Under the pieces are notes generated by a model. The model did no database searches. It was not told where the DNA came from and saw only the letters and a list, made by a program, of their open reading frames with translations. A stretch of DNA of 64,000 nt, from the sequence record MZ892903.1. One strand, 5' to 3'. The DNA comes from Escherichia phage ELT1. This document shows positions 1 through 64,000 of this stretch, piece after piece (position 1 is the stretch's first letter; the number at the start of each line of letters is the position of its first letter). The translations under genes and the position numbers were made by a program.

Positions 1-1
1 T

Positions 2-127
2 TTAATCTCCGTCACGAACTTCTGCGGCTGTAATGAAATCTTTCTTAGCAATGGTAATTAAAATCGCAGCAGTTTTTTCATTCAGAACATCGTTAGAAGC
101 TTTGATGATGTAAGTTACTTTAGACAT
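2..127 (-). CDS. motA: MotA-like N-terminal fragment, 41 codons, stops 2 nt from window edge
   Basis: ATG 125-127 with GGAG RBS; product MSKVTYIIKASNDVLNEKTAAILITIAKKDFITAAEVR + DGD-stop; N-terminus recalled as T4 MotA, which is ~211 aa. Confidence 0.5.
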   Translation of the reverse strand: MSKVTYIIKASNDVLNEKTAAILITIAKKDFITAAEVRDGD

Positions 128-159
128 TTTAATCTCCGTTTCAGTTCATTTATTTGATA

Positions 160-195
160 GGTCTATAGTATCATGTTTAAAGCAGAAGTAAACAC
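160..195 (-). promoter_or_regulatory. T4-type early promoter
   Basis: revcomp GTTTAC at 188-193, extended -10 (TATAGTATCAT-like) at 164-174; recurrent motif family. Confidence 0.45.
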
Positions 196-232
196 TTTTT
201 TGCACTCTTTTTCAAGAGCTCTAATAAAGTAC

Positions 233-460
233 TTACTTAATGTTCAGATTACGAACTTCGATTTCGTCTTCATGGGCAAAATCAAACTGTTTGAATTCTG
301 TGTCACCTTTAAATTTAAAAATCATTGTGAAGAAAGTCAGAACACCAGGTTTTTCTTCACGAACTCCACAGATATCATATTCAATACCATCTACAACCAG
401 TTTGTTAGCAGTCAGAGCATTTTTAGCTTTAACGATTTCGTTTTCGATTTTAAATTTCAT
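233..460 (-). CDS. hypothetical protein, 75 aa
   Basis: ORF with GGAG RBS, downstream of early promoter at 505-560. Confidence 0.5.
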   Translation of the reverse strand: MKFKIENEIVKAKNALTANKLVVDGIEYDICGVREEKPGVLTFFTMIFKFKGDTEFKQFDFAHEDEIEVRNLNIK

Positions 461-504
461 TTTTTGTATCTCCGGGTCGTTTGTTTCAGTTCATTTATTT
501 GATA

Positions 505-560
505 GTTGTATAGTACCACAGTATGCTTTGGTTGTAAACCGTTTTGTGAAAAAATTTTTG
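505..560 (-). promoter_or_regulatory. T4-type early promoter with A/T-rich upstream element
   Basis: GTTTAC (revcomp) 534-539, -10 GTATAGTACCAC-like 508-519, A/T tract 540-565. Confidence 0.5.
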
Positions 561-565
561 AAATA

Positions 566-592
566 AAAAAGGGGAGCCGAAGCTCCCCAAAA
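566..592 (-). terminator. intrinsic terminator hairpin
   Basis: GGGGAGC-CGAA-GCTCCCC stem-tetraloop flanked by A/T runs, immediately 3' of ORF 594-743. Confidence 0.55.
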
Positions 593-593
593 A

Positions 594-743
594 TTACTGT
601 TCAAACGCGATAACTATCGTGATAACACGCTGAATACCAAAAGCAAGAAGACCTCCTGCTACGGCTGGAACAACACCTACCCCCGCTAGTAAAATGCCGC
701 CAGATACTAATGCTGCGCTTGTAATACCTACGAATGGACTCAT
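594..743 (-). CDS. small hydrophobic protein, 49 aa
   Basis: ATG overlaps gene 52 stop (ATGA); product MSPFVGITSAALVSGGILLAGVGVV... predicted membrane peptide. Confidence 0.4.
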   Translation of the reverse strand: MSPFVGITSAALVSGGILLAGVGVVPAVAGGLLAFGIQRVITIVIAFEQ

Positions 744-2068
744 TTGATTTCCTCTAAATCTTTGGTGTATTCTGTAACTACATCAGTAGTTTTCCAATAT
801 TCGTTTTCTTCTTTTTTGGCTTTAGCTTCTTCAGCAAGTTTCTTTGCTTCGTCGGAAGTCATATGAAAAATGTTCATTCCAACTAGTTTATCAACATAAG
901 AAGAATACATATCAATTTTAGAAAGTTCTTCGGTCAGTTCTTTGCGAGTTTTACCTTGTACAACAATTTCACCTGAAATTACTTTCTTAATGAAATGTGC
1001 CTTGGCAAAAGCTAAACGAAATGCTGATTCAGTTTCTTTGATTTTGTTATCAATTCGTTTTTGGACATAAGTTTTACGAACTTCAACGAAGTCTTTGATT
1101 AAATCAACTACGTTATCGTAAACTTGCAGCTTTCCTTTCTCATTAATAACGGTAATATTTTGGGAACGACGCTCAATCAACCCGAAGTCTTTCATGATTT
1201 TTGCATGGCGTTCTTCTTCATTATCGCTCAAAGAGTATTCTTTGCGGAATTTAATTTTAAAGCCAAAACCATGCTCACCGCAAGCATCATCCCATGTAAT
1301 GAAGCCTTTATCTTCAAGCGGGTCTAAGATTTTACTCACATAAGTTTCACGATCATACTTATATGGAATCTCAGTGATATGCATTTGAGTTCGTGAAGTA
1401 AACTTATATGTTCCACGAATTTCATATTGCCCATCAATTTCAACGACTTCACCACGAAATTCTGGGAATTCTACCTTCGGTTTAGTTACTTTCTTTCCTT
1501 GAAGAGCTTGTAGTACAGCTTTCTTGACAGAAGAAACACTATGAGGAAGAATGTAAGTTGCATAACCAGTTGCAATACCGGAAACACCATTAAGAAGAAC
1601 AGTAGGAATAATAGGCAAATAGAAAGCAGGAGGAATGTGTTCTTTATCTTGATGTACCGGAGCATATTCAGTATCTTTATATACGTTATAGAAATTTTTA
1701 CTTACACGAGCAAAAATATAACGACTTGCTGCTGCCTTTTGGACAGTACGAGAACCAAAGTTTCCTTGACCGTCTAACAGAGGAAAGTTATTATTCCAAG
1801 TATTAGCCATCAAAGCCCCCGCGTCTTGCGCAGAGTTTTCACCATGATGATATCCAAGGTCAGCTACACCACCTGCAATAGAAGCGAGTTTGTGAAACTT
1901 ATCTTTATTTCCTCGCGCCAAATCAAGAGCTCGAGCAATAACAAATCGTTGAACTGGCTTAAATCCATCAATCATATTTGGAATAGCACGATTTTCAACC
2001 GTGTACATAGCATAAGCCAGTGCTTCATTATCAATGATACTTTTTAAATCGCGATTATTCAGTTGCAT
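740..2068 (-). CDS. 52: DNA topoisomerase II medium subunit (GyrA-like), 442 aa
   Basis: 442-aa ORF; sequence and length match recalled T4 gp52. Confidence 0.95.
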   Translation of the reverse strand: MQLNNRDLKSIIDNEALAYAMYTVENRAIPNMIDGFKPVQRFVIARALDLARGNKDKFHKLASIAGGVADLGYHHGENSAQDAGALMANTWNNNFPLLDGQGNFGSRTVQKAAASRYIFARVSKNFYNVYKDTEYAPVHQDKEHIPPAFYLPIIPTVLLNGVSGIATGYATYILPHSVSSVKKAVLQALQGKKVTKPKVEFPEFRGEVVEIDGQYEIRGTYKFTSRTQMHITEIPYKYDRETYVSKILDPLEDKGFITWDDACGEHGFGFKIKFRKEYSLSDNEEERHAKIMKDFGLIERRSQNITVINEKGKLQVYDNVVDLIKDFVEVRKTYVQKRIDNKIKETESAFRLAFAKAHFIKKVISGEIVVQGKTRKELTEELSKIDMYSSYVDKLVGMNIFHMTSDEAKKLAEEAKAKKEENEYWKTTDVVTEYTKDLEEIK

Positions 2069-2072
2069 AAAT

Positions 2073-2213
2073 TTACCATACTAGTGAATGTAGTGCCATA
2101 ATAACATCAGAAATGAAAAGCACGACTTGAATTAATCCGAACATTACTCCATAATATAGTGCTACCAATAAAGCAGCAAGGGCTACCGAGTAGCCCAAGA
2201 TTTTCTTAATCAT
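2073..2213 (-). CDS. small hydrophobic protein, 46 aa
   Basis: ATG overlaps ac stop; product MIKKILGYSVALAALLVALYYGVMFGLIQ... Confidence 0.35.
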   Translation of the reverse strand: MIKKILGYSVALAALLVALYYGVMFGLIQVVLFISDVIMALHSLVW

Positions 2214-2361
2214 TAGATAACAACGCAAATGTTAAATATGCACACATACCCTGGGCTAAAGCTTGTGAAAACACACTGCTAGCATCGATACAGATAGTTA
2301 AAACACATGCTACTATCCAACAAATAAATGAAATAACTCCTAATAATTTTGCGATATTCAT
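2206..2361 (-). CDS. ac: acriflavine-resistance membrane protein, 51 aa
   Basis: product MNIAKLLGVISFICWIVACVLTICIDASSVFSQALAQGMCAYLTFALLSND; position between 52 and stp as in T4. Confidence 0.65.
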   Translation of the reverse strand: MNIAKLLGVISFICWIVACVLTICIDASSVFSQALAQGMCAYLTFALLSND

Positions 2362-2368
2362 ATTTTCC

Positions 2369-2449
2369 TCACTGGCGTCCGAAGACGCCTTTGGTTTTAA
2401 GATTGTTACGATAGAACTGCATCACGTGTTCGTTATGGAAATTGCTCAT
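2369..2449 (-). CDS. stp: Stp peptide (suppressor of pnk; activator of PrrC anticodon nuclease), 26 aa
   Basis: product [26 protein letters not shown] matches recalled T4 Stp; start overlaps ndd stop (TAATG). Confidence 0.8.
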
Positions 2450-2907
2450 TAATATGCCTGCAAAACAAATTTAAAATTATCAGCCAACATACGATTCATT
2501 TCTTCAAGCGTTTGATACTCAGAATGATGATTACGAGTAAACGCTAAAGCTAACTGACCTTTTCCAAATCCCGTCGTCAGAGGTTTCATCTTAGAAGCAG
2601 GTAGATAAAATACCGTGTATGGAACATTGTTATTTGCAATAGTACGCGCAAGCTGAGATCGACGCTGGCGAATATGACTTAAAACCGCGCTGAATCCTTG
2701 CTTAGAACGCTGATTACCTACATAAAATCGTGCAGACACACATGGATTACTAAATGGACGACCATCTAATTTACTCACTAAAAAGTAAAATCCAGGTTTA
2801 GATAAAATATCTTTATGCGGAGTTCCCAAAAACCACTCACCGTTCTTGATTGTACCAATAACAGTTGCGCCTGCATTATTCAGATCAGTAACAGTCATAT
2901 ATTTCAT
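2449..2907 (-). CDS. ndd: Ndd nucleoid disruption protein, ~152 aa
   Basis: ORF 2449-2955 trimmed to [13 protein letters not shown]... start with GAGG RBS; matches recalled T4 Ndd. Confidence 0.85.
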
Positions 2908-2967
2908 ATTAATTTCCTCTAAATTATTTTCTACTCCAAGGCCGCATGAATACACACGGCCATTAAA

Positions 2968-3183
2968 TTACTCGTCGCAGTCGACGCTCAATTCCCAAAA
3001 CTCTTCTACGGTATAAGTTTCAGTATCATTTTCAATACAGAAACGTTCATTACTGTTATTTGCTAAAGTAGCATTAACTGTCGGTTTCTCGTTAGTGCTC
3101 TTAAGAGGTGAAATACGAATTAACTGATCACCGTTATCTAAACAGAAAATTTCACCAACTTTTATATCTTTAAAAATTTTCAT
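2968..3183 (-). CDS. hypothetical protein, 71 aa
   Basis: ORF track; ndd.1-like position. Confidence 0.45.
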   Translation of the reverse strand: MKIFKDIKVGEIFCLDNGDQLIRISPLKSTNEKPTVNATLANNSNERFCIENDTETYTVEEFWELSVDCDE

Positions 3184-3191
3184 AATTCACC

Positions 3192-3302
3192 TCAGGGAGT
3201 ATAAAATCCAAATGCAGTTGTTGACCATCCCATCCAATATAGGAAATTTGCACCAATGTAAAACATAAGAATATAAAACCAAATGTTTAGTAAATTCATC
3301 AT
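3192..3302 (-). CDS. small hydrophobic peptide, 36 aa
   Basis: own translation MMNLLNIWFYILMFYIGANFLYWMGW...; one of a run of tiny membrane ORFs. Confidence 0.3.
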   Translation of the reverse strand: MMNLLNIWFYILMFYIGANFLYWMGWSTTAFGFYTP

Positions 3303-3361
3303 TTTACACCATTCCAAATTGTTTCAACTACGGATTTTAAACCATTTTGATGAATATCAAT

Positions 3362-3496
3362 TCAGACAACTGCCATCAAATAGATTCCAACTACAACTGA
3401 ACCCAAGGCGAAAATCAGCATGAAAATGAATAAAGCCGGAAAAATATTATCGAAAAACCATTCAATAAATGTAAAAGCACTGCGTTTACGCTTCAT
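3362..3496 (-). CDS. small hydrophobic peptide, 44 aa
   Basis: own translation MKRKRSAFTFIEWFFDNIFPALFIFMLIFALGSVVVGIYLMAVV. Confidence 0.3.
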   Translation of the reverse strand: MKRKRSAFTFIEWFFDNIFPALFIFMLIFALGSVVVGIYLMAVV

Positions 3497-3503
3497 ATTT
3501 TCC

Positions 3504-3617
3504 TCACATAAATCCAAAGTAAACGTTTAATACATCAATCATTAAAACGATTGGGAATATACTCAAAACTATTAGTATTATAACTACATTCCATATAGCT
3601 TTAACAATCTTTTTCAT
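3504..3617 (-). CDS. small hydrophobic peptide, 37 aa
   Basis: ORF 3504-3752 trimmed to MKKIVKAIWNVVIILIVLSIF... because upstream part spans a promoter. Confidence 0.3.
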   Translation of the reverse strand: MKKIVKAIWNVVIILIVLSIFPIVLMIDVLNVYFGFM

Positions 3618-3639
3618 TTTCTGTTCCTCCGTAGTTGAT

Positions 3640-3695
3640 AGGGTAATAGTACCACGGAAGAACAGTCTTGTAAACAACTTTTTTAAAAATATTCG
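3640..3695 (-). promoter_or_regulatory. T4-type early promoter
   Basis: GTTTAC (revcomp) 3670-3675, -10 TAATAGTACCAC-like 3644-3655, A/T upstream tract. Confidence 0.45.
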
Positions 3696-3781
3696 TAATA
3701 AATGTGAATACCAACTACTACTGCCGAAACTTGCGCAACCCACCACGCACACGCAATAAGTACAGAATTCAAAATTTTCAT
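3683..3781 (-). CDS. small hydrophobic peptide, 32 aa
   Basis: own translation MKILNSVLIACAWWVAQVSAVVVGIHIYYEYF. Confidence 0.25.
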   Translation of the reverse strand: MKILNSVLIACAWWVAQVSAVVVGIHIYYEYF

Positions 3782-3860
3782 AATAACCTCATCACAAAAG
3801 TAAATGTTAAACAAATTATTGGAATACTAATTAACCAAACAAAACACCACCATAATGAAC

Positions 3861-4124
3861 TCATAGTTCAATCTCAGCGATTTTCATTTCATTACTATTA
3901 ATAGCCTCTTTAAGACTATCTGAAAGAATTACATTCCAGTGGTCATTCATATGACCATTAACTAAGCGTGTAATTTCTTCAGGAGTTGAAAAATAAGGCT
4001 GATCAGACTCCCAATGCGATAATCCTAAGCGAGTATAAATCATACCTTCATCATCGCTAGAATATTCAACTGACACAAACTCATCAGTTATTTTATGTTT
4101 AGCGTAATAAAATTTAAATTTCAT
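3861..4124 (-). CDS. hypothetical protein, 87 aa
   Basis: ORF 3861-4217 trimmed to MKFKFYYAKHK... start with GGAGGAG RBS. Confidence 0.45.
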   Translation of the reverse strand: MKFKFYYAKHKITDEFVSVEYSSDDEGMIYTRLGLSHWESDQPYFSTPEEITRLVNGHMNDHWNVILSDSLKEAINSNEMKIAEIEL

Positions 4125-4144
4125 TTTTACTCCTCCGTAGTTGA

Positions 4145-4200
4145 TAAGGTAATAGTACCACAGTCCTTGTGGTATGTAAACCGTTTTGTGAAATTTTTTT
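4145..4200 (-). promoter_or_regulatory. T4-type early promoter
   Basis: GTTTAC (revcomp) 4176-4181, -10 4150-4161, CCACAGTCCTTGTGG palindrome in spacer. Confidence 0.45.
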
Positions 4201-4756
4201 AAATGGAAAGATACCATCCGTTGTAGTTGCTTTTTCTTACAACCTTACGAAGGTCTTCTCTGTCACCGATGAACTTCGGAGTGTACTGGATGACACCTGG
4301 ATGAATTTCTTTAGTGTTGAATATAATTATACAGTCCGCGACTTGATGATTAAGAATGGGCCCTAGATTTATTCCAGAACCATATGGATACTCTCCGCTG
4401 CATCCTGTTGTTACAGAAATCCAACGCGAGTCAGTTTGATGTGTCTTAACTTCTACACGGAGCCCGCAGTATTTTGGATGTGCTAAAACATCCCATGCAT
4501 ACGTGTACGGATCATCGACATCTTCTTGACCTTTGTTAACATACCCGCTTAGCCAATCTGCTACAAAAAACTCTGCGTACACCGCGATACGGCATCTTTC
4601 AATAACTTCTGCTTTATCCTGGTTCGGGTTTTGTTTTAAAGAGTATCTTGCAGTATCAGCAATTTTGACCTTCATTTCACTAGTCAAGTCACTGTTCGAT
4701 AGGGTAAATGTCGGAATCTGAAATAGTCTCTGTAAACCTGGATTCGTTTTCTGCAT
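4199..4756 (-). CDS. denB: endonuclease IV (DenB), 185 aa
   Basis: 185-aa ORF; sequence and length match recalled T4 DenB. Confidence 0.8.
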   Translation of the reverse strand: MQKTNPGLQRLFQIPTFTLSNSDLTSEMKVKIADTARYSLKQNPNQDKAEVIERCRIAVYAEFFVADWLSGYVNKGQEDVDDPYTYAWDVLAHPKYCGLRVEVKTHQTDSRWISVTTGCSGEYPYGSGINLGPILNHQVADCIIIFNTKEIHPGVIQYTPKFIGDREDLRKVVRKSNYNGWYLSI

Positions 4757-5018
4757 TTAGACTTTCCTTTTTACCACTAAGATAAGCGTTATATACTTTA
4801 AGAGTACCATAATAAATTCGATCATTTTCATCTAAAGAATTATGATCAAGTTCATCGAGATTCTTTTTATCCATGACTATAATATCATTGCAGTAAAGAA
4901 ACCCAAGTTTTTCGTGACCAAACTCAAATTTATTGCAGTACACAATATTAGCGTGATGATTTCCGTGCAGTTTAATCTCTTTTATGTCGGAATCACCGAT
5001 ATTCATACAATAAATCAT
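4689..5018 (-). CDS. hypothetical protein, 109 aa, overlaps denB 5' end
   Basis: ORF track; between rIIB and denB. Confidence 0.4.
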   Translation of the reverse strand: MIYCMNIGDSDIKEIKLHGNHHANIVYCNKFEFGHEKLGFLYCNDIIVMDKKNLDELDHNSLDENDRIYYGTLKVYNAYLSGKKESLNAENESRFTETISDSDIYPIEQ

Positions 5019-5034
5019 AATTTTTCCTTAAAAC

Positions 5035-5055
5035 AAAAGGGCCGAAGCCCTTTAT
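5035..5055 (-). terminator. intrinsic terminator hairpin
   Basis: AAAAGGGCCGAAGCCCTTTATTTT. Confidence 0.5.
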
Positions 5056-5056
5056 T

Positions 5057-5251
5057 TTACTTGAATTGTGCAATTCTTTTCTCTAGACATTCAGCATAAG
5101 ATTTCATTGAGATGAACTGTGAAAGTAGAAGTTCTTGCTCAACTGCACTAACCGTTAGAAACTTTGTGCTTTCTAAAAATTTGCTCAGTGCATTAATTTT
5201 GAGCATTAATTGATCGTATTCTTCTTTTACTCGTGCTTGATAACCTAACAT
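5057..5251 (-). CDS. hypothetical protein, 64 aa
   Basis: ORF track. Confidence 0.4.
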   Translation of the reverse strand: MLGYQARVKEEYDQLMLKINALSKFLESTKFLTVSAVEQELLLSQFISMKSYAECLEKRIAQFK

Positions 5252-5267
5252 AATTTTCCTTAATGTG

Positions 5268-5288
5268 ATAAGGGCCGAAGCCCTTATT
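5268..5288 (-). terminator. terminator-like hairpin 3' of rIIB
   Basis: GGGCCGAAGCCC stem-tetraloop followed by T-run on minus strand. Confidence 0.45.
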
Positions 5289-6222
5289 TAAATTGTTCAG
5301 TAACGTCTTCAACTACTTCGTATTGGCAGGTACGCATTTTAGCATCGTTGTAATCAATCGGAATTGATACTACATCACGCGGATGTACTTTAACTTTTAC
5401 AACTCGGCTGGTTGAACTGCCAAAGTGACGAATATAAGATTTAGAACACACATGCAGACCACGAGAACAAGTTTGTGTATCATCGTCATTCACACGAGTA
5501 CGTGGCATTTTAACTACTTTACCAGGACTGTTATCAAATGTGTTTGAGTGACAGTCAAAGTAATTGCTGCGAACTACTTTCCAAGCATAGAAGTAACCAT
5601 CTTCTGTAATTTCAATATCGTTTGCTACCAAGAAATCAAAGAGTCGAGATACCGCTTTTTGGCTTGGGTTTTCCAGCAGATTTTCCAAGAACGGAAAATA
5701 AAATTCAAAGTTTTCGCCTTTTTCCATCGAATCAAGAATACGATCAACTAAACCAGACCGCAATTCAATATTTTGATAGAACAAGCTTCCACCTTCAATT
5801 CGAACATCACCGGAAATATATTTTTCAACAGCGCGACGAACGTTAATTTTTTGCGCAGCTTCTTCCAGCTTATCCGCTACAAGCAGATTAAGAATTTCCT
5901 GGAAGTTTGAATGAGTATTAGGAGTTGCGTTATAAGTTACACCGTCAACAGTAATTGAAATGAATTTTTTAGATGCATTCCAAATAATGTCAGATTTAGC
6001 AACTGGAGCAATAACTGCATCGCTATTAACTTTAACTGTAATATCACCGCTAATAGTAACTTTAGGGCGTTTAGCTTCTTCAGCATTTTTCAAAACACGA
6101 CGGATTGTGTCAACCGATACATCCTTCCAATAAGCCAATTCCTGTTGGGTGTAATTACCACTTGAATACAGTTTAACAATTTCAGCTTGTTCGTTTTTGG
6201 TCAGGCATTTAATATTGTACAT
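5284..6222 (-). CDS. rIIB: rIIB rapid-lysis/membrane-associated protein, 312 aa
   Basis: 312-aa ORF; matches recalled T4 rIIB; adjacent to rIIA. Confidence 0.9.
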   Translation of the reverse strand: MYNIKCLTKNEQAEIVKLYSSGNYTQQELAYWKDVSVDTIRRVLKNAEEAKRPKVTISGDITVKVNSDAVIAPVAKSDIIWNASKKFISITVDGVTYNATPNTHSNFQEILNLLVADKLEEAAQKINVRRAVEKYISGDVRIEGGSLFYQNIELRSGLVDRILDSMEKGENFEFYFPFLENLLENPSQKAVSRLFDFLVANDIEITEDGYFYAWKVVRSNYFDCHSNTFDNSPGKVVKMPRTRVNDDDTQTCSRGLHVCSKSYIRHFGSSTSRVVKVKVHPRDVVSIPIDYNDAKMRTCQYEVVEDVTEQFK

Positions 6223-6233
6223 AATTTTCCTTA

Positions 6234-8411
6234 TTAGGCCGCAAGGGCCTTCATAGTTTTAGCGATTTGGGAAACTTCATCATCACTTAAAGAGTTGCGA
6301 TAACCGATGAAGTCAGAAACAATACGGAATTTCTTGGTAAACTCAGCAACCATTTTATCACTGTTTTTTGAAGCATTACGTGATAATTCATCAAAGAGAT
6401 TAGTTACTGTCCAGATGTCATGACCGATAGTATCTTTTCCACCATTAAAATATACACCCTGTAATGAACTAACCATATTAGCGAGTCGTGTATATTCTTC
6501 AGAAACTTCATCTACACTGAAGTACTTCATCATAAAATCTAGCTCAGGATACTTGATAATTTTATCAATATATCGTTTAGCTGAACTTGAATAACCTACA
6601 TACTTATCATAATCTACATCATCAAAAGCATCTACATATAAATCACGCAAAGCTTCAAAAATACATTGGCACTGACCGAGTTCTTTTACCTTTTTCTGTA
6701 AAAGCGGACGAATAACATAAAATTCATTAATGCCAATAAGATTAGCCATACGAATCAAAATATTCATAGATGGATGACAAAGAGATGTAGTACCATCCAT
6801 AGAGAAAATATCAGAACGATGCATATACGCTACATAACCAGTAATTTCATCTGCTTCTGACGTAAGTGTAAACAGTTCCTCTTTTTCCCAGCGCCCATCT
6901 TTAATTTCAAACTTAAATGCTGTAGCAGCTTTAGGACGAGGAGCTTTACTTTTTACTGCCTTTGGAATATAACTTTTAACTAAAGCTTCAATTTCTGACA
7001 AATAATGAATGTTAACTTCATCATTTTCAAACATTGCCATAATATCAGGGAGTAAATCAATCTGTGATTCTACTTCCGGATTAATAAACAGAAGACGTTC
7101 GTTATGATGAATATTCAGAGTGTTATTAAATTCACTATCATCTAATGCACGTGCTAATCCACGGACAATATTAACACGATTTTTAATATTATCAATAACG
7201 ATATTAATTTTTGTTGTATTAATACCAAACAGACGATAACTTGACGCAACGGCTGATGTTTCATGACTTTGCTTAATGCGCTTCAGTCGAGGGTCAAGAT
7301 TTACTTCATACACAACTCCTGCATTACATAACTTACTGTCAGGTTCAAACATGCTCTGCATCTTTTTATATGACAGATTTTTAGTCGTGAATTTGACCGA
7401 ATTACTAATCATATAATCTCGAGCAGAATATCCCATCTTCATTAATTCGCGATATGTGTGACGAGGAGATGTAGATTCTTTAAATCGTTTTACATCTTCA
7501 TTAAATGCTTTCTCACTAAGCTCTTTAACTCGTTCAATAATATTTTTACGAGTGCGATCATCTAATGAAAGAGCTTCACGTGATGGAGCAATATCAAGTG
7601 AACCCATTGGAAATTTAATGTAATTCACTTCATTACGAATGCTTAGCCAGTTACGGTCTCTAATAACACCATCGATAGGATAAACAATACCACCATAGAT
7701 AGCATATAATCCACCACGATCTGGCCAGTATCTTTCTGGATTTACGCCGTAATAGTCATCAAAATCCGGAAAATAATCAATTTCGCGGTCAAGACCATTA
7801 ATGATAGCCAAATCTTTGAATGGTCGCATGATATAAGAAACTTCATAAGCAAAGTTTCTAAAGTCTTTTTCTTCAACTGGAACTACGATTTCAATACCAG
7901 TTTTATCATCTGGACCCATTTCTTTTACGAATGTAGGTTTAATCTGTGGTCCATCACCATCCATGTAAGCTACATAACCACGAATTTCACCTTTATGATA
8001 CGAAGTAATACTAAACGTATCAGTATAACTAAACGGAGATTTAGAACCTAAACCAAATCCGCCAATGAAATCGTTAGATTCAGCCTTAGATGAACTGAAG
8101 TATGAATTATACAGCCCAGGAGAATTATCATCACCCTGAATATCAAAATCACTCATACCCGGACCAAAATCTCGACAAACAAATCGTGGATCTAAACGTC
8201 CAGGAACTTGAATGATAAATTTTTCAGGATTTCCATTGAGAGCATGGGCATCAATCATGTTAGTAATCAATTCACGGACTACTGCGCGAATCTTGTTTGT
8301 ATACAAATCAGATGACAGAATTTTAAATACTTTAGGAGATGCTGTGATGCTAAATGCTTTTGATTTAGAACCATTACCAAGAATTGTTTCTTTTTCAGTG
8401 GTGATAATCAT
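6234..8411 (-). CDS. rIIA: rIIA protein, 725 aa
   Basis: 725-aa ORF; matches recalled T4 rIIA. Confidence 0.95.
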
Positions 8412-8421
8412 AATTTCCTCA

Positions 8422-8625
8422 TTAATTCATATTACGCTTAATAACTTCAGCAACTTCTAGTAGTTCATCTTTAGTTGCGGTGTCGGATTGAATTTTATCT
8501 CTAATATCCTTAAAGCGGTTTTTAAACTCTTCGGCTTCTCCCATATCGAAAAAGCGTTGAATGATTCTATATTCTCGATGAACTGCTTTATCAAAAAGTT
8601 CTAAATTTACTTTATATGATTTCAT
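8422..8625 (-). CDS. hypothetical protein, 67 aa (rIIA.1 position)
   Basis: ORF track. Confidence 0.45.
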
Positions 8626-8647
8626 TTCAATATCCTCATTTGCCCAA

Positions 8648-8685
8648 TTAATTATACCACATCCTTGTGGTAAAGTAAACTACTG
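8648..8685 (-). promoter_or_regulatory. T4-type early promoter inside 3' end of gene 60
   Basis: GTTTAC (revcomp) 8675-8680, -10 TTATACCAC 8652-8660, CCACATCCTTGTGG palindrome. Confidence 0.45.
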
Positions 8686-9212
8686 GCTCATCCATTCTTT
8701 ACGAAGGTCAGCGTTATCTCCCATGAGCATTTCAAAAAGCTCTTTCCAATTCTCAGGAAGTTTAACAACATCATAAACTGGGTTCTGAATCATTTCACGG
8801 TATTCAGATTTTTCCAAAGAGCCAAGTCCCTTAATATAACGGATGCTATGTTTAGGTAGAGCATCTTTGGCACTCTCATATTCAGCGACTGTATAAAACC
8901 ATTCTTGTTTTTTACCGACCTGAGCGATGATTACAGGAGTTTTGACAAAGCGAATTCTTCCTTGTTCAAACAGTTCTGGCCAATTACTAAAAAATCCGAG
9001 CAGAGAAGGATAAATAGAACCTAATCCAATAATCTCTTAATTATGAGGTATTTCAATGGATAGCCCGAAGGCTATCCATCGTGATCTGCGTCTGTCATAA
9101 TAGCGACATTCGCATAGTTCATTGAAGAGGATTTAATAGAACGACGAACATTGTTCTGCAATTTATATTTTTTCATATCAACGCTAGAAGAATCAATTTT
9201 TACAAATTTCAT
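8680..9212 (-). CDS. 60: topoisomerase II subunit gp60 with 50-nt translational bypass; coding = complement(join(8683..9024,9075..9212)), 160 aa
   Basis: codons 1-46 MKFVKIDSS...IMTDADHDG end GGA then TAG; translation resumes after landing GGA with LGSIYPSLLGFFSNWPELFEQGRIRF...WMSQ. Confidence 0.9.
9025..9077 (-). other. gene 60 bypass element: take-off GGA, UAG stop, stem-loop, 50-nt coding gap, landing GGA
   Basis: minus strand GGA TAG CCTTCGGGCTATCC...ATTATT GGA TTA; 50 nt from after take-off GGA through landing GGA. Confidence 0.9.
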
Positions 9213-10011
9213 TATACACCTCATAGAACTTTTCATCAGGAATCCAACCGCGTTTAAATTCATTAAATGCTCGGCCGAATAATTTTGAATTCACAGTTAT
9301 ATTATTAACTGATTTCCATTTAGCAACTCCCGTTCGTTTATAATGATCGGGGTCATATTTCGTGACGTACCATTCATATAAATTTGGTATTAATTTTACA
9401 GCCTCTGGATTTGTCGCTGATTTATTATACCATGGTTTCGCTTTTTCAAGTTCAGCTGCTTTTGCAGTAGCAGCAACAGTATTTCCAATACCAACTAATT
9501 TTTCAGCTTTAATGCGTGGATCATTAACATGAAGACGAAAAACTTCGCCTTTTTCATTTTTAAAGCATGTCATGCCTTTAATTCCAGGAAGCTTAACACC
9601 TTTATTAACACCGCACCATTCCTTTGGGTTAAATGATCCTTTAATTAATAAGGCGCATTTACCCGATTTAATACTTCTCATTAAAACTTTATCTTTCATA
9701 AAGTTTTTTGACCATTCAGATACTGCTCTTTGATGGTAAATTCTAGCAATTTCATATAATTTACTAGAACGTAAATATTTTTCAGTGTTTAACATTCTAT
9801 TCATCGCATATGCCATTTCACGATTACGATGAATTTTATATAGTAGAAAATGTGCTAAAAAGTGTTCACGAAAAGTCAGTTTCACCAAATTTTCTTTATC
9901 ATCAGAACCTCCCATTGATCTTGGAAGGATATGGTGAATTTCACCCTTAAATTTAGAAACGCGGGTTTTACCCCGCACTATTAAGTCATTATAGATTTTT
10001 TCGTAATTCAC
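9193..10011 (-). CDS. mobA: HNH homing endonuclease (MobA-like), 272 aa, GTG start
   Basis: HHILPRSMGGSDDKENLVKLTFREHFLAHF HNH motif; lies between 39 and 60, overlapping both. Confidence 0.75.
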   Translation of the reverse strand: MNYEKIYNDLIVRGKTRVSKFKGEIHHILPRSMGGSDDKENLVKLTFREHFLAHFLLYKIHRNREMAYAMNRMLNTEKYLRSSKLYEIARIYHQRAVSEWSKNFMKDKVLMRSIKSGKCALLIKGSFNPKEWCGVNKGVKLPGIKGMTCFKNEKGEVFRLHVNDPRIKAEKLVGIGNTVAATAKAAELEKAKPWYNKSATNPEAVKLIPNLYEWYVTKYDPDHYKRTGVAKWKSVNNITVNSKLFGRAFNEFKRGWIPDEKFYEVYNEICKN

Positions 10012-11539
10012 CTACTGTTATCCATTTACCATTAATCTGTACTTCATCATTTTCATTTACAATAATTGTATCACCATTTAGTTCGAGAGTAAACCACTCA
10101 CCGTCTTCTTTTTCTTCAAACGCCTTTTCACCAAGAACTAATCCAGTGATTGCGCAAATATCAAACAGTTCTTTGTTTTTAAGCATGTCAGCATATGACA
10201 TACCCCAGCTATTAAGAACTTTACCGCGCAATGGATAACCACCATGAAGTTCTTTATCGCGAACATCAATAAGATATCCGATAGCAGAATCACCCTCAGT
10301 CAAGAAAAGAGTAGTGTCAGCATCTTTACCACAAAGATTCGCTTTGATATGTTTATGAACCTTAGCTTTAGAAGCCTTTTTAGCTGCTTTAGTTTCTGCT
10401 GCTTTTTCTGCCGCCAATTTACGAGCCAAAGCAGCTTCAATAATTGGCATTAAAATTGCTTCATTATTTAAAATAGCACGTGAAATCTTTTTAGCATCAA
10501 GCTGAATATGACTACGGATTTCACCAAATGGAGAAGTCAAACGCTCTTTAGTTTGAGAATCAAATCGCATGTTTTTCATATCACGAACAAACATAACGAT
10601 AGTCAAACATTCTTTAACACGTGCTTTAGTTACATCAATTTTGAATTTACGTTTGATTTGCGGAATAAGGTCTTCACAAATATCATCCATAACACAGTCA
10701 ATGTGATGGCCACCATTCTTAGTATGAATGTTATTGACGTATGTTAATTGACGAAAACCATCGGGTGAACGACCGACCGCAATAGAACAGTTTTCTTGTT
10801 CTTGAACGATGGCGTGTTCATCATATTGGCGTGCATATTTCTTAAAATTACCCTGAACCTTTTTACCATTAAAGGTAAATTGAATATCAGGATAAACTAC
10901 TGCAAGTGTCTGGAGACGATCTAGTGTAATGTCAAGATAAACTTGGGACAGCTCATTAGTTTCAAATGACATAAAATCAGGAATGAAAGTAACACGAGTT
11001 CCTTTCCATTTTCCAGGAATAGTTTCCCATGATTTATTTTCCATGCCATTTGAACAACGAACTACAATATTATTTTGACCATCACCAGTTTCACCGACAA
11101 ACATCACAGAAAAAATGTTTGTCAAACTAGAACCAACACCATTCATACCGCCAGTGACGCGTTCTTTATCATCACCGAAGTTACCACCTGCTTTTGGAAT
11201 AGTCCAGGCAGCAACTGGACCAGGAATTTCTTCACCGGTAGGTGTTTTGACCATCGCTTGTGGAATACCGCGACCGTTATCTTCAACTGTTACTTGATTG
11301 TTTTTAATAGTAACATTAATTTTATTTGCGAATTTAAACTTAGTACGAATACCTTCATCTACTGAGTTATCGATAATTTCATCAATAAGCTTAACAAGAC
11401 CAGGTACATACTGAACACTTTCCCATTTACCAAACAGAAAGCGCTCATGCATTTCATTAGCAGAAGAGCCAATATACATGCCGCTACGCTTTTTGATATG
11501 TTCAATATCGCTCAGAATTTTAATTTCATTCTTAATCAT
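9989..11539 (-). CDS. 39: DNA topoisomerase II large subunit (GyrB-like ATPase), 516 aa
   Basis: ORF trimmed to MIKNEIKILSDIEHIKK... ATG with GAGGA RBS; matches recalled T4 gp39. Confidence 0.95.
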   Translation of the reverse strand: MIKNEIKILSDIEHIKKRSGMYIGSSANEMHERFLFGKWESVQYVPGLVKLIDEIIDNSVDEGIRTKFKFANKINVTIKNNQVTVEDNGRGIPQAMVKTPTGEEIPGPVAAWTIPKAGGNFGDDKERVTGGMNGVGSSLTNIFSVMFVGETGDGQNNIVVRCSNGMENKSWETIPGKWKGTRVTFIPDFMSFETNELSQVYLDITLDRLQTLAVVYPDIQFTFNGKKVQGNFKKYARQYDEHAIVQEQENCSIAVGRSPDGFRQLTYVNNIHTKNGGHHIDCVMDDICEDLIPQIKRKFKIDVTKARVKECLTIVMFVRDMKNMRFDSQTKERLTSPFGEIRSHIQLDAKKISRAILNNEAILMPIIEAALARKLAAEKAAETKAAKKASKAKVHKHIKANLCGKDADTTLFLTEGDSAIGYLIDVRDKELHGGYPLRGKVLNSWGMSYADMLKNKELFDICAITGLVLGEKAFEEKEDGEWFTLELNGDTIIVNENDEVQINGKWITVGELRKNL

Positions 11540-11566
11540 CACTTATCCTCGTTTGGTTTCGGGAAT

Positions 11567-11592
11567 ATTATACTCCGGTAATCATAAAGCTA
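11567..11592 (-). promoter_or_regulatory. middle-promoter-like element upstream of gene 39
   Basis: minus strand AGCTTTA (MotA-box-like) about 12 nt upstream of TATAAT. Confidence 0.35.
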
Positions 11593-11608
11593 AAGGCCCG
11601 AAGGCCTT
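11592..11608 (-). terminator. terminator-like hairpin
   Basis: GGCCCGAAGGCC stem-tetraloop then T-run, 3' of ORF 11609-11869. Confidence 0.45.
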
Positions 11609-11869
11609 TTATTTAAAACGAATAGTCGAATCCTTGAAGAATAGTCCAGAACATACTGTTCCTTCTACTTTCTGCCCAGTAGGTCCAATAGCACGAAATC
11701 CAGTATGCTGGAAATCATTTTCAGAGCAACCGAACCAATTATATCCAGTGATTTCAATATTAGTAAAACCGCTTGAAGACAAAACTTTGGTTGCATTATC
11801 AGCATCAGTACATCCTACTAAAGATACTGCTAATACTAATGCTGCGATAGAACGATTAACATATTTCAT
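11609..11869 (-). CDS. predicted lipoprotein, 86 aa
   Basis: signal peptide with lipobox LVGC. Confidence 0.5.
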   Translation of the reverse strand: MKYVNRSIAALVLAVSLVGCTDADNATKVLSSSGFTNIEITGYNWFGCSENDFQHTGFRAIGPTGQKVEGTVCSGLFFKDSTIRFK

Positions 11870-11871
11870 AA

Positions 11872-12048
11872 TTACCCTTTAAGTAAGTCGTAAAATCCAC
11901 CGTTCACATGCTTAGGAGCGGAAACTAACCGAATAGCAATCCGATGACAATCAGGACATACATCAGTATCCCTTTCAGAAATTTTCTTGATTTTTTCGTA
12001 TTCTTTTGCACAGTCTTTGGATTGACATTTATAATCATAAAGAGGCAT
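11872..12048 (-). CDS. zinc-ribbon protein, 58 aa
   Basis: own translation MPLYDYKCQSKDCAKEYEKI...CPDCHRIAI; two CxxC pairs. Confidence 0.45.
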   Translation of the reverse strand: MPLYDYKCQSKDCAKEYEKIKKISERDTDVCPDCHRIAIRLVSAPKHVNGGFYDLLKG

Positions 12049-12050
12049 AA

Positions 12051-12476
12051 TTATTCCTTAAAGTGAGCTTTCAACATCTGATACAAAGACCATGCCTGTT
12101 CATTATTTTCAATAGTAACTTTCATGACAGGAAATTCTGTGAAATCTTCTATTTGTTCTTGCTCTTTCTCTTCCTGCTCTTGCTCTTCAGCTGCCTGGTA
12201 TGGATTTTCAACTTCATCAAAGAATTCAGCTTCGCTAGTAGAAAGCCAAATAAAATCTTCATCCAAAATATCTTTACCGGAGGATAATGCCAATCTTCCA
12301 GTAGATGTCACAATTTTAGTAGGACGACCAAGATAGTCAATATCTATAACTTTAAAAGGTTCCATACCTAAACGTCGTGCATAAATTCCGTTTTCAGTAT
12401 GATATTTAATAAATTTTTCTTGAGCTTGTTTATTTTTGAATTGATACCATTTATTAACTTCAAATTTAATAGCCAT
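12051..12476 (-). CDS. goF: GoF (comC-alpha)-like protein, 141 aa
   Basis: ORF trimmed to [13 protein letters not shown]...; length and position as T4 goF. Confidence 0.55.
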
Positions 12477-12691
12477 TAATAAATTTCCTTCCAATAAGTT
12501 GTGCCATTTTCAGTAATTTCACGAAATACACCATAAATTGGTTGTTTATCACCGACTTTCTCATACACATAAACAGAAGTCAAGTGAGTAAACTTGCTAG
12601 TATGTTCCTTTTGAACTACTACCAAATTTGGATCAAATAATACATCTTCAAATTCATCATTAGTGCAATTCTGAACAATTTTACGTTTCAT
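12476..12691 (-). CDS. cef: Cef-like protein (modifier of suppressor tRNAs), 71 aa
   Basis: 71-aa ORF in T4 cef position. Confidence 0.55.
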
Positions 12692-12799
12692 TACAATTTC
12701 CTCATTAATTAAACATTGGAGCGATGCGTTTCAGAAGAGTATCAGCACCTTTGGCGAATTTCCATTTTATTCTCCAAGTTGTTTTCTGTATCAGTAGTT

Positions 12800-12850
12800 G
12801 ATATTGATATAGTACCATAATCAACTACTGATGTATATAGTTTTATGAAA
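12800..12850 (-). promoter_or_regulatory. promoter-like element with flanking 11-bp inverted repeat
   Basis: -10 ATATAGTACCAT 12807-12818 inside CAGTAGTTGAT...ATCAACTACTG palindrome; -35 degenerate. Confidence 0.3.
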
Positions 12851-12862
12851 AAATTTTAAACT

Positions 12863-13360
12863 TTATGCACAGCGAGCTTTGCTATAGTGTTTAATCCAAC
12901 TTTCAGGAATGACTTTGTATGTTCCTAAAAATACCGCGTTGTACAGCTTAACACCATCTTCTACCCACTGATCGGTAATGTATGCGCACATAGCACGAGT
13001 ACGGCGTTTTTGAACAACCCCTTCCTCATCTTCAGTAAATTCGAATTCATAAGGAGCAATGAACTTAATAGCTTGACCGAGTTTCCACTTAAAGTCTACA
13101 CCTACATGCGAAGTATCAATCGTTTCAATTCCTTTAGCGGGAACAGCTTTCAAAAACGCAGATTCAAGAAATTTCGCGCGAACATAACCAAACTGAGGTT
13201 TAGACTTTCCATCTTTAGGAATGATACGCACTTTTACTTCAGAATCTTCATCTTTAACGCCGTGTTTAAGCTGAATGCTTACAATTTCGACCAATTTTCC
13301 TGCTGCTTTAGAGCGGGATTTATCAGATACACGAGCAATTTCACCAATATTAATAATCAT
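12863..13360 (-). CDS. motB: MotB-like protein, 165 aa
   Basis: length and position as T4 motB; shares C-terminal motif with next ORF. Confidence 0.55.
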   Translation of the reverse strand: MIINIGEIARVSDKSRSKAAGKLVEIVSIQLKHGVKDEDSEVKVRIIPKDGKSKPQFGYVRAKFLESAFLKAVPAKGIETIDTSHVGVDFKWKLGQAIKFIAPYEFEFTEDEEGVVQKRRTRAMCAYITDQWVEDGVKLYNAVFLGTYKVIPESWIKHYSKARCA

Positions 13361-13404
13361 AGTTATCTCTCACTTGTTAAAAAGATTTTATACTCCACAG
13401 GACC

Positions 13405-13440
13405 ATTATACTCTGGTCCCAAGAGTTTGTAAACTATTAA
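13405..13440 (-). promoter_or_regulatory. T4-type early promoter
   Basis: GTTTAC (revcomp) 13429-13434, -10 TATACTCT 13407-13414. Confidence 0.4.
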
Positions 13441-13982
13441 TTCAAAATAGCTACCACCGCACTACGAGGTACTACACTAAAATCTCCTGCATGGACAACG
13501 TTCAGAAGCTCAACACCATCTTCAATCCACTGGTCTGTTACCCAACCACAGATAGGATTATCAAAAGGACGACGGATAGACACAGCAGCACACAACAGGT
13601 CTGTAGGGTCTTGTTCTTCAACTTCTTGGAACAGGATGAACTCATCTTCATAAACCAGGTTTTTCTTTATTTTGTTATTATCTAACCGGCGACCGTGGAT
13701 GACGTAAGATTTGTCAAACCACTCACTTTTGGCAAATTCTTCAACAATAAATTCGCCTTCGCCAAAAACATCAGTCAGAGTTTTATGACCAGAAATCAAG
13801 GCATTAGTTTTAATTTTAGGTTCAACCAGTTTGTAGGTTTTGCCGATTTCAATAGCGGTAGTCATAGTAGGTTCCTTAATTTCCAGTGGTTTAACAGGGC
13901 ATACATAAGTGCTTACAACATCAAAATCAATCAGTTTAGCTACCGGATTCGGTGTGTATTCAGGATTATAATTAAATTTCAT
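13437..13982 (-). CDS. MotB paralog, 181 aa
   Basis: C-terminus VTDQWIEDGVELLNVVH resembles motB ITDQWVEDGVKLYNAVF. Confidence 0.5.
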   Translation of the reverse strand: MKFNYNPEYTPNPVAKLIDFDVVSTYVCPVKPLEIKEPTMTTAIEIGKTYKLVEPKIKTNALISGHKTLTDVFGEGEFIVEEFAKSEWFDKSYVIHGRRLDNNKIKKNLVYEDEFILFQEVEEQDPTDLLCAAVSIRRPFDNPICGWVTDQWIEDGVELLNVVHAGDFSVVPRSAVVAILN

Positions 13983-13984
13983 AA

Positions 13985-14524
13985 TTATCTCATTTCAATA
14001 AAATCTACGAGTTCAGCATGCGATTTGCGGAACATTACTTGGTGCCCACCAATGATAACTTCATCTTCAGGAACTTCGTATACAGCGAGATAAAATCCTT
14101 TAGAAGATAATTCTTCCCGCTCTTCTCGTGTGAACCATCTCATCATATCATATTCGCTAGCGAAAGCAAAATGATAAAGACCTATAAACCACCCTGGAAT
14201 ATGATATTCTACTCCAACATAATCTTTCTTGAACTTAGTATTAATTACTATATTAGCGTTTTTAACTAATAGTTTATCTTCGTGTGGTAAAGGAATTCTT
14301 TTATTATTATCGCTATGATGCATAAAATTAGGTCTGTCATAACCTACGTGTAATAGCCACTCTTCGCTCCATGAATCTATTATACTCCTGTATGGCGTTA
14401 TTTGAACACAAAGATTTCGACGTATTGTTATAGCATCTTCATAATTAAGAATACTAAACGATGATTCAACACGATAAATTTTCATTTTATTATCCTCAGT
14501 AGCTATGATGTTATAATACCACAA
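13985..14524 (-). CDS. hypothetical protein, 179 aa
   Basis: ORF track. Confidence 0.45.
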   Translation of the reverse strand: MWYYNIIATEDNKMKIYRVESSFSILNYEDAITIRRNLCVQITPYRSIIDSWSEEWLLHVGYDRPNFMHHSDNNKRIPLPHEDKLLVKNANIVINTKFKKDYVGVEYHIPGWFIGLYHFAFASEYDMMRWFTREEREELSSKGFYLAVYEVPEDEVIIGGHQVMFRKSHAELVDFIEMR

Positions 14525-14545
14525 CTAACCGAGGAAGTAAACAAT
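14505..14545 (-). promoter_or_regulatory. T4-type early promoter
   Basis: GTTTAC (revcomp) 14537-14542, -10 TTATAATACCAC ~14510-14522. Confidence 0.4.
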
Positions 14546-14548
14546 TTT

Positions 14549-15232
14549 TTATCGTTTTGTTGGAAGAGACAGAGGATCGCACTCTTCCTCTGATGGAGTA
14601 TCTTCAAGACCCATAGCGTATCGCAAAGCATACTTCATCATCAGGATGTCTTTCGCACAGTCATGAATAGAATTATGCGCAACAAATCCATCTAAAGTTC
14701 CCTTTGGAAGGGGGCATGTTGTCATATCACGAACAAGCAGAAGTGCTTCAATTCTGGTACGAATATCACGCTGATTCCAGAATTTACATGGTTCTAACTT
14801 AAATGTGTCAAGCTCATTCTCAGATACACCATTAAGGCGTTGAATATCACGAATGAGATCGACTAAAATTGGAAAATCAAACGACATTCCACGGCACCAG
14901 CCTTGAGATTTCCAAGGATCGATATTATGTGCATTGATGTAATCATTAAATTTTGCAATACCATCGATAGTGCTTACATCTTCATCTGATGGTGCAATAT
15001 TTTTTCTAGCTTCAGGTGATTGATTTTTCCACCATTCGATAGTACTTTTAGTAAAAAGACGATGTCCTTTTTGGCTTTTTAAATCAAACTTGATTTTAAT
15101 GCCGCGTGAAACTAATTCATCAAATGTTTCAATCACTTCTGGGTTAGGGTCAAAGGCAATAACAGCCAAATCAATAACGGCTGCTTTTTCACCACTTCCC
15201 ATTGTTTCAAAATCTATAATAAAATCAAACAT
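14549..15232 (-). CDS. dexA: exonuclease A (DEDD-type 3'-5' exonuclease), 227 aa
   Basis: 227-aa ORF matches recalled T4 DexA. Confidence 0.85.
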   Translation of the reverse strand: MFDFIIDFETMGSGEKAAVIDLAVIAFDPNPEVIETFDELVSRGIKIKFDLKSQKGHRLFTKSTIEWWKNQSPEARKNIAPSDEDVSTIDGIAKFNDYINAHNIDPWKSQGWCRGMSFDFPILVDLIRDIQRLNGVSENELDTFKLEPCKFWNQRDIRTRIEALLLVRDMTTCPLPKGTLDGFVAHNSIHDCAKDILMMKYALRYAMGLEDTPSEEECDPLSLPTKR

Positions 15233-15507
15233 TAAATTTTCCTTGCTAAATCGCGAATTTGACCTACAGTATAGTCTTGAATATAAACTTTATTAATGGG
15301 CTCATCAATAAATTTTGCCACAGATTCAATGTCTTTTTGTATCTCTTCAAGACTGTATACTATCTTTGAAGCTTTTTCGCGAATAGTAATATTTTCAGGA
15401 CCTGGATTTTCTTCAATGACATCTTTAACATTTGTTATAAGAGATTTAAACTGCCACCAACTTAATTCAATCATTAATAACCGCCTTATAAAGATAGCTA
15501 ATTTCAC
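15232..15507 (-). CDS. hypothetical protein, 91 aa
   Basis: ORF track. Confidence 0.45.
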   Translation of the reverse strand: MKLAIFIRRLLMIELSWWQFKSLITNVKDVIEENPGPENITIREKASKIVYSLEEIQKDIESVAKFIDEPINKVYIQDYTVGQIRDLARKI

Positions 15508-15727
15508 CTAAAATATAATCACTGATTGTAACAGTTTTTACTTCACCACAAAAGAATTCTAACGCAATTAAATCTCGTTCAATTTCTTCTAATTGAAGCA
15601 TCAACTTACTAGATTCAGTTTTCACATTTTTGCGATTTTTGCTATAAGCTATTTCATAAATTTCGCTTACTTTATCTTGAAGAAAATAAAACTGATCTTT
15701 AGTTATTTCCACGAATAGCTTCCTCAA
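15467..15727 (-). CDS. hypothetical protein, 86 aa
   Basis: ORF track. Confidence 0.45.
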   Translation of the reverse strand: MRKLFVEITKDQFYFLQDKVSEIYEIAYSKNRKNVKTESSKLMLQLEEIERDLIALEFFCGEVKTVTISDYILGEISYLYKAVIND

Positions 15728-15733
15728 ATTTAA

Positions 15734-17053
15734 TCATACATAAAATACATCATAACGACCACGGGTAACACCAACATAAAGAAGTTGTTGGGCCAATTCA
15801 GCATCTGCATAATGAATACAAGGCGTATAAATGAAAGCACGGTCTACAGACATACCCTGAGCTTTATGGAATGTTGATGCAGGAAGTGCTTTCACTTTAC
15901 TGAACTGTGATTTAGCATCCCAAAAATCACTCCAAGGTGCTTTTCCGCCTTTATTCCAGTTCTTATAAGTTTCTGCCGTTTTACCTAAAAATAGGTTAAA
16001 CTTATATAGCTCTTCATCAGATGAAATTATTTTAATCTTTTCACGATAATATTCATCATCGCCGTAAGTTTCTACTGTTAAATCCCAATGACGAATTAGA
16101 TATTCTCCAGAAACACCACGAGCTTTAACAAATGTTGATGTATACTCTGCTTCTATAATACGAACTAATTGTCCGTTATTAAAAATAATTTCTGACACAG
16201 GCTTTCCATCAATTTTATATGTTTTAATTAATGGTTCCTGCATTACAATAATTTCACCGACAATAAAATCTTTATCAGTTTCAAAAATCTTTTTACGAAT
16301 AATGCTATTTAACTTATCAACAGATTTATTCGTAAATGCCATTACACGATTTTCAAACAAATCATCTAAAGATTTTACGATTGAAAAATAATTTACCATA
16401 AAATCGCGTAAAGCGGTATCACCAGTAAATCCACGTACTCCATGACCGTCAACAATTTTATCATAAATCCACTTACCGTTACGAACATCAGTAGCTACAT
16501 CAATAATAGGAGCATTACTGCGTTTAACTTCAGTAAGTTCACACTGATAAAAATCTTTGTGTGTAAAGAATGGACTGATATAAGCAGTATTTTCTCCTGG
16601 GTCAACAGGTCTAATTTGCTTATTATCGCCTATTCCAATTATAGTACACCATGGCGGGATAGTTGAAAGCAGAATTTTAAATAGCTTTCTATCATACATT
16701 GACACTTCATCGCAGATTAATACCCTGCATTTAGCTAAATCTGGTACTTCCTTCTGTTCAAAAAGAACGTTTTCTTCATATGTTACTGGGTTAATTTTGA
16801 GAATACTGTGAATAGTACTCGCTTCTTTCCCTGATAGTTTTGAAAGAATCTTTTTAGCTGCATGAGTAGGAGCTGCTAAAATAATGCCAGTTTCGCCCGT
16901 AGATATTAAGGCTTCAATGATGAACTTAGTAAGAGTAGTCTTACCGGTACCAGCAGGTCCATTAATAGTTACATGATGTTTCTTTTCTTTGATAGCCCTC
17001 ATAACGATGTTAAAGGCATTTTTCTGGCCTTCGGTCAAATCATCAAATGTCAT
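15734..17053 (-). CDS. dda: Dda SF1 DNA helicase, 439 aa
   Basis: Walker A GPAGTGKT; sequence and length match recalled T4 Dda. Confidence 0.95.
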   Translation of the reverse strand: MTFDDLTEGQKNAFNIVMRAIKEKKHHVTINGPAGTGKTTLTKFIIEALISTGETGIILAAPTHAAKKILSKLSGKEASTIHSILKINPVTYEENVLFEQKEVPDLAKCRVLICDEVSMYDRKLFKILLSTIPPWCTIIGIGDNKQIRPVDPGENTAYISPFFTHKDFYQCELTEVKRSNAPIIDVATDVRNGKWIYDKIVDGHGVRGFTGDTALRDFMVNYFSIVKSLDDLFENRVMAFTNKSVDKLNSIIRKKIFETDKDFIVGEIIVMQEPLIKTYKIDGKPVSEIIFNNGQLVRIIEAEYTSTFVKARGVSGEYLIRHWDLTVETYGDDEYYREKIKIISSDEELYKFNLFLGKTAETYKNWNKGGKAPWSDFWDAKSQFSKVKALPASTFHKAQGMSVDRAFIYTPCIHYADAELAQQLLYVGVTRGRYDVFYV

Positions 17054-17361
17054 CGTAAATTCCCTGCAATTGGTATACTAACAATACGCCCAGTATCTAA
17101 AATTCGCCGATATAATCTTTGTGTGTCTACATCAGGCTTAACATGTTTAACTTCTATTTTATTAAACCAAAACTTGCGTGGAGTCTCAACTAGTCTTGGA
17201 ATTCCCATACCTAAAGCTAGTCGATACTGCTCTTTAAGAGTGGTAAATACTTTATCAGCAATCTCCCTTTCAAAAAATACAGCAGGGCGATGTTCATCAA
17301 GCGGAACTGGCGCCGTAAATCCGTCTTTGTCTCGGTAAACTATCGCATATACATAAACCAT
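17050..17361 (-). CDS. hypothetical protein, 103 aa
   Basis: ORF track. Confidence 0.45.
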   Translation of the reverse strand: MVYVYAIVYRDKDGFTAPVPLDEHRPAVFFEREIADKVFTTLKEQYRLALGMGIPRLVETPRKFWFNKIEVKHVKPDVDTQRLYRRILDTGRIVSIPIAGNLR

Positions 17362-17362
17362 A

Positions 17363-18109
17363 TTATCCTCGGATAAGTTTAAAAATTGAACAATTCAGCG
17401 GATATCCTCTTTTCAGTTTGAGTTTATCAATAAATGATAAGTTTTGAAACCGCTCTACACCTTGAATAATTTTATCACACATATCATATTGCATTTCTGC
17501 TTCTGACAACTTTTTCACAGTTTTCCAATCCGAGCCTTTAAGAAGAACGTTCAATTTAACAACTTCAGCGCCTTCTGCTATGCGAGAACCATCAATACGA
17601 GCTTTAAGTGCTATAATCGTTAGCTTAACGTCAGAAGTTTGTTTTGATTTAGAAAGCTGAGAAATGTGTTCAATTCGGTTTTCACGTTTTTTCTGTATAG
17701 CTTTAATTTGATTATAAGTCTTTTTGATTTTAGCCCATTTCTTTTCATCTAAATTTAGTTTATGAACTTTTTTCGCAGATGAACGACCAATTCGCAAAGC
17801 AAATAAATCACGCTTTTCAATCAACTCTTCTAAAGTATAATCAGAACGAAATGTATTATACTTTTTCTTTACTGCAATAACATTCCCTTTAATGTATCCA
17901 ACGTTATTATCAAAACGTTCTAATGATAATTTCTCTCCTTCAATACGATTATCAAAAGGTTCTCCCGAGTAAGCACAAACTTTTTGATCTAAAATGTTCT
18001 TAATGTAATTGAAGTCTAAGTTAAAATCTTTAGAACGTCTTTTTGCAGATGCCTGAGTATGCTCTAGACGACGTGTAATTTTACGAATTTGATTTTTAGA
18101 CAGTTTCAT
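17363..18109 (-). CDS. srd: Srd-like protein, 248 aa
   Basis: length and position between dda and modA as T4 srd. Confidence 0.55.
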   Translation of the reverse strand: MKLSKNQIRKITRRLEHTQASAKRRSKDFNLDFNYIKNILDQKVCAYSGEPFDNRIEGEKLSLERFDNNVGYIKGNVIAVKKKYNTFRSDYTLEELIEKRDLFALRIGRSSAKKVHKLNLDEKKWAKIKKTYNQIKAIQKKRENRIEHISQLSKSKQTSDVKLTIIALKARIDGSRIAEGAEVVKLNVLLKGSDWKTVKKLSEAEMQYDMCDKIIQGVERFQNLSFIDKLKLKRGYPLNCSIFKLIRG

Positions 18110-18234
18110 ATTTTTCTCACATCTTACGGACGATTTAATACTTTATTACTATAACATTTTTACCTTAACTTGTAAACAACTTTATGTAAAAATGCTTTAA
18201 AACTTTCGTGGTATAATGAATCTAAGTCCTTCCA

Positions 18235-18836
18235 TTATAGATTAAATCCTTCAAAATCAAGAGTATAGATAGTGTATGTTGAATACTTTTTATACTCATA
18301 TCTATCCGCAATTCTAAATACACTTCCAGCTGGTATCATTACTTCTTGTTCATCTGAAACTAATTCCATATTACGATAACGATGGCTATCTGGAAACTTA
18401 AAACTCGGACTATATTCTTTACAGCGTAGAGCTTTTATAGCATACTCCTGGAAATTAAACACCATAGGAGCTTTGAATTCAAAAATAACTTGTGTGTTAT
18501 ACTCTAAACCGGAAGCAAAATGTAGAGCTATATTTTTATCATATGAAGCTGATACTACTTTATCAAATGTAATAATATCAATTCCTTGATTTAACACCTG
18601 CTTAGTCTCAGCTGGAACACCTCTCCAAAGAGGTTTATCGTTTGGTTCCAAACGAGATTTGATTATTTCATTTAACCAAGTAGGTCATCTGGTTTATTAG
18701 TAATACAATGAATTAAAAGTTCAATTTCAGATAAATTAAATCCTTCAGAAAGTAATTCTTCACGAATAGAAGCACGCACCGATGCATCCATTGATTTTAT
18801 TTTAAAATCTTTTAGTTGCATTACTGAGTATTTCAT
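18235..18836 (-). pseudogene. modA: modA ADP-ribosyltransferase, split by a -1 frameshift near 18681-18686
   Basis: 5' ORF 18672-18836 MKYSVMQLKDFKIK...NKPDDLLG-stop; 3' ORF 18235-18651 carries ART motifs LWRG, SAS, EQEV; frames join to exactly 200 aa if one base is restored. Confidence 0.55.
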
Positions 18837-19456
18837 TCAACTACCTCAATATCATAAACTTTAAATATTCCAAACGAATCGTGTAATTTTTCTTTTGAAA
18901 TAGAAGTTATTCTATACTTTCCAATTGGAATCATCCATTCTTGTTCACGTACAATCATCATTAAGTTATCAGTACGCTCTGAATCTAGCCCATCAGTATC
19001 TTCATACGTGTACTTGAACTCAGTATTAGGAGAAGAAAGTATAATATCGCTGATATGGTCAGAATAATTAAAAGCTTTATCAGTTTTTAAGCGAAATATT
19101 ATTTCAGTGAAATACTCAACATAAGAAAAACCACATGCTGTGAGTAAACTAGTAGTAAATGAATCTACCCTGTTCGTTGAAAACACTTCTCCAACTTGTA
19201 AATCTTTAATAAGTTCTTCTGTTGATTTTGATATACCACGATATAACTGATATGGTGATTTAGTTAAATGCTTTTTAATGATTTTATTCAATTGCCGATG
19301 AAGAGCTTCATTCTTTTTAGCTTCCATACATTGCCAAAGAACAGACTGCTCAAAGTCAGTAAATTTTTCACAGACTTTTTTATACATATCATATTGAAAA
19401 TCAACGCTTTCAGCTTTTATAGATAACTGTTCAACATCTGCAAGATTAATAATCAT
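18833..19456 (-). CDS. modB: ModB ADP-ribosyltransferase, 207 aa
   Basis: ORF trimmed to MIINLADVEQ...; ART motifs LYRG, STN, EQEW. Confidence 0.7.
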   Translation of the reverse strand: MIINLADVEQLSIKAESVDFQYDMYKKVCEKFTDFEQSVLWQCMEAKKNEALHRQLNKIIKKHLTKSPYQLYRGISKSTEELIKDLQVGEVFSTNRVDSFTTSLLTACGFSYVEYFTEIIFRLKTDKAFNYSDHISDIILSSPNTEFKYTYEDTDGLDSERTDNLMMIVREQEWMIPIGKYRITSISKEKLHDSFGIFKVYDIEVVE

Positions 19457-19523
19457 GATAGCCTCCATATACTTCAGAAGCTATCATATCATCGTTAGAA
19501 AGGAAAGTAAACAACTTTTTGAA

Positions 19524-19706
19524 TTATTTTGCCCAGGGAGCCCAAGGCGGAGGGTCAAGATGGTATGAAGCTAGTTCTTCTAGAAGAGCATCTGGGGCTT
19601 CAATTCCATAATTCTGTAATACTATACGGTACTCTTTCTTATAATCACTAGAATCATTCTGGTTATTCGTAGAATGATTATCTTCTAACATCTCAAATAA
19701 ATCCAT
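19524..19706 (-). CDS. hypothetical protein, 60 aa
   Basis: ORF track. Confidence 0.4.
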   Translation of the reverse strand: MDLFEMLEDNHSTNNQNDSSDYKKEYRIVLQNYGIEAPDALLEELASYHLDPPPWAPWAK

Positions 19707-19714
19707 ATTAATTC

Positions 19715-20185
19715 CTAGCGATAAAAACCAAAATGACGATTAGCTTCAGCAATCTTTCTTTCTTCTTCGGACATTCTCCAGCGTAGTCCAACATCAAAAT
19801 GAGCCCAGACCATCCTAACAAATGCATTTATATCTTTAATATCTTCAATAATGAATGTTTTACTTTTAAAAGGCTGACTCGCTAATTTAACTTTATCATC
19901 TTCAAACAGGTCAAAAAGACCATATTCATGAGCTCTTTTATAGCCTTTAATAGTTAAAGCTTCAGAAGAAGAAAACGGTGAATCAGTATTCTGCAAAATA
20001 TCTTCAGTATGCTTTATAATTAGAATAATATTTTCTGGATATTTTCTTTCTTTTATATCTTTAATTAAAATATCCGGATTTTCTGCTAAAGGAATAATTA
20101 ATGAGCAATTTTTGTCAAGAGTATTTACTGATTTACCTTCTTTAGACATAAATTCTATTGAATAATGTTTTGCTACTTCAATCAT
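19715..20185 (-). CDS. hypothetical protein, 156 aa
   Basis: ORF track. Confidence 0.45.
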
Positions 20186-20330
20186 GCGATTTCCTCTTGC
20201 CTACTAATGGGCCGTCAGGAATTTTGTTTTCCTGGATATATTTCTCATTTTCTTCCATCATTTTACTACCGATTTTAAGAAGCAAATCCAATGCTTCATT
20301 TGCTTTAGCCTTGGCCTCTTCTAACGTCAT
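20178..20330 (-). CDS. hypothetical protein, 50 aa
   Basis: own translation [30 protein letters not shown]... Confidence 0.3.
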
Positions 20331-20338
20331 ATCTCTGT

Positions 20339-20542
20339 TCACGATTTATCCCCATAGATGTCTCTCATCAATTTAAGCGCTGAGCGTTCTAATTTCTTTT
20401 CTTTCTCAGCACTAATCATTGATTTCATCCATTCTTCTGATTCGTTCTGCATTTCTTTATTTGCTTGTTCAACCCAGCCATCATCAATATACATTGAGTT
20501 TGGTCTATTGAACCATTCAAACATTTTCTTCAGAACTTTCAT
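20339..20542 (-). CDS. hypothetical protein, 67 aa
   Basis: ORF track. Confidence 0.4.
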
Positions 20543-21014
20543 TTGTTTTACCTAAAACAACAGTAGGAGCATCATCAAATTCATGAATTTTTAGCAAATT
20601 TGGATGTAAACTATTCCATACAGAAGAAATAAAGTATGATAACGCATCTTCACTCGCAATTATAAATTTGTTTCCTTTGTCTATTTTCCAGTTATATACT
20701 GAATCGTACGAATAAAAAGATAAAGGCTTATCATTATATTGTTCTGCGCTAACATTAATGTATTCGGATTTAGTAAATGCTTCAATTGCTCTAAATGGAA
20801 TATTTGGTACAGTTTCAATAATTCCGATCTTTTTAAGTTTTATTTCAGCATCTTCTGGAACTGGCATTGAAACAAAATTTTCTACGAGATACATTGGGTC
20901 ACAATAACCCTTATCAATCATTACTGCTACGGTAATTGGAACGTCTTTAGCAAACGACATACTATTACTACTAATATACATTTCAAACAAAATCGCTTCC
21001 ATAATTTTCCTCAA
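20517..21014 (-). CDS. hypothetical protein, 165 aa
   Basis: ORF track. Confidence 0.45.
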
Positions 21015-21352
21015 TCACAAGATGTAGATGAACAACTAGAATCACAAGAACTTCCACACGAATCGCCCGTCCATACATGAACAGGAACATTAGTGTCATA
21101 TGAATCAGAACTAGACTGTGTATTCTGTGTATTAGATGATGCAGTAGGTGTTGACCAGCGCCAAGGATTTTTATAATATTCTTGGGCTTCTTCATAAGTC
21201 ATAGTAACTGCTTCTACTGTTCCATCTCCCATATAAACATATTCAACTACAGTTAAAGGAAGGTAGTCGTTTGAAATAGGAACTACACCTTCTCCAGGAG
21301 CTGTAGAGAAAAAATCCGTAAAGAAACTTTTAAACCAATTAAAGATAAACAT
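21011..21352 (-). CDS. hypothetical protein, 113 aa, hydrophobic N-terminus and Cys/Ser-rich tail
   Basis: C-terminus [18 protein letters not shown]. Confidence 0.45.
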
Positions 21353-21557
21353 TACAAAAAGCCTCTCTTAAATTCAACTTGCTTTTCGCCATAATCATAT
21401 CGAATCTCTGCATTAAATTCGACAGAACCATCTGCGTACATCATAAATGAATGCACAACAACTTCTGTAGACCATGGCTGTAGTTCATATTTTTCATTAC
21501 GTGTCGTGAAATGATAATATCTAAATCTTCATTCGGTTTAATCCAACGATTTAACAT
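21352..21557 (-). pseudogene. small gene in two frames (apparent -1 frameshift), ~68 codons if repaired
   Basis: ATG 21555-21557 with GAGGAG RBS gives 38 aa MLNRWIKPNEDLDIIISRH...; overlapping frame continues ...EKYELQPWSTEVVVHSFMMYADGSVEF... with no start. Confidence 0.3.
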
Positions 21558-21583
21558 AGCGCTCTCCTCTATAAGATAATTCT

Positions 21584-21614
21584 ATTATACCATACTCATT
21601 TTGGAAAGTAAACC
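21584..21614 (-). promoter_or_regulatory. T4-type early promoter
   Basis: GTTTAC (revcomp) 21608-21613, -10 TATTATACCAT 21584-21594. Confidence 0.45.
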
Positions 21615-21627
21615 ATTTAAATGAAAA

Positions 21628-21650
21628 AAGGACTCCCGAAGGAGTCCTTG
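21628..21650 (-). terminator. intrinsic terminator 3' of soc
   Basis: GGACTCC-CGAA-GGAGTCC flanked by A/T runs. Confidence 0.55.
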
Positions 21651-21655
21651 AATTA

Positions 21656-21901
21656 TTAACCACCAGTTACTTTCCACAAATCTTCGTTTGCAGCAATCCA
21701 TTCAGTACGCTGATTTTCTTCATATACAGTAGTATATGCTGCTTTTTCTGAAGGGAACGTCTGGTAATGAGCACCAGAAATTTTGTGAACGTCAGAATAA
21801 AGAGGGAAAGCTACTGAAATTTCCTTTCCTTCAATTTTCTTATTTCCATCTAATTTCTGCTCAAATGTTTTGATATTAACATAACCGCGAGTACTAGCCA
21901 T
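21656..21901 (-). CDS. soc: small outer capsid protein Soc, 81 aa
   Basis: matches recalled T4 Soc; AAGGAG RBS. Confidence 0.9.
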   Translation of the reverse strand: MASTRGYVNIKTFEQKLDGNKKIEGKEISVAFPLYSDVHKISGAHYQTFPSEKAAYTTVYEENQRTEWIAANEDLWKVTGG

Positions 21902-21931
21902 GTAATTCTCCTTTTATTTAAATTACATGAT

Positions 21932-21939
21932 TATTTATA
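21932..21939 (-). promoter_or_regulatory. late promoter TATAAATA upstream of soc
   Basis: exact TATAAATA on minus strand ~30 nt upstream of soc ATG. Confidence 0.5.
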
Positions 21940-21969
21940 ATAAATTCTCGCGGCTTTTAAGACGAGCTG

Positions 21970-22488
21970 TTAATAACCTCGGTCTTGACGAGCGAAATTT
22001 TCAGCATTTTTCAGATAATAAAGTTTAAAGATTTCTTCAGCCGTAAGACCGAGGCCTTGGAACATGTTCAGAACGAAATGAAGAATATCAATCATTTCGA
22101 ATTTAATTTCCAACTGGTCTTGTGGAGACAAATCAGTAATCAGAGTTTCACGTCGTTCACCATGTTGAGCTTTCCAAGGCTTCCATACAGCAGATGCATC
22201 TTTTTCACCATTGCTCATACCACCAAGAGAAGTCAGAAGTTCGCGGAATTCATCATCAATATAGTCTTTCTGATTGCGCAGCCAATCAACAACTTCACCT
22301 GCGGTAGCCAAATCATCAGGATGACGGTTATATTCAGGTTTATCTTTAGCTAAACGAATCTGCAGAGATTTCTGCATGTCAAGCATTACCTGCAGCGGGT
22401 CTTTTTCATCACCAAGAATATCCCAGTATTCATTTTGAGCTTTATCCGCGCCTTCAATCAGTTGACTACATTCGTTGAAATGTGGCAT
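21970..22488 (-). CDS. 56: dCTPase/dUTPase (MazG-like), 172 aa
   Basis: matches recalled T4 gp56. Confidence 0.85.
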   Translation of the reverse strand: MPHFNECSQLIEGADKAQNEYWDILGDEKDPLQVMLDMQKSLQIRLAKDKPEYNRHPDDLATAGEVVDWLRNQKDYIDDEFRELLTSLGGMSNGEKDASAVWKPWKAQHGERRETLITDLSPQDQLEIKFEMIDILHFVLNMFQGLGLTAEEIFKLYYLKNAENFARQDRGY

Positions 22489-22489
22489 G

Positions 22490-23140
22490 TTATTTTTCCT
22501 TTCTTATGAAGTTTTCTATCATATGTCTATAGCAGATATTAGGATAACCTGCCTTGACAGCTATTTTATTAAATTTTGTGCGCTTAGGTCTATTATTATA
22601 AACCCATAATTCATAAAGCGCATCATAACTATTCCATATTTCCCCTCGCCTAGGATTTGGTAAACCATATCGAGGCGAATTTTTACCGCTAAATCTTCCT
22701 TTTCGGGCTTTACTCATATTAGCCTTGGCTTCATCGGATATAATTTTACCTTTATGAGCTAGACGCATTTTGGCTTTAGTTTCTTCTGGAGTCTTTTTGC
22801 CTTTAATCCATGACGGCTTGCCATATCTAGGATTATTTTCACCCGAGAAAAGAACAGAGTTTTGGATTTTAAGGGTTTCTATTAATCTACTTGTTAATTT
22901 AACACCTTTATTATATCGCATTAAATTTACAGCATAATGCAATCCTCTCACATCTGGATATATTTTAGTTAATAATCTATGAGCTATAAAATGCTCACGC
23001 GCAGTTAACTCAACAAGATTGTTTTTGTCATCTGCTCCTCCCATACATCTAGGAATTATATGATGGCGTTCTTTATATCCATCAAGATGCCGGCATTTAG
23101 CTTTTGTAATTAAAGCCGAGTAAATTTTTTGGTAATTCAC
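22490..23140 (-). CDS. HNH homing endonuclease, 216 aa, GTG start
   Basis: N-terminus MNYQKIY... and HHIIPRCMGGADDKNNLVELTAREHFIAH; free-standing between 56 and dam. Confidence 0.75.
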   Translation of the reverse strand: MNYQKIYSALITKAKCRHLDGYKERHHIIPRCMGGADDKNNLVELTAREHFIAHRLLTKIYPDVRGLHYAVNLMRYNKGVKLTSRLIETLKIQNSVLFSGENNPRYGKPSWIKGKKTPEETKAKMRLAHKGKIISDEAKANMSKARKGRFSGKNSPRYGLPNPRRGEIWNSYDALYELWVYNNRPKRTKFNKIAVKAGYPNICYRHMIENFIRKEK

Positions 23141-23199
23141 ATATATCCTTTCAATTCATTAATAAGTTAAATAATTATATCATTTGAATATGTAAGCAA

Positions 23200-23988
<789 letters not shown>

Positions 23989-24089
23989 TCATTTATTGCA
24001 GCAAAAATGAATTATACAGTTCTTCATCATATGTATTTGATAGTAATACTAATACGTTTTGCGATAAATATTAATTTAAAGGAGGACAT

Positions 24090-24290
24090 ATGGTACAAAA
24101 ATTAATGGCACTTGTTAATGCCATCAAAGGTAATAAAAAGCGTATAGCTTTTACTATTTCTGCTACGGTAGGAATTTTACTCTGGAACTTTATTTTATCA
24201 CCTGTTGCTATTGCTCATGGCGTTAGTATTCCAGTAGTTACTCTTGATACATTCGTAGATTTAGCATTTGCTTTAGTTGGGTTAATTTAA
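24090..24290 (+). CDS. small membrane protein, 66 aa, plus strand
   Basis: strong RBS AAGGAGG 6 nt before ATG; hydrophobic product; only convincing plus-strand gene, convergent with gene 61. Confidence 0.5.
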   Translation: MVQKLMALVNAIKGNKKRIAFTISATVGILLWNFILSPVAIAHGVSIPVVTLDTFVDLAFALVGLI

Positions 24291-25315
24291 ATCTTAGCAT
24301 ATTTAGATAACCGCATTTTAGCCATCAACCCCTGTGCAATATTATTTTTCATATATTCCATAATTTGTTCAGGGGTTGCACCTTCCTTTCTAATCATATC
24401 ATTAACATCTTTTGATTTCCAGGGAGATTTATCCCAAAACATAACCCTTTCTCCTGCATCAACTAATTTAGTCATTCGTTTGATAGTGTCAGGATGACGA
24501 GGTTCATTATCTAAAACCCACACTCGTCTATCTTTAAATGGAACAACTTCTAGGTCTAATTGACCACCCGTAATAGCTATACCATTTTCAATAAAAAGTG
24601 AATCTATAGGTCCTTCTAGAACATATACATCACCATCTTTAACCCGTTCGACTCCATAGATTTTTGTTGCCTCAGGATAAGCTTTGATGGTGATATATTT
24701 TTGAGGAGCATCTTTCTTTAATGCACGTCCTTGAAAAGACTCAGCTTTTCCATTAGCATTATAAATTGGAATAACAAGACGAGGCTCAGAAATTTCCTTT
24801 TTATATGTTCCCGGTGCTATGCTATTAACCAATTTAGGCCATTCAGTTGTAAACCAAAGATATTTCCATTTATCCTTTGGAATACAACGAGCTTTTACAT
24901 ATTTTATAATTGGATGGTCTTCCGCCAGTTTATCTAATCTAACACATGACGGAAGAGATTTAATTATTTTCTTCTCAGGTTGTTTAGGAAGTTCTTTAGG
25001 TTTTTCTACTGGACGACTTTTACCTTTTTCTTTTCTTATTTCAAAGATATACTCACGATATAAATCGGGTTCAAACTCCTTTAAATATATTCCGATTGGT
25101 GCATGATAGTTACAGTTATAACAATGAATATTTCCTTCATTATTATCACCATAATACCATCCACGGGCTTTATTTTGGTCGGTTTTTGAATCTCCACACA
25201 CTGGGCATCTAAACCGCAATTTAAAAGTTGAACTATTATTTACTTGTGTGAATTTAGGTAAATGAGCTAATGCACGGTATGCAAACTCATTATCAATCCA
25301 AGGTATTGATGACAT
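24287..25315 (-). CDS. 61: DNA primase, 342 aa
   Basis: zinc-finger CPVCGDSK...CYNC; matches recalled T4 gp61. Confidence 0.95.
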   Translation of the reverse strand: MSSIPWIDNEFAYRALAHLPKFTQVNNSSTFKLRFRCPVCGDSKTDQNKARGWYYGDNNEGNIHCYNCNYHAPIGIYLKEFEPDLYREYIFEIRKEKGKSRPVEKPKELPKQPEKKIIKSLPSCVRLDKLAEDHPIIKYVKARCIPKDKWKYLWFTTEWPKLVNSIAPGTYKKEISEPRLVIPIYNANGKAESFQGRALKKDAPQKYITIKAYPEATKIYGVERVKDGDVYVLEGPIDSLFIENGIAITGGQLDLEVVPFKDRRVWVLDNEPRHPDTIKRMTKLVDAGERVMFWDKSPWKSKDVNDMIRKEGATPEQIMEYMKNNIAQGLMAKMRLSKYAKI

Positions 25316-25317
25316 TT

Positions 25318-25482
25318 TTACTCTTCTTTTTCTTTAGATTCCTCTTTTTTCTTTTTAGGAATCTGTTCAGGACCTTTATTTACTACAGCACCTGATGTTG
25401 TTCCAGTAGAGATATTTTCAGGATTACCACCTGAATCTCCAGCGACCATATCTTCTTTGATAAATTCTTTAAATGTTTTCAT
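25318..25482 (-). CDS. hypothetical protein, 54 aa
   Basis: own translation MKTFKEFIKEDMVAGDSGGNPENISTG...; GAGG RBS. Confidence 0.4.
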   Translation of the reverse strand: MKTFKEFIKEDMVAGDSGGNPENISTGTTSGAVVNKGPEQIPKKKKEESKEKEE

Positions 25483-25483
25483 A

Positions 25484-26110
25484 TTAACCTCTATTCATAA
25501 AAGCATTAAAAATTTGGTCATCAATAGAAACATTTACTTTAGACTGTTTTTCGGATGGTAATTCATATCCACATATTACAATTTTGTGATCAATATCAAA
25601 ATACACAGAAGCAATATGATTAATGCTGTTTTCAGTAAAGTCTAAATCAACATCAATATCTTTTTGACCAAAGCCCAAAGGATAAATAATGCGAGTAATT
25701 CGATTATCTTTAACAAAGATTCCACCGACATACTCTGTACTGCGTTTAAAGTCTACACGCCGACGAAATGAAAAATATTCAGGCTCTTTATGAGCTCGGC
25801 TTATAGGGCACAACGAATAACTAGAATAAGAGATGTCAAATCCTACGCCTTCAATATGAACTAAATTGTCATGATTAAACCAATTATAATCATATGCCAA
25901 GTCCATTAGATTGTCATATGTGAAAGGCACCGGATTAACATCATTGGTCACAAGCATATAATTAGCAACTGCTATAATTTCATTATTTTTAACGAATACA
26001 AACCGTGATTGATGCGAATGGCCTGGACCTGCGTTTTCACGATTAATGATATAACACTGGGCACCTTTATATTTGTACGTGTCTTTACACTTGTGCATTT
26101 GATAAAGCAT
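25484..26110 (-). CDS. hypothetical protein, 208 aa
   Basis: ORF track. Confidence 0.5.
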   Translation of the reverse strand: MLYQMHKCKDTYKYKGAQCYIINRENAGPGHSHQSRFVFVKNNEIIAVANYMLVTNDVNPVPFTYDNLMDLAYDYNWFNHDNLVHIEGVGFDISYSSYSLCPISRAHKEPEYFSFRRRVDFKRSTEYVGGIFVKDNRITRIIYPLGFGQKDIDVDLDFTENSINHIASVYFDIDHKIVICGYELPSEKQSKVNVSIDDQIFNAFMNRG

Positions 26111-26403
26111 TATTCACCTACCACTTCAGCGATGATATTTTTATTATTAAAGTTTTTATCGCAATACAGAACATAATTATACTGCATTACACCACCAGAC
26201 TTAAGTTGTTTTTGCACTTCAGCTTTCATTTCAGGACGATCGCGCTCAACGATATTCATAATATCTGCTTCAATCTGAGTTTCAACCTCAGTCTGATCTG
26301 CAGTCATAGACCATTCACACAAATCTTTATCATATCCTGCCATAGCAGGCTGAGCAGCACAAGAAGCCAAAGTAAAAATTGTAGCAAAAATAAATTTTTT
26401 CAT
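26110..26403 (-). CDS. sp: Spackle-like periplasmic protein, 97 aa
   Basis: signal peptide MKKFIFATIFTLASCAAQPAMA; length and position as T4 sp. Confidence 0.7.
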   Translation of the reverse strand: MKKFIFATIFTLASCAAQPAMAGYDKDLCEWSMTADQTEVETQIEADIMNIVERDRPEMKAEVQKQLKSGGVMQYNYVLYCDKNFNNKNIIAEVVGE

Positions 26404-26463
26404 GATAATCTCCTCAGTAGTTTATGTTTATATAGTATCTCAATTTCCAACAAAAGTAAACAG

Positions 26464-26721
26464 CTATTTTAAAACTTCTGCGTAATCACATGTTACAAAC
26501 TGTTTCTCTAGCTTAACGATTTTACGAAAATACCTTTTATACTGACGAATCTGCCTCTTCGTAGGACGTACAGCAAACTTAATAAATTCCACTCGACCAA
26601 ATGGAGGACTTTCTTCTGCTGGAATATCTAACACCAATTCCCACGTATCTGCAATAAGTGCTTTGAATTGAGTATTTTTCCTGACGTTATACGGAGTAGG
26701 TTTAAATAAAACAATATGCAT
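26464..26721 (-). CDS. hypothetical protein, ~85 aa
   Basis: ORF 26464-26763 trimmed to an internal Met to avoid overlap with dmd. Confidence 0.4.
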   Translation of the reverse strand: MHIVLFKPTPYNVRKNTQFKALIADTWELVLDIPAEESPPFGRVEFIKFAVRPTKRQIRQYKRYFRKIVKLEKQFVTCDYAEVLK

Positions 26722-26722
26722 A

Positions 26723-26905
26723 TTATCCTCGGCAATCCACTTCGCACACTTTCTTGTCATCAATGAAAGCTTTAACTAATGCTTTATTAACTTCAGCATA
26801 TTGAGTAGTAGCCCATTGAACGTCATCTTTCATCATTGTGATTTCTTTAATAAACATGCTTTCATTCTTAAACCATCCCATAAAAACTACCTTTACCAAT
26901 TCCAT
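26723..26905 (-). CDS. dmd: Dmd-like protein (discriminator of mRNA degradation), 60 aa
   Basis: 60-aa ORF MELVKVVFMGWFKNESMF...; length and position as T4 dmd. Confidence 0.65.
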   Translation of the reverse strand: MELVKVVFMGWFKNESMFIKEITMMKDDVQWATTQYAEVNKALVKAFIDDKKVCEVDCRG

Positions 26906-26929
26906 AACAATCTCCTCATTTAACCAACA

Positions 26930-26966
26930 AGACTACTATACCATAGTCTTGTCAGCTTGTAAACTA
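26930..26966 (-). promoter_or_regulatory. T4-type early promoter
   Basis: -10 CTACTATACCAT 26933-26944 and GTTTAC-like -35 near 26959-26964. Confidence 0.4.
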
Positions 26967-28391
26967 AAATTTTAATTCGTTTGCTAAAGCATCTAACTGG
27001 GCTCGAGTAGATTCATTTCTTTGATAGCGATTCTGTTCAGCCTGAATCTGCTGTGAACCTGCTACTTCGTTAACTTCAGTTGGAGTAGAATCTTGTTCAA
27101 TTTCTACCCATTTCTGATTTCCTTTTTGAACACCCATCAAAAACTTATTCCATTTATTCTTATCACCGTATCGTGATTTGATTTGCTTAATGAGTTGTTG
27201 TTCAGCAGCTGCTAACTCCTCGGTTTCAATGACCGCAAGCATAAAATCGGCTGTTGCTGGAAGACCGGCGGATTCTGCAATATCGCTCATGTTAACATCA
27301 GAAGAATCCCAAGCTTGTTTACCAACCTGTGCTGCAGTCCAAAGAACAGTTTCGGTTTCAACAGCCAGAGCACGCAATTCCTCTGCAATGGCTTTAACAG
27401 TTGTGTAACTATTTTCTGAGTAAACTCTGATGCGGCAAGATTTACAAATACCTAGATAGTCAACAATAATGATTGTTGGAACAAAATTCTTCTTGAGCTT
27501 TAATTCGTTTAAAAGTGATCGAAATGTATTAGCGTCTGCTCCACCAGTAGGATATTGCTTAACGATTAAACGACCGAGAGTAGATTTCTCACGCCATTTT
27601 TCCATTTTTCCTTTATATTCAGCGTAAGAAATATGCCCATCATCAATGTCATCAAGAGAAACGTCAAGCATATTAGCATCAATACGTTTAGCACAGACTT
27701 CTTCTGCCATTTCCATGGAAATGTAAAGAACATTATGTCCGAGCTGCAAATAATCTGCTGCCAATGAACACAGACCTAATGACTTACCAACGTTAACACC
27801 AGCCATTAAAACGTTCAGTGTTCCAGTTTCAGCTCCGCCTTTAGTAATTTTATTTAGAATTTTGAGTTTAAATGGAACCTTACGAGCTTTATTCATATAA
27901 GATAGCCAACGTGCTTCATAGTCATCCATCCAATCATGACCAACGTAACTATCAAATGAAATTGATAATGCTTGGCGCATGATGTCAGGAATAGCACCAA
28001 CATCCGGCATTTTCTTATTTCGTTTTTCCGGAGGAAGCTCAGCATTAGTTTGAATTTCAATTATTTTAGACGTAGCATTAAACATCGCCCTTTGCTGAAC
28101 ATATTTTTCTGTTTCTTTTACTAACCAGCTGTGGTCTTCCGGAGAATCAGCCAGTTTTGAAATAAGTGTTTTTACACCAGAATATTCTGTTTCAGTAAAT
28201 GAACTATTTTCTAATGCAACATTTAACGCATTAATAGATGGAACACTATGATACTCATTGACATGAGATTTAATTAATTTGAATGTATTTTTAGCTGGAC
28301 CACTTTCAAAATATTCTGAATCCATATATGGCCAAACTTTTGAAAAATAAGCTTGATCAAATATGAGATGGGAAAGAATAATTTCTACCAC
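26964..28391 (-). CDS. 41: replicative DNA helicase (DnaB-like), 475 aa
   Basis: Walker A GVNVGKS; matches recalled T4 gp41. Confidence 0.95.
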   Translation of the reverse strand: MVEIILSHLIFDQAYFSKVWPYMDSEYFESGPAKNTFKLIKSHVNEYHSVPSINALNVALENSSFTETEYSGVKTLISKLADSPEDHSWLVKETEKYVQQRAMFNATSKIIEIQTNAELPPEKRNKKMPDVGAIPDIMRQALSISFDSYVGHDWMDDYEARWLSYMNKARKVPFKLKILNKITKGGAETGTLNVLMAGVNVGKSLGLCSLAADYLQLGHNVLYISMEMAEEVCAKRIDANMLDVSLDDIDDGHISYAEYKGKMEKWREKSTLGRLIVKQYPTGGADANTFRSLLNELKLKKNFVPTIIIVDYLGICKSCRIRVYSENSYTTVKAIAEELRALAVETETVLWTAAQVGKQAWDSSDVNMSDIAESAGLPATADFMLAVIETEELAAAEQQLIKQIKSRYGDKNKWNKFLMGVQKGNQKWVEIEQDSTPTEVNEVAGSQQIQAEQNRYQRNESTRAQLDALANELKF

Positions 28392-28400
28392 ACTTACTCC

Positions 28401-28763
28401 TTAAAAGAATTTAAACTTTTTCTTTGACCTTTTATTGAATGCATCTTGTAGTTGCATTGTAATACATTTTTCTACATGAGGAGCTAACTCAGCTTTTCTT
28501 TCTTGGTCAAGAACAGCAAAGTCCATTACAACCTTTCCATCAACCCAATCTAATTTTGTCACATACACAATGTGTGTAGAACCATCTTCTAGTTTAATGA
28601 CAATCTCCTGGATAACATTTTCCATGGCAGATTTAATTATCTTAAGAGACTCATTAAAAAGACGTTCTTTTCTTTCTTCTTCCCCCTCCGAAGAGGGGGA
28701 TTCATCGATAATTTCTAGATCTAAGTCTAAATCATCTTTATTCATTAAATTCTTCCATATCAC
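28401..28763 (-). CDS. 40: gp40-like head vertex assembly protein, 120 aa
   Basis: length and position between uvsX and 41. Confidence 0.6.
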   Translation of the reverse strand: MIWKNLMNKDDLDLDLEIIDESPSSEGEEERKERLFNESLKIIKSAMENVIQEIVIKLEDGSTHIVYVTKLDWVDGKVVMDFAVLDQERKAELAPHVEKCITMQLQDAFNKRSKKKFKFF

Positions 28764-29385
28764 TTAACTGCTCGAGGTCAGTTTCTAAATCAGCAGCTGA
28801 TTTACTTTTACTTTCTGGAGATTTAAATTTTTCAACCTTTGAGTTAATCAATTCATCAACTTCAGCTTCAACAATTTCATTACTATCAATAGCACCTAAC
28901 TGATAAGCACGTTTAATAGCATCTCGGAATGGTTGATGCTTAAATAAAGGACCCCAGAATGTAGTGCAGTTGGTATCTTTTGCACGCCAAGATTTTTCTT
29001 CGCGAATCATCTCGCCGGTTTCTTCATCAAGAAATTCACGAGCATACCAGCCATTTTTTGGTTTTACTACAAATCCTAATTCTAGAGCCATATCTAACAA
29101 TCCAGAATAAGGATCGATACCACCGTCAAATTTAACATCAATAAAGAATTTACTTTTTTCTTTAACGGTACGAGATTTTTCTACATTTAGAACAAATTGA
29201 TACCCCTGAAGATCAGAACCATCTTTAATCTGACGCTTACCGATAATGAATACAGTATCAGCCGAATACATTACGCCTGTATTGTGTGTAACGATACCAT
29301 TTTCTAAAACATAATGCTCTACGTCAGCAACAGACAAATCATAGACTTCTTTTTTACCAACAGATTTAACAGATTTAATTTTCAT
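28738..29385 (-). CDS. uvsX: UvsX C-terminal piece: 35-aa C-intein fused to ~180-aa UvsX C-extein
   Basis: MKIKSVKSVGKKEVYDLSVADVEHYVLENGIVTHN then TGVMYSADTVFIIGKRQIKDG... (UvsX C-terminal half); own ATG with AAGG RBS. Confidence 0.85.
   Translation of the reverse strand: MKIKSVKSVGKKEVYDLSVADVEHYVLENGIVTHNTGVMYSADTVFIIGKRQIKDGSDLQGYQFVLNVEKSRTVKEKSKFFIDVKFDGGIDPYSGLLDMALELGFVVKPKNGWYAREFLDEETGEMIREEKSWRAKDTNCTTFWGPLFKHQPFRDAIKRAYQLGAIDSNEIVEAEVDELINSKVEKFKSPESKSKSAADLETDLEQLSDMEEFNE
29281..29385 (-). mobile_element. split intein C-fragment, 35 aa
   Basis: intein blocks F/G VYDLSV...H.Y..NGIVTHN followed by +1 Thr. Confidence 0.8.
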
Positions 29386-29417
29386 ACTTTACCTTGTGTT
29401 TCGTAGTAGCTAGTTTC

Positions 29418-29442
29418 AATATACATATTTCATGAAAGCATA
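29418..29442 (-). promoter_or_regulatory. middle-promoter-like element upstream of UvsX C-piece
   Basis: minus strand ATGCTTTCA (MotA-box-like), 12 nt, then TATATT. Confidence 0.35.
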
Positions 29443-29527
29443 ATCTTGATTGTCGCGTTCATTCCAAATTCTTTTACCATATCTTCGAATGTAGTGCGAA
29501 CCCGTAAAGAACTCGCATTGGAATGCC

Positions 29528-30250
29528 TTAACCACGTGCATCTACTGCATAAGCCCATCCTTTTGTGTTAGCTTTAATTTTGTTGATAATTGTGTTAGGA
29601 TTAATTCCCAGCGCTCTTGCAGCAGGTCTGACGCCCCGGTATTCAATACCGTTTATGATAACGCCTTTTTGTCTAGGATGAGAATGCTTTAATCTTTTCT
29701 TTGCTTTTTCTGATATTTCATTAATTGTTTCTTTGGTGTGTTTCTTACCATAGAACCCATTGTTTTCTCCTGTAATACCTTCTGATATGTGCTTACGGTG
29801 TTCATCAGAAGATTTCACGCCTTTTGTGACGCCAACATACACACCAGATTTAACAAGCGGATGGTTTCTTTCAAGACGAATACATTTACCTGTTATATGA
29901 TGCTTGTATGATGCAAAATCAGCATTAGCATATGAATTATGTCCACAAGCATAATCCAAATTAAAATAATCTGGATTTGTTTTAACGTTTACTTGTTTCT
30001 GATAGAAATTTTCGCGCTCTAGCAGTTTAGCATGTTTAATATCATCATATTGCTCCAGTATTTCAACAGTAACATTATTGATAAAATCATGATATCCGGG
30101 ATATCTCGATGAGCCATAGTACTCGCGACCACGGGCGTCAATAATCTTACCGTCTACATAAGAAGCATTTGTCTTGCTTCCTATGTAGTAATACGGCGGA
30201 GTGCCGTTTTTAATTCTATCGTTGAACACAATTTTATAGACAAAATTCAT
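29528..30250 (-). CDS. free-standing GIY-YIG homing endonuclease (Seg-like), 240 aa
   Basis: N-terminal FVYKIVF...YYYIGSK, NUMOD-like NGFYGKKHT, C-terminal helix-turn-helix-like tail; sits between the two uvsX pieces. Confidence 0.7.
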   Translation of the reverse strand: MNFVYKIVFNDRIKNGTPPYYYIGSKTNASYVDGKIIDARGREYYGSSRYPGYHDFINNVTVEILEQYDDIKHAKLLERENFYQKQVNVKTNPDYFNLDYACGHNSYANADFASYKHHITGKCIRLERNHPLVKSGVYVGVTKGVKSSDEHRKHISEGITGENNGFYGKKHTKETINEISEKAKKRLKHSHPRQKGVIINGIEYRGVRPAARALGINPNTIINKIKANTKGWAYAVDARG

Positions 30251-30253
30251 ATG

Positions 30254-30286
30254 GGTACCTCAAAAATATACATTAGTCCGGTACCC
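30254..30286 (-). promoter_or_regulatory. hairpin sequestering the RBS of the endonuclease gene
   Basis: inverted repeat GGGTACC (30254-30260) / GGTACCC (30280-30286); 3' arm covers GAGG just upstream of ATG 30248-30250. Confidence 0.45.
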
Positions 30287-30293
30287 ATATTTA

Positions 30294-31223
30294 TTACCTT
30301 ACAACACAATCCATTCCAGCTACTAAATCTTTAGCTTCAACCCAAGTTGGAATGTCTTTAACCATTACCAGGAACTTGTGGGTATCTGAAGTAGTTACTT
30401 TATAACCGTCTTCGAATTCAATTTCGAAACATTCAGGAGTACCTTCAGCCAGAGTTTCTGGGTCCCAAACATAAGTTACTTCATTATCACCGACCATGGT
30501 TTTAACACGTTCACCTGGACGAATATCTTCAACTGCTTTAGTAGAACCATCGGACATCTGGATTTTAGTACCAGCAATAACACAACCACCTGTCATCACG
30601 GTTTTACTAAACAGTTCAATTGTTTCAATTGTATGGTTAACCGCAACACACGGAATGTTTTTAATACTAAAATAAGGAGTAACAATACGGAATAATGACT
30701 TCAGTGATTTAGCACGAGTCATATCTGCCACAGATTTTTCATTCAAGGCATCTTCCGTTTCTTTCTTAGAAGCCATATTACCAATTGAGTCAATGAATAC
30801 AATAACTTTTTCACCACGCTCAATAGCTTCAAGCTGATTCACCATATCAATTTTCAGCTGTTCAACTGACTGAATTGGTGTATGAATTACTCGTTCCGGG
30901 TCAACTCCCATGGATCGCAAATAAGCTGGAGTAATACCAAATTCGCTATCATAGAATAGACAAACCGCGTCAGGATATTTGTTCAAATACGCCGCAACCA
31001 TAGTCAAAGACATATTTGATTTAAAGTGTTTAGAAGGACCTGCAAAAATGGTTAAACCAGACTGCATACCACCATCAATCGCACCAGAAATAGCGATATT
31101 AAGCATTGGGATTTTTGTACGGATTACATCCTTTTCATTAAAGAATTTAGATGTAGTCAGTTCAGCAGTCATTTTAGAAGTGGAAGCTTTAATTAAACGG
31201 GATTTTAAATCTGCAATAGACAT
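30294..31223 (-). CDS. uvsX: UvsX N-terminal piece: ~213-aa N-extein fused to 96-aa N-intein
   Basis: MSIADLKSRLIKAS..., Walker A GPSKHFKS, ...KTVMTGG then CVIAGTKIQ...TTSDTHKF...MDCVVR-stop. Confidence 0.85.
   Translation of the reverse strand: MSIADLKSRLIKASTSKMTAELTTSKFFNEKDVIRTKIPMLNIAISGAIDGGMQSGLTIFAGPSKHFKSNMSLTMVAAYLNKYPDAVCLFYDSEFGITPAYLRSMGVDPERVIHTPIQSVEQLKIDMVNQLEAIERGEKVIVFIDSIGNMASKKETEDALNEKSVADMTRAKSLKSLFRIVTPYFSIKNIPCVAVNHTIETIELFSKTVMTGGCVIAGTKIQMSDGSTKAVEDIRPGERVKTMVGDNEVTYVWDPETLAEGTPECFEIEFEDGYKVTTSDTHKFLVMVKDIPTWVEAKDLVAGMDCVVR
30297..30584 (-). mobile_element. split intein N-fragment, 96 aa
   Basis: intein block A CVIAGTKI and block B TTSDTHKFLV; ends at in-frame TAA. 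Confidence 0.8.
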
Positions 31224-31300
31224 TCATTTTTTCCATAGGCATCATTATATTTTCCTCACTGGTTAAAGATAGAGTAATTATAACACAATAAATTTAGGCA

Positions 31301-32143
31301 TTAATCAACTGCTATTGGATGAATAGCATTAAACTTATGAAATGCTTCTGATTTTTCTTTACGCGAAACACACATGCGAAGAACCTTTAGTGGTTCATCT
31401 TCTTCACCCAACGATTTTCGTTTTTCAATATTTGAAGTTTTCCAACGAGCTTGCTCTGGAAACTCTCTATTGATTTGCTCAAGCGCTCTATTATGTTTAG
31501 AATTACTACGAATTGAACTACATCCACCGGGAGCGTGTGATTTTCCAGATACAACTAGATATTTGAACAAGGCCAAATGCGGATAACCTTGATTAATTAA
31601 ATTGAGAAATGCATACATATCTTCGCATAAATCAATTTTTCCATACCCAATTTGTTCTGTCGTAAGTTTTCCGAGGTCATACCATGTATTCGTGAATCCA
31701 TATGAGTTTTCACGATAATTACCCCAAGATGAAGTAATTTTAAAAATTGGTAGACGAGCATGGCCATGATAATACCCACAATCCATGGCATCTTCAACGT
31801 ATTGAATCAATTCATAGAACTGTTCACGAGTTAATTGATTAATTTTATCTACACGCCGTTTATCGTCTCTCTTTCGTATTGAACTCATACGAATAGTAGT
31901 ATCATCATCAATCATCCAGATTCGTTGACCTGCATACATATCAGTAATTGCTTTACGAGTACCGGCAATTCCATTAACATCATCAGGAATAGTTACAATT
32001 TTAGCTCTAGACCCATAAGCATCATAATAAGCTTTTTCTTCGTGTTCACGCACTACAATATGGGGTTCATAATCAGTCGGAAACATATTAAGGGCAGAAA
32101 CTGCCCCTACACGCTGATAACTTGGAATTACGAATTGAATCAT
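31301..32143 (-). CDS. putative glycosyltransferase (GT-A-like, DxD), 280 aa, in the position of T4 b-gt
   Basis: WMIDDD motif; unlike the recalled 351-aa T4 beta-glucosyltransferase. Confidence 0.55.
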   Translation of the reverse strand: MIQFVIPSYQRVGAVSALNMFPTDYEPHIVVREHEEKAYYDAYGSRAKIVTIPDDVNGIAGTRKAITDMYAGQRIWMIDDDTTIRMSSIRKRDDKRRVDKINQLTREQFYELIQYVEDAMDCGYYHGHARLPIFKITSSWGNYRENSYGFTNTWYDLGKLTTEQIGYGKIDLCEDMYAFLNLINQGYPHLALFKYLVVSGKSHAPGGCSSIRSNSKHNRALEQINREFPEQARWKTSNIEKRKSLGEEDEPLKVLRMCVSRKEKSEAFHKFNAIHPIAVD

Positions 32144-32781
32144 TTAAGTGCCTTACATTTGTCAAAATGGTATCTTGTCATATTTGGCCCACGTCCTTTT
32201 AGTCCGCAATGCGGACATATTTTTTCTATCAAATTATGAGGTTTTCCTTTACGATTTTTAGACATCGTTTCTTTAATTATTTTAGCTTTTTCTACGCCAA
32301 AAATTTCTTCATAAGTTTTACCAGAATTTTCCTTGGCTCGATTTATAATTCCATATGCCTGCTCATTTTTACCATACATTGGATTACCTTCGCCTTTCAT
32401 TCTTTTAGAATGATCAGGACGCTTGATTCCACGAAAGGCATTTCCGCACTTATATCTTTCTTCTGGAGATAGTTTTTTACCGTACATTCCATTTAATTTG
32501 CCTGGAAAACTTCCTCCCCATGCTTCATTCTTTAAATTATATGAATCCGGACAATTAGCAGCATCTAAACAAGTTAAAATAATTTCTTCAACCTGTCTAA
32601 ACATTGGTCCTTCATATAATATTTCTTTATTAAAGGATTTTATTCCATATTTCTTTTTAGCATGTTGCCAAACTACACCCGAACCATCATAATTCGGGTT
32701 GTGACCATCATGACTTCCTATATACCACTTTTTAGTTTTAGGATGTTTATACTTATAAACATGTGGCACATTTACTTCCAT
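32140..32781 (-). CDS. GIY-YIG homing endonuclease (Seg-like), 213 aa
   Basis: HVYKYKHPKTKKWYIGS, NUMOD-like NGMYGKK and NPMYGKN, C-terminal CPHCG zinc finger. Confidence 0.65.
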   Translation of the reverse strand: MEVNVPHVYKYKHPKTKKWYIGSHDGHNPNYDGSGVVWQHAKKKYGIKSFNKEILYEGPMFRQVEEIILTCLDAANCPDSYNLKNEAWGGSFPGKLNGMYGKKLSPEERYKCGNAFRGIKRPDHSKRMKGEGNPMYGKNEQAYGIINRAKENSGKTYEEIFGVEKAKIIKETMSKNRKGKPHNLIEKICPHCGLKGRGPNMTRYHFDKCKALK

Positions 32782-33512
32782 TTTCCAGTATAATCCTTTT
32801 TAGCAATATGAGTCTCACCGGTGTTCCACCAATGGTCAACTAAATAAAACTGATTTTCGTACACATGAAGACTTCCAACGTTCCATATAATAGAACCTGC
32901 TTTATATTGCCGCGATGGGTCGCCTGCATTCAAATCAGATACTAATTTATCTAGTACGTATTTTTGCCAAGCATAATCATTACGATAGCCTGCCCAGCAA
33001 TCATTGCTTCTCATGCTAACAACCGCATTGACTTTCTTATCACGAATCAGGTACTGTACTGTATTAGTACACATGAAATCTGACATACCATCTTTATTGT
33101 AGTCAAATTGCATGGATGGACGAGTATAAATCATGATACCACGTCGAGAATCAGGATTTTGACCAAGTTCAGCTAAACACATATCATACTGGGCATAGTT
33201 ATCTTCTGACCAGATAGCCCAACCATAATTCGAGTTAATTTCACCTTTAGAAGATGCTACCTGCTGCCAAATCTTCGGTGTTTCACCTGGAATATCTTTA
33301 ACAAACAGACTTTGAGACTTATACCATTCAAGTTCACGCTGAATGTATTCATCATTAAGAGCGCCAAAAATAAACGGTTCATCTGCTACAAATGATGCGC
33401 CAATAATTTCAATAGTTTTAACGCCAGTTTTATCAACTACGAAATCTTTTTCCTTTAATGCAAGCCCCAAATGAAGACGGATTTCTTCAACTGTCATAGA
33501 GTCACTAATCAT
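32772..33512 (-). CDS. 42: dCMP hydroxymethylase, 246 aa
   Basis: matches recalled T4 gp42. Confidence 0.95.
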   Translation of the reverse strand: MISDSMTVEEIRLHLGLALKEKDFVVDKTGVKTIEIIGASFVADEPFIFGALNDEYIQRELEWYKSQSLFVKDIPGETPKIWQQVASSKGEINSNYGWAIWSEDNYAQYDMCLAELGQNPDSRRGIMIYTRPSMQFDYNKDGMSDFMCTNTVQYLIRDKKVNAVVSMRSNDCWAGYRNDYAWQKYVLDKLVSDLNAGDPSRQYKAGSIIWNVGSLHVYENQFYLVDHWWNTGETHIAKKDYTGKWK

Positions 33513-33519
33513 TTAAACC

Positions 33520-33669
33520 TCAATTGATACATTCATATTTAACTTGTAACAGTAATAAACCCCAACCTAAAATAATAGTTGGAATCATAAGAGGAACCGT
33601 TACACTATAGTATATACTTATTATAACCATCAAGATTAAAAGCAATGCTGTTATAATTTTGCTTTTCAT
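33520..33669 (-). CDS. small hydrophobic protein, 49 aa
   Basis: own translation MKSKIITALLLILMVIISIYYSV...; ATG overlaps imm stop. Confidence 0.35.
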   Translation of the reverse strand: MKSKIITALLLILMVIISIYYSVTVPLMIPTIILGWGLLLLQVKYECIN

Positions 33670-33917
33670 TCCTTCTCTCTGATGATAATTACCTGATTTG
33701 GCTGCGCAGACTTTTTAGTTTCACCCGCAATTGACCAAATAAATGTAATAAACCAACCAATAATTGACCAGTTAAACAGTAAAGATGTGAAAAAGATTCC
33801 TACTGTCGATTTTGACCCACGCATCAAGGCGATAAACCACGGAAGCATGTATATAATAATAGCCAACACGCCTGAAACTAAAACCATAAAAATTGAACCT
33901 GCTACTAAAGTTTCCAT
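33666..33917 (-). CDS. imm: Imm superinfection immunity membrane protein, 83 aa
   Basis: matches recalled T4 Imm. Confidence 0.8.
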   Translation of the reverse strand: METLVAGSIFMVLVSGVLAIIIYMLPWFIALMRGSKSTVGIFFTSLLFNWSIIGWFITFIWSIAGETKKSAQPNQVIIIREKE

Positions 33918-33924
33918 GTTTTCC

Positions 33925-34305
33925 TCACTTAGTCAAATTTTTTACACATGAATTATAAGAATTCACTACATACTCCATCGGAGCATTTTTACCTGTACGC
34001 CATTGGTAATTATTAGCCCAATTTGCCCAAAGTTCTGCACAGTAGTTTTCAATTTTTTCTTCGCGTGTAATTACATCCGAATTACGATATGCTTGAGCAG
34101 ATTCATCTGGACGAATAGCTTCGTCAAAATTCGCCTGCATTTGTTCTACTGTCTGTTTTGGAGCTTCTTTATAACACTTGACATTAGGATTATAAAATTT
34201 GCTTGAACAGTTTACAATTTTTCCTACATCAGACTGATTTACTACCGGTCCTTGAGCTACACAACCAGTAAGACCTAATGCAATAACCAAAATAGCGATT
34301 TTCAT
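33925..34305 (-). CDS. predicted lipoprotein, 126 aa
   Basis: signal peptide with lipobox LTGC. Confidence 0.5.
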   Translation of the reverse strand: MKIAILVIALGLTGCVAQGPVVNQSDVGKIVNCSSKFYNPNVKCYKEAPKQTVEQMQANFDEAIRPDESAQAYRNSDVITREEKIENYCAELWANWANNYQWRTGKNAPMEYVVNSYNSCVKNLTK

Positions 34306-34315
34306 AATAATTTCC

Positions 34316-34573
34316 TCAAATACAAGTAGTAATTACTCCAGTAGTGCTTACACAGATATTACCTAATTGAACACCCAGCGTTCCATTAGTATTCATATGA
34401 AGATTATCATCAATTTTTGTTGATACTTTACCATTCATGTGAATAACAGTATTAGATTCAATCACATTCTGAGTGTCATTTTCAATATCAATAAATGGAA
34501 CAGCTGCTAATGCAACTAGAACAACTGCTAATGCAACTAAACACGCTGCTAAACAACCATAAACAATTTTCAT
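34316..34573 (-). CDS. small membrane protein, 85 aa
   Basis: ORF 34316-34762 trimmed to MKIVYGCLAACLVALAVV... because the upstream part spans a promoter. Confidence 0.45.
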   Translation of the reverse strand: MKIVYGCLAACLVALAVVLVALAAVPFIDIENDTQNVIESNTVIHMNGKVSTKIDDNLHMNTNGTLGVQLGNICVSTTGVITTCI

Positions 34574-34599
34574 TTTATTCTCCAAATCCGTATCAGTTG

Positions 34600-34660
34600 A
34601 TAGTTGTATAGTACCATGGAAGAACAGGGATGTAAACGGTTTTGTGAAAAAATTTTTAAT
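34600..34660 (-). promoter_or_regulatory. T4-type early promoter with A/T-rich upstream element
   Basis: GTTTAC (revcomp) 34632-34637, -10 GTATAGTACCAT 34607-34618. Confidence 0.5.
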
Positions 34661-34719
34661 GAATTCCAGAGGTCCAGAATCATCTATTTTTCCTAAGTAT
34701 AGATTTATATTACTTGTAT

Positions 34720-34745
34720 GAAAAAGGGACCCGGAGGTCCCTAGA
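34720..34745 (-). terminator. intrinsic terminator 3' of gene 43
   Basis: GGGACC-CGGA-GGTCCC flanked by A/T runs. Confidence 0.55.
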
Positions 34746-34754
34746 TTTATTCTA

Positions 34755-37451
34755 TCAGCCAAACAGGAAGTCTAACGAAGCTTTTTCTTCATAGTCCATG
34801 CCAGCCGATTCACACATACCTGCAAGCGGTTTAACAAACGATTTTTGGAACAAAGTTGAATGGTCAATCCAAGATAGTACATCAGAACGAATTTCTTTTG
34901 GAAGTTCTGTACCCGATGGCCAAGCAATGCACTTGTCACCAAATGGATTTCCTTCACGTAATGGAAGAACCATTACTTTATTTCCATCCAAAATTGGAGC
35001 TACACCTAGACCACTAACAGCTCGACGATAAGTTAGCACACCGCGAATATGGAATGGGCATTTAAACCCTGGCCAACCTTTATCATCATATTTCGCTATA
35101 TCGTTCGCGGTTTTTACTTCAGCAATAACTTTATAGTCAAGTTGACGATATTCTTTCTCGAAGTTCTTGTAGTATTCTTGGACGGACTCTTCACCTTCCT
35201 GAAGAATACGACGAATACTTTCTTCGAGAGCTTCTTGTACTGCTTTTGGTGTTGAACTCTGCTGAGTTTCCATACCCATGATTTTTAAATGCGGTTCAGC
35301 AAATCGCTTATCTTCCATATCATAAACGTTCAGAGCATAACGCTTTTTCGCTTTCCAAAATCCACCAACACCCTTTGAACCAAGTGGAGGGCAAGAAATA
35401 GCTTCACGGTCCATATGCATCAGATGCTCGCGGTTATTCATATAATCACATAACTCACGATATGCAACATCAATCATAGGTTCCATCTTTTTCTTACCGA
35501 ACTGATTCATAAATTCAACCAAATCGTTCTGCTCTTTGAATCGGTCAAGACCAACTTTTTCAATAACTTTATCTACACAAACATATACCGAATCAGTATC
35601 ACCTGCTGCAATGAAATCTTCGCCATTAGTTCCGCATACTTTATTCAGATATTCATTAATTTTACGAGCAATCCACTGAATACCAACTTGGCCGAAAATT
35701 GTGATAGCAGTAGCATTTCGCAAATCATAGTAACGGAAATGAATATTACCAAGAGCACCGTAAAGACTGTTAATGAGAATTTTACGGTTCAGCTGATTTG
35801 TGTTAGCAAGTGTAGCAGCTTTTTCACATTCCTCAATCAGACTATTGAGAACAGATTCGGTGTAATTCGATAGTTCATTTAAGAAATCATCACTGAACTT
35901 AACATATCGTTCAACTTCTGGTTTAGTTGAACAAGACCCTGCGCCTTTCATAATAATCTTTTTAATAGCTTCGGCATTCATTTCTTCAGCGAACATTTTC
36001 TTTTTCCAATCTTTACGCTGGAAAAATACTTTAGCGATTTCCTTTGGAATGATACCTTCTTGATGCTTATCATACATCCATCCATTCGGAGAACAAGAAT
36101 ATTCATCACTCGGTTTAGGAGCTGTTCCTGCAATATATTCATGAATTGGATGAACTTTAAACTGCCCACGAATAGTCTCAGGACTAATGTTAACCTGACG
36201 AATAATGCTAGGATACAGAGACGTCAAGTCAAAACTCATAATATATCGACGAGCAATTGGTTTAGGTTCAAACACAAATGCACCCGGAAAACTTTGTTTA
36301 ACGTGCGAACCCTGTTGAGGAATAACCTTATGTTCACCTTTCAATGAGTTAAAAATAATAGCATCCCAAGTTTTAATAGGACTCATTACACCAGAAAAAG
36401 GCATTTTAGCGTAATAAGACATACTTAAAACTAGATCGATAAACCCGCGAATTTTATCAATTGCTTGAACTGATTCTACGTCAATGATGTTATAACTAAT
36501 GTATCGTTGATGATTAGTCTCACGAAGTTTATTAATAGGACCGTCGTATGGTAATTTACCTTTTTTGGTTTCATGTTGAGCAACTGATTCCAAAGAGAAT
36601 GACGGCAAATTAGTAAAAGCAAATTTCTTGTACAAATCTAAATAATCAAGAATAGATACACCATCAATAGAATAAATTTCTTTGCTGCCGTACATATTTT
36701 GAATTAGTTTAGATTTTACTCGACCGATTGGAGAGAAGCGTTTCATACTACGTTCACCGAGAACCATTTTAACGCGATTCATGATATACGGAACGTCAAA
36801 TCCCTCAATATTCCAACCAGTAAAAATAGCAGGTCGTTTCTGTTCCCAGAGATTGATATATTCCATGAGCATATCACGCTCATTATCGAATGGCATATAA
36901 ATTACTCGGTCAAGAATTTCTTGAGGAACTTCATCACCACCTTCACAGTCAAGCTTAGCAGCTAACTTTGCATCCCATTTTGATACTGAACCATACATTG
37001 AATTCAAAAGGTCGAAAACATAAAAACGATCGTCAATTGAATCATAATGAGTGATAGCATCAATTTCATATTCTGCTTTCATTGGGTCAGGAAATTTATC
37101 GCCAGTAACCTCAATGTCACAGTTAGCTACACGAACAAATTTTCGGTCATAAACAATTTCTGAACCATACGTATCACTGATATAAGCGAGTTTAAAATCG
37201 TTCATACCAAGAGCTTCGAGACCGATGTCTTCCATTCGCTTCATCCAATCTCGTGCATCTTTCATTGATGGAAATTTTTGAGGAGCGCAATTTTTACCAT
37301 AGATGTCTTTATATTTTGACTCTTCCTTACAATGCCTAAACATAGTCGGAAGATATTCTACTTCACGAGTACGTTCCTTTCCGTTTTCATCAATATAACG
37401 CTCAACAATGTTATTTCCGACTGTTTCAATAGAGATATAAAATTCTTTCAT
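34755..37451 (-). CDS. 43: DNA polymerase (family B), 898 aa
   Basis: exonuclease and polymerase motifs; matches recalled T4 gp43. Confidence 0.97.
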   Translation of the reverse strand: MKEFYISIETVGNNIVERYIDENGKERTREVEYLPTMFRHCKEESKYKDIYGKNCAPQKFPSMKDARDWMKRMEDIGLEALGMNDFKLAYISDTYGSEIVYDRKFVRVANCDIEVTGDKFPDPMKAEYEIDAITHYDSIDDRFYVFDLLNSMYGSVSKWDAKLAAKLDCEGGDEVPQEILDRVIYMPFDNERDMLMEYINLWEQKRPAIFTGWNIEGFDVPYIMNRVKMVLGERSMKRFSPIGRVKSKLIQNMYGSKEIYSIDGVSILDYLDLYKKFAFTNLPSFSLESVAQHETKKGKLPYDGPINKLRETNHQRYISYNIIDVESVQAIDKIRGFIDLVLSMSYYAKMPFSGVMSPIKTWDAIIFNSLKGEHKVIPQQGSHVKQSFPGAFVFEPKPIARRYIMSFDLTSLYPSIIRQVNISPETIRGQFKVHPIHEYIAGTAPKPSDEYSCSPNGWMYDKHQEGIIPKEIAKVFFQRKDWKKKMFAEEMNAEAIKKIIMKGAGSCSTKPEVERYVKFSDDFLNELSNYTESVLNSLIEECEKAATLANTNQLNRKILINSLYGALGNIHFRYYDLRNATAITIFGQVGIQWIARKINEYLNKVCGTNGEDFIAAGDTDSVYVCVDKVIEKVGLDRFKEQNDLVEFMNQFGKKKMEPMIDVAYRELCDYMNNREHLMHMDREAISCPPLGSKGVGGFWKAKKRYALNVYDMEDKRFAEPHLKIMGMETQQSSTPKAVQEALEESIRRILQEGEESVQEYYKNFEKEYRQLDYKVIAEVKTANDIAKYDDKGWPGFKCPFHIRGVLTYRRAVSGLGVAPILDGNKVMVLPLREGNPFGDKCIAWPSGTELPKEIRSDVLSWIDHSTLFQKSFVKPLAGMCESAGMDYEEKASLDFLFG

Positions 37452-37509
37452 AGATATTCCTTAGTTTATAGCCCGAGTTATTAGGCTCTTGATATATTAT
37501 ACTCCAATT

Positions 37510-37528
37510 AAGGGGCCGAAGCCCCTTG
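37510..37528 (-). terminator. terminator-like hairpin 3' of regA
   Basis: GGGGCCGAAGCCCC. Confidence 0.5.
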
Positions 37529-37529
37529 C

Positions 37530-37898
37530 TTAATTACCAATCGTATATTTAGGAACGAGTTTCCATTCATGTTTTTGTTTAAAAGAAATAACTCGGAAGT
37601 TATTAGTTAAATCTTTCATAAAAGTTCTTTGACCAGGGACGATTTCAATCAGTCCCCAATCTTCTAACAGCCATGCAATCGAATCACGACGAACTTCATC
37701 TTCTTCTGTCATTTCAACTTGGCGACCATCCATACGAAGCATTTCTTTAAAATGAACGATATAGTATAGTCCTTTTTTCTGAAGAATATGACAGGACTGA
37801 TACAGAACTTTATCTTTATTATTAGCAATTCCCATACGAGTCAAAGTTTCTTTTACTTTCAGAAAATCTTCAGGTTTTTTAAGAGTAATTTCAATCAT
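37530..37898 (-). CDS. regA: RegA translational repressor, 122 aa
   Basis: matches recalled T4 RegA. Confidence 0.9.
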   Translation of the reverse strand: MIEITLKKPEDFLKVKETLTRMGIANNKDKVLYQSCHILQKKGLYYIVHFKEMLRMDGRQVEMTEEDEVRRDSIAWLLEDWGLIEIVPGQRTFMKDLTNNFRVISFKQKHEWKLVPKYTIGN

Positions 37899-37899
37899 T

Positions 37900-38463
37900 T
37901 TACCATTCCAATGCTAGTTTTTTGAGTTGTTTCTGTTCTTTTACGTTCTTAGTCACTTCTTTCAAAAAATCATCCGTGACTAAACCTTTTAGTTCTTTTA
38001 ATACTAAAGGAAGTTTTCCATTTTTAGTAAGAATTGATTTATAGTTAATTGCATCATTTGTATTAACTTGATACCGTTTAGCAAGTAACTTAATAATCAA
38101 TACTTCGGTGGAATCTTCAACCAGTTTTGCCCATTTACCATATCTTTTACCACGAGGAACTGCAGCCATCAGATAATTAAAATGAGCTTCATCACTTAAT
38201 CCAGAACCGATTAAATTCATAGCATATACAGCTGGCATGCACTCTGGAAATTGTGATAATGCATTCTCAACCATGTATTTTGAATAATCTTTTTGAGCAA
38301 TAGAGCATTTAGTTTTATTATTAATAGCTCCAATTATTTCAAAAAATTCATTTTCAGCTTTTTCTTTAAAAGAATCAGCAGCGGATTGGACAGCTGTCCA
38401 ATCTTTTGAATACCAAGCAACTTGATGCTCGTTTAATTGAATATCATCTTCAAATAAGCTCAT
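37900..38463 (-). CDS. 62: clamp loader small subunit, 187 aa
   Basis: ORF trimmed to [18 protein letters not shown]...; matches recalled T4 gp62. Confidence 0.9.
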
Positions 38464-38464
38464 A

Positions 38465-39424
38465 TCACTTCCACTGCATTTCACATGCTAACTGAATGAA
38501 AAGATATGCTAAATGTAATTCAGTATTAGCCGCAATTCCATGATACTGGTTATTTTCACCAACAATTTCATACATACGAATAATACTTTGCGGAGTTACG
38601 CGTGTATAGATTTCTTCGGCAAGTTTACCTACGAACCACGAATAATCAGCTGCATATTTTGGTGCTAAAGCTCTGAGCTGTTTAACATCTTTATTTTTGA
38701 GAGACTCAAGAACATCATCAATAGCACCACGATCGTTAGTAACCAGTGATAAAATACCAGCATCCAAAACACCTTTAGATGAATAACTATCGAGCTCGCC
38801 AATAGTTTTACGAAAATCAGGAAAATTCTTTTTAACCAAAGCTGCTACAACTTTCATATCAGCTATAGCAATTCCTTCACGCTTGCAGATTTCAGTCAAT
38901 CGACGAATCATCTGCTTCATCATTTCAATTTTATCTTCATCGGTCGGTTGACCGAATGTAATAACTCGGCAGCGTGACTGAAGTGGTTTAATAATACCAT
39001 CAATATTGTTAGCAGTAATAATAATACTACAGTTTGAACTATAAGCTTCCATAAAGGAACGAAGATGTCGCTGAGACTCTGCTAACCCTGAACGGTCAAA
39101 TTCATCAATAACGATTACTTTTTGACGACCATCAAATGAAGCTGCACTAGCAAAATTGGTCAAAGGACCGCGAACGAAATCAATTTTACAATCTGACCCA
39201 TTCACAAACATCATATCAGCATTTACATCATGACACAATGCTTTTGCTACAGTTGTTTTACCTGTTCCTGGAGAAGGAGAATGAAGAATAATATGTGGAA
39301 TCTTACCTTTACTTGTAATAGATTTAAAGGTTTCTTTATCAAAGGCGGGAAGAATACATTCATCGATAGTAGATGGACGATATTTCTGTTCAAGAATGTG
39401 TTCTTTTTCATTTACTGTAATCAT
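38465..39424 (-). CDS. 44: clamp loader ATPase subunit (AAA+), 319 aa
   Basis: ORF trimmed to [11 protein letters not shown]...; Walker A GTGKTT; matches recalled T4 gp44. Confidence 0.95.
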
Positions 39425-39455
39425 AATTTCCTCATTCAAGTTTTAGTGTAAATTA

Positions 39456-39475
39456 TAAAGGGCCGAAGCCCTTTA
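39456..39475 (-). terminator. terminator-like hairpin 3' of gene 45
   Basis: AAAGGGCCGAAGCCCTTT. Confidence 0.5.
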
Positions 39476-40162
39476 TTAAAAATCGTGGGTAGAATCAGCT
39501 TCAAGAGCTACTACATAATTCGCATGTTCACCTTCAAATTTAGCAGCACCTTGTTTACCTTTTGCCCAGAGCAGAAGTTTATAATTTCCTGGTTGCATTT
39601 TCATATTTGCCATATTGATAATGAAATTAAATGTATTTTCACCATCATAATCACCAAGAGTCAAAGAATATTTAACACGAGTCAAAGCAGAATCTTCTAC
39701 TTTATTAAAACCGTTAATTACGATTTTACCTTCTTTTACCGTGATAGCAATTGTATCAATCTGCAGACCACGAGATACACGCAACAGTTGTTGAAGGTCT
39801 TCAGCTTTAATTTCAGTAACAACAGATGCTACCGGGAATGGAATTGGTTTATTAGGAGCAACTACTGTACTCGGATCGGCTGCTGGCCAAAAAATTGTTG
39901 AACGAGCATCAGCAATTTTAATATTTCCATCTTCTGACTGGGAAATTTCTGCATCATCATTAACTAGAGACAGAATACCGAGAAAACCGTTCAAATCGTA
40001 AATTGCTACATCAAAATCAATAACGTCAGAAATATTTGCTTCCGCATAAGTTGTACCATTAACTGCGCGAGTCATAATAAATTGACCGGATTTAAGCATA
40101 ATACCGGAGTTAATAGTAGCGAAATTTTTCAAAATATTCAGTGTATCTTTAGACAGTTTCAT
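39476..40162 (-). CDS. 45: sliding clamp, 228 aa
   Basis: matches recalled T4 gp45. Confidence 0.95.
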   Translation of the reverse strand: MKLSKDTLNILKNFATINSGIMLKSGQFIMTRAVNGTTYAEANISDVIDFDVAIYDLNGFLGILSLVNDDAEISQSEDGNIKIADARSTIFWPAADPSTVVAPNKPIPFPVASVVTEIKAEDLQQLLRVSRGLQIDTIAITVKEGKIVINGFNKVEDSALTRVKYSLTLGDYDGENTFNFIINMANMKMQPGNYKLLLWAKGKQGAAKFEGEHANYVVALEADSTHDF

Positions 40163-40217
40163 GTAATTTCCTTCAATTCAAATGAGATTTAATTTTATAA
40201 CTAATTTAATAAAGCAA

Positions 40218-40607
40218 TTAACGATTAAAATCAGCCGCAATTGTTTCGGCAACAATTTGAGCAGCAACAATTAGACGTTCATCTGCATTACCGCAATAAT
40301 CATCTTCAAGGCGTTCACCACATGAAGTCATAATAAATTTAGCACCGGCGTTTAGGGATTCTGTAGTATGTTTGCGCATTAGTTCAATCCATTTATTACT
40401 TACTTCACGATCGATAGCTTCATAATACGCATGACGAGCAGGTGCAGATTTAATTTTATTCTGAATAACTTCCATTGCGTTATCAGAAAGAGACAAAACC
40501 CATGCTCGACGAATTTTATTTTGGTTTTGTGGATTTGATTCAGAACGCACGTGTTTTGGCTGAATATCTTTTGCATCAACAGTATAATTCACAGTAATTT
40601 TAGTCAT
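40218..40607 (-). CDS. rpbA: RpbA-like RNA polymerase-binding protein, 129 aa
   Basis: length and position between 45 and 46. Confidence 0.6.
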
Positions 40608-40616
40608 AATACACCT

Positions 40617-40805
40617 TTAGTCATAATAATCAGTAACAGTCCAAGCTTCATTTCTATTGGACATTATTTTTGTATATTCTGATTTAAATGCATTCCTAAG
40701 CATAGATTCAGTAACTATATGCTCTTCATTAGAAAAATTATTTCTCAGAATATATCGTTTTATTTCAGGAATAGTTAATAGATGCTGTCCAGTTGAATAT
40801 TCCAT
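40617..40805 (-). CDS. hypothetical protein, 62 aa
   Basis: ORF track. Confidence 0.45.
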   Translation of the reverse strand: MEYSTGQHLLTIPEIKRYILRNNFSNEEHIVTESMLRNAFKSEYTKIMSNRNEAWTVTDYYD

Positions 40806-40860
40806 GTTTTTCCTCCATAGAGATTATACTCTAATAAATTAAAGCATAATCTCTTATAAA

Positions 40861-42543
40861 TTAAACCATTACAGTAAATCGACCGACTTTCTTCATTTGA
40901 AGATGCTGACCATATTCTTGTGGGTCATGGTCTTTATGCGAAATTATAAAAACATTAGTGTTTTTCATTGAATTTATAATATTAGCTACACCTTTAATAC
41001 CTTCGGCATCAAATGACCCATCAAACACTTCATCAAGAATTAATGTACTAATACTAACACCAGATACGATAGAAGCAATATCACGCCAAGTAAATAAAAG
41101 AGCAATATCAATTCTTGCCTTTTCACCTTCACTAAATGAAGCATAACTAAAATCTTCACGACCACGGGATTTAATTGTCTCATTAAATTCTTCATCTAAT
41201 GTAAACACATAATCCGCTTCCATTATTTTAAGATAATGGTTAATCTGCTTATTAAATAATGGAATGTACTTTTTAATAATAGCACCTTTAATACCAGAAT
41301 CTTTGAGCATATCAGTCAAAATTCCTCGGTGGTATTTTTCCATTACTAAATTAGTTTTTGTCTTAACAATTTTATCAAGTTCTTCTTGAAGCAGTGCTAT
41401 TTCATCAGCATGGTCAATAAACTCAGAAGATGCTTTTTCTATAGCCGCTTTAACCTTTTTAGCTTTATCTACTGCTGCGATCAGAGATTGCTTTTTATTG
41501 CGAATATCATTTGCCAACGACTGTTGGGTTTTAATATTATCTCGGTATTCATCAACAAGAACTTTTAAATTATCACGATGTGTTGAAAGCTGTTCAAACG
41601 AATGCGTACATTCAGAAACTTTATCTTTAATTTTAGAAACAACTTTATCACCGGAACTTAATTGTGACAAACAGGTTGGACATAATCCACCTTCGTGATA
41701 CATATTAATGACTTTATTATACGAGTCAATTTTTGATTTAATTAAAACTGCTTCTTGACCGATTTTATTAAATGCATCAGTCGGGTCTTCATCTAAAACA
41801 ATATTAACTAATCTTTCGTTAGCTTCTTCTATTTCCGATTTTAGCGTTCTAGCTTCTTTTGCCAAATCATCATACATATTTTGAAGACGAGTAAGATTGT
41901 CACCAGACAATTTTTTCTGGCGTTCAACATTATCGTTATATATTTTAATTTGTTGGATAATACTATCTTTTTTAACATCAAGCACTTGGTTTTGTGAGTT
42001 TAATTCACGTATTAGTGCTTTATTAAGCTTATCCATTTCAGCTAATGTTCCTACCTCAAGCAGGTCTTCCACAAGCTTTCTTCGCGCAGGGGTCGACAAA
42101 CCCATGAAAGGGGTATACCCTGCTGTACCAAGGACAACAATCTGCTTGAAACTGACATATGACATTCCGATAAGCTGTTCAAATTCTGCTTGGAAATCTT
42201 TACTGCTGGCAGATTCATTAAGACGTGTACCGTTAACGGTGATTTCAAAAACGTTCGGTTTTTGTCCTCTTTTGATATAGTACTTTTTCTCATCATATTC
42301 CATCCACAGTTCAACTAAAAGTTCTTTCTTATTTGTGCTGTTTATTAATTGACCTTTCTTTACATCGCGAAATGGCTTGCCAAAAAGCCCAAATGTGATG
42401 GCTTCTAACATAGTAGACTTACCACCGCCATTTCGTCCAGTAATAAGAGTTTTTTGAACCTTATCTAATTGAATGTCAACTCCATTTTGACCAACTGACA
42501 TTATATTTTTATATTTTACTCTATTAAGTTTAAAATTCTTCAC
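40861..42543 (-). CDS. 46: recombination nuclease subunit (Rad50/SbcC-like), 560 aa
   Basis: Walker A GRNGGGKST, coiled-coil middle; matches recalled T4 gp46. Confidence 0.95.
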   Translation of the reverse strand: MKNFKLNRVKYKNIMSVGQNGVDIQLDKVQKTLITGRNGGGKSTMLEAITFGLFGKPFRDVKKGQLINSTNKKELLVELWMEYDEKKYYIKRGQKPNVFEITVNGTRLNESASSKDFQAEFEQLIGMSYVSFKQIVVLGTAGYTPFMGLSTPARRKLVEDLLEVGTLAEMDKLNKALIRELNSQNQVLDVKKDSIIQQIKIYNDNVERQKKLSGDNLTRLQNMYDDLAKEARTLKSEIEEANERLVNIVLDEDPTDAFNKIGQEAVLIKSKIDSYNKVINMYHEGGLCPTCLSQLSSGDKVVSKIKDKVSECTHSFEQLSTHRDNLKVLVDEYRDNIKTQQSLANDIRNKKQSLIAAVDKAKKVKAAIEKASSEFIDHADEIALLQEELDKIVKTKTNLVMEKYHRGILTDMLKDSGIKGAIIKKYIPLFNKQINHYLKIMEADYVFTLDEEFNETIKSRGREDFSYASFSEGEKARIDIALLFTWRDIASIVSGVSISTLILDEVFDGSFDAEGIKGVANIINSMKNTNVFIISHKDHDPQEYGQHLQMKKVGRFTVMV

Positions 42544-42803
42544 AAAAGATTCCTTTTAATGTATCTTTTAGACCATTCTATCATATCATCATAATCTAAA
42601 AAGTATTCATCAAATTCAGCCATGCAAACAACACCTTGTGCTGTTTTTGATGTAATATAAATTATTCCAACATATCTAGAATCTTCTTCGATATAATCAA
42701 TATTTGCTATGAATTCATCATTAATGTCAAATGTCGAAAACTTCACAGTATGCATCCTTAATACAAGATACAGCCATATCTTGTAATGATTTAGGTGTGT
42801 CAT
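42540..42803 (-). CDS. hypothetical protein, 87 aa
   Basis: ORF track; begins inside another frame of the upstream region. Confidence 0.45.
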   Translation of the reverse strand: MTHLNHYKIWLYLVLRMHTVKFSTFDINDEFIANIDYIEEDSRYVGIIYITSKTAQGVVCMAEFDEYFLDYDDMIEWSKRYIKRNLL

Positions 42804-42989
42804 TATCTAAAATGTTGAAGTTAAAAGATACAGCCCAGTCAGTGCAGACTGTGACCTTTTTAATACAATTATCTTCAACCTCTAGTGGTTCAAACCAGTA
42901 TTCAATAATTTCTTTATGCCCATATCATCTTTTACTTCACATTCAAAATGCTGACTCATCATAACATTTTTAAATTCATCAAAAGTCAT
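42721..42989 (-). pseudogene. small gene between 47 and 46 read in successive frames (apparent frameshifts)
   Basis: ATG 42987-42989 gives 35 aa MTFDEFKNVMMSQHFECEVKDDMG...; -1 frame continues HKEIIEYWFEPLEVEDNCIKK...AYCEVFDI with no start; GACATTTGACATT direct repeat at the next frame change. Confidence 0.3.
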
Positions 42990-44005
42990 TGTGTTGCCTC
43001 TACATATAGCTGGTTTGCATATTGAATAAGTGCTTCACGGTCAGAATCAGTGATGTCTGGAATTGCATTAATGTATTCTTCCATCAACGTCTGAAGAGAT
43101 TGAACTTCAACTTCTTCACTGTCATCTGACTCGACAGAGTTATCAATCTTTGACACAACTCGTAATGAATGCACAACTTTTTCTAGTTCAGATTCGAACT
43201 TCGTCAGATTTTTGTCTACTTCAGTTACTATAACACGTACTGATAGATTTGTAAAATCTTTATAGTCAATTTTTCCTTTAAATGGATAATGAATTCTACG
43301 ATGCCAAGTAGTATTGTTTGGAATAAATTCCATTCGTTCTGTTTCTGTATCAAACATCCAGAACCCACGAGGGTCATTCTCGTCACCTGCAGTTAGTGTC
43401 CATGGTGTCCCAATATATCTGACGTTAGCAGCCTCAGAGATAGTATGGAAGTGACCAGACCACACTTCTTTATAAGTCTTAAGGAAATCAGGTTCAAGAC
43501 CGTGAGATTTCATTCCTTTATAAAAATAAAATCCATTCAGTTCCCAGTGACCAACACAAAAAGAAGCAGATGAAGTTTTGATGTGCTCAAGAATTTCACC
43601 AGTATTTTCTTCGCACATCCAAGGAATTAAATCAATCAAACATCCGTCAAAATCTACTGTAGTAGGCTTATCATATACTTTAACATTAGGATATTTAGCC
43701 AAAAGCTCAGTAGAGGCATTTGGAGTTAAAGTATTTTTAAAGTGCATATCATGGTTTCCTACAACAGTATGTAGGGTAATACCAGCATCATCAAGCATTT
43801 GAACTATTTCACGAGCGAACTCCATAGTTTTATGCGTGATTGCTTTTCGCACATCAAAAATATCGCCATATTGAATCCAGGTAGTAATTCCATTTTTCTT
43901 AGAATATTCTATTGCTTGTTTAATTCCATCCAACTGAATGGATTGAACCCACTCATCATCGGCTTTAACGCCTAAATGCCAATCACCTAAATTTAAAATT
44001 TTCAT
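42986..44005 (-). CDS. 47: recombination nuclease subunit (Mre11/SbcD-like), 339 aa
   Basis: phosphoesterase motifs GDWHLG and GNHD; matches recalled T4 gp47. Confidence 0.95.
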   Translation of the reverse strand: MKILNLGDWHLGVKADDEWVQSIQLDGIKQAIEYSKKNGITTWIQYGDIFDVRKAITHKTMEFAREIVQMLDDAGITLHTVVGNHDMHFKNTLTPNASTELLAKYPNVKVYDKPTTVDFDGCLIDLIPWMCEENTGEILEHIKTSSASFCVGHWELNGFYFYKGMKSHGLEPDFLKTYKEVWSGHFHTISEAANVRYIGTPWTLTAGDENDPRGFWMFDTETERMEFIPNNTTWHRRIHYPFKGKIDYKDFTNLSVRVIVTEVDKNLTKFESELEKVVHSLRVVSKIDNSVESDDSEEVEVQSLQTLMEEYINAIPDITDSDREALIQYANQLYVEATQ

Positions 44006-44142
44006 ATATCAAGAACCGTCATTGAAATGCAAAATAAAATTATTGAAATAAACCCATCTGGTGTGCTAAAGAATCCAATCCAACACGCTCTAGTGAAAAG
44101 ATAAAACGCGAGAAAAAGTATCACATATCCAAGAAATATCAT
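44002..44142 (-). CDS. small hydrophobic protein, 46 aa
   Basis: own translation MIFLGYVILFLAFYLFTRACWIGFF...; stop overlaps gene 47 ATG. Confidence 0.35.
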   Translation of the reverse strand: MIFLGYVILFLAFYLFTRACWIGFFSTPDGFISIILFCISMTVLDI

Positions 44143-44164
44143 TATATCAAACTCCGCATAAAGC

Positions 44165-44185
44165 TAAAGGGCCGAAGCCCTTTAT
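44165..44185 (-). terminator. terminator-like hairpin 3' of a-gt
   Basis: AAAGGGCCGAAGCCCTTTATTTT. Confidence 0.5.
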
Positions 44186-45384
44186 TTTGTAATAATGTCA
44201 AACTGTTCTTTAAAGCAGAAGCTTGAATCTTGATGCTGATACAAAAATTCATAAGCTTTTTCACGTTCGCGGTCATAAAGAGTTCGGTCAGATGACAGTT
44301 CTTTAATACGTTCAAATGTTGATTCCATGTCATTTTCATCAAACCAAATGATACCGCTATCATGCGAGGTCAAAGGAGTATTATCAACACGGAATTTTAA
44401 ATTATCACCCGTTGATTTCCAAAATACCGGAATTGTACCGCAAGCACCTAATTCAAGATGAGTATATTCGAGTGAGCGTTGTAAGTATTTCTGGTTAAGT
44501 TTACTCAACTGATATCCAAAGCCAGATTTACTCATTCGTTCAAGCATTTCACTATTAATATAACAATCTAGGATTTGTGCCGGTTGATTCGGCGTGAGAT
44601 TCATTTTATCAATCTCACGATTACCATAATATTCATACGGAATACCTTTTTCCTTAATTGCAATAAAAGCAGGGGAACGTTCAAGACCTTCCATTACAGT
44701 GGATTTACCAGCAGGTTTTAAGAATTTTTCGTGAAAATCAAACATCTGATAAAAACCTTTCCATGTAGTCGTACGACCAATCCAACGGTTGATGTTCATG
44801 TTAATTTCAGAAACATCTTTCCAATAAGTTGACCGAACCTTCGCAATATCCATAGGAGGCTGAAAATTATATACTGTTGGTGCTTCTTCAATATCATCAA
44901 ACAGAGAAACAGTTTCTGGATACCATTCTTTCATCAGAACTTTATTAAAATCACCATTATCAGAATGGCTAAAAATAACATCAGCTCGACGAACAGTTTC
45001 TTCTAATCCCAAATTTCGACGCAAAGAAAGCACAGAATGATCATGCTGATAAACTACAACACGAATAGAAGGTTTAATATTATCTAAAAGTTTTTTATAG
45101 TTATTAATCGTAGCTTCTTGAACGGAAGTAGCAGGAACAGAATTAATAATTAGAATATCACAATCATTTACCAGCTTAAGTGCTTTATCGTATTCTTTAG
45201 CTAAAATAACTGGAATTGAAAATGATTTGTGGTCATGAGAACTTGTACGAGTAAATGATTTATCTTTAGCATAAACCAAAGTTACTTCATGACCATTTTT
45301 AATAAACCAATCACGCTGCTCAAGAGAAAATTTAGTTACACCGCAACCTTCAAGGCCCCGAGCCAGAAAAATGCATACTTTCAT
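44182..45384 (-). CDS. a-gt: DNA alpha-glucosyltransferase, 400 aa
   Basis: matches recalled T4 alpha-glucosyltransferase in sequence and length. Confidence 0.9.
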   Translation of the reverse strand: MKVCIFLARGLEGCGVTKFSLEQRDWFIKNGHEVTLVYAKDKSFTRTSSHDHKSFSIPVILAKEYDKALKLVNDCDILIINSVPATSVQEATINNYKKLLDNIKPSIRVVVYQHDHSVLSLRRNLGLEETVRRADVIFSHSDNGDFNKVLMKEWYPETVSLFDDIEEAPTVYNFQPPMDIAKVRSTYWKDVSEINMNINRWIGRTTTWKGFYQMFDFHEKFLKPAGKSTVMEGLERSPAFIAIKEKGIPYEYYGNREIDKMNLTPNQPAQILDCYINSEMLERMSKSGFGYQLSKLNQKYLQRSLEYTHLELGACGTIPVFWKSTGDNLKFRVDNTPLTSHDSGIIWFDENDMESTFERIKELSSDRTLYDREREKAYEFLYQHQDSSFCFKEQFDIITK

Positions 45385-45434
45385 TTAATATCCTCTTTGT
45401 TTTGGTTTATTTTATCAAAAAAATTATAAAGCAA

Positions 45435-45455
45435 TATAGGAGCCGAAGCTCCTAT
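45435..45455 (-). terminator. terminator-like hairpin
   Basis: ATAGGAGC-CGAA-GCTCCTAT. Confidence 0.45.
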
Positions 45456-45628
45456 CCGCATAATACGCCATACAAAGGCTCGTTAGAGCTTCTAAATTTT
45501 TATGCGCTTATATGTTATAGTTCCTTCTGCTTTAGCTTTATCGTAAGACTCTTTAAAGCGTCTCATCATTTCTACTTTAGAGGAACGAATTTTATTATAA
45601 TCTATTTCAGAAGTCTGGTGTTCATCTT

Positions 45629-45835
45629 TCATAACTGCCACCATTTTTTGACTTGATAAGAATCAACCCACACTTTCATATTAGGGTCTGCTCTTACAAT
45701 AGGAGGATTAACTTCTTTAATTGAACTATCATGGTATTCTTTTTCAGAAATTTTCACGCAAAGATGACCGTTCAAAGATTCAGTAAATCCTGCATTAATT
45801 TTAAGACGCTTGAATTTTACGTGTGTAAGCATCAA
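45629..45835 (-). CDS. hypothetical protein, 68 aa
   Basis: ORF track. Confidence 0.4.
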   Translation of the reverse strand: MMLTHVKFKRLKINAGFTESLNGHLCVKISEKEYHDSSIKEVNPPIVRADPNMKVWVDSYQVKKWWQL

Positions 45836-46118
45836 TCATATCCTCAATCTGCGATCTAGTAGTCTTCCAAAGAATACTGATGAGTTCATCGTTATATGGC
45901 TGTTTTAGAATATCCCGACTTTTCTTGATAGCATATTCGTATTGAGCAAAATTATTATTTTCAGCTGCGATCTGAGCGTGCTTATAAAGACGATTCAGTT
46001 CGCGTTTGTTTTTAGACAATAACTTATTTGCTTTTCTTTCTGCTTCAAGACGGTTCTTTTCTTCAATAGAAGAAATAAGCTTTTCCACTTCATCATTAAT
46101 TTCGGGTTTATCAGTCAT
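45801..46118 (-). CDS. hypothetical protein, 105 aa
   Basis: ORF track. Confidence 0.45.
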   Translation of the reverse strand: MTDKPEINDEVEKLISSIEEKNRLEAERKANKLLSKNKRELNRLYKHAQIAAENNNFAQYEYAIKKSRDILKQPYNDELISILWKTTRSQIEDMIDAYTRKIQAS

Positions 46119-46119
46119 A

Positions 46120-46338
46120 TTATTTCTCTAATATAAAATAAAAATCATCATCTGTTAAATGATACCGATAGTTTAATTCTACACCATTAGATTTAAAAGC
46201 GGTATCATACGGATTTTCTGGATCAATATCAATGTCAAGAGCTAAAACTTCCCTGAGATACATTTTAAGTAAATAGGGAATAGCTTCAACTTCAGGTATT
46301 TCTTCCAAGAATCCGGAGAGGTTAATCGTTAGCCTCAT
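46120..46338 (-). CDS. hypothetical protein, 72 aa
   Basis: ORF track. Confidence 0.45.
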
Positions 46339-46879
46339 ATAAAAAATCCAAACTAGGAGAATCGTCTACAACACTTTTCTTTTCAGCCCCCGGTGTTCTA
46401 TAGGTTGATTCTTCGTAATGCGTCATTTTATCATAGATGTCTTGAATAAAAGTTTCATCTACTAACGCAACCATATCGTCGTCACGGCTGTCATAGACAT
46501 TGTGAACGAAGTAACTATATTTCTTTGCAACTTCCTTACGTTCTTTTTTAATACGTTGGACGAATGCATTAAAACAAGCTTGAGTTATATATGCATGTGG
46601 GTTTTTATATTTCGTTTCATCAAAATTATGAAGCCCCTTAATAGAAGCTTCTATACCATCTGCAATCATTTCTTGTTTCCAGGATTGGGTGTATCCTGAA
46701 AAGTTGAAACGTTTAGATAAGCCTTCTGCAATAAGCATAATGGCTAATCCGATAGTATCATTCTGACGAACTACTTTATTTGGGTCTTTATTATTTGCTA
46801 ATTCTGTTTTCCAATCAATAATAGCTTGTAAAAGCTCTTTATTGTTTACGTAATTATATTTAGGCTTAGTTTCTGACAT
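46322..46879 (-). CDS. 55: late-transcription sigma factor, 185 aa
   Basis: ORF trimmed to [23 protein letters not shown]...; matches recalled T4 gp55. Confidence 0.9.
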
Positions 46880-46957
46880 TTTCACCTCTTAGCTCAATTC
46901 ATAGATCTATTATATCATAATATTTGAAGATCTATCTTAAAGCATAGAGGATATCAG

Positions 46958-47227
46958 TTATCTAAGTAAGCAGTATGCTTGGAACACTTTTTCCATCATC
47001 TTTTTAAATTCATGAATATCTATATAATGACTAGTTAGATCAGCATGATATAAAAAGTCTAAAAACTTTTCATGTGTACTAACATATTCACTTCCATTTA
47101 ATTCAGAAACATGGCTTTCCCAATATCCAACACCAGTCTTATTTGGGAAAAATGAAATTTTCATGTATTGGTCAACATAGAAAATGCCATAATTTTCAAT
47201 AGTAATAGAAATATTAATAAATTTCAT
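46958..47227 (-). CDS. hypothetical protein, 89 aa
   Basis: ORF track. Confidence 0.45.
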   Translation of the reverse strand: MKFINISITIENYGIFYVDQYMKISFFPNKTGVGYWESHVSELNGSEYVSTHEKFLDFLYHADLTSHYIDIHEFKKMMEKVFQAYCLLR

Positions 47228-47439
47228 ACATTCATCAACTTAGCCGCTTCGAGAGCTGCATCTAGTGAATCAAATTGGTCAACATATTCAATCAATTCGC
47301 CGTAATTGGCATATAACCACCATTGGCTAAATTCATACTCAAGGATGAATCCATTTCCTTCAATTTGAGTTAAACCATTGCCGTTTGTATTTACTTCATA
47401 TCCGGCAAGACGCAAATCGTTAATAAGAGCTTCGTTCAT
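47224..47439 (-). CDS. hypothetical protein, 71 aa
   Basis: ORF track. Confidence 0.45.
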   Translation of the reverse strand: MNEALINDLRLAGYEVNTNGNGLTQIEGNGFILEYEFSQWWLYANYGELIEYVDQFDSLDAALEAAKLMNV

Positions 47440-47441
47440 AA

Positions 47442-47768
47442 TTATACCTTAGTAATTTTCAGGTCTGCAAATTTTTTCTTGCGTTGATTTTTCATACGAC
47501 GAATAGTTTTATCAGAAATTTCATGCTTTTGATAAGCTTTAGATTCTACACCAAAAGCTTTAACATCAAATTCTGACAAGATATATTGAACCAACAATTC
47601 ACGGACAGTATTGCGTCCAATCTTCTGATCATTCTGTTTCATCGTCTGATGAAGCTCTTTTTCCCATTTATCCAAAATTTGAGGAGTTACAATATCGCCT
47701 TTTTCTAGCAAAGAAACTACTTTATCATATGCGTAAGAATTAATGGCGTTTTTAATTTGAATAGTCAT
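47442..47768 (-). CDS. hypothetical protein, 108 aa
   Basis: ORF track. Confidence 0.45.
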   Translation of the reverse strand: MTIQIKNAINSYAYDKVVSLLEKGDIVTPQILDKWEKELHQTMKQNDQKIGRNTVRELLVQYILSEFDVKAFGVESKAYQKHEISDKTIRRMKNQRKKKFADLKITKV

Positions 47769-47804
47769 ACATTATCCTCAATTACATTAAAATTTTATTA
47801 TCCA

Positions 47805-47822
47805 AAAAGGGCCGAAGCCCTT
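47805..47822 (-). terminator. terminator-like hairpin
   Basis: AAAGGGCCGAAGCCCTT. Confidence 0.45.
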
Positions 47823-48021
47823 AGCTAAACTTTTTGGCACCCTTCCAGCCTTCGTACATCATTGCGACTGACAATGACAAAGCTCCTTCACATGCTGCAT
47901 ACTTATTATTCCAGAACCAATTTAGAAAAACTTCATCCTCAATACCATTGTGTTTCATGTTCTGGAAAAATTTGGCGCGTTCTTCAGCAATTCGCTGCGA
48001 TAATTTAGATTCAGGATTCAT
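47821..48021 (-). CDS. hypothetical protein, 66 aa
   Basis: ORF track. Confidence 0.4.
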   Translation of the reverse strand: MNPESKLSQRIAEERAKFFQNMKHNGIEDEVFLNWFWNNKYAACEGALSLSVAMMYEGWKGAKKFS

Positions 48022-48237
48022 TTAAATTTCCCAATTACCATTTTCATCAATAAATTTAATCCAGTCATTGACTGACCACTTAGTTGTATCGCCTTTTGGA
48101 GTAACATTTAAAGTGTATAACCCTTGCTTAAAAAGCATTCGTTTGATATTCATATTTTCCTCAGCTATAACGATAACACTCGTTTGATTTACGTTTAGCA
48201 ACTCGTTGAGAAGTATTATAATCAAAATCGTCATCAA
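48022..48237 (-). CDS. hypothetical protein (71-aa ORF; true start may be an internal Met)
   Basis: ORF track; overlaps the next ORF unless started at MNIKRMLF... Confidence 0.35.
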   Translation of the reverse strand: MMTILIIILLNELLNVNQTSVIVIAEENMNIKRMLFKQGLYTLNVTPKGDTTKWSVNDWIKFIDENGNWEI

Positions 48238-48454
48238 TGTAAACTGATTTTTTCAACTTTCTTACTTCACTGCGCAATTGACGATTTAACTCATCTTTAA
48301 CTTCTGAATCAATGCCTTTCATTCTACGCCATTTATCTGAGCGAAAAATGTTTTCAACCATATCTTTATGACTTACCCCATCAGGAGCTTTACGCTTTCC
48401 GAAATAGTCATAATCACGCACTTTTAAGTCTTTACGACGATACGTTTTACCCAT
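48161..48454 (-). CDS. hypothetical basic protein, ~97 aa
   Basis: ORF 48161-48499 trimmed to MGKTYRRKDLKVRDYDYFGKRK... Confidence 0.4.
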   Translation of the reverse strand: MGKTYRRKDLKVRDYDYFGKRKAPDGVSHKDMVENIFRSDKWRRMKGIDSEVKDELNRQLRSEVRKLKKSVYIDDDFDYNTSQRVAKRKSNECYRYS

Positions 48455-48629
48455 AGAGTTTAATTTCCTTAGCAACTGAACTAAATACAGCACGGTCACA
48501 AATCATGTGTTTATGTAACTTAAGTATAAGATAATAAACATCATAACCATTTACGTAAGTAACGCGAACAGCATTACCATTAATAAGATAATACTGTCCC
48601 TTTTTAATTTCTTTATCAATCATAACCAT
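48447..48629 (-). CDS. hypothetical protein, 60 aa
   Basis: ORF track. Confidence 0.4.
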   Translation of the reverse strand: MVMIDKEIKKGQYYLINGNAVRVTYVNGYDVYYLILKLHKHMICDRAVFSSVAKEIKLYG

Positions 48630-48659
48630 ATCAATTCCTCAAAGGCAATTCATGTGTTA

Positions 48660-48695
48660 ATAATACCACGGTTTGAACTTGTTGTAAACAACTTT
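48660..48695 (-). promoter_or_regulatory. T4-type early promoter
   Basis: GTTTAC (revcomp) 48684-48689, -10 TAATACCAC 48661-48669. Confidence 0.45.
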
Positions 48696-48765
48696 GTGAA
48701 AATATTTTAGGGAATGATAAGAAAGGAACGATAGCTTAGAATGGTAATATACAGAATGTAAGAAA

Positions 48766-48785
48766 GAAAGGCCCAGAGGGCCTAT
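48766..48785 (-). terminator. terminator-like hairpin 3' of nrdH
   Basis: AGGCCC-AGA-GGGCCT. Confidence 0.45.
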
Positions 48786-48786
48786 C

Positions 48787-49110
48787 TTAGTCTTCTATGA
48801 TATCTCTATCATATCCAAGTGAAATGAGGGTTTCTTTGAAGTGTTTAATGTTCTTTTGTCTGGAATCATTAATGAAAATGACTGGATAACGAATGTTAAG
48901 AGATGTGAATCCGGCGCGTTTAGCAAGAGATACAATCAGTGGACGATCATACTCAATCTTACCATTATTTGTAAGAACTTTATAGAAAGTAAAAGGAGCA
49001 TTGAGCTCCTTTAGAAGTTTTGTAACTGATTGACATCCAGGACAACGACCTACTTCATCTGGAATTCCATAGACTTCAATCTTATTCTTTAAGTTCGAGT
49101 TTTGTTCCAC
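48787..49110 (-). CDS. nrdH: NrdH glutaredoxin-like protein, ~107 aa, start uncertain (GTG proposed)
   Basis: CPGC active-site motif; 150-aa ORF overlaps upstream gene, so trimmed to GTG with AAGGA RBS. Confidence 0.55.
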   Translation of the reverse strand: MEQNSNLKNKIEVYGIPDEVGRCPGCQSVTKLLKELNAPFTFYKVLTNNGKIEYDRPLIVSLAKRAGFTSLNIRYPVIFINDSRQKNIKHFKETLISLGYDRDIIED

Positions 49111-49393
49111 GAGAAATAATTCCTTGATAAGCCCAGTATGGCGGGTTAACAGAATCCTCACCAGAGTTTTCTTCAGGAAAATAAACCTGGATAACGAAGC
49201 CGGATTCATCAAAGGTAAAATAAACCGTAGGCAGTTCACCTAACAAATCGGCACGAGCGTTGATTTCTTCGAGGTCTTGTTCACGTCCAGCCCAGAAGCT
49301 TGGGTTCAGACTACATTCATAGAAATAATAGTCATTACCGAACATATCAAAACCATTCCAACTCTCTACTACATACCGCTCAAAACTAATCAT
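49082..49393 (-). CDS. hypothetical protein, 103 aa
   Basis: ORF track. Confidence 0.45.
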   Translation of the reverse strand: MISFERYVVESWNGFDMFGNDYYFYECSLNPSFWAGREQDLEEINARADLLGELPTVYFTFDESGFVIQVYFPEENSGEDSVNPPYWAYQGIISRGTKLELKE

Positions 49394-49395
49394 AA

Positions 49396-49611
49396 TTAAG
49401 CCTTTTTATCAAGAACAGCATTCAGCTTGTTAGTAATTTTATCCAGACGCTCATTGAACTCACTAGAAGATAAACCTTTTTCTGGAGAAATTAAGCTAAT
49501 CACGAAAAATACAACAATAAAAGGAATAAGGAAAATAGCTCCAACTGCCATAAACAGAAAGAATGTTACAGTTGTAAGAAAATCAGCTAAACCTTTACGA
49601 AATTTATACAT
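49396..49611 (-). CDS. hypothetical membrane protein, 71 aa
   Basis: hydrophobic stretch TVTFFLFMAVGAIFLIPFIVVFFVISLI. Confidence 0.45.
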   Translation of the reverse strand: MYKFRKGLADFLTTVTFFLFMAVGAIFLIPFIVVFFVISLISPEKGLSSSEFNERLDKITNKLNAVLDKKA

Positions 49612-49726
49612 ATTTTATCCTTAATTAATTAACCAAGCATTGATAAGTACTAAACTATACTGCGAATAAAATTCTGGACCAAAATGAAAAATCATATCAT
49701 TTATAGTATCAATAATATAATTCAGT

Positions 49727-50197
49727 TTAATCATGTTTCCACACCCCATCGGTATTTGACCAAAGTCGCTGATTATCTGATCCTCGCCACAGCTTTTTGG
49801 TCGGAAGATTTTTCTCATACTTCCCATCAATAATAACATCAACATATTTAAGCATTTCTAGTTGTTTAATATCTTCAAACTTATATCCTGTCCACAACCA
49901 GATATCTTTCTCCGGAAATCTTGCTTTAACCCAAGAAACTAAATTTGAAATCTCTTCTCGGTTCTGTGGATAAAGTGGGTCACCACCGGTTAAGGTAAGG
50001 CCTTGGATATACGATTTGCTTAAATGGGACGCAAGTTCTTTAACGGTATTCATAGTGAATAACTGTCCGTTACGAGCATTCCAAGTACTACGATTATAAC
50101 AACCTTCGCATTTATGCAAACATCCAGTGACGAAGAGAACGACCCTGCATCCAGGACCATTAACAAAGCAGCACGGGTATATTCTATCATAATTCAT
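49727..50197 (-). CDS. nrdG: anaerobic ribonucleotide reductase activating protein (radical SAM), 156 aa
   Basis: ORF trimmed to MNYDRIYPCCFVNGPGCRVV...; cysteine cluster CLHKCEGC. Confidence 0.85.
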   Translation of the reverse strand: MNYDRIYPCCFVNGPGCRVVLFVTGCLHKCEGCYNRSTWNARNGQLFTMNTVKELASHLSKSYIQGLTLTGGDPLYPQNREEISNLVSWVKARFPEKDIWLWTGYKFEDIKQLEMLKYVDVIIDGKYEKNLPTKKLWRGSDNQRLWSNTDGVWKHD

Positions 50198-50819
50198 CTT
50201 TATATTTCCAAGTATATCCCTTATGAATAGATTGAATTCCTTTGCAACATTTATAAACAGCAGAATGAAAAAATCCTGCATTTCTTATTTCAGTTGCTCC
50301 AGTTAGTTCTATTGTATTTCCGTCTGGTGAATAGCCAATAACCGTTTTGGTGTTAAAGCGATTTCTAGAACTATTTTTGATATGCTCTTTATGACTAGTA
50401 GACAAAGTTCTTCCTGTTAGCCCATCAGATATCCTTTTTCCAAAATCATCAGGAAGAGTTACTTTAGACCTAGCTATGCTCATTAGCTTCTTAGTTTTAT
50501 CGCTTCTTTTTGTGCCACGCTGATTTTCAAATTTCTTAGCTTTTGCATACGCGTATTGTGAAGAAGTAACTTTTCTATGCTTACTATTACTCATTATCCA
50601 ATATGCATCATACATCTTTCCACCACATATTTTAGCCAATAAATGGTGAGCAGTATAGTGGGCCTTATAAGTTAAAAATACTAAGTTGTCTAAATCATCT
50701 GAACCACCCATGCTTCTTGGAATTATATGATGAAGTTCATACCCGGCTTTAGTTTGACGGGGCTTAGATGGGTGTTCAGCAGAATTAACTAGATTTGAAT
50801 AGATTCTGTCATAATTCAT
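50187..50819 (-). CDS. HNH homing endonuclease, 210 aa
   Basis: MNYDRIYSNL... and HHIIPRSMGGSDDLDNLVFLTYKAHYTAHH; free-standing between nrdG and nrdD. Confidence 0.75.
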   Translation of the reverse strand: MNYDRIYSNLVNSAEHPSKPRQTKAGYELHHIIPRSMGGSDDLDNLVFLTYKAHYTAHHLLAKICGGKMYDAYWIMSNSKHRKVTSSQYAYAKAKKFENQRGTKRSDKTKKLMSIARSKVTLPDDFGKRISDGLTGRTLSTSHKEHIKNSSRNRFNTKTVIGYSPDGNTIELTGATEIRNAGFFHSAVYKCCKGIQSIHKGYTWKYKDEL

Positions 50820-50831
50820 TGGTGTTTAACC

Positions 50832-52111
50832 CTATGCATGTTTTACTCGTTTTACCATTTCTTTCATTTTACCTAAATTCCATGGGACAACGCTAGGAGT
50901 TCCAAGATATCCGCATGTTCTTCTTATGGTGTTCATCTTTTTAGGATCAGTTTCTCCACAAATAGAACAAACAAATCCGTTTTCAGTAGGAGTCATTTCA
51001 TGGGTACTTCCACATGTAAAACATTTATCTACTGGCATGTTAACACCAAAATAATCTAAATGTTGCGCAGCATAATCCCATACGGCCTCAAGACCTTTTA
51101 AGTTATTTTTCATATCAGGAAGCTCAACATAAGAAATGTGACCACCTGTCGCAATGAAATGATATGGCGCTTCACGAGAAATCTTTTCAAACGGAGTAAT
51201 ATTTTCTTCTACTGAAACATGGAAACTGTTAGTGTACCAGCCTTTATCAGTAACATCTTTTACACTTCCATATTTTTCTGTATCGAGTTTACAGAAGCGA
51301 TAACAAAGGTTTTCAGCAGGAGTCGAATATAAACTAAAAGCAAATCCGGTTCTTTCAGTCCACTGTTTAAGATGGGCATTCATTTTAGTTAAAATTTCTT
51401 GTCCAATATCACGACCGACAAGAATATTCAATTCATGAATACCAATGTATCCTAAAGACACTGAACTTCTACCGTTTTTAAATAACTCAATTATGTCGTC
51501 ATCAGGTTTAAGACGAACCCCGAATGCACCTTCTTGGTAAAGAATAGGAGCAACAGTCGCTTTAACTCCTTTTAAGGAACTAATTCTACACATCAAAGCT
51601 TCAAAACACAAATCCATTCGTTCATTGAATAATTCAACAAATTTCTGTTCATTGAACTGTGTTCCAATATAAGAATCTAATGCGATACGAGGAAGATTCA
51701 GTGTTACAACACCAAGATTATTACGTCCATCAAGAATTTCATTACCAGTCGAATCTTTCCATACACTCAAGAAACTACGGCAACCCATTGGAGAAACAGG
51801 AACAGATGAACCAGTGATAGCTTTATTGTTCTTAGCTGAAATAATATCAGGATACATTCTTTTGCTTGCGCACTCTAGAGCAAGCTGCTTAATATCATAG
51901 TTCGGATCGTCTTTATAAAGATTAACACCTTCTTCAACGAACATAACAAGCTTAGGGAAAATAGGAGTTATCCCATCACGACCAAGACCTTTAATACGAT
52001 TTTTCAGAATTGCTTTCTGAATCATTCGTTCAGTCCAGTCAGTTCCCGTACCAAATGTAATTGTTACAAAAGGCGTTTGTCCATTAGAGCTGAAAAGTGT
52101 ATTTACTTCAT
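50832..52111 (-). CDS. nrdD: anaerobic ribonucleotide reductase NrdD, exon 2 (426 codons incl. split Tyr)
   Basis: glycyl-radical C-terminus and zinc ribbon CFTCGSTH...CSICGE; exon 1 + exon 2 = 605 aa as recalled for T4 NrdD. Confidence 0.85.
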
Positions 52112-53156
52112 CATTATATTCAGCATGAGTCGCAAATTCATGCCCGTTTATATGAAACAACAAAATTTGGATAGTCCATAGATATGCAACGTTCTTTTAT
52201 AGTGCTAGGATGAAAATTTAGCGCTTTAGCTGCTTCTATATAAGACGTATACTTAATACCGTCAACAACCACATATTCAGGAACTTTATGAATAGTAGTC
52301 TTAATACTCAAAACAAGAGGATGAGTTTCGACTTCACTTTCAGTGCAATTTAAATATTCCGCTGCTTTTTTAAAACTTCTAAAAGTTTTATTTTTAAGCT
52401 TTATCGATACTTGTTTTTTACTTTTTCGACTATTGACATTATTTTGCACATGTTCCTTAGATCTTCCGTTTTTAGCATAATATTCAGCTACAGAAGATTT
52501 TATATTGTTTTTATGAGATTCGGATAACACTTTACCCTTATGAGCATCTCTTAATTTTTGAATATGTTCTTCAGTATCCGGATGCTTATAAAACTTTTTA
52601 CCGCCTATGGATTTATTTAAACATTTTTTGCTATAAAAATATTTACGTATGACCTCTTCTTCATGTTTTAATGCATCTTTATAACTATCAAATGTTTTTA
52701 AAATTATCCATTTAGTAGGTGTATCAGTTTTTAAGCGTTCATTTATATACTTAGATGACGTTGTGTAAGTTTTCCAGTTTGTGGGCTTGTTTTTAATTGT
52801 TCTAAATTTTTTATAACCGATATAAATGTCGCCATTAGAAAACTTAACTAAGTATGTAAATGCGTCTTTATCTTTTATTTTAGTACAACGTCTTTTTATC
52901 CATTTCATTGTTTCACCTCGTATTCATAAGATAATCTTATTTATACAAGATGACTGCTGCATGTCGCCATGCAGATTAGACTATATCTTCATCTTTCGAT
53001 GCCGGCCGTTTCGAATAGCATTAGCTTCTATTCTACACCGCTACATTCATCACGGTTAGTCGTTAGGCATTTAGTTCAAAAGAACATTTAGCACGGGATT
53101 GTCTACTAGAGAGGTTCCCCGTTTAGACCGGTTTTACATGAGCCTGAATTAAATTA
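52112..53156 (-). mobile_element. group I self-splicing intron in nrdD carrying the I-TevII ORF
   Basis: ~1.0-kb non-coding interruption of nrdD with internal GIY-YIG ORF; junction placed by homology (AFQAYE|YEVNTLF vs E. coli AFQALEYEVNTL); last intron base is G. Confidence 0.65.
52138..52908 (-). CDS. intron-encoded GIY-YIG homing endonuclease I-TevII, 256 aa
   Basis: YLVKFSNGDIYIGYKK motif; GAGGTGA RBS; inside nrdD intron. Confidence 0.85.
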   Translation of the reverse strand: MKWIKRRCTKIKDKDAFTYLVKFSNGDIYIGYKKFRTIKNKPTNWKTYTTSSKYINERLKTDTPTKWIILKTFDSYKDALKHEEEVIRKYFYSKKCLNKSIGGKKFYKHPDTEEHIQKLRDAHKGKVLSESHKNNIKSSVAEYYAKNGRSKEHVQNNVNSRKSKKQVSIKLKNKTFRSFKKAAEYLNCTESEVETHPLVLSIKTTIHKVPEYVVVDGIKYTSYIEAAKALNFHPSTIKERCISMDYPNFVVSYKRA

Positions 53157-53694
53157 ACTCATACGCCTGGAATGCATCGTATACGTCTTTTTCTGTTTTA
53201 GATTGGGCATAATTCAACGCATCAGCGATTTGCCATTTTTCTGCATCCTCAATATGTTTTGCATAGGTGCGTTTAACATAAGGAGAAAGTACTTTATCTA
53301 CATTCGCAAAAGTCGTTCCGCCATATTGATGGGAAGCAACCTGCGCAGTAATTTGTGCCATAATTGCAGTAGCAACACCGATTGATTTAGGAGTTTCAAT
53401 CTGTGCATTACCAAGCTTAAATCCGTTCTCAAGCATTCCTTTTAAATCTACTAAACAGCAATTAGTAAATGGAAGAGCAGGGGAATAATCAATATCGTGC
53501 ACGTGAATAATTCCGCTTTCATGCGCTTTCATAATAAAAGACGGGACCATATTTTTGGCAATGTGTTTAGACACAATACCGGCCATAAGGTCCCGTTGAG
53601 TTGGAAAAACACGAGAATCTTTATTAGCATTCTCGTTTAAAAGGTCTTTATTAGTTTTATGAATCAATCCTTCAATTTCTTTTTCAATTGTCAT
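53157..53694 (-). CDS. nrdD: anaerobic ribonucleotide reductase NrdD, exon 1 (179 codons + first base of split Tyr)
   Basis: MTIEKEIEGLIHK...DVYDAFQAYE; ORF runs into intron and stops after ELI. Confidence 0.85.
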
Positions 53695-54164
53695 TTTAAA
53701 CTCTTTCTAAGCTGCTTCTTAAATGAAGCTATTAATTGTGTTTTGGTGTCAGATTCATTATATTCAAATCCTCTTTGAAGCATCTCAGCCATCATTTCCT
53801 CTTTTCCTAAACGAGAAAATTCCTTTGATTTATCTCCAACGAAGTTAGGGTGAATATTATTTTGGGTGTAATCGGATTTTAAATAAGTAAGTAAATTTTC
53901 TAACCATTCAAGATAATCAACACCTTGTCCCTTTAAGCCAGAACGATTAAATTTGTGCTTCATTTGACCTTCTGCAGCATTGCAGAGATTACAAAGCAAT
54001 CCACGTATCTTTCCTGCTTTTGGTCCATTTAATTCATGGTCATGGTCGAGGTGATTAGCTTGAACATCAGGATTTAGTTCTCGTTGGCAAATTAAGCATT
54101 TACCGTTTTGTGCATTATAAAATTTTTGTTTTTCTTCTTTGTATAATTTGCCAGTCAATAACAT
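53691..54164 (-). CDS. 49: endonuclease VII (Holliday-junction resolvase), 157 aa
   Basis: zinc-binding CLIC...C; matches recalled T4 gp49. Confidence 0.85.
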   Translation of the reverse strand: MLLTGKLYKEEKQKFYNAQNGKCLICQRELNPDVQANHLDHDHELNGPKAGKIRGLLCNLCNAAEGQMKHKFNRSGLKGQGVDYLEWLENLLTYLKSDYTQNNIHPNFVGDKSKEFSRLGKEEMMAEMLQRGFEYNESDTKTQLIASFKKQLRKSLK

Positions 54165-54213
54165 AATAAAACCCTTACCTTAAATAGATAAGGGTATTTA
54201 TTATTTTCAAGTA

Positions 54214-54678
54214 TTAAAACGCTCGGTCAGAAAAAGAAATTTGAGTTTCAAGCCATTCAATATATTCTGCCGCGGCTTGCATCAAATTTCCTTCATAACC
54301 ATCGTTATTTTCTTGTGCAGCTAATTTAGCTAATGCATATGAAATGCGTTCACCTTGAAAAGCGGCTTTAGGTTTATGAATAGCTTGATCAACTCGTTCT
54401 ACGACTTCTTCAATTTCGCCATTTTCTACTGATTCAGTATTCCACAAGCACCAATACGTAATTGGCTTATCGTAGATGTTAATAATCTTTCCATCAGAAA
54501 GTTCAATTTCAATAATTCCAGTATCAGGTTCTATATCATCTTCACATTCTTTTGCAAGTTCACGAACTTTAAAGACAGTACCTGCACTAAGTTCCGGCCA
54601 GTAATTACACAGCCCTATATCAGCACGATTAATTCTAAACCACTTATCTACTGTAATCATGTCCCATCTCCATATCAA
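54214..54678 (-). CDS. hypothetical protein, 154 aa
   Basis: ORF track. Confidence 0.45.
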   Translation of the reverse strand: MIWRWDMITVDKWFRINRADIGLCNYWPELSAGTVFKVRELAKECEDDIEPDTGIIEIELSDGKIINIYDKPITYWCLWNTESVENGEIEEVVERVDQAIHKPKAAFQGERISYALAKLAAQENNDGYEGNLMQAAAEYIEWLETQISFSDRAF

Positions 54679-54783
54679 TTAAGTCATTTATCGTAGGTTC
54701 ATTATATACTGTTTCTTCATCAGTGTAAACCGGTTCTTCCGGCTCTGGCTCTACAGTTTCCCATCTAGCCGCCCACCAGGGTT

Positions 54784-55104
54784 TTATAGCGTAATCCATT
54801 CTCGTATTGTCTGGGTTACTACACGTTCACGGGGCTCGACTAATTCAACAGTCGGAACTGCATAATACCAGTCAGAATGGTAAGAACCTGAACGGCATTC
54901 ATTTACGGAAACATGTACATTATGTTTTGGGCTAAAATAAACACACTGCCGATATTGGCATTTGCCATCTTGTACCCAGTCTTCTATTTCGATAGGTTTA
55001 AGATAATCCGAAAAATCGAAATCATAATTTTCTGAAAATGCATCATGGTCTTCGATGATTTCACTCAGAACTGCATCAACATCTAATTTATTTTCAATAT
55101 TCAT
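54784..55104 (-). CDS. hypothetical protein, 106 aa
   Basis: ORF track. Confidence 0.45.
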   Translation of the reverse strand: MNIENKLDVDAVLSEIIEDHDAFSENYDFDFSDYLKPIEIEDWVQDGKCQYRQCVYFSPKHNVHVSVNECRSGSYHSDWYYAVPTVELVEPRERVVTQTIREWITL

Positions 55105-55114
55105 TTTTCACCAA

Positions 55115-55324
55115 TTAATTTCGCAATTTATTAAGTTCTTCATAATCAATCCAGGATTCTAATCCTGATGGCAAATCAGATTCAATTTCCCAAAGAAGTT
55201 CTTCAATTTTATGAAGACGATCTAATTCTTCAGCTGGAATAGTAACCATTGATGGAGTTCTTGATACACTAATATCGTAAATCATATTTACCCCAGTTTG
55301 ACCATGCAATCGCCGTATTTCCAC
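55115..55324 (-). CDS. hypothetical protein, 69 aa
   Basis: ORF track. Confidence 0.4.
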   Translation of the reverse strand: MEIRRLHGQTGVNMIYDISVSRTPSMVTIPAEELDRLHKIEELLWEIESDLPSGLESWIDYEELNKLRN

Positions 55325-55503
55325 TTAGAAATAGACTTTTCGCCATTAGAATAATAAACTTCGAGTTTAGCACGGTTATTTTTAATTTGAATAATCTTTG
55401 CTGTCATCAAAGTTCCATATCCATAGTAAACTGCAACTTCATCACCTACATATACCGCGCTTCCACGATAATCATGGATATAATCAGTTCCTTCGAGCAT
55501 CAT
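55288..55503 (-). CDS. hypothetical protein, 71 aa
   Basis: ORF track. Confidence 0.4.
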   Translation of the reverse strand: MMLEGTDYIHDYRGSAVYVGDEVAVYYGYGTLMTAKIIQIKNNRAKLEVYYSNGEKSISKWKYGDCMVKLG

Positions 55504-55763
55504 TTAAAGTATTCCCGCAATTGGTCAAATCCACCAATATGACTTCCATCAGGAGCAAATACCTGAGGCATTGTCAAGCCGATTTGAGTATCACGACCTA
55601 GTTTAGTCAGAAGCTCAGCAATTTTCTCATCATCAAAAACACCTTTTTCCGGCATAATGTTGATAAATTCAAACGGCTGTTTCTTCACAGTCAAGAGACG
55701 TTTTGCATTATCGCAATACACGCATTTGTGGATGTTGCTATCATAACCATATACTTTAAACAT
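55500..55763 (-). CDS. nrdC: NrdC thioredoxin/glutaredoxin, 87 aa
   Basis: active site CVYC; length as recalled for T4 NrdC. Confidence 0.8.
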   Translation of the reverse strand: MFKVYGYDSNIHKCVYCDNAKRLLTVKKQPFEFINIMPEKGVFDDEKIAELLTKLGRDTQIGLTMPQVFAPDGSHIGGFDQLREYFK

Positions 55764-55764
55764 A

Positions 55765-56007
55765 TTATTCCTTAATTCCTAGTACTTGTTTAAAAGTCTC
55801 GTCGTAATCAAGACTTTGGCCCGTTTGTTCTTTATGTTTGTATATAATATCACTTACTTCTGATAGCATATTTTTATATGAACGAGTTAAAGCAGATTTA
55901 AACACGCTGTATCTATCAGGAAATTTACCATGTTCATTATAATACGCTATTGCTAATTCACGGACTGCCTTTTCAGCAGTCTCCATATATTCTTTACGCT
56001 TGGCCAT
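55765..56007 (-). CDS. hypothetical protein, ~80 aa
   Basis: ORF 55765-56148 trimmed to [13 protein letters not shown]... Confidence 0.4.
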
Positions 56008-56308
56008 TTTCTTCTCGGTCAAATCGGTGTTTACAATGACGACATTTATAACGAAGATTACTAGTCTGCCAATGGACCAATTGCACCTGTTCAGTTCCAC
56101 ATTCAGGGCAATTAGGAACGTTTTTAGAAGCCCTTTCACGACGTTCAACCATAACCATTACAGAATCCCAATTAACAGGAGGGCTATAATCATCACAACC
56201 ATGAATCTTTCCACGCATTTCCAGATCGTCTTCTTCACCAGCCATAATAATTTTAATTAGACTAGAATTACTTGAAGCTGCAATGTCTTCTAATAGACGC
56301 TTTTTCAT
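55994..56308 (-). CDS. zinc-ribbon protein, 104 aa
   Basis: CPECG...CRHC. Confidence 0.45.
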
Positions 56309-56655
56309 TTCAATACCTCAATAGCATTGCGTAAACCATTTGCTTTTGCATTAAGAGCTTTTAACAATTTGGTGTGTTCTGCAATTTGGGCTTCAACTTC
56401 AATCAAACGAGCATTGAGATATTCGCGTTCTTCACTCAGATTATCAGCCTTTTCTGCTTTAGGTTCTTTTACAACTTGCTTATATGTATTAGGGTTCTTC
56501 AGTTTAATTAGAATGCGTGAACTGTACAGCATTGAACCATTATCTTCGGTTTCGTCATACATTTCCACTACGTCCATCATCTCCACCATCGTGCAGAGTT
56601 TATAAGACAACGAACGAATAATTTTGTTGTGCTTATTAATTTCTCTAGCTGTCAT
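56305..56655 (-). CDS. hypothetical protein, 116 aa
   Basis: ORF track. Confidence 0.45.
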   Translation of the reverse strand: MTAREINKHNKIIRSLSYKLCTMVEMMDVVEMYDETEDNGSMLYSSRILIKLKNPNTYKQVVKEPKAEKADNLSEEREYLNARLIEVEAQIAEHTKLLKALNAKANGLRNAIEVLK

Positions 56656-56695
56656 GGTGCCGAGATTACGTGAGTAATAATAAGGAACCTGGATA

Positions 56696-57235
56696 TTAAT
56701 TAATTAATACTGATGAACCACCTGGCTTGTGTGTTACTTCATCAGCAATAACCCAATCCTTAACATGAACTGTATTTGTACGGTCATCGCCCGCGGTAAA
56801 TAGTTTACGAGCATGCTTAAAAAGCATATTCACTTGGTCATTGAATTGACAAGCGAATTTATCAGCAAATTTAGTTTCGGGAATGGTAGATAACCAATCA
56901 GCCAAATGGGTCTTTTTAACATCGTTAACAATAGTAAATTCAACCAAATCGGTTATAGATGTCGCAGTTTTAATGAATCTCGGCTTCATAAAGTTTTTAA
57001 TGTTATCGCGAGCTACAGTAGAAGATAACATACGAGAACGTTTAAACCATTCAAGTAAATTGCCTAACGAATGAGAATAAGCGTTCTGAGTATCTTTACA
57101 GATATGATTTTCCTGGCCAACATACTGAAGGAAATCACGAAGAATATTATTGATTACTGCTCTGTGTCCTATCTGATAATCACGATGTTTAGTAATAAGA
57201 CTGTCAAAATAATCAATATAATGTTTACGAGTCAT
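56696..57235 (-). CDS. hypothetical protein, ~179 aa
   Basis: ORF 56696-57265 trimmed to MTRKHYIDYF... Confidence 0.45.
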   Translation of the reverse strand: MTRKHYIDYFDSLITKHRDYQIGHRAVINNILRDFLQYVGQENHICKDTQNAYSHSLGNLLEWFKRSRMLSSTVARDNIKNFMKPRFIKTATSITDLVEFTIVNDVKKTHLADWLSTIPETKFADKFACQFNDQVNMLFKHARKLFTAGDDRTNTVHVKDWVIADEVTHKPGGSSVLIN

Positions 57236-57261
57236 ATTAATCTCCTCAGTAGAAAGTAAGA

Positions 57262-57296
57262 ACATTATACCACATCCTTGTGGCGAAGTAAACTAG
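57262..57296 (-). promoter_or_regulatory. T4-type early promoter
   Basis: GTTTAC (revcomp) 57289-57294, -10 ATTATACCAC 57265-57274, CCACATCCTTGTGG palindrome. Confidence 0.45.
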
Positions 57297-58312
57297 TTTA
57301 GTGCATTGTTTAGTTTAGAACGTTGCTTCGTGAGATTTTTGACTTTTTCTTGAGCTTTTTCTAGCATCTTTTCAGCTTCTAACACTTCATTAGTTGCTTT
57401 AACGAGTTCATCATCTACTGCCTTGATAGACTTCTCAATCGCATCCGCGTGCCATTTTTCAACAGGTTTAAGACTCGGATTTTCAACAGGAAGAAAACTC
57501 ACTTTATTAAGTTTACATGCATCTATATTGCTTGAGCTATACATCCAAAATTTAGGATCGTTTGATAAGTAATTGGATAAATTTAAATTTAAGGTATCTT
57601 GCACTTCTTGCTTTTTCTCTTGCGGGACTTCGTCCTTTCTCAAAAAATCGTATTTAAATGAAACGATCATATCAAGTTCATATGTTGTTGTGTCTAATTT
57701 AAATCGCTCAAAACGAGGTAAAATCTTAGATTGAACAGCAGAAACAACATCCATATACTTAAATGCTTCTGTCAACTGCGATTTAAGGCATTCGCAAATT
57801 GAAAGAGAATTTTTTGTATTAGGTTTAAAGCTAATTCGTGCAGTTCTATTATTTTCTTTTAATGGTCTTACTTCCATCTGAAGAGTATAACCATCAAATT
57901 TCAGGTTCTTTAAGTTAATGTCAGAACCTTTTAATCGACTAGCCGTCGACAAAATTTGCTTTAATTGTTTACGGAATAGAGCAATAAATCTCCATTCAAT
58001 ACGATAATGATTTGGATTGAAAAATCCAGATGATAAATCGACCTTACTCTGACCAACGCCTTGAGCAAATAGAGGATTTTTATAATCAATGGTTTTACAG
58101 AAATCGGTGAGCTGCTCACGAGCCGTCATTTGTGTAATATACCCCGCTTTACTAAAATGACGTAACCATTCACTGCTATTTAGATATTTAAAGTGATGAA
58201 TAGCACGATTAACTTTATCAGGGTCTAAATTATTTTCACACAAAAATGTCATAACATTACGAGTATCGCTGGCAGTACGAACCATATCTTCAATTTGAGA
58301 ACGAGTTTTCAT
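57293..58312 (-). CDS. hypothetical protein, 339 aa, coiled-coil C-terminus
   Basis: ORF track; C-terminal ...ELVKATNEVLEAEKMLEKAQEKVKNLTKQRSKL. Confidence 0.5.
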   Translation of the reverse strand: MKTRSQIEDMVRTASDTRNVMTFLCENNLDPDKVNRAIHHFKYLNSSEWLRHFSKAGYITQMTAREQLTDFCKTIDYKNPLFAQGVGQSKVDLSSGFFNPNHYRIEWRFIALFRKQLKQILSTASRLKGSDINLKNLKFDGYTLQMEVRPLKENNRTARISFKPNTKNSLSICECLKSQLTEAFKYMDVVSAVQSKILPRFERFKLDTTTYELDMIVSFKYDFLRKDEVPQEKKQEVQDTLNLNLSNYLSNDPKFWMYSSSNIDACKLNKVSFLPVENPSLKPVEKWHADAIEKSIKAVDDELVKATNEVLEAEKMLEKAQEKVKNLTKQRSKLNNALN

Positions 58313-58320
58313 GGTATTCC

Positions 58321-59244
58321 TTAAGATTTAAGTAAATCGACAATTTTAATTAACTTTTCACGCTCAGATTTAGCTTTACTACTCAGTCCAGATAGTCTGA
58401 AAATTTCATCATCATATTGTTGAATAGAAATATTCAGCTCTTCAATCTGTTTATTAAAATAATCAATTTGTTCAGAATGTTTTTCGTTACTACGAACTGG
58501 TACAGGTTTCGTAGGCAATGTAGTTGAACTGGATTCATCCGGGCGATAAATTAAAATACAACTTGAACCAATAGAGCATTTTGCACCAGATGAATATTCT
58601 AATGTTCCAACTTCTTTTAAAACTTCAAAAGCTAAACAGAGATGATGCCCCATATTGACATAATCTGTAGAGCGAGCTCTGATGTAATAATCATCTCCAC
58701 GAATACTAAATTTAAAGAATTTAAGGTCTTCTGTATTATTGGTCTTAAAAATCATTTGTTTATCTAGACCTTTAGCTAATCGAGCACCTAATGCTAATAA
58801 TCGTCGTTGATTTTCCCACAAATCCGCAATCATTTGGTCGAATGATAATTTTGGCATTAGTCGACCATAAAGGTCATATCCTTTATTATAATTGCGAAGA
58901 ATTTCACTCGCGTTAATGCGAGACAACGCTCCAATTTTATTAAGGACTTTCATGATGCGATTAGATAAAAGCATTCCAGACTCGTTTGTTCGTTGTAAAT
59001 GTTTTTCTAATCCAAATCCAATATCAACTTTAAATTTATCTAAAATTTCAGCATGAACATCTTTATCAATAACATTTAAATTTAGTACTGGGTTAAATTT
59101 ATGAAAAAATTTATCTGACTCGTCGCGTTGAAGTACAGTCCATTCATTTGATTTTTTATTAACTAAAGATTTAATTACTGCATTGACATTATTAATTGCT
59201 ACTGACATATTTTCCTCACTCAATTTCAATTTTACTAAATACAC
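58321..59244 (-). CDS. hypothetical protein, 307 aa, coiled-coil C-terminus; likely paralog of 57293-58312
   Basis: similar central pattern (R..L..RL.KG.D) and C-terminal coiled coil. Confidence 0.5.
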   Translation of the reverse strand: MYLVKLKLSEENMSVAINNVNAVIKSLVNKKSNEWTVLQRDESDKFFHKFNPVLNLNVIDKDVHAEILDKFKVDIGFGLEKHLQRTNESGMLLSNRIMKVLNKIGALSRINASEILRNYNKGYDLYGRLMPKLSFDQMIADLWENQRRLLALGARLAKGLDKQMIFKTNNTEDLKFFKFSIRGDDYYIRARSTDYVNMGHHLCLAFEVLKEVGTLEYSSGAKCSIGSSCILIYRPDESSSTTLPTKPVPVRSNEKHSEQIDYFNKQIEELNISIQQYDDEIFRLSGLSSKAKSEREKLIKIVDLLKS

Positions 59245-59623
59245 AGAATATGATGGAACAGACTATATAAGCACCACACACAGATTGAACTAATACCATT
59301 CCAAAGAACCAAACAATATTATCAAACAATGTCTGTTTTACGTCAAAAGGACGTAAACTTACAGTAATATTATCGCCTTTTTCTATTGAAGAATACATCT
59401 CTGGGGAAATATATTCACTAAATCTATAACCGTCTTTGAGTTCATATATAGCAATAAACGATAAACTAGACCCCTTTCCTTGTGTTCCTGTAATAGTATT
59501 AACTACAGTAACATCATAATCTTTATAATGCATATAATCATTAATTGCGTAATAACCATATGCAATTGCTATACATAAACAACATATCAATAAATTCAAT
59601 CTTTTAATTATCAACTGTTTCAT
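59216..59623 (-). CDS. hypothetical membrane protein, 135 aa
   Basis: two hydrophobic segments. Confidence 0.45.
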   Translation of the reverse strand: MKQLIIKRLNLLICCLCIAIAYGYYAINDYMHYKDYDVTVVNTITGTQGKGSSLSFIAIYELKDGYRFSEYISPEMYSSIEKGDNITVSLRPFDVKQTLFDNIVWFFGMVLVQSVCGAYIVCSIIFCVFSKIEIE

Positions 59624-59678
59624 AATAATCTCAATTAAAAGGGCTTAGAACCATTATACCATCCTTGGTATAAAGCAG

Positions 59679-60206
59679 TTATGCGAGTACCGTCTTTAAC
59701 CGTTCTTCAAACTTCCGAAGAGTATTTTGGCGTTCAGCTCTTTGCTTTTTGTAAGTTTCAATACGCTCTGAAATGAGAGTGTATCGTTCATTTACTGATT
59801 CTTTCATAAAATCAGGAATTTCACGAGAAGCTTTAATCTCGTCAAATTTATCAATAACAGCTTGCTCTTCAGCAATTAAGTTATCATACATCAAAATATC
59901 TTTCTTGATGAACTCAATATCTTCTTGAGTTACACGAGATAATTTAGATGCTTTATCCTTTTTGTACTGTTCGTTAGTATCACGAGACCAGTGTAATGTA
60001 CGATTTTTATTCGTATTCTTGTAAATTTCTACAATACCAATCTCATCAATAATAACGATCCAATTCCAACGGGATTTGTAAATTTGTCCTCCATCAACCG
60101 TGATTTCACCTCCGATTGAGATGTCATTAAAGAACTTGCTTTGTGCTTCAGATTTAAATTTACCATCGTTGTAATTTACCAGGTTGAAAATATCTTTAGC
60201 GTTCAT
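59679..60206 (-). CDS. hypothetical protein, 175 aa
   Basis: ORF track. Confidence 0.5.
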   Translation of the reverse strand: MNAKDIFNLVNYNDGKFKSEAQSKFFNDISIGGEITVDGGQIYKSRWNWIVIIDEIGIVEIYKNTNKNRTLHWSRDTNEQYKKDKASKLSRVTQEDIEFIKKDILMYDNLIAEEQAVIDKFDEIKASREIPDFMKESVNERYTLISERIETYKKQRAERQNTLRKFEERLKTVLA

Positions 60207-60227
60207 TTTGTGTTCCTCCGTAGTTGA

Positions 60228-60266
60228 TAGTTGTATAGTACCACAGAGGAACAGTCTTGTAAACCA
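60228..60266 (-). promoter_or_regulatory. T4-type early promoter
   Basis: GTTTAC (revcomp) 60259-60264, -10 GTATAGTACCAC 60233-60244. Confidence 0.45.
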
Positions 60267-60581
60267 CTAAAAGAAACTTCTTTCACAATTTTTTCCACTG
60301 AACCATGCGCTCACTGCTTTCTTAGTCTCAGGAGCAGTGTTATCCATAAACCATTCAAAGGCAGCCTTTTTATGATTCTGGAGGGCTTCTCGGGCTTTAA
60401 TCTGCTCACGGTCTATTAACACTAACATATGAGCCTTTCTTGTCACCAGGGGCTTCTTATGATTTTTTGAATACTCCCAATCATTTGTCCATCGCATCGT
60501 TGTTGCGAATTGAAGTACAGCTTCTTTAATCTTAGTTTCGTAAATTTCACGAGCCTTTGAGTATAACATCATTACCTCCAT
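60267..60581 (-). CDS. hypothetical protein, 104 aa
   Basis: ORF track. Confidence 0.45.
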   Translation of the reverse strand: MEVMMLYSKAREIYETKIKEAVLQFATTMRWTNDWEYSKNHKKPLVTRKAHMLVLIDREQIKAREALQNHKKAAFEWFMDNTAPETKKAVSAWFSGKNCERSFF

Positions 60582-60671
60582 TTACCAGTTTAATTCTAGT
60601 CATCTTTTTAACGGCAGTCCATATAATCTATTTCTGAACTGCCTTTTTGTCTTAGAAGTCCTCTTATGAAT

Positions 60672-61652
60672 TTATTTCAGAAGAGTAACCTCAGCAATTT
60701 CTTGCCAACCGTTTTTGTCGGTCATAATAAAGTCAGCAAGATAAAGTGCAGTACGCAGTGAAACATTACGTAAACGGTTAACATTGACTTTCATCCATGA
60801 TAATGCTTTATAAGTTTCTTCATCAGAAAGACCACGCTTTTGCATCATGTCGGTTGAAAGAATAACATCTTCAACCCTGACCATAATTTCTTCATTAGTG
60901 TGAACACCCAAATCTAAATAAACTGAGCGGGACACTAATGCTTGTAAATGTGGAGCAAGTTTAGTACCACGGTCTAATTCGCGGTCAATGTCAACGTTTG
61001 TGATAAAAACAATCGTTCCTTTAAATTCAAACTCACGCTCAATGCCTTTTTCTTCTAAGTAAGAAGATGCGGTGCTCCAGCAGACTTTACGGGTCTCTCC
61101 GGTGTCCAGAGCAGCTTTCAGAAGATTAAGAATGTCCATATCAGAGAAAACATCCACATCATCAATCAAAAGGACAGAATTCTCTTCACGATTATTCCAG
61201 AGCTGTTCATAAAGACCGATACCAGAGATTTTACCGTTAATGCTTTTATATTCAATGTATCCATTATCATTTGCTTTATTTAAAGCTTTATCTAAAGAAT
61301 ACGTTTTACCAATACCCGCCGCACCAGAGATAATTAATGAACGAATGTTTCCGTTAATAATACCATTCGTCATCATTCCCATAACATTAAATCTTTTATT
61401 AATGCGGGTTTTCATATCTTCATATGATTCTTTAACTTCTTCAACTTTTACACCATCATATGAAATGTCTGATTTGTAAACCCAAACACCGCGACGCTTA
61501 CCGTCAATTTCAACAAAAACTTTACCATCTCCTTGTGCATCTACCGGAGCATTATCTGGGAACCATTCGCCTAAGAGCTCAAAAGTTCCAGAGATTTCTT
61601 TACCGAAGTAGATACCCTTATTGATAGTTACAGTTTTCATTTTATTCTCCAA
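60672..61652 (-). CDS. predicted AAA+/P-loop ATPase, 326 aa
   Basis: Walker A GAAGIGKT, Walker B LLIDDVDVF, sensor-like FITN. Confidence 0.55.
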   Translation of the reverse strand: MENKMKTVTINKGIYFGKEISGTFELLGEWFPDNAPVDAQGDGKVFVEIDGKRRGVWVYKSDISYDGVKVEEVKESYEDMKTRINKRFNVMGMMTNGIINGNIRSLIISGAAGIGKTYSLDKALNKANDNGYIEYKSINGKISGIGLYEQLWNNREENSVLLIDDVDVFSDMDILNLLKAALDTGETRKVCWSTASSYLEEKGIEREFEFKGTIVFITNVDIDRELDRGTKLAPHLQALVSRSVYLDLGVHTNEEIMVRVEDVILSTDMMQKRGLSDEETYKALSWMKVNVNRLRNVSLRTALYLADFIMTDKNGWQEIAEVTLLK

Positions 61653-61669
61653 TTTTACATTTGTTTTGA

Positions 61670-61708
61670 TAGGGTAATAGTATCACACTACTACCCTACT
61701 GTAAACAA
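61670..61708 (-). promoter_or_regulatory. T4-type early promoter with flanking inverted repeat
   Basis: GTTTAC (revcomp) 61701-61706, -10 TAATAGTATCAC 61674-61685, AGGGTA...TACCCT palindrome. Confidence 0.45.
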
Positions 61709-61709
61709 T

Positions 61710-61973
61710 TTATTTTAATGTTTGCCAAATTTTTACTGCTTCGCGACGAGATACTTCTACAGCTCCAAGTTCTACAGCTTTTTGGCGTCGCCGAGCGTGT
61801 AAGTCATAATGTTTAATGCGTTTATCTTGAAACCAAGAACGTTTCATTCCTATTGCTTCTGCCATTTTATGAAGCTCTTCAATATCTCCATCAGTGAACA
61901 TATGACAATTTTTAGTTGGATGACCGCGAAGTTTCCATCCATGATTCATTAAAACATCTACGTAAACTGTCAT
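61710..61973 (-). CDS. hypothetical protein, 87 aa
   Basis: ORF track. Confidence 0.45.
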   Translation of the reverse strand: MTVYVDVLMNHGWKLRGHPTKNCHMFTDGDIEELHKMAEAIGMKRSWFQDKRIKHYDLHARRRQKAVELGAVEVSRREAVKIWQTLK

Positions 61974-62188
61974 TGATTCTTCTCCAAATAAGTTTCGATA
62001 ATTTTCTGAGCGAGATAAACTGCATTATCTTCAGTTGCATCTTCTAAGAAACTTTCAAAACACTCTGAAATTTCTTCTGTGTCAATCAACTTTTTTACTT
62101 CAATTGGTGTAATTTTCATTTTGTTTTTCCGTTTAAGTGTTTGTTTTGATAGTTGTATAGTACCATAAAGCTTTATGCTTGTAAACAA
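61970..62188 (-). CDS. hypothetical protein, 72 aa
   Basis: ORF track. Confidence 0.4.
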   Translation of the reverse strand: MFTSIKLYGTIQLSKQTLKRKNKMKITPIEVKKLIDTEEISECFESFLEDATEDNAVYLAQKIIETYLEKNQ

Positions 62189-62200
62189 CTTTGTGAAAAA
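62150..62200 (-). promoter_or_regulatory. T4-type early promoter with A/T-rich upstream element
   Basis: GTTTAC (revcomp) 62181-62186, -10 GTATAGTACCAT ~62153-62164. Confidence 0.45.
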
Positions 62201-62211
62201 TTTTTGAAATA

Positions 62212-62236
62212 AAAAAGGGAGCCCGAAGGCTCCCTA
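62212..62236 (-). terminator. intrinsic terminator
   Basis: GGGAGCC-CGAA-GGCTCCC flanked by A/T runs. Confidence 0.55.
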
Positions 62237-63247
62237 TCATTTATAATAACTTCGGTGGTTTTCAAGATAGACCTTCTCAAGGAAGTCATCCCAGAAACTC
62301 ATGTCTACTGTTTTAGGCATACCGTTCTTAGAAGCTTCAGTAGATGCTGCTTCTACTTGATCGACCACATCTTCCAAAAACTCTTGAACTGTTTTAAATG
62401 GATGTTTACCCAACTTCACGTCGAGAATAAATGGAGCGTCTTGGAGTGGATAAACCAAGTCACCAGTTTTGTAAATTTCCAATAGTTGAAGTCCACCGCG
62501 ACAAGCATGGCTCAGAGCTTTCCAGTCAATACCTTCATTGGCTTCGGCCTTACGAGCACGTTCACCGTATTCAGCATCTAATTTGTTCAGTGACTGCTTA
62601 AGCTCAATAAGAGAAAGAGTTGTCTGATATTTACGACCCAACACTGTGTAAAACGTCTGTGGGCCTGTTTTCTCATGATTATGGAACACCCATTCACAGA
62701 ATTCGTTTTCTGGAAGACGATGCTTAATATCTTCAACTTTAGTGCGGCGAAGTCTATCAGGGATTCCTTCTTGATAGTCGACCCACTGGTCAGGGATTTG
62801 ATTAACTACTTTCAATACATCGCGTAATGCAGCCAAACGAGAACCCTTGACGCCGTATTTAGAAGCTTGCTTGCGGACATATCCTAAATATGATTTCATG
62901 TTAGTCGTATAAAAACGAGAACGGTTGTCTTGAATAAACTTCCACACATCAGGCAAATCAGATTTAACCACTAGTTCAGGTGGAGTGTGAAGCATATCCA
63001 ATGCTACGGTTTCACCATCTGCTGCTAATTTAAAGAAATATTTAAGACTGTATAGTTCATGGTCAATATCATCTTTGGTGTTTTTAGATGATGTGTTGTT
63101 AGTGTTTTTACTCATATGCTCTTTAACATTTCCGATAAGAATATCACGAGCAGGAGGAACAAAGATTTCTTTAAAATCTACATCAGATTCTGGAGTAGAA
63201 GTTCCATAAAGATGACTACCAAAATAAGACTTAACTACAGTTTTCAT
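62237..63247 (-). CDS. predicted Pol-beta-superfamily nucleotidyltransferase, 336 aa
   Basis: N-terminal GSHLYGTSTPESDVDF (GS...DxD) plus downstream acidic residue; helical C-terminal region. Confidence 0.45.
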   Translation of the reverse strand: MKTVVKSYFGSHLYGTSTPESDVDFKEIFVPPARDILIGNVKEHMSKNTNNTSSKNTKDDIDHELYSLKYFFKLAADGETVALDMLHTPPELVVKSDLPDVWKFIQDNRSRFYTTNMKSYLGYVRKQASKYGVKGSRLAALRDVLKVVNQIPDQWVDYQEGIPDRLRRTKVEDIKHRLPENEFCEWVFHNHEKTGPQTFYTVLGRKYQTTLSLIELKQSLNKLDAEYGERARKAEANEGIDWKALSHACRGGLQLLEIYKTGDLVYPLQDAPFILDVKLGKHPFKTVQEFLEDVVDQVEAASTEASKNGMPKTVDMSFWDDFLEKVYLENHRSYYK

Positions 63248-63431
63248 TATTCCACCTAATCATTTCAAGATATTGAACTAACTTAGCTTTAGATTTATCC
63301 AAATCCTTTTTAGCTGCTTCTATACCGTCGTATGAATATCCTTCACAATGCTCAACTGCCAATTGGTATGAATCTATTTCAACATCACGTGCTAATTTAA
63401 TGATTTTTTCAAACTGTTCACGTGTTAACAT
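63231..63431 (-). CDS. hypothetical protein, 66 aa
   Basis: ORF track. Confidence 0.4.
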   Translation of the reverse strand: MLTREQFEKIIKLARDVEIDSYQLAVEHCEGYSYDGIEAAKKDLDKSKAKLVQYLEMIRWNNENCS

Positions 63432-63433
63432 AC

Positions 63434-63652
63434 TTAAACTCTCGTATTATGATCAATAATTTCATCAAGAAACATATCTAACGCTTCTACAGCATTATCA
63501 ACTTTAGCTTCAAATTCTTCAATACCTGATAAGGCAAAGTTAATGCGTTCCTCATCTGCTTTACGAATTAAAGCTACCAATTCTTTAATCTTATCCGCTT
63601 GTTCGATACTAATCATTATTCCACCACATATGAAAGAGAGAATATTGCACAC
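63434..63652 (-). CDS. hypothetical protein, 72 aa
   Basis: ORF track. Confidence 0.4.
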
Positions 63653-63849
63653 GCCATATGAGTTGCAGCTTCATCACACATATCATAACGTTTCTTAAGA
63701 AGTTCTACAAGTTCTTCACTAGTGACTTCATCCATGTCGACGAAAAAATCACCATTAATGATGACGTAGATATTTCCTTCTTGATTAAGTGCTTCAATTT
63801 TCATGATGTTCTCCTCTTTATCCGATAGTTGTATAGTACCACAGCTCAA
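63616..63849 (-). CDS. hypothetical protein, 77 aa
   Basis: ORF track. Confidence 0.4.
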
Positions 63850-63866
63850 ACGGAAAGTAAACCGGT
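63828..63866 (-). promoter_or_regulatory. T4-type early promoter
   Basis: GTTTAC (revcomp) 63858-63863, -10 GTATAGTACCAC 63830-63842. Confidence 0.45.
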
Positions 63867-63875
63867 AAAATGAAA

Positions 63876-63897
63876 AAAGTCTCCCGAAGGAGACTAA
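63876..63897 (-). terminator. intrinsic terminator
   Basis: AGTCTCC-CGAA-GGAGACT flanked by A/T runs. Confidence 0.5.
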
Positions 63898-63899
63898 TG

Positions 63900-64000
63900 T
63901 TATTCGAGGGAAAGAAGATACTTACTCTGGTAAAACATTCCAGTAATATCATCTATCGTGCTTTGGATGGCTGGAGGCATTTCTTTATAAATGCTGTTAG
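63900..64000 (-). CDS. 3' end of a gene continuing beyond the right edge (partial)
   Basis: open frame ending ...[12 protein letters not shown]-stop at 63900-63902, followed by terminator. Confidence 0.3.

Follow-up and report, generated by a model that had tools for sequence, protein, structure and literature searches.

In the present analysis, we established the identity of a gene at 62237..63247 on the minus strand of Escherichia phage ELT1 (MZ892903.1), the link of its product NrdC.11 to the RlaP family through its N-terminal region, its intact GS/DxD/D residues, the nucleotidyltransferase fold of its predicted structure and, among distant members of its clade, a linkage to genes of RNA end healing and sealing. 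As judged from its sequence, NrdC.11 is a catalytically intact nucleotidyltransferase of the Pol-beta superfamily, which belongs to the RlaP family by its N-terminal core. From there we infer its substrate and biological role: we propose, with a confidence somewhat better than even, that NrdC.11 is an active RNA 3'-end nucleotidyltransferase which would restore nucleotides to trimmed tRNAs for repair by Pnkp and Rnl1. All four alternatives weighed below are less supported than this tRNA-repair reading. Both the gene and its placement in the family can already be found in databases and literature, so that our analysis represents a confirmation and not a discovery, and a modest interest remains in the predicted role of NrdC.11 and in the pairing of long-form with canonical RlaP proteins observed here.

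Gene identity and transcription unit

The preliminary description had placed a single long open reading frame at 62237..63247, which we could confirm as an ATG-to-stop frame of 336 aa plus stop and assign to the minus strand, a detail previously left unstated. The list of open reading frames, the identity to phages T4 and HY03 and the matches to PF10127 and PHROG 388 together define it as the nrdC.11 coding sequence, encoding a long-form Pol-beta nucleotidyltransferase of the RlaP family. The DNA from 61600 to 64000 shares 96.8% identity with Escherichia phage HY03 and 96.0% with the nrdC.11/mobD region of T4, the latter across a shared 79%. The encoded protein is 100% identical to its HY03 counterpart, for which RefSeq gives the name 'nucleotidyltransferase', and 96% identical to T4 NrdC.11 over all 336 aa, with fourteen amino-acid differences that mostly cluster at aa 161-165 and 311-313. 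On sequence grounds, the stretch belongs to a Tequatrovirus and the reading frame is the ortholog of T4 nrdC.11, an accessory early gene. It should be noted that the names 'thioredoxin', 'HNH homing endonuclease' and 'MobD molybdopterin...', which are attached to homologs and neighbours, were dismissed as name-propagation errors arising from the locus names nrdC.x and mobD.x.

The preliminary description had further equipped the gene with a promoter and a terminator of its own, of which the terminator was recovered and the promoter was not. The intrinsic terminator at 62210..62235 (minus strand), which closes the operon, consists of the hairpin AGGGAGCC-TTCG-GGCTCCCT followed by a T-run and is backed by a terminator scan, by the sequence and by its T4 counterpart. 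Its GC-rich hairpin of 8 bp (62235-62216) begins 2 nt past the nrdC.11 stop codon and leads into TTTTTT; the scan returned just one other terminator-like site on the minus strand within 2.4 kb, and the identical hairpin is found in T4, where the adjoining terminator is annotated in U76612. Inside nrdC.11 and upstream of it, the promoter scan returned just weak sigma-70-like matches of 9/12 at background frequency (15 matches versus 8.4+/-3.0 in shuffled sequences). A promoter private to nrdC.11 was therefore rejected in favour of a shared T4-type early promoter at 63833..63862 (minus strand), recognised from the sequence and from T4 alignment, with the -35 element GTTTAC at 63862-63857, the -10 element TACTAT at 63838-63833 and TGG preceding the -10 element. 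This element aligns with the annotated 'early promoter 57.9' of T4 and lies 585 nt upstream of nrdC.11; with a score of 8/12 it falls under the threshold of the promoter scan. It most likely drives mobD.6-mobD.5-mobD.4-nrdC.11.

The three small upstream reading frames, taken from the list of open reading frames and identified by T4 protein sequence match, occupy 63231..63804 on the minus strand, with mobD.6 at 63616-63804, mobD.5 at 63434-63616 and mobD.4 at 63231-63431. Stop and start of mobD.6 and mobD.5 overlap in TAATG, mobD.4 overlaps nrdC.11 by 17 nt, and mobD.4 and mobD.5 each match Pfam DUF7438. A Shine-Dalgarno sequence AGGTGG, read from the sequence at 63252..63257 (minus strand), is located 4 nt before the nrdC.11 ATG, and a second terminator at 63895-63878 precedes the early promoter of the operon. 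Given the shared early promoter, the abutting and overlapping reading frames and the two bounding terminators, nrdC.11 is the closing member of an early operon of four genes. In T4 as in ELT1, nrdC.11 resides downstream of mobD.x genes and upstream of nrdC.10. T4 differs by a 1.7-kb cassette directly upstream (mobD.3, mobD.2, mobD.1 and the HNH homing endonuclease gene mobD), which is absent in ELT1, while ELT1 carries, downstream of nrdC.11, an additional 493 bp that include a DUF4031 gene.

The surroundings of the gene, the variable nrdC-rI region with its many small reading frames and mobile endonuclease insertions, could suggest a catalytically dead or merely structural or regulatory remnant that survived by chance in a hyperplastic region. 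The gene is also dispensable in the laboratory, as a viable genome-reduced T4 can lose the nrdC.11-mobD.3 segment (PMC9825161), a tolerance which equally fits the expectation for a conditional counter-defence gene. We consider a remnant extremely unlikely, given that catalytic and several C-terminal residues are invariant in relatives down to 34% identity and that full-length conservation extends over 1518 of 50,697 phage records. The homologs form 3486 clusters at 50% identity, 835 of them with E<=1e-30, and the best 150 of these 3486 clusters are nearly all full-length matches of about 300-350 aa.

Family assignment, catalytic residues and predicted fold

The reading of the product as a Pol-beta-type nucleotidyltransferase, previously based on a GS...DxD motif at the N-terminus, is supported by the Pfam RlaP match, by invariant motifs and by the predicted fold. 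The N-terminus indeed reads MKTVVKSYFGSHLYGTSTPESDVDF, with the quoted motif at aa 8-25, and Pfam and PHROG matches exceed chance. The Pfam family RlaP (PF10127), described as 'RNA repair pathway DNA polymerase beta family' with RlaP standing for 'RNA-ligase-associating Pol-beta', matches with 43.6 bits against a cut-off of 23 (E=3.9e-11); this match is partial, pairing aa 7-135 with profile positions 24-143 of 249 and leaving the C-terminal helical domain uncovered. PHROG 388 'nucleotidyltransferase' matches NrdC.11 from end to end (E=1.8e-136). In an alignment that joins NrdC.11 to 75 diverse representatives of its homolog clusters (34-54% identity), all 76 sequences match RlaP (best E 2.2e-19), and the residues G10, S11, G15, S21, D22, D24, N56, D62, Y131, R230, K243, H247, R250 and P267 are invariant.

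Three of these sites carry the assignment. G10-S11 (63215..63220, minus strand) forms the 'GS' of F9-G10-S11, the hG[GS] motif of Pol-beta enzymes, at the end of strand 1 and the start of helix 11-14. The metal-binding DxD motif D22-V-D24 (63176..63184, minus strand), in which both Asp residues are invariant, aligns with D39/D41 of canonical RlaP, and D62 (63062..63064, minus strand), which hhalign places onto the invariant D72 of canonical RlaP, would provide the third catalytic carboxylate. NrdC.11 thus displays the hG[GS] and [DE]x[DE] motifs, the predicted third carboxylate and the alpha/beta fold that characterise the Pol-beta superfamily. NCBIfam gave no usable family assignment for NrdC.11, and the PDB, queried by sequence with NrdC.11, its family profile and a canonical RlaP profile, returned nothing meaningful.

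An AlphaFold2 model calculated from the 76-sequence alignment reached a pLDDT of 94 and a pTM of 0.84. The nucleotidyltransferase core, whose absence from a fold prediction would have spoken against the preliminary description, is present in this model as an N-terminal alpha/beta domain of about aa 1-112 (62912..63247, minus strand). The GS pair ends strand 1, D22 and D24 sit at the start of strand 2 (23-30) and D62 lies on strand 61-67, an arrangement in line with what is expected for Pol-beta nucleotidyltransferases. For the remainder of the protein, a helical region of about 250 aa had been suggested; helices are indeed predicted at 68-149 and 213-335, but they are separated by a beta-rich segment of five strands at aa 154-208 (62624..62788, minus strand), a segment missing from canonical RlaPs of about 255 aa. 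Its strands span 154-159, 162-168, 184-191, 195-202 and 205-208, the block is modelled with a pLDDT of 88-98, and it possibly serves substrate recognition. The C-terminal helical bundle, aa 213-335 (62243..62611, minus strand), holds the invariant R230, K243, H247, R250 and P267 and terminates in a long helix (316-335), so that the model as a whole comprises nucleotidyltransferase core, helical bundle and terminal helix plus the beta-rich insert. Shorter viral nucleotidyltransferases of 220-290 aa from BFVD align lengthwise to the model with TM values of 0.5-0.7, which would fit the picture of an RlaP plus an insertion without proving it.

The predicted structure also brings enzymes into view that modify proteins or small molecules. 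Among its structural neighbours are KNTase/ANT(4'), LinB and MNT-HEPN complexes, the C-terminal bundle has a weak likeness to helical domains of the HEPN type, and the NCBIfam model of MntA-type antitoxins (NF047752) faintly matches the GS..DxD segment, so that NrdC.11 could be thought to nucleotidylylate targets, either like MntA in the AMPylation of HEPN RNase toxins or like the aminoglycoside and lincosamide nucleotidyltransferases. This match, however, spans 18 residues and reaches 13.1 bits where the cut-off is 60, and Pfam NTP_transf_2 likewise stays below threshold on NrdC.11 (13.7 bits versus 21). The resemblance to KNTase/ANT(4') and LinB amounts to 8-11% identity with Pfam unmatched, and these enzymes act on small-molecule substrates in an unrelated genomic context. 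Moreover, E. coli proteins were not labelled by Pseudomonas RlaPs (PMC12776372), and the neighbourhoods of NrdC.11 relatives hold RNA repair genes instead of HEPN toxins or antibiotic-resistance contexts. Nucleotidylylation of proteins or small molecules is therefore a very unlikely function.

Genomic neighbourhoods and the proposed role in tRNA repair

The biochemical background for a function in tRNA repair is given by a preprint of Carruthers, Fatma and Huang from December 2025 on two Pseudomonas RlaPs from rtcB-rlaP-rtcA operons (PMC12776372). These enzymes add 1-2 NMPs to RNA 3'-OH ends independently of a template, accepting any NTP and also dATP, with Mn2+ preferred or required and with DNA and protein being no substrates. 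With a tRNA mimic cleaved in the anticodon, they prefer the 5' half, and they partly rescue aminoacylation of a tRNA that is short of one anticodon-loop nucleotide (PMC12776372). RloC excises the wobble nucleotide, a lesion which has been proposed to defeat repair by T4 Pnkp/Rnl1 (PMC2610378).

In the mechanism we propose, the starting point would be a tRNA 5' fragment that has lost nucleotides, the model case being the wobble base excised by RloC-type enzymes. Phage Pnkp would first heal the 3' end of this 5' fragment, NrdC.11 would extend the resulting 3'-OH by one or two nucleotides during infection, and Rnl1 would reseal the full-length anticodon loop, by which some functional tRNA could be regained. 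The classic Pnkp/Rnl1 pathway of T4 is the founding case of a virus countering host defence by RNA repair, and on this model its reach would extend to ribotoxins that excise nucleotides.

We surveyed the genomic context of full-length NrdC.11 relatives in 79 viral and 80 bacterial or archaeal loci, using T4 Rnl1, Rnl2 and Pnkp as well as Pfam as queries and flanks of 10 kb (viral) and 6 kb (bacterial); the distant full-length clade members considered below showed 31-48% identity. Among the 32 distant viral loci (39-48% identity), 11 contain an Rnl1 and/or Pnkp-type gene nearby on the same strand, and five of these 11 are tight cassettes in which a fusion of HD-phosphohydrolase and P-loop kinase is followed by an Rnl1-type ligase and then by the nucleotidyltransferase. 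At least 17 of the 80 bacterial and archaeal loci likewise have an RNA-repair gene nearby on the same strand, where the neighbour is a Pnkp-type kinase-phosphatase-ligase, a kinase-phosphatase-Rnl1 fusion or Ro60. A recurrence list of 109 upstream neighbours is headed by AAA_33 kinase, PNKP_ligase, Ro60/TROVE, Metallophos, RtcB and RtcA, with Hen1 and Rnl1 following lower in the list with one occurrence each. The commonest bacterial partner is a canonical RlaP of about 255 aa that matches the full profile. It is found in 28 of the 80 loci, of which 71 offer enough downstream sequence to judge, and directly follows the long-form gene on the same strand in 26 of them, the other 2 having it at a distance of up to about 4 kb; no such partner was found in any of the 79 viral loci. 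Bacteria thus keep the two forms in tandem within RNA repair operons of the Pnkp, Ro60 or RtcB type. The majority of clade neighbourhoods hold no recognisable RNA repair gene, and in the T4-type loci (n=47, at least 50% identity) Rnl1, Rnl2 and Pnkp are absent within 10 kb, as they are from the 64-kb ELT1 window. T4 itself encodes Pnkp, Rnl1 and Rnl2, with pseT, rnlA and rnlB located 50-80 kb from nrdC.11.

This missing linkage of nrdC.11 to RNA repair genes in T4-type genomes speaks against the repair role. It could instead favour an RNA 3'-end nucleotidyltransferase with a task outside anticodon-loop repair, such as CCA-like repair of phage or host tRNAs or tailing that marks RNAs for decay or stabilises them, all the more as any RNA-tailing Pol-beta enzyme would show the same fold and catalytic residues and as the labelling by Pseudomonas RlaPs extends to full-length tRNA, rRNA-sized species and single-stranded RNAs (PMC12776372). 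The context of the relatives argues in the other direction, since it consists of end-healing and sealing enzymes, which would be superfluous for 3'-terminal tailing. Moreover, the Pfam families of CCA-adding enzymes and poly(A) polymerases were unmatched at E<=1, and a PolyA_pol-type head domain is absent among the NrdC.11 matches at this level. T4 tRNAs that lack an encoded CCA depend on the host cca enzyme for maturation, which counts against an efficient CCA-adding enzyme of the phage. We therefore regard RNA tailing outside the anticodon loop as unlikely and retain repair of trimmed tRNAs as the preferred reading. A further point against the latter is the little NTP specificity of RlaP, owing to which most repaired tRNAs would bear a wrong or unmodified base.

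Beyond the repair role itself, we put forward more tentatively, and at clearly less than an even chance, that the NrdC.11-type long form constitutes a functionally distinct RlaP branch, with a substrate or nucleotide specificity of its own conferred by the beta-rich module and the distinct C-terminal bundle, and hence the missing phage answer to wobble-excising nucleases such as RloC. If this were true, the reversal of the RloC lesion by repair-competent phages, a possibility left as a question by Davidov & Kaufmann 2008, would become directly testable. Should NrdC.11 restore the excised nucleotide, T4-type phages would possess a three-enzyme repair pathway, and a function would be gained for a gene that about 1500 sequenced phages carry. 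The pairing of long-form and canonical proteins and the kinase-ligase-nucleotidyltransferase cassettes may in addition guide RlaP biochemistry.

Comparison with known nucleotidyltransferases

Within the wider superfamily, CCA-adding enzymes, TUTases and poly(A) polymerases share with the proposed activity the template-independent addition to an RNA 3'-OH by a two-metal Pol-beta core, and NrdC.11 would probably proceed in the same way. They differ in that NrdC.11 lacks a family match to them, that TUTase/Cid1 structures appear at low probability and that other domains are found outside the core. HalB of the Hailong anti-phage system (PDB 9dbh/9dbj), a maker of oligodeoxyadenylate, could serve as a model for an enzyme whose free oligonucleotide or nucleotide product acts as a signal, or as a decoy for one, and could thereby manipulate host defence. 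The similarity to HalB (Foldseek E 2.6e-3) is however confined to the generic nucleotidyltransferase core, with 15% identity and TM values of about 0.24-0.36, and HalB is a minimal enzyme of about 217 aa within a defence system that shares neither the C-terminal module nor a family link with NrdC.11. By sequence family, NrdC.11 is an RlaP, not a HalB or CD-NTase; PADLOC defence models, CD-NTase/CBASS and HalB included, returned zero families at E<=1, and a gene-context link to signalling effectors was not found in the surveyed neighbourhoods. Such a signalling or decoy function thus appears highly improbable.

The closest characterised relatives are the canonical RlaPs of P. fluorescens and P. 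aeruginosa from the rtcB-rlaP-rtcA operon (PMC12776372). They share the Pfam family with NrdC.11 and align at GS, DxD and the third Asp, and association with RNA ligase and end-healing genes is seen for relatives of NrdC.11 as well. The model of NrdC.11 also appears to follow their overall plan, in which an N-terminal nucleotidyltransferase domain is joined to a C-terminal helical domain with a long helix at its end, which in the PfRlaP crystal structure, built from nucleotidyltransferase domain, helical domain and terminal helix, packs back on the core (PMC12776372). Comparing the NrdC.11 clade with canonical RlaPs, hhalign yielded a probability of 92.6% and an E of 4.6e-7 over 84 N-terminal columns only, in which GS, DxD and D62 are aligned, and the detectable kinship to characterised RlaPs is limited to the N-terminal ~90-135 residues. 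C-terminal fragments gave nothing significant against canonical RlaP (E 0.17-0.28), even with aa 136-235 deleted, and the idea of an insertion that splits an RlaP helical domain in the C-terminal half is accordingly conjectural. The best, non-significant C-terminal alignment places R250 on canonical R156; a motif K-x3-[H/Y]-x2-R apparently common to both (K243/H247/R250 and K149/Y153/R156) is suggestive only. With a C-terminal half that shows no significant RlaP match, the substrate choice of NrdC.11 could therefore differ.

NrdC.11 is further distinguished from canonical RlaP by about 80 additional residues, by the conserved loop (N56, D60) ahead of the third Asp and the beta-rich segment 154-208, and by its place in a separate cluster of the similarity network, 5 versus 1a (PMC12776372). 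In the same work, T4 NrdC.11 is explicitly put in PF10127 and cluster 5 and termed an RlaP 'of unknown function'. T4-type phages carry the long form only. In bacteria, the long form occurs in addition to canonical RlaP, not as its replacement, and since bacteria often keep both (28 of the 80 loci), the two forms are probably not interchangeable.

Early operon and downstream neighbours of nrdC.11

The small upstream ORFs mobD.4 (63231–63431, minus strand) and mobD.5 (63434–63616, minus strand), which both match Pfam DUF7438 (E-values of 1.7e-17 and 2.1e-13, respectively), are paralogs and are co-transcribed with nrdC.11. The next operon downstream holds an nrdC.10 homolog (60672–61652, minus strand, 326 aa), and nrdC.10 adjoins nrdC.11 in T4. 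Its product carries a P-loop, GAAGIGKT, and a Walker-B-like motif, LLIDDVD; its Pfam matches to STAND/AAA NTPase families all remained below threshold, the best being nSTAND3 with 22.3 bits compared to a cut-off of 27.2.

Between both genes, the window contains a 493-bp segment (61653–62145) that is absent from T4. Within this segment we located a DUF4031 ORF (61710–61973, Pfam E-value 1.6e-21) and, overlapping with it, a 49-aa ORF (61970–62119). T4-type early promoters featuring a TG-extended -10 box flank these ORFs (62185–62157 and 61705–61677, both minus strand). Phage HY03, whose NrdC.11 protein is identical, displays the same arrangement.

It should be noted that many database records label NrdC.11 homologs as 'thioredoxin' or 'HNH homing endonuclease', and that RefSeq lists the 67-aa mobD.5 homolog of HY03 as 'molybdopterin-guanine dinucleotide biosynthesis protein MobD'. 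These labels look like propagation errors that go back to the nrdC.x and mobD.x locus names of T4.

The mobD.4/nrdC.11 junction

In the window, mobD.4 and nrdC.11 overlap at the junction (63231–63257), while T4 harbours here a 1.7-kb cassette, mobD.3-mobD.2-mobD.1-mobD (4177–5876 of the T4 locus L001), in which mobD is an HNH homing endonuclease gene; this phage lacks the cassette. The window mobD.4 terminates in ...MIRWNNENCS; in T4, the ending ...NNENCS is found in mobD, and mobD.4 itself ends in ...NNEN. Since mobD.4 and mobD thus share C-terminal residues in T4, a short duplicated coding stretch flanks the insertion, and judged from sequence, the window junction therefore looks like the 'empty site' of a freestanding endonuclease cassette.

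Gene context of NrdC.11 relatives

Among the 80 bacterial loci, 28 (e.g. L087 5266–6979, L131 3338–7802 and L160 3384–7802) pair the NrdC.11-type long form with a canonical RlaP of ~255 aa, located directly downstream on the same strand in all but two (26 of 28). This suggests that the two proteins are non-redundant RlaP paralogs or form a heteromer. The paired genes are often preceded by a gene for a Pnkp-type kinase-phosphatase-ligase or Ro60.

Five uncultivated phage contigs feature a compact same-strand RNA-repair cassette, falling into the groups L074/L076/L077 (e.g. L077 1707–5265) and L080/L081 (e.g. L081 6856–10933). A conserved ORF of ~338 aa lies just 3' of the cassette on the opposite strand, and in L080 and L081 a 252-aa ORF follows the nucleotidyltransferase gene, both without a Pfam match. 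The cassette itself comprises an Rnl1-type ligase, the NrdC.11-type nucleotidyltransferase and a fusion of an HD-phosphohydrolase with a P-loop polynucleotide kinase, in which the HD-phosphohydrolase represents an alternative to the HAD phosphatase of T4 Pnkp.
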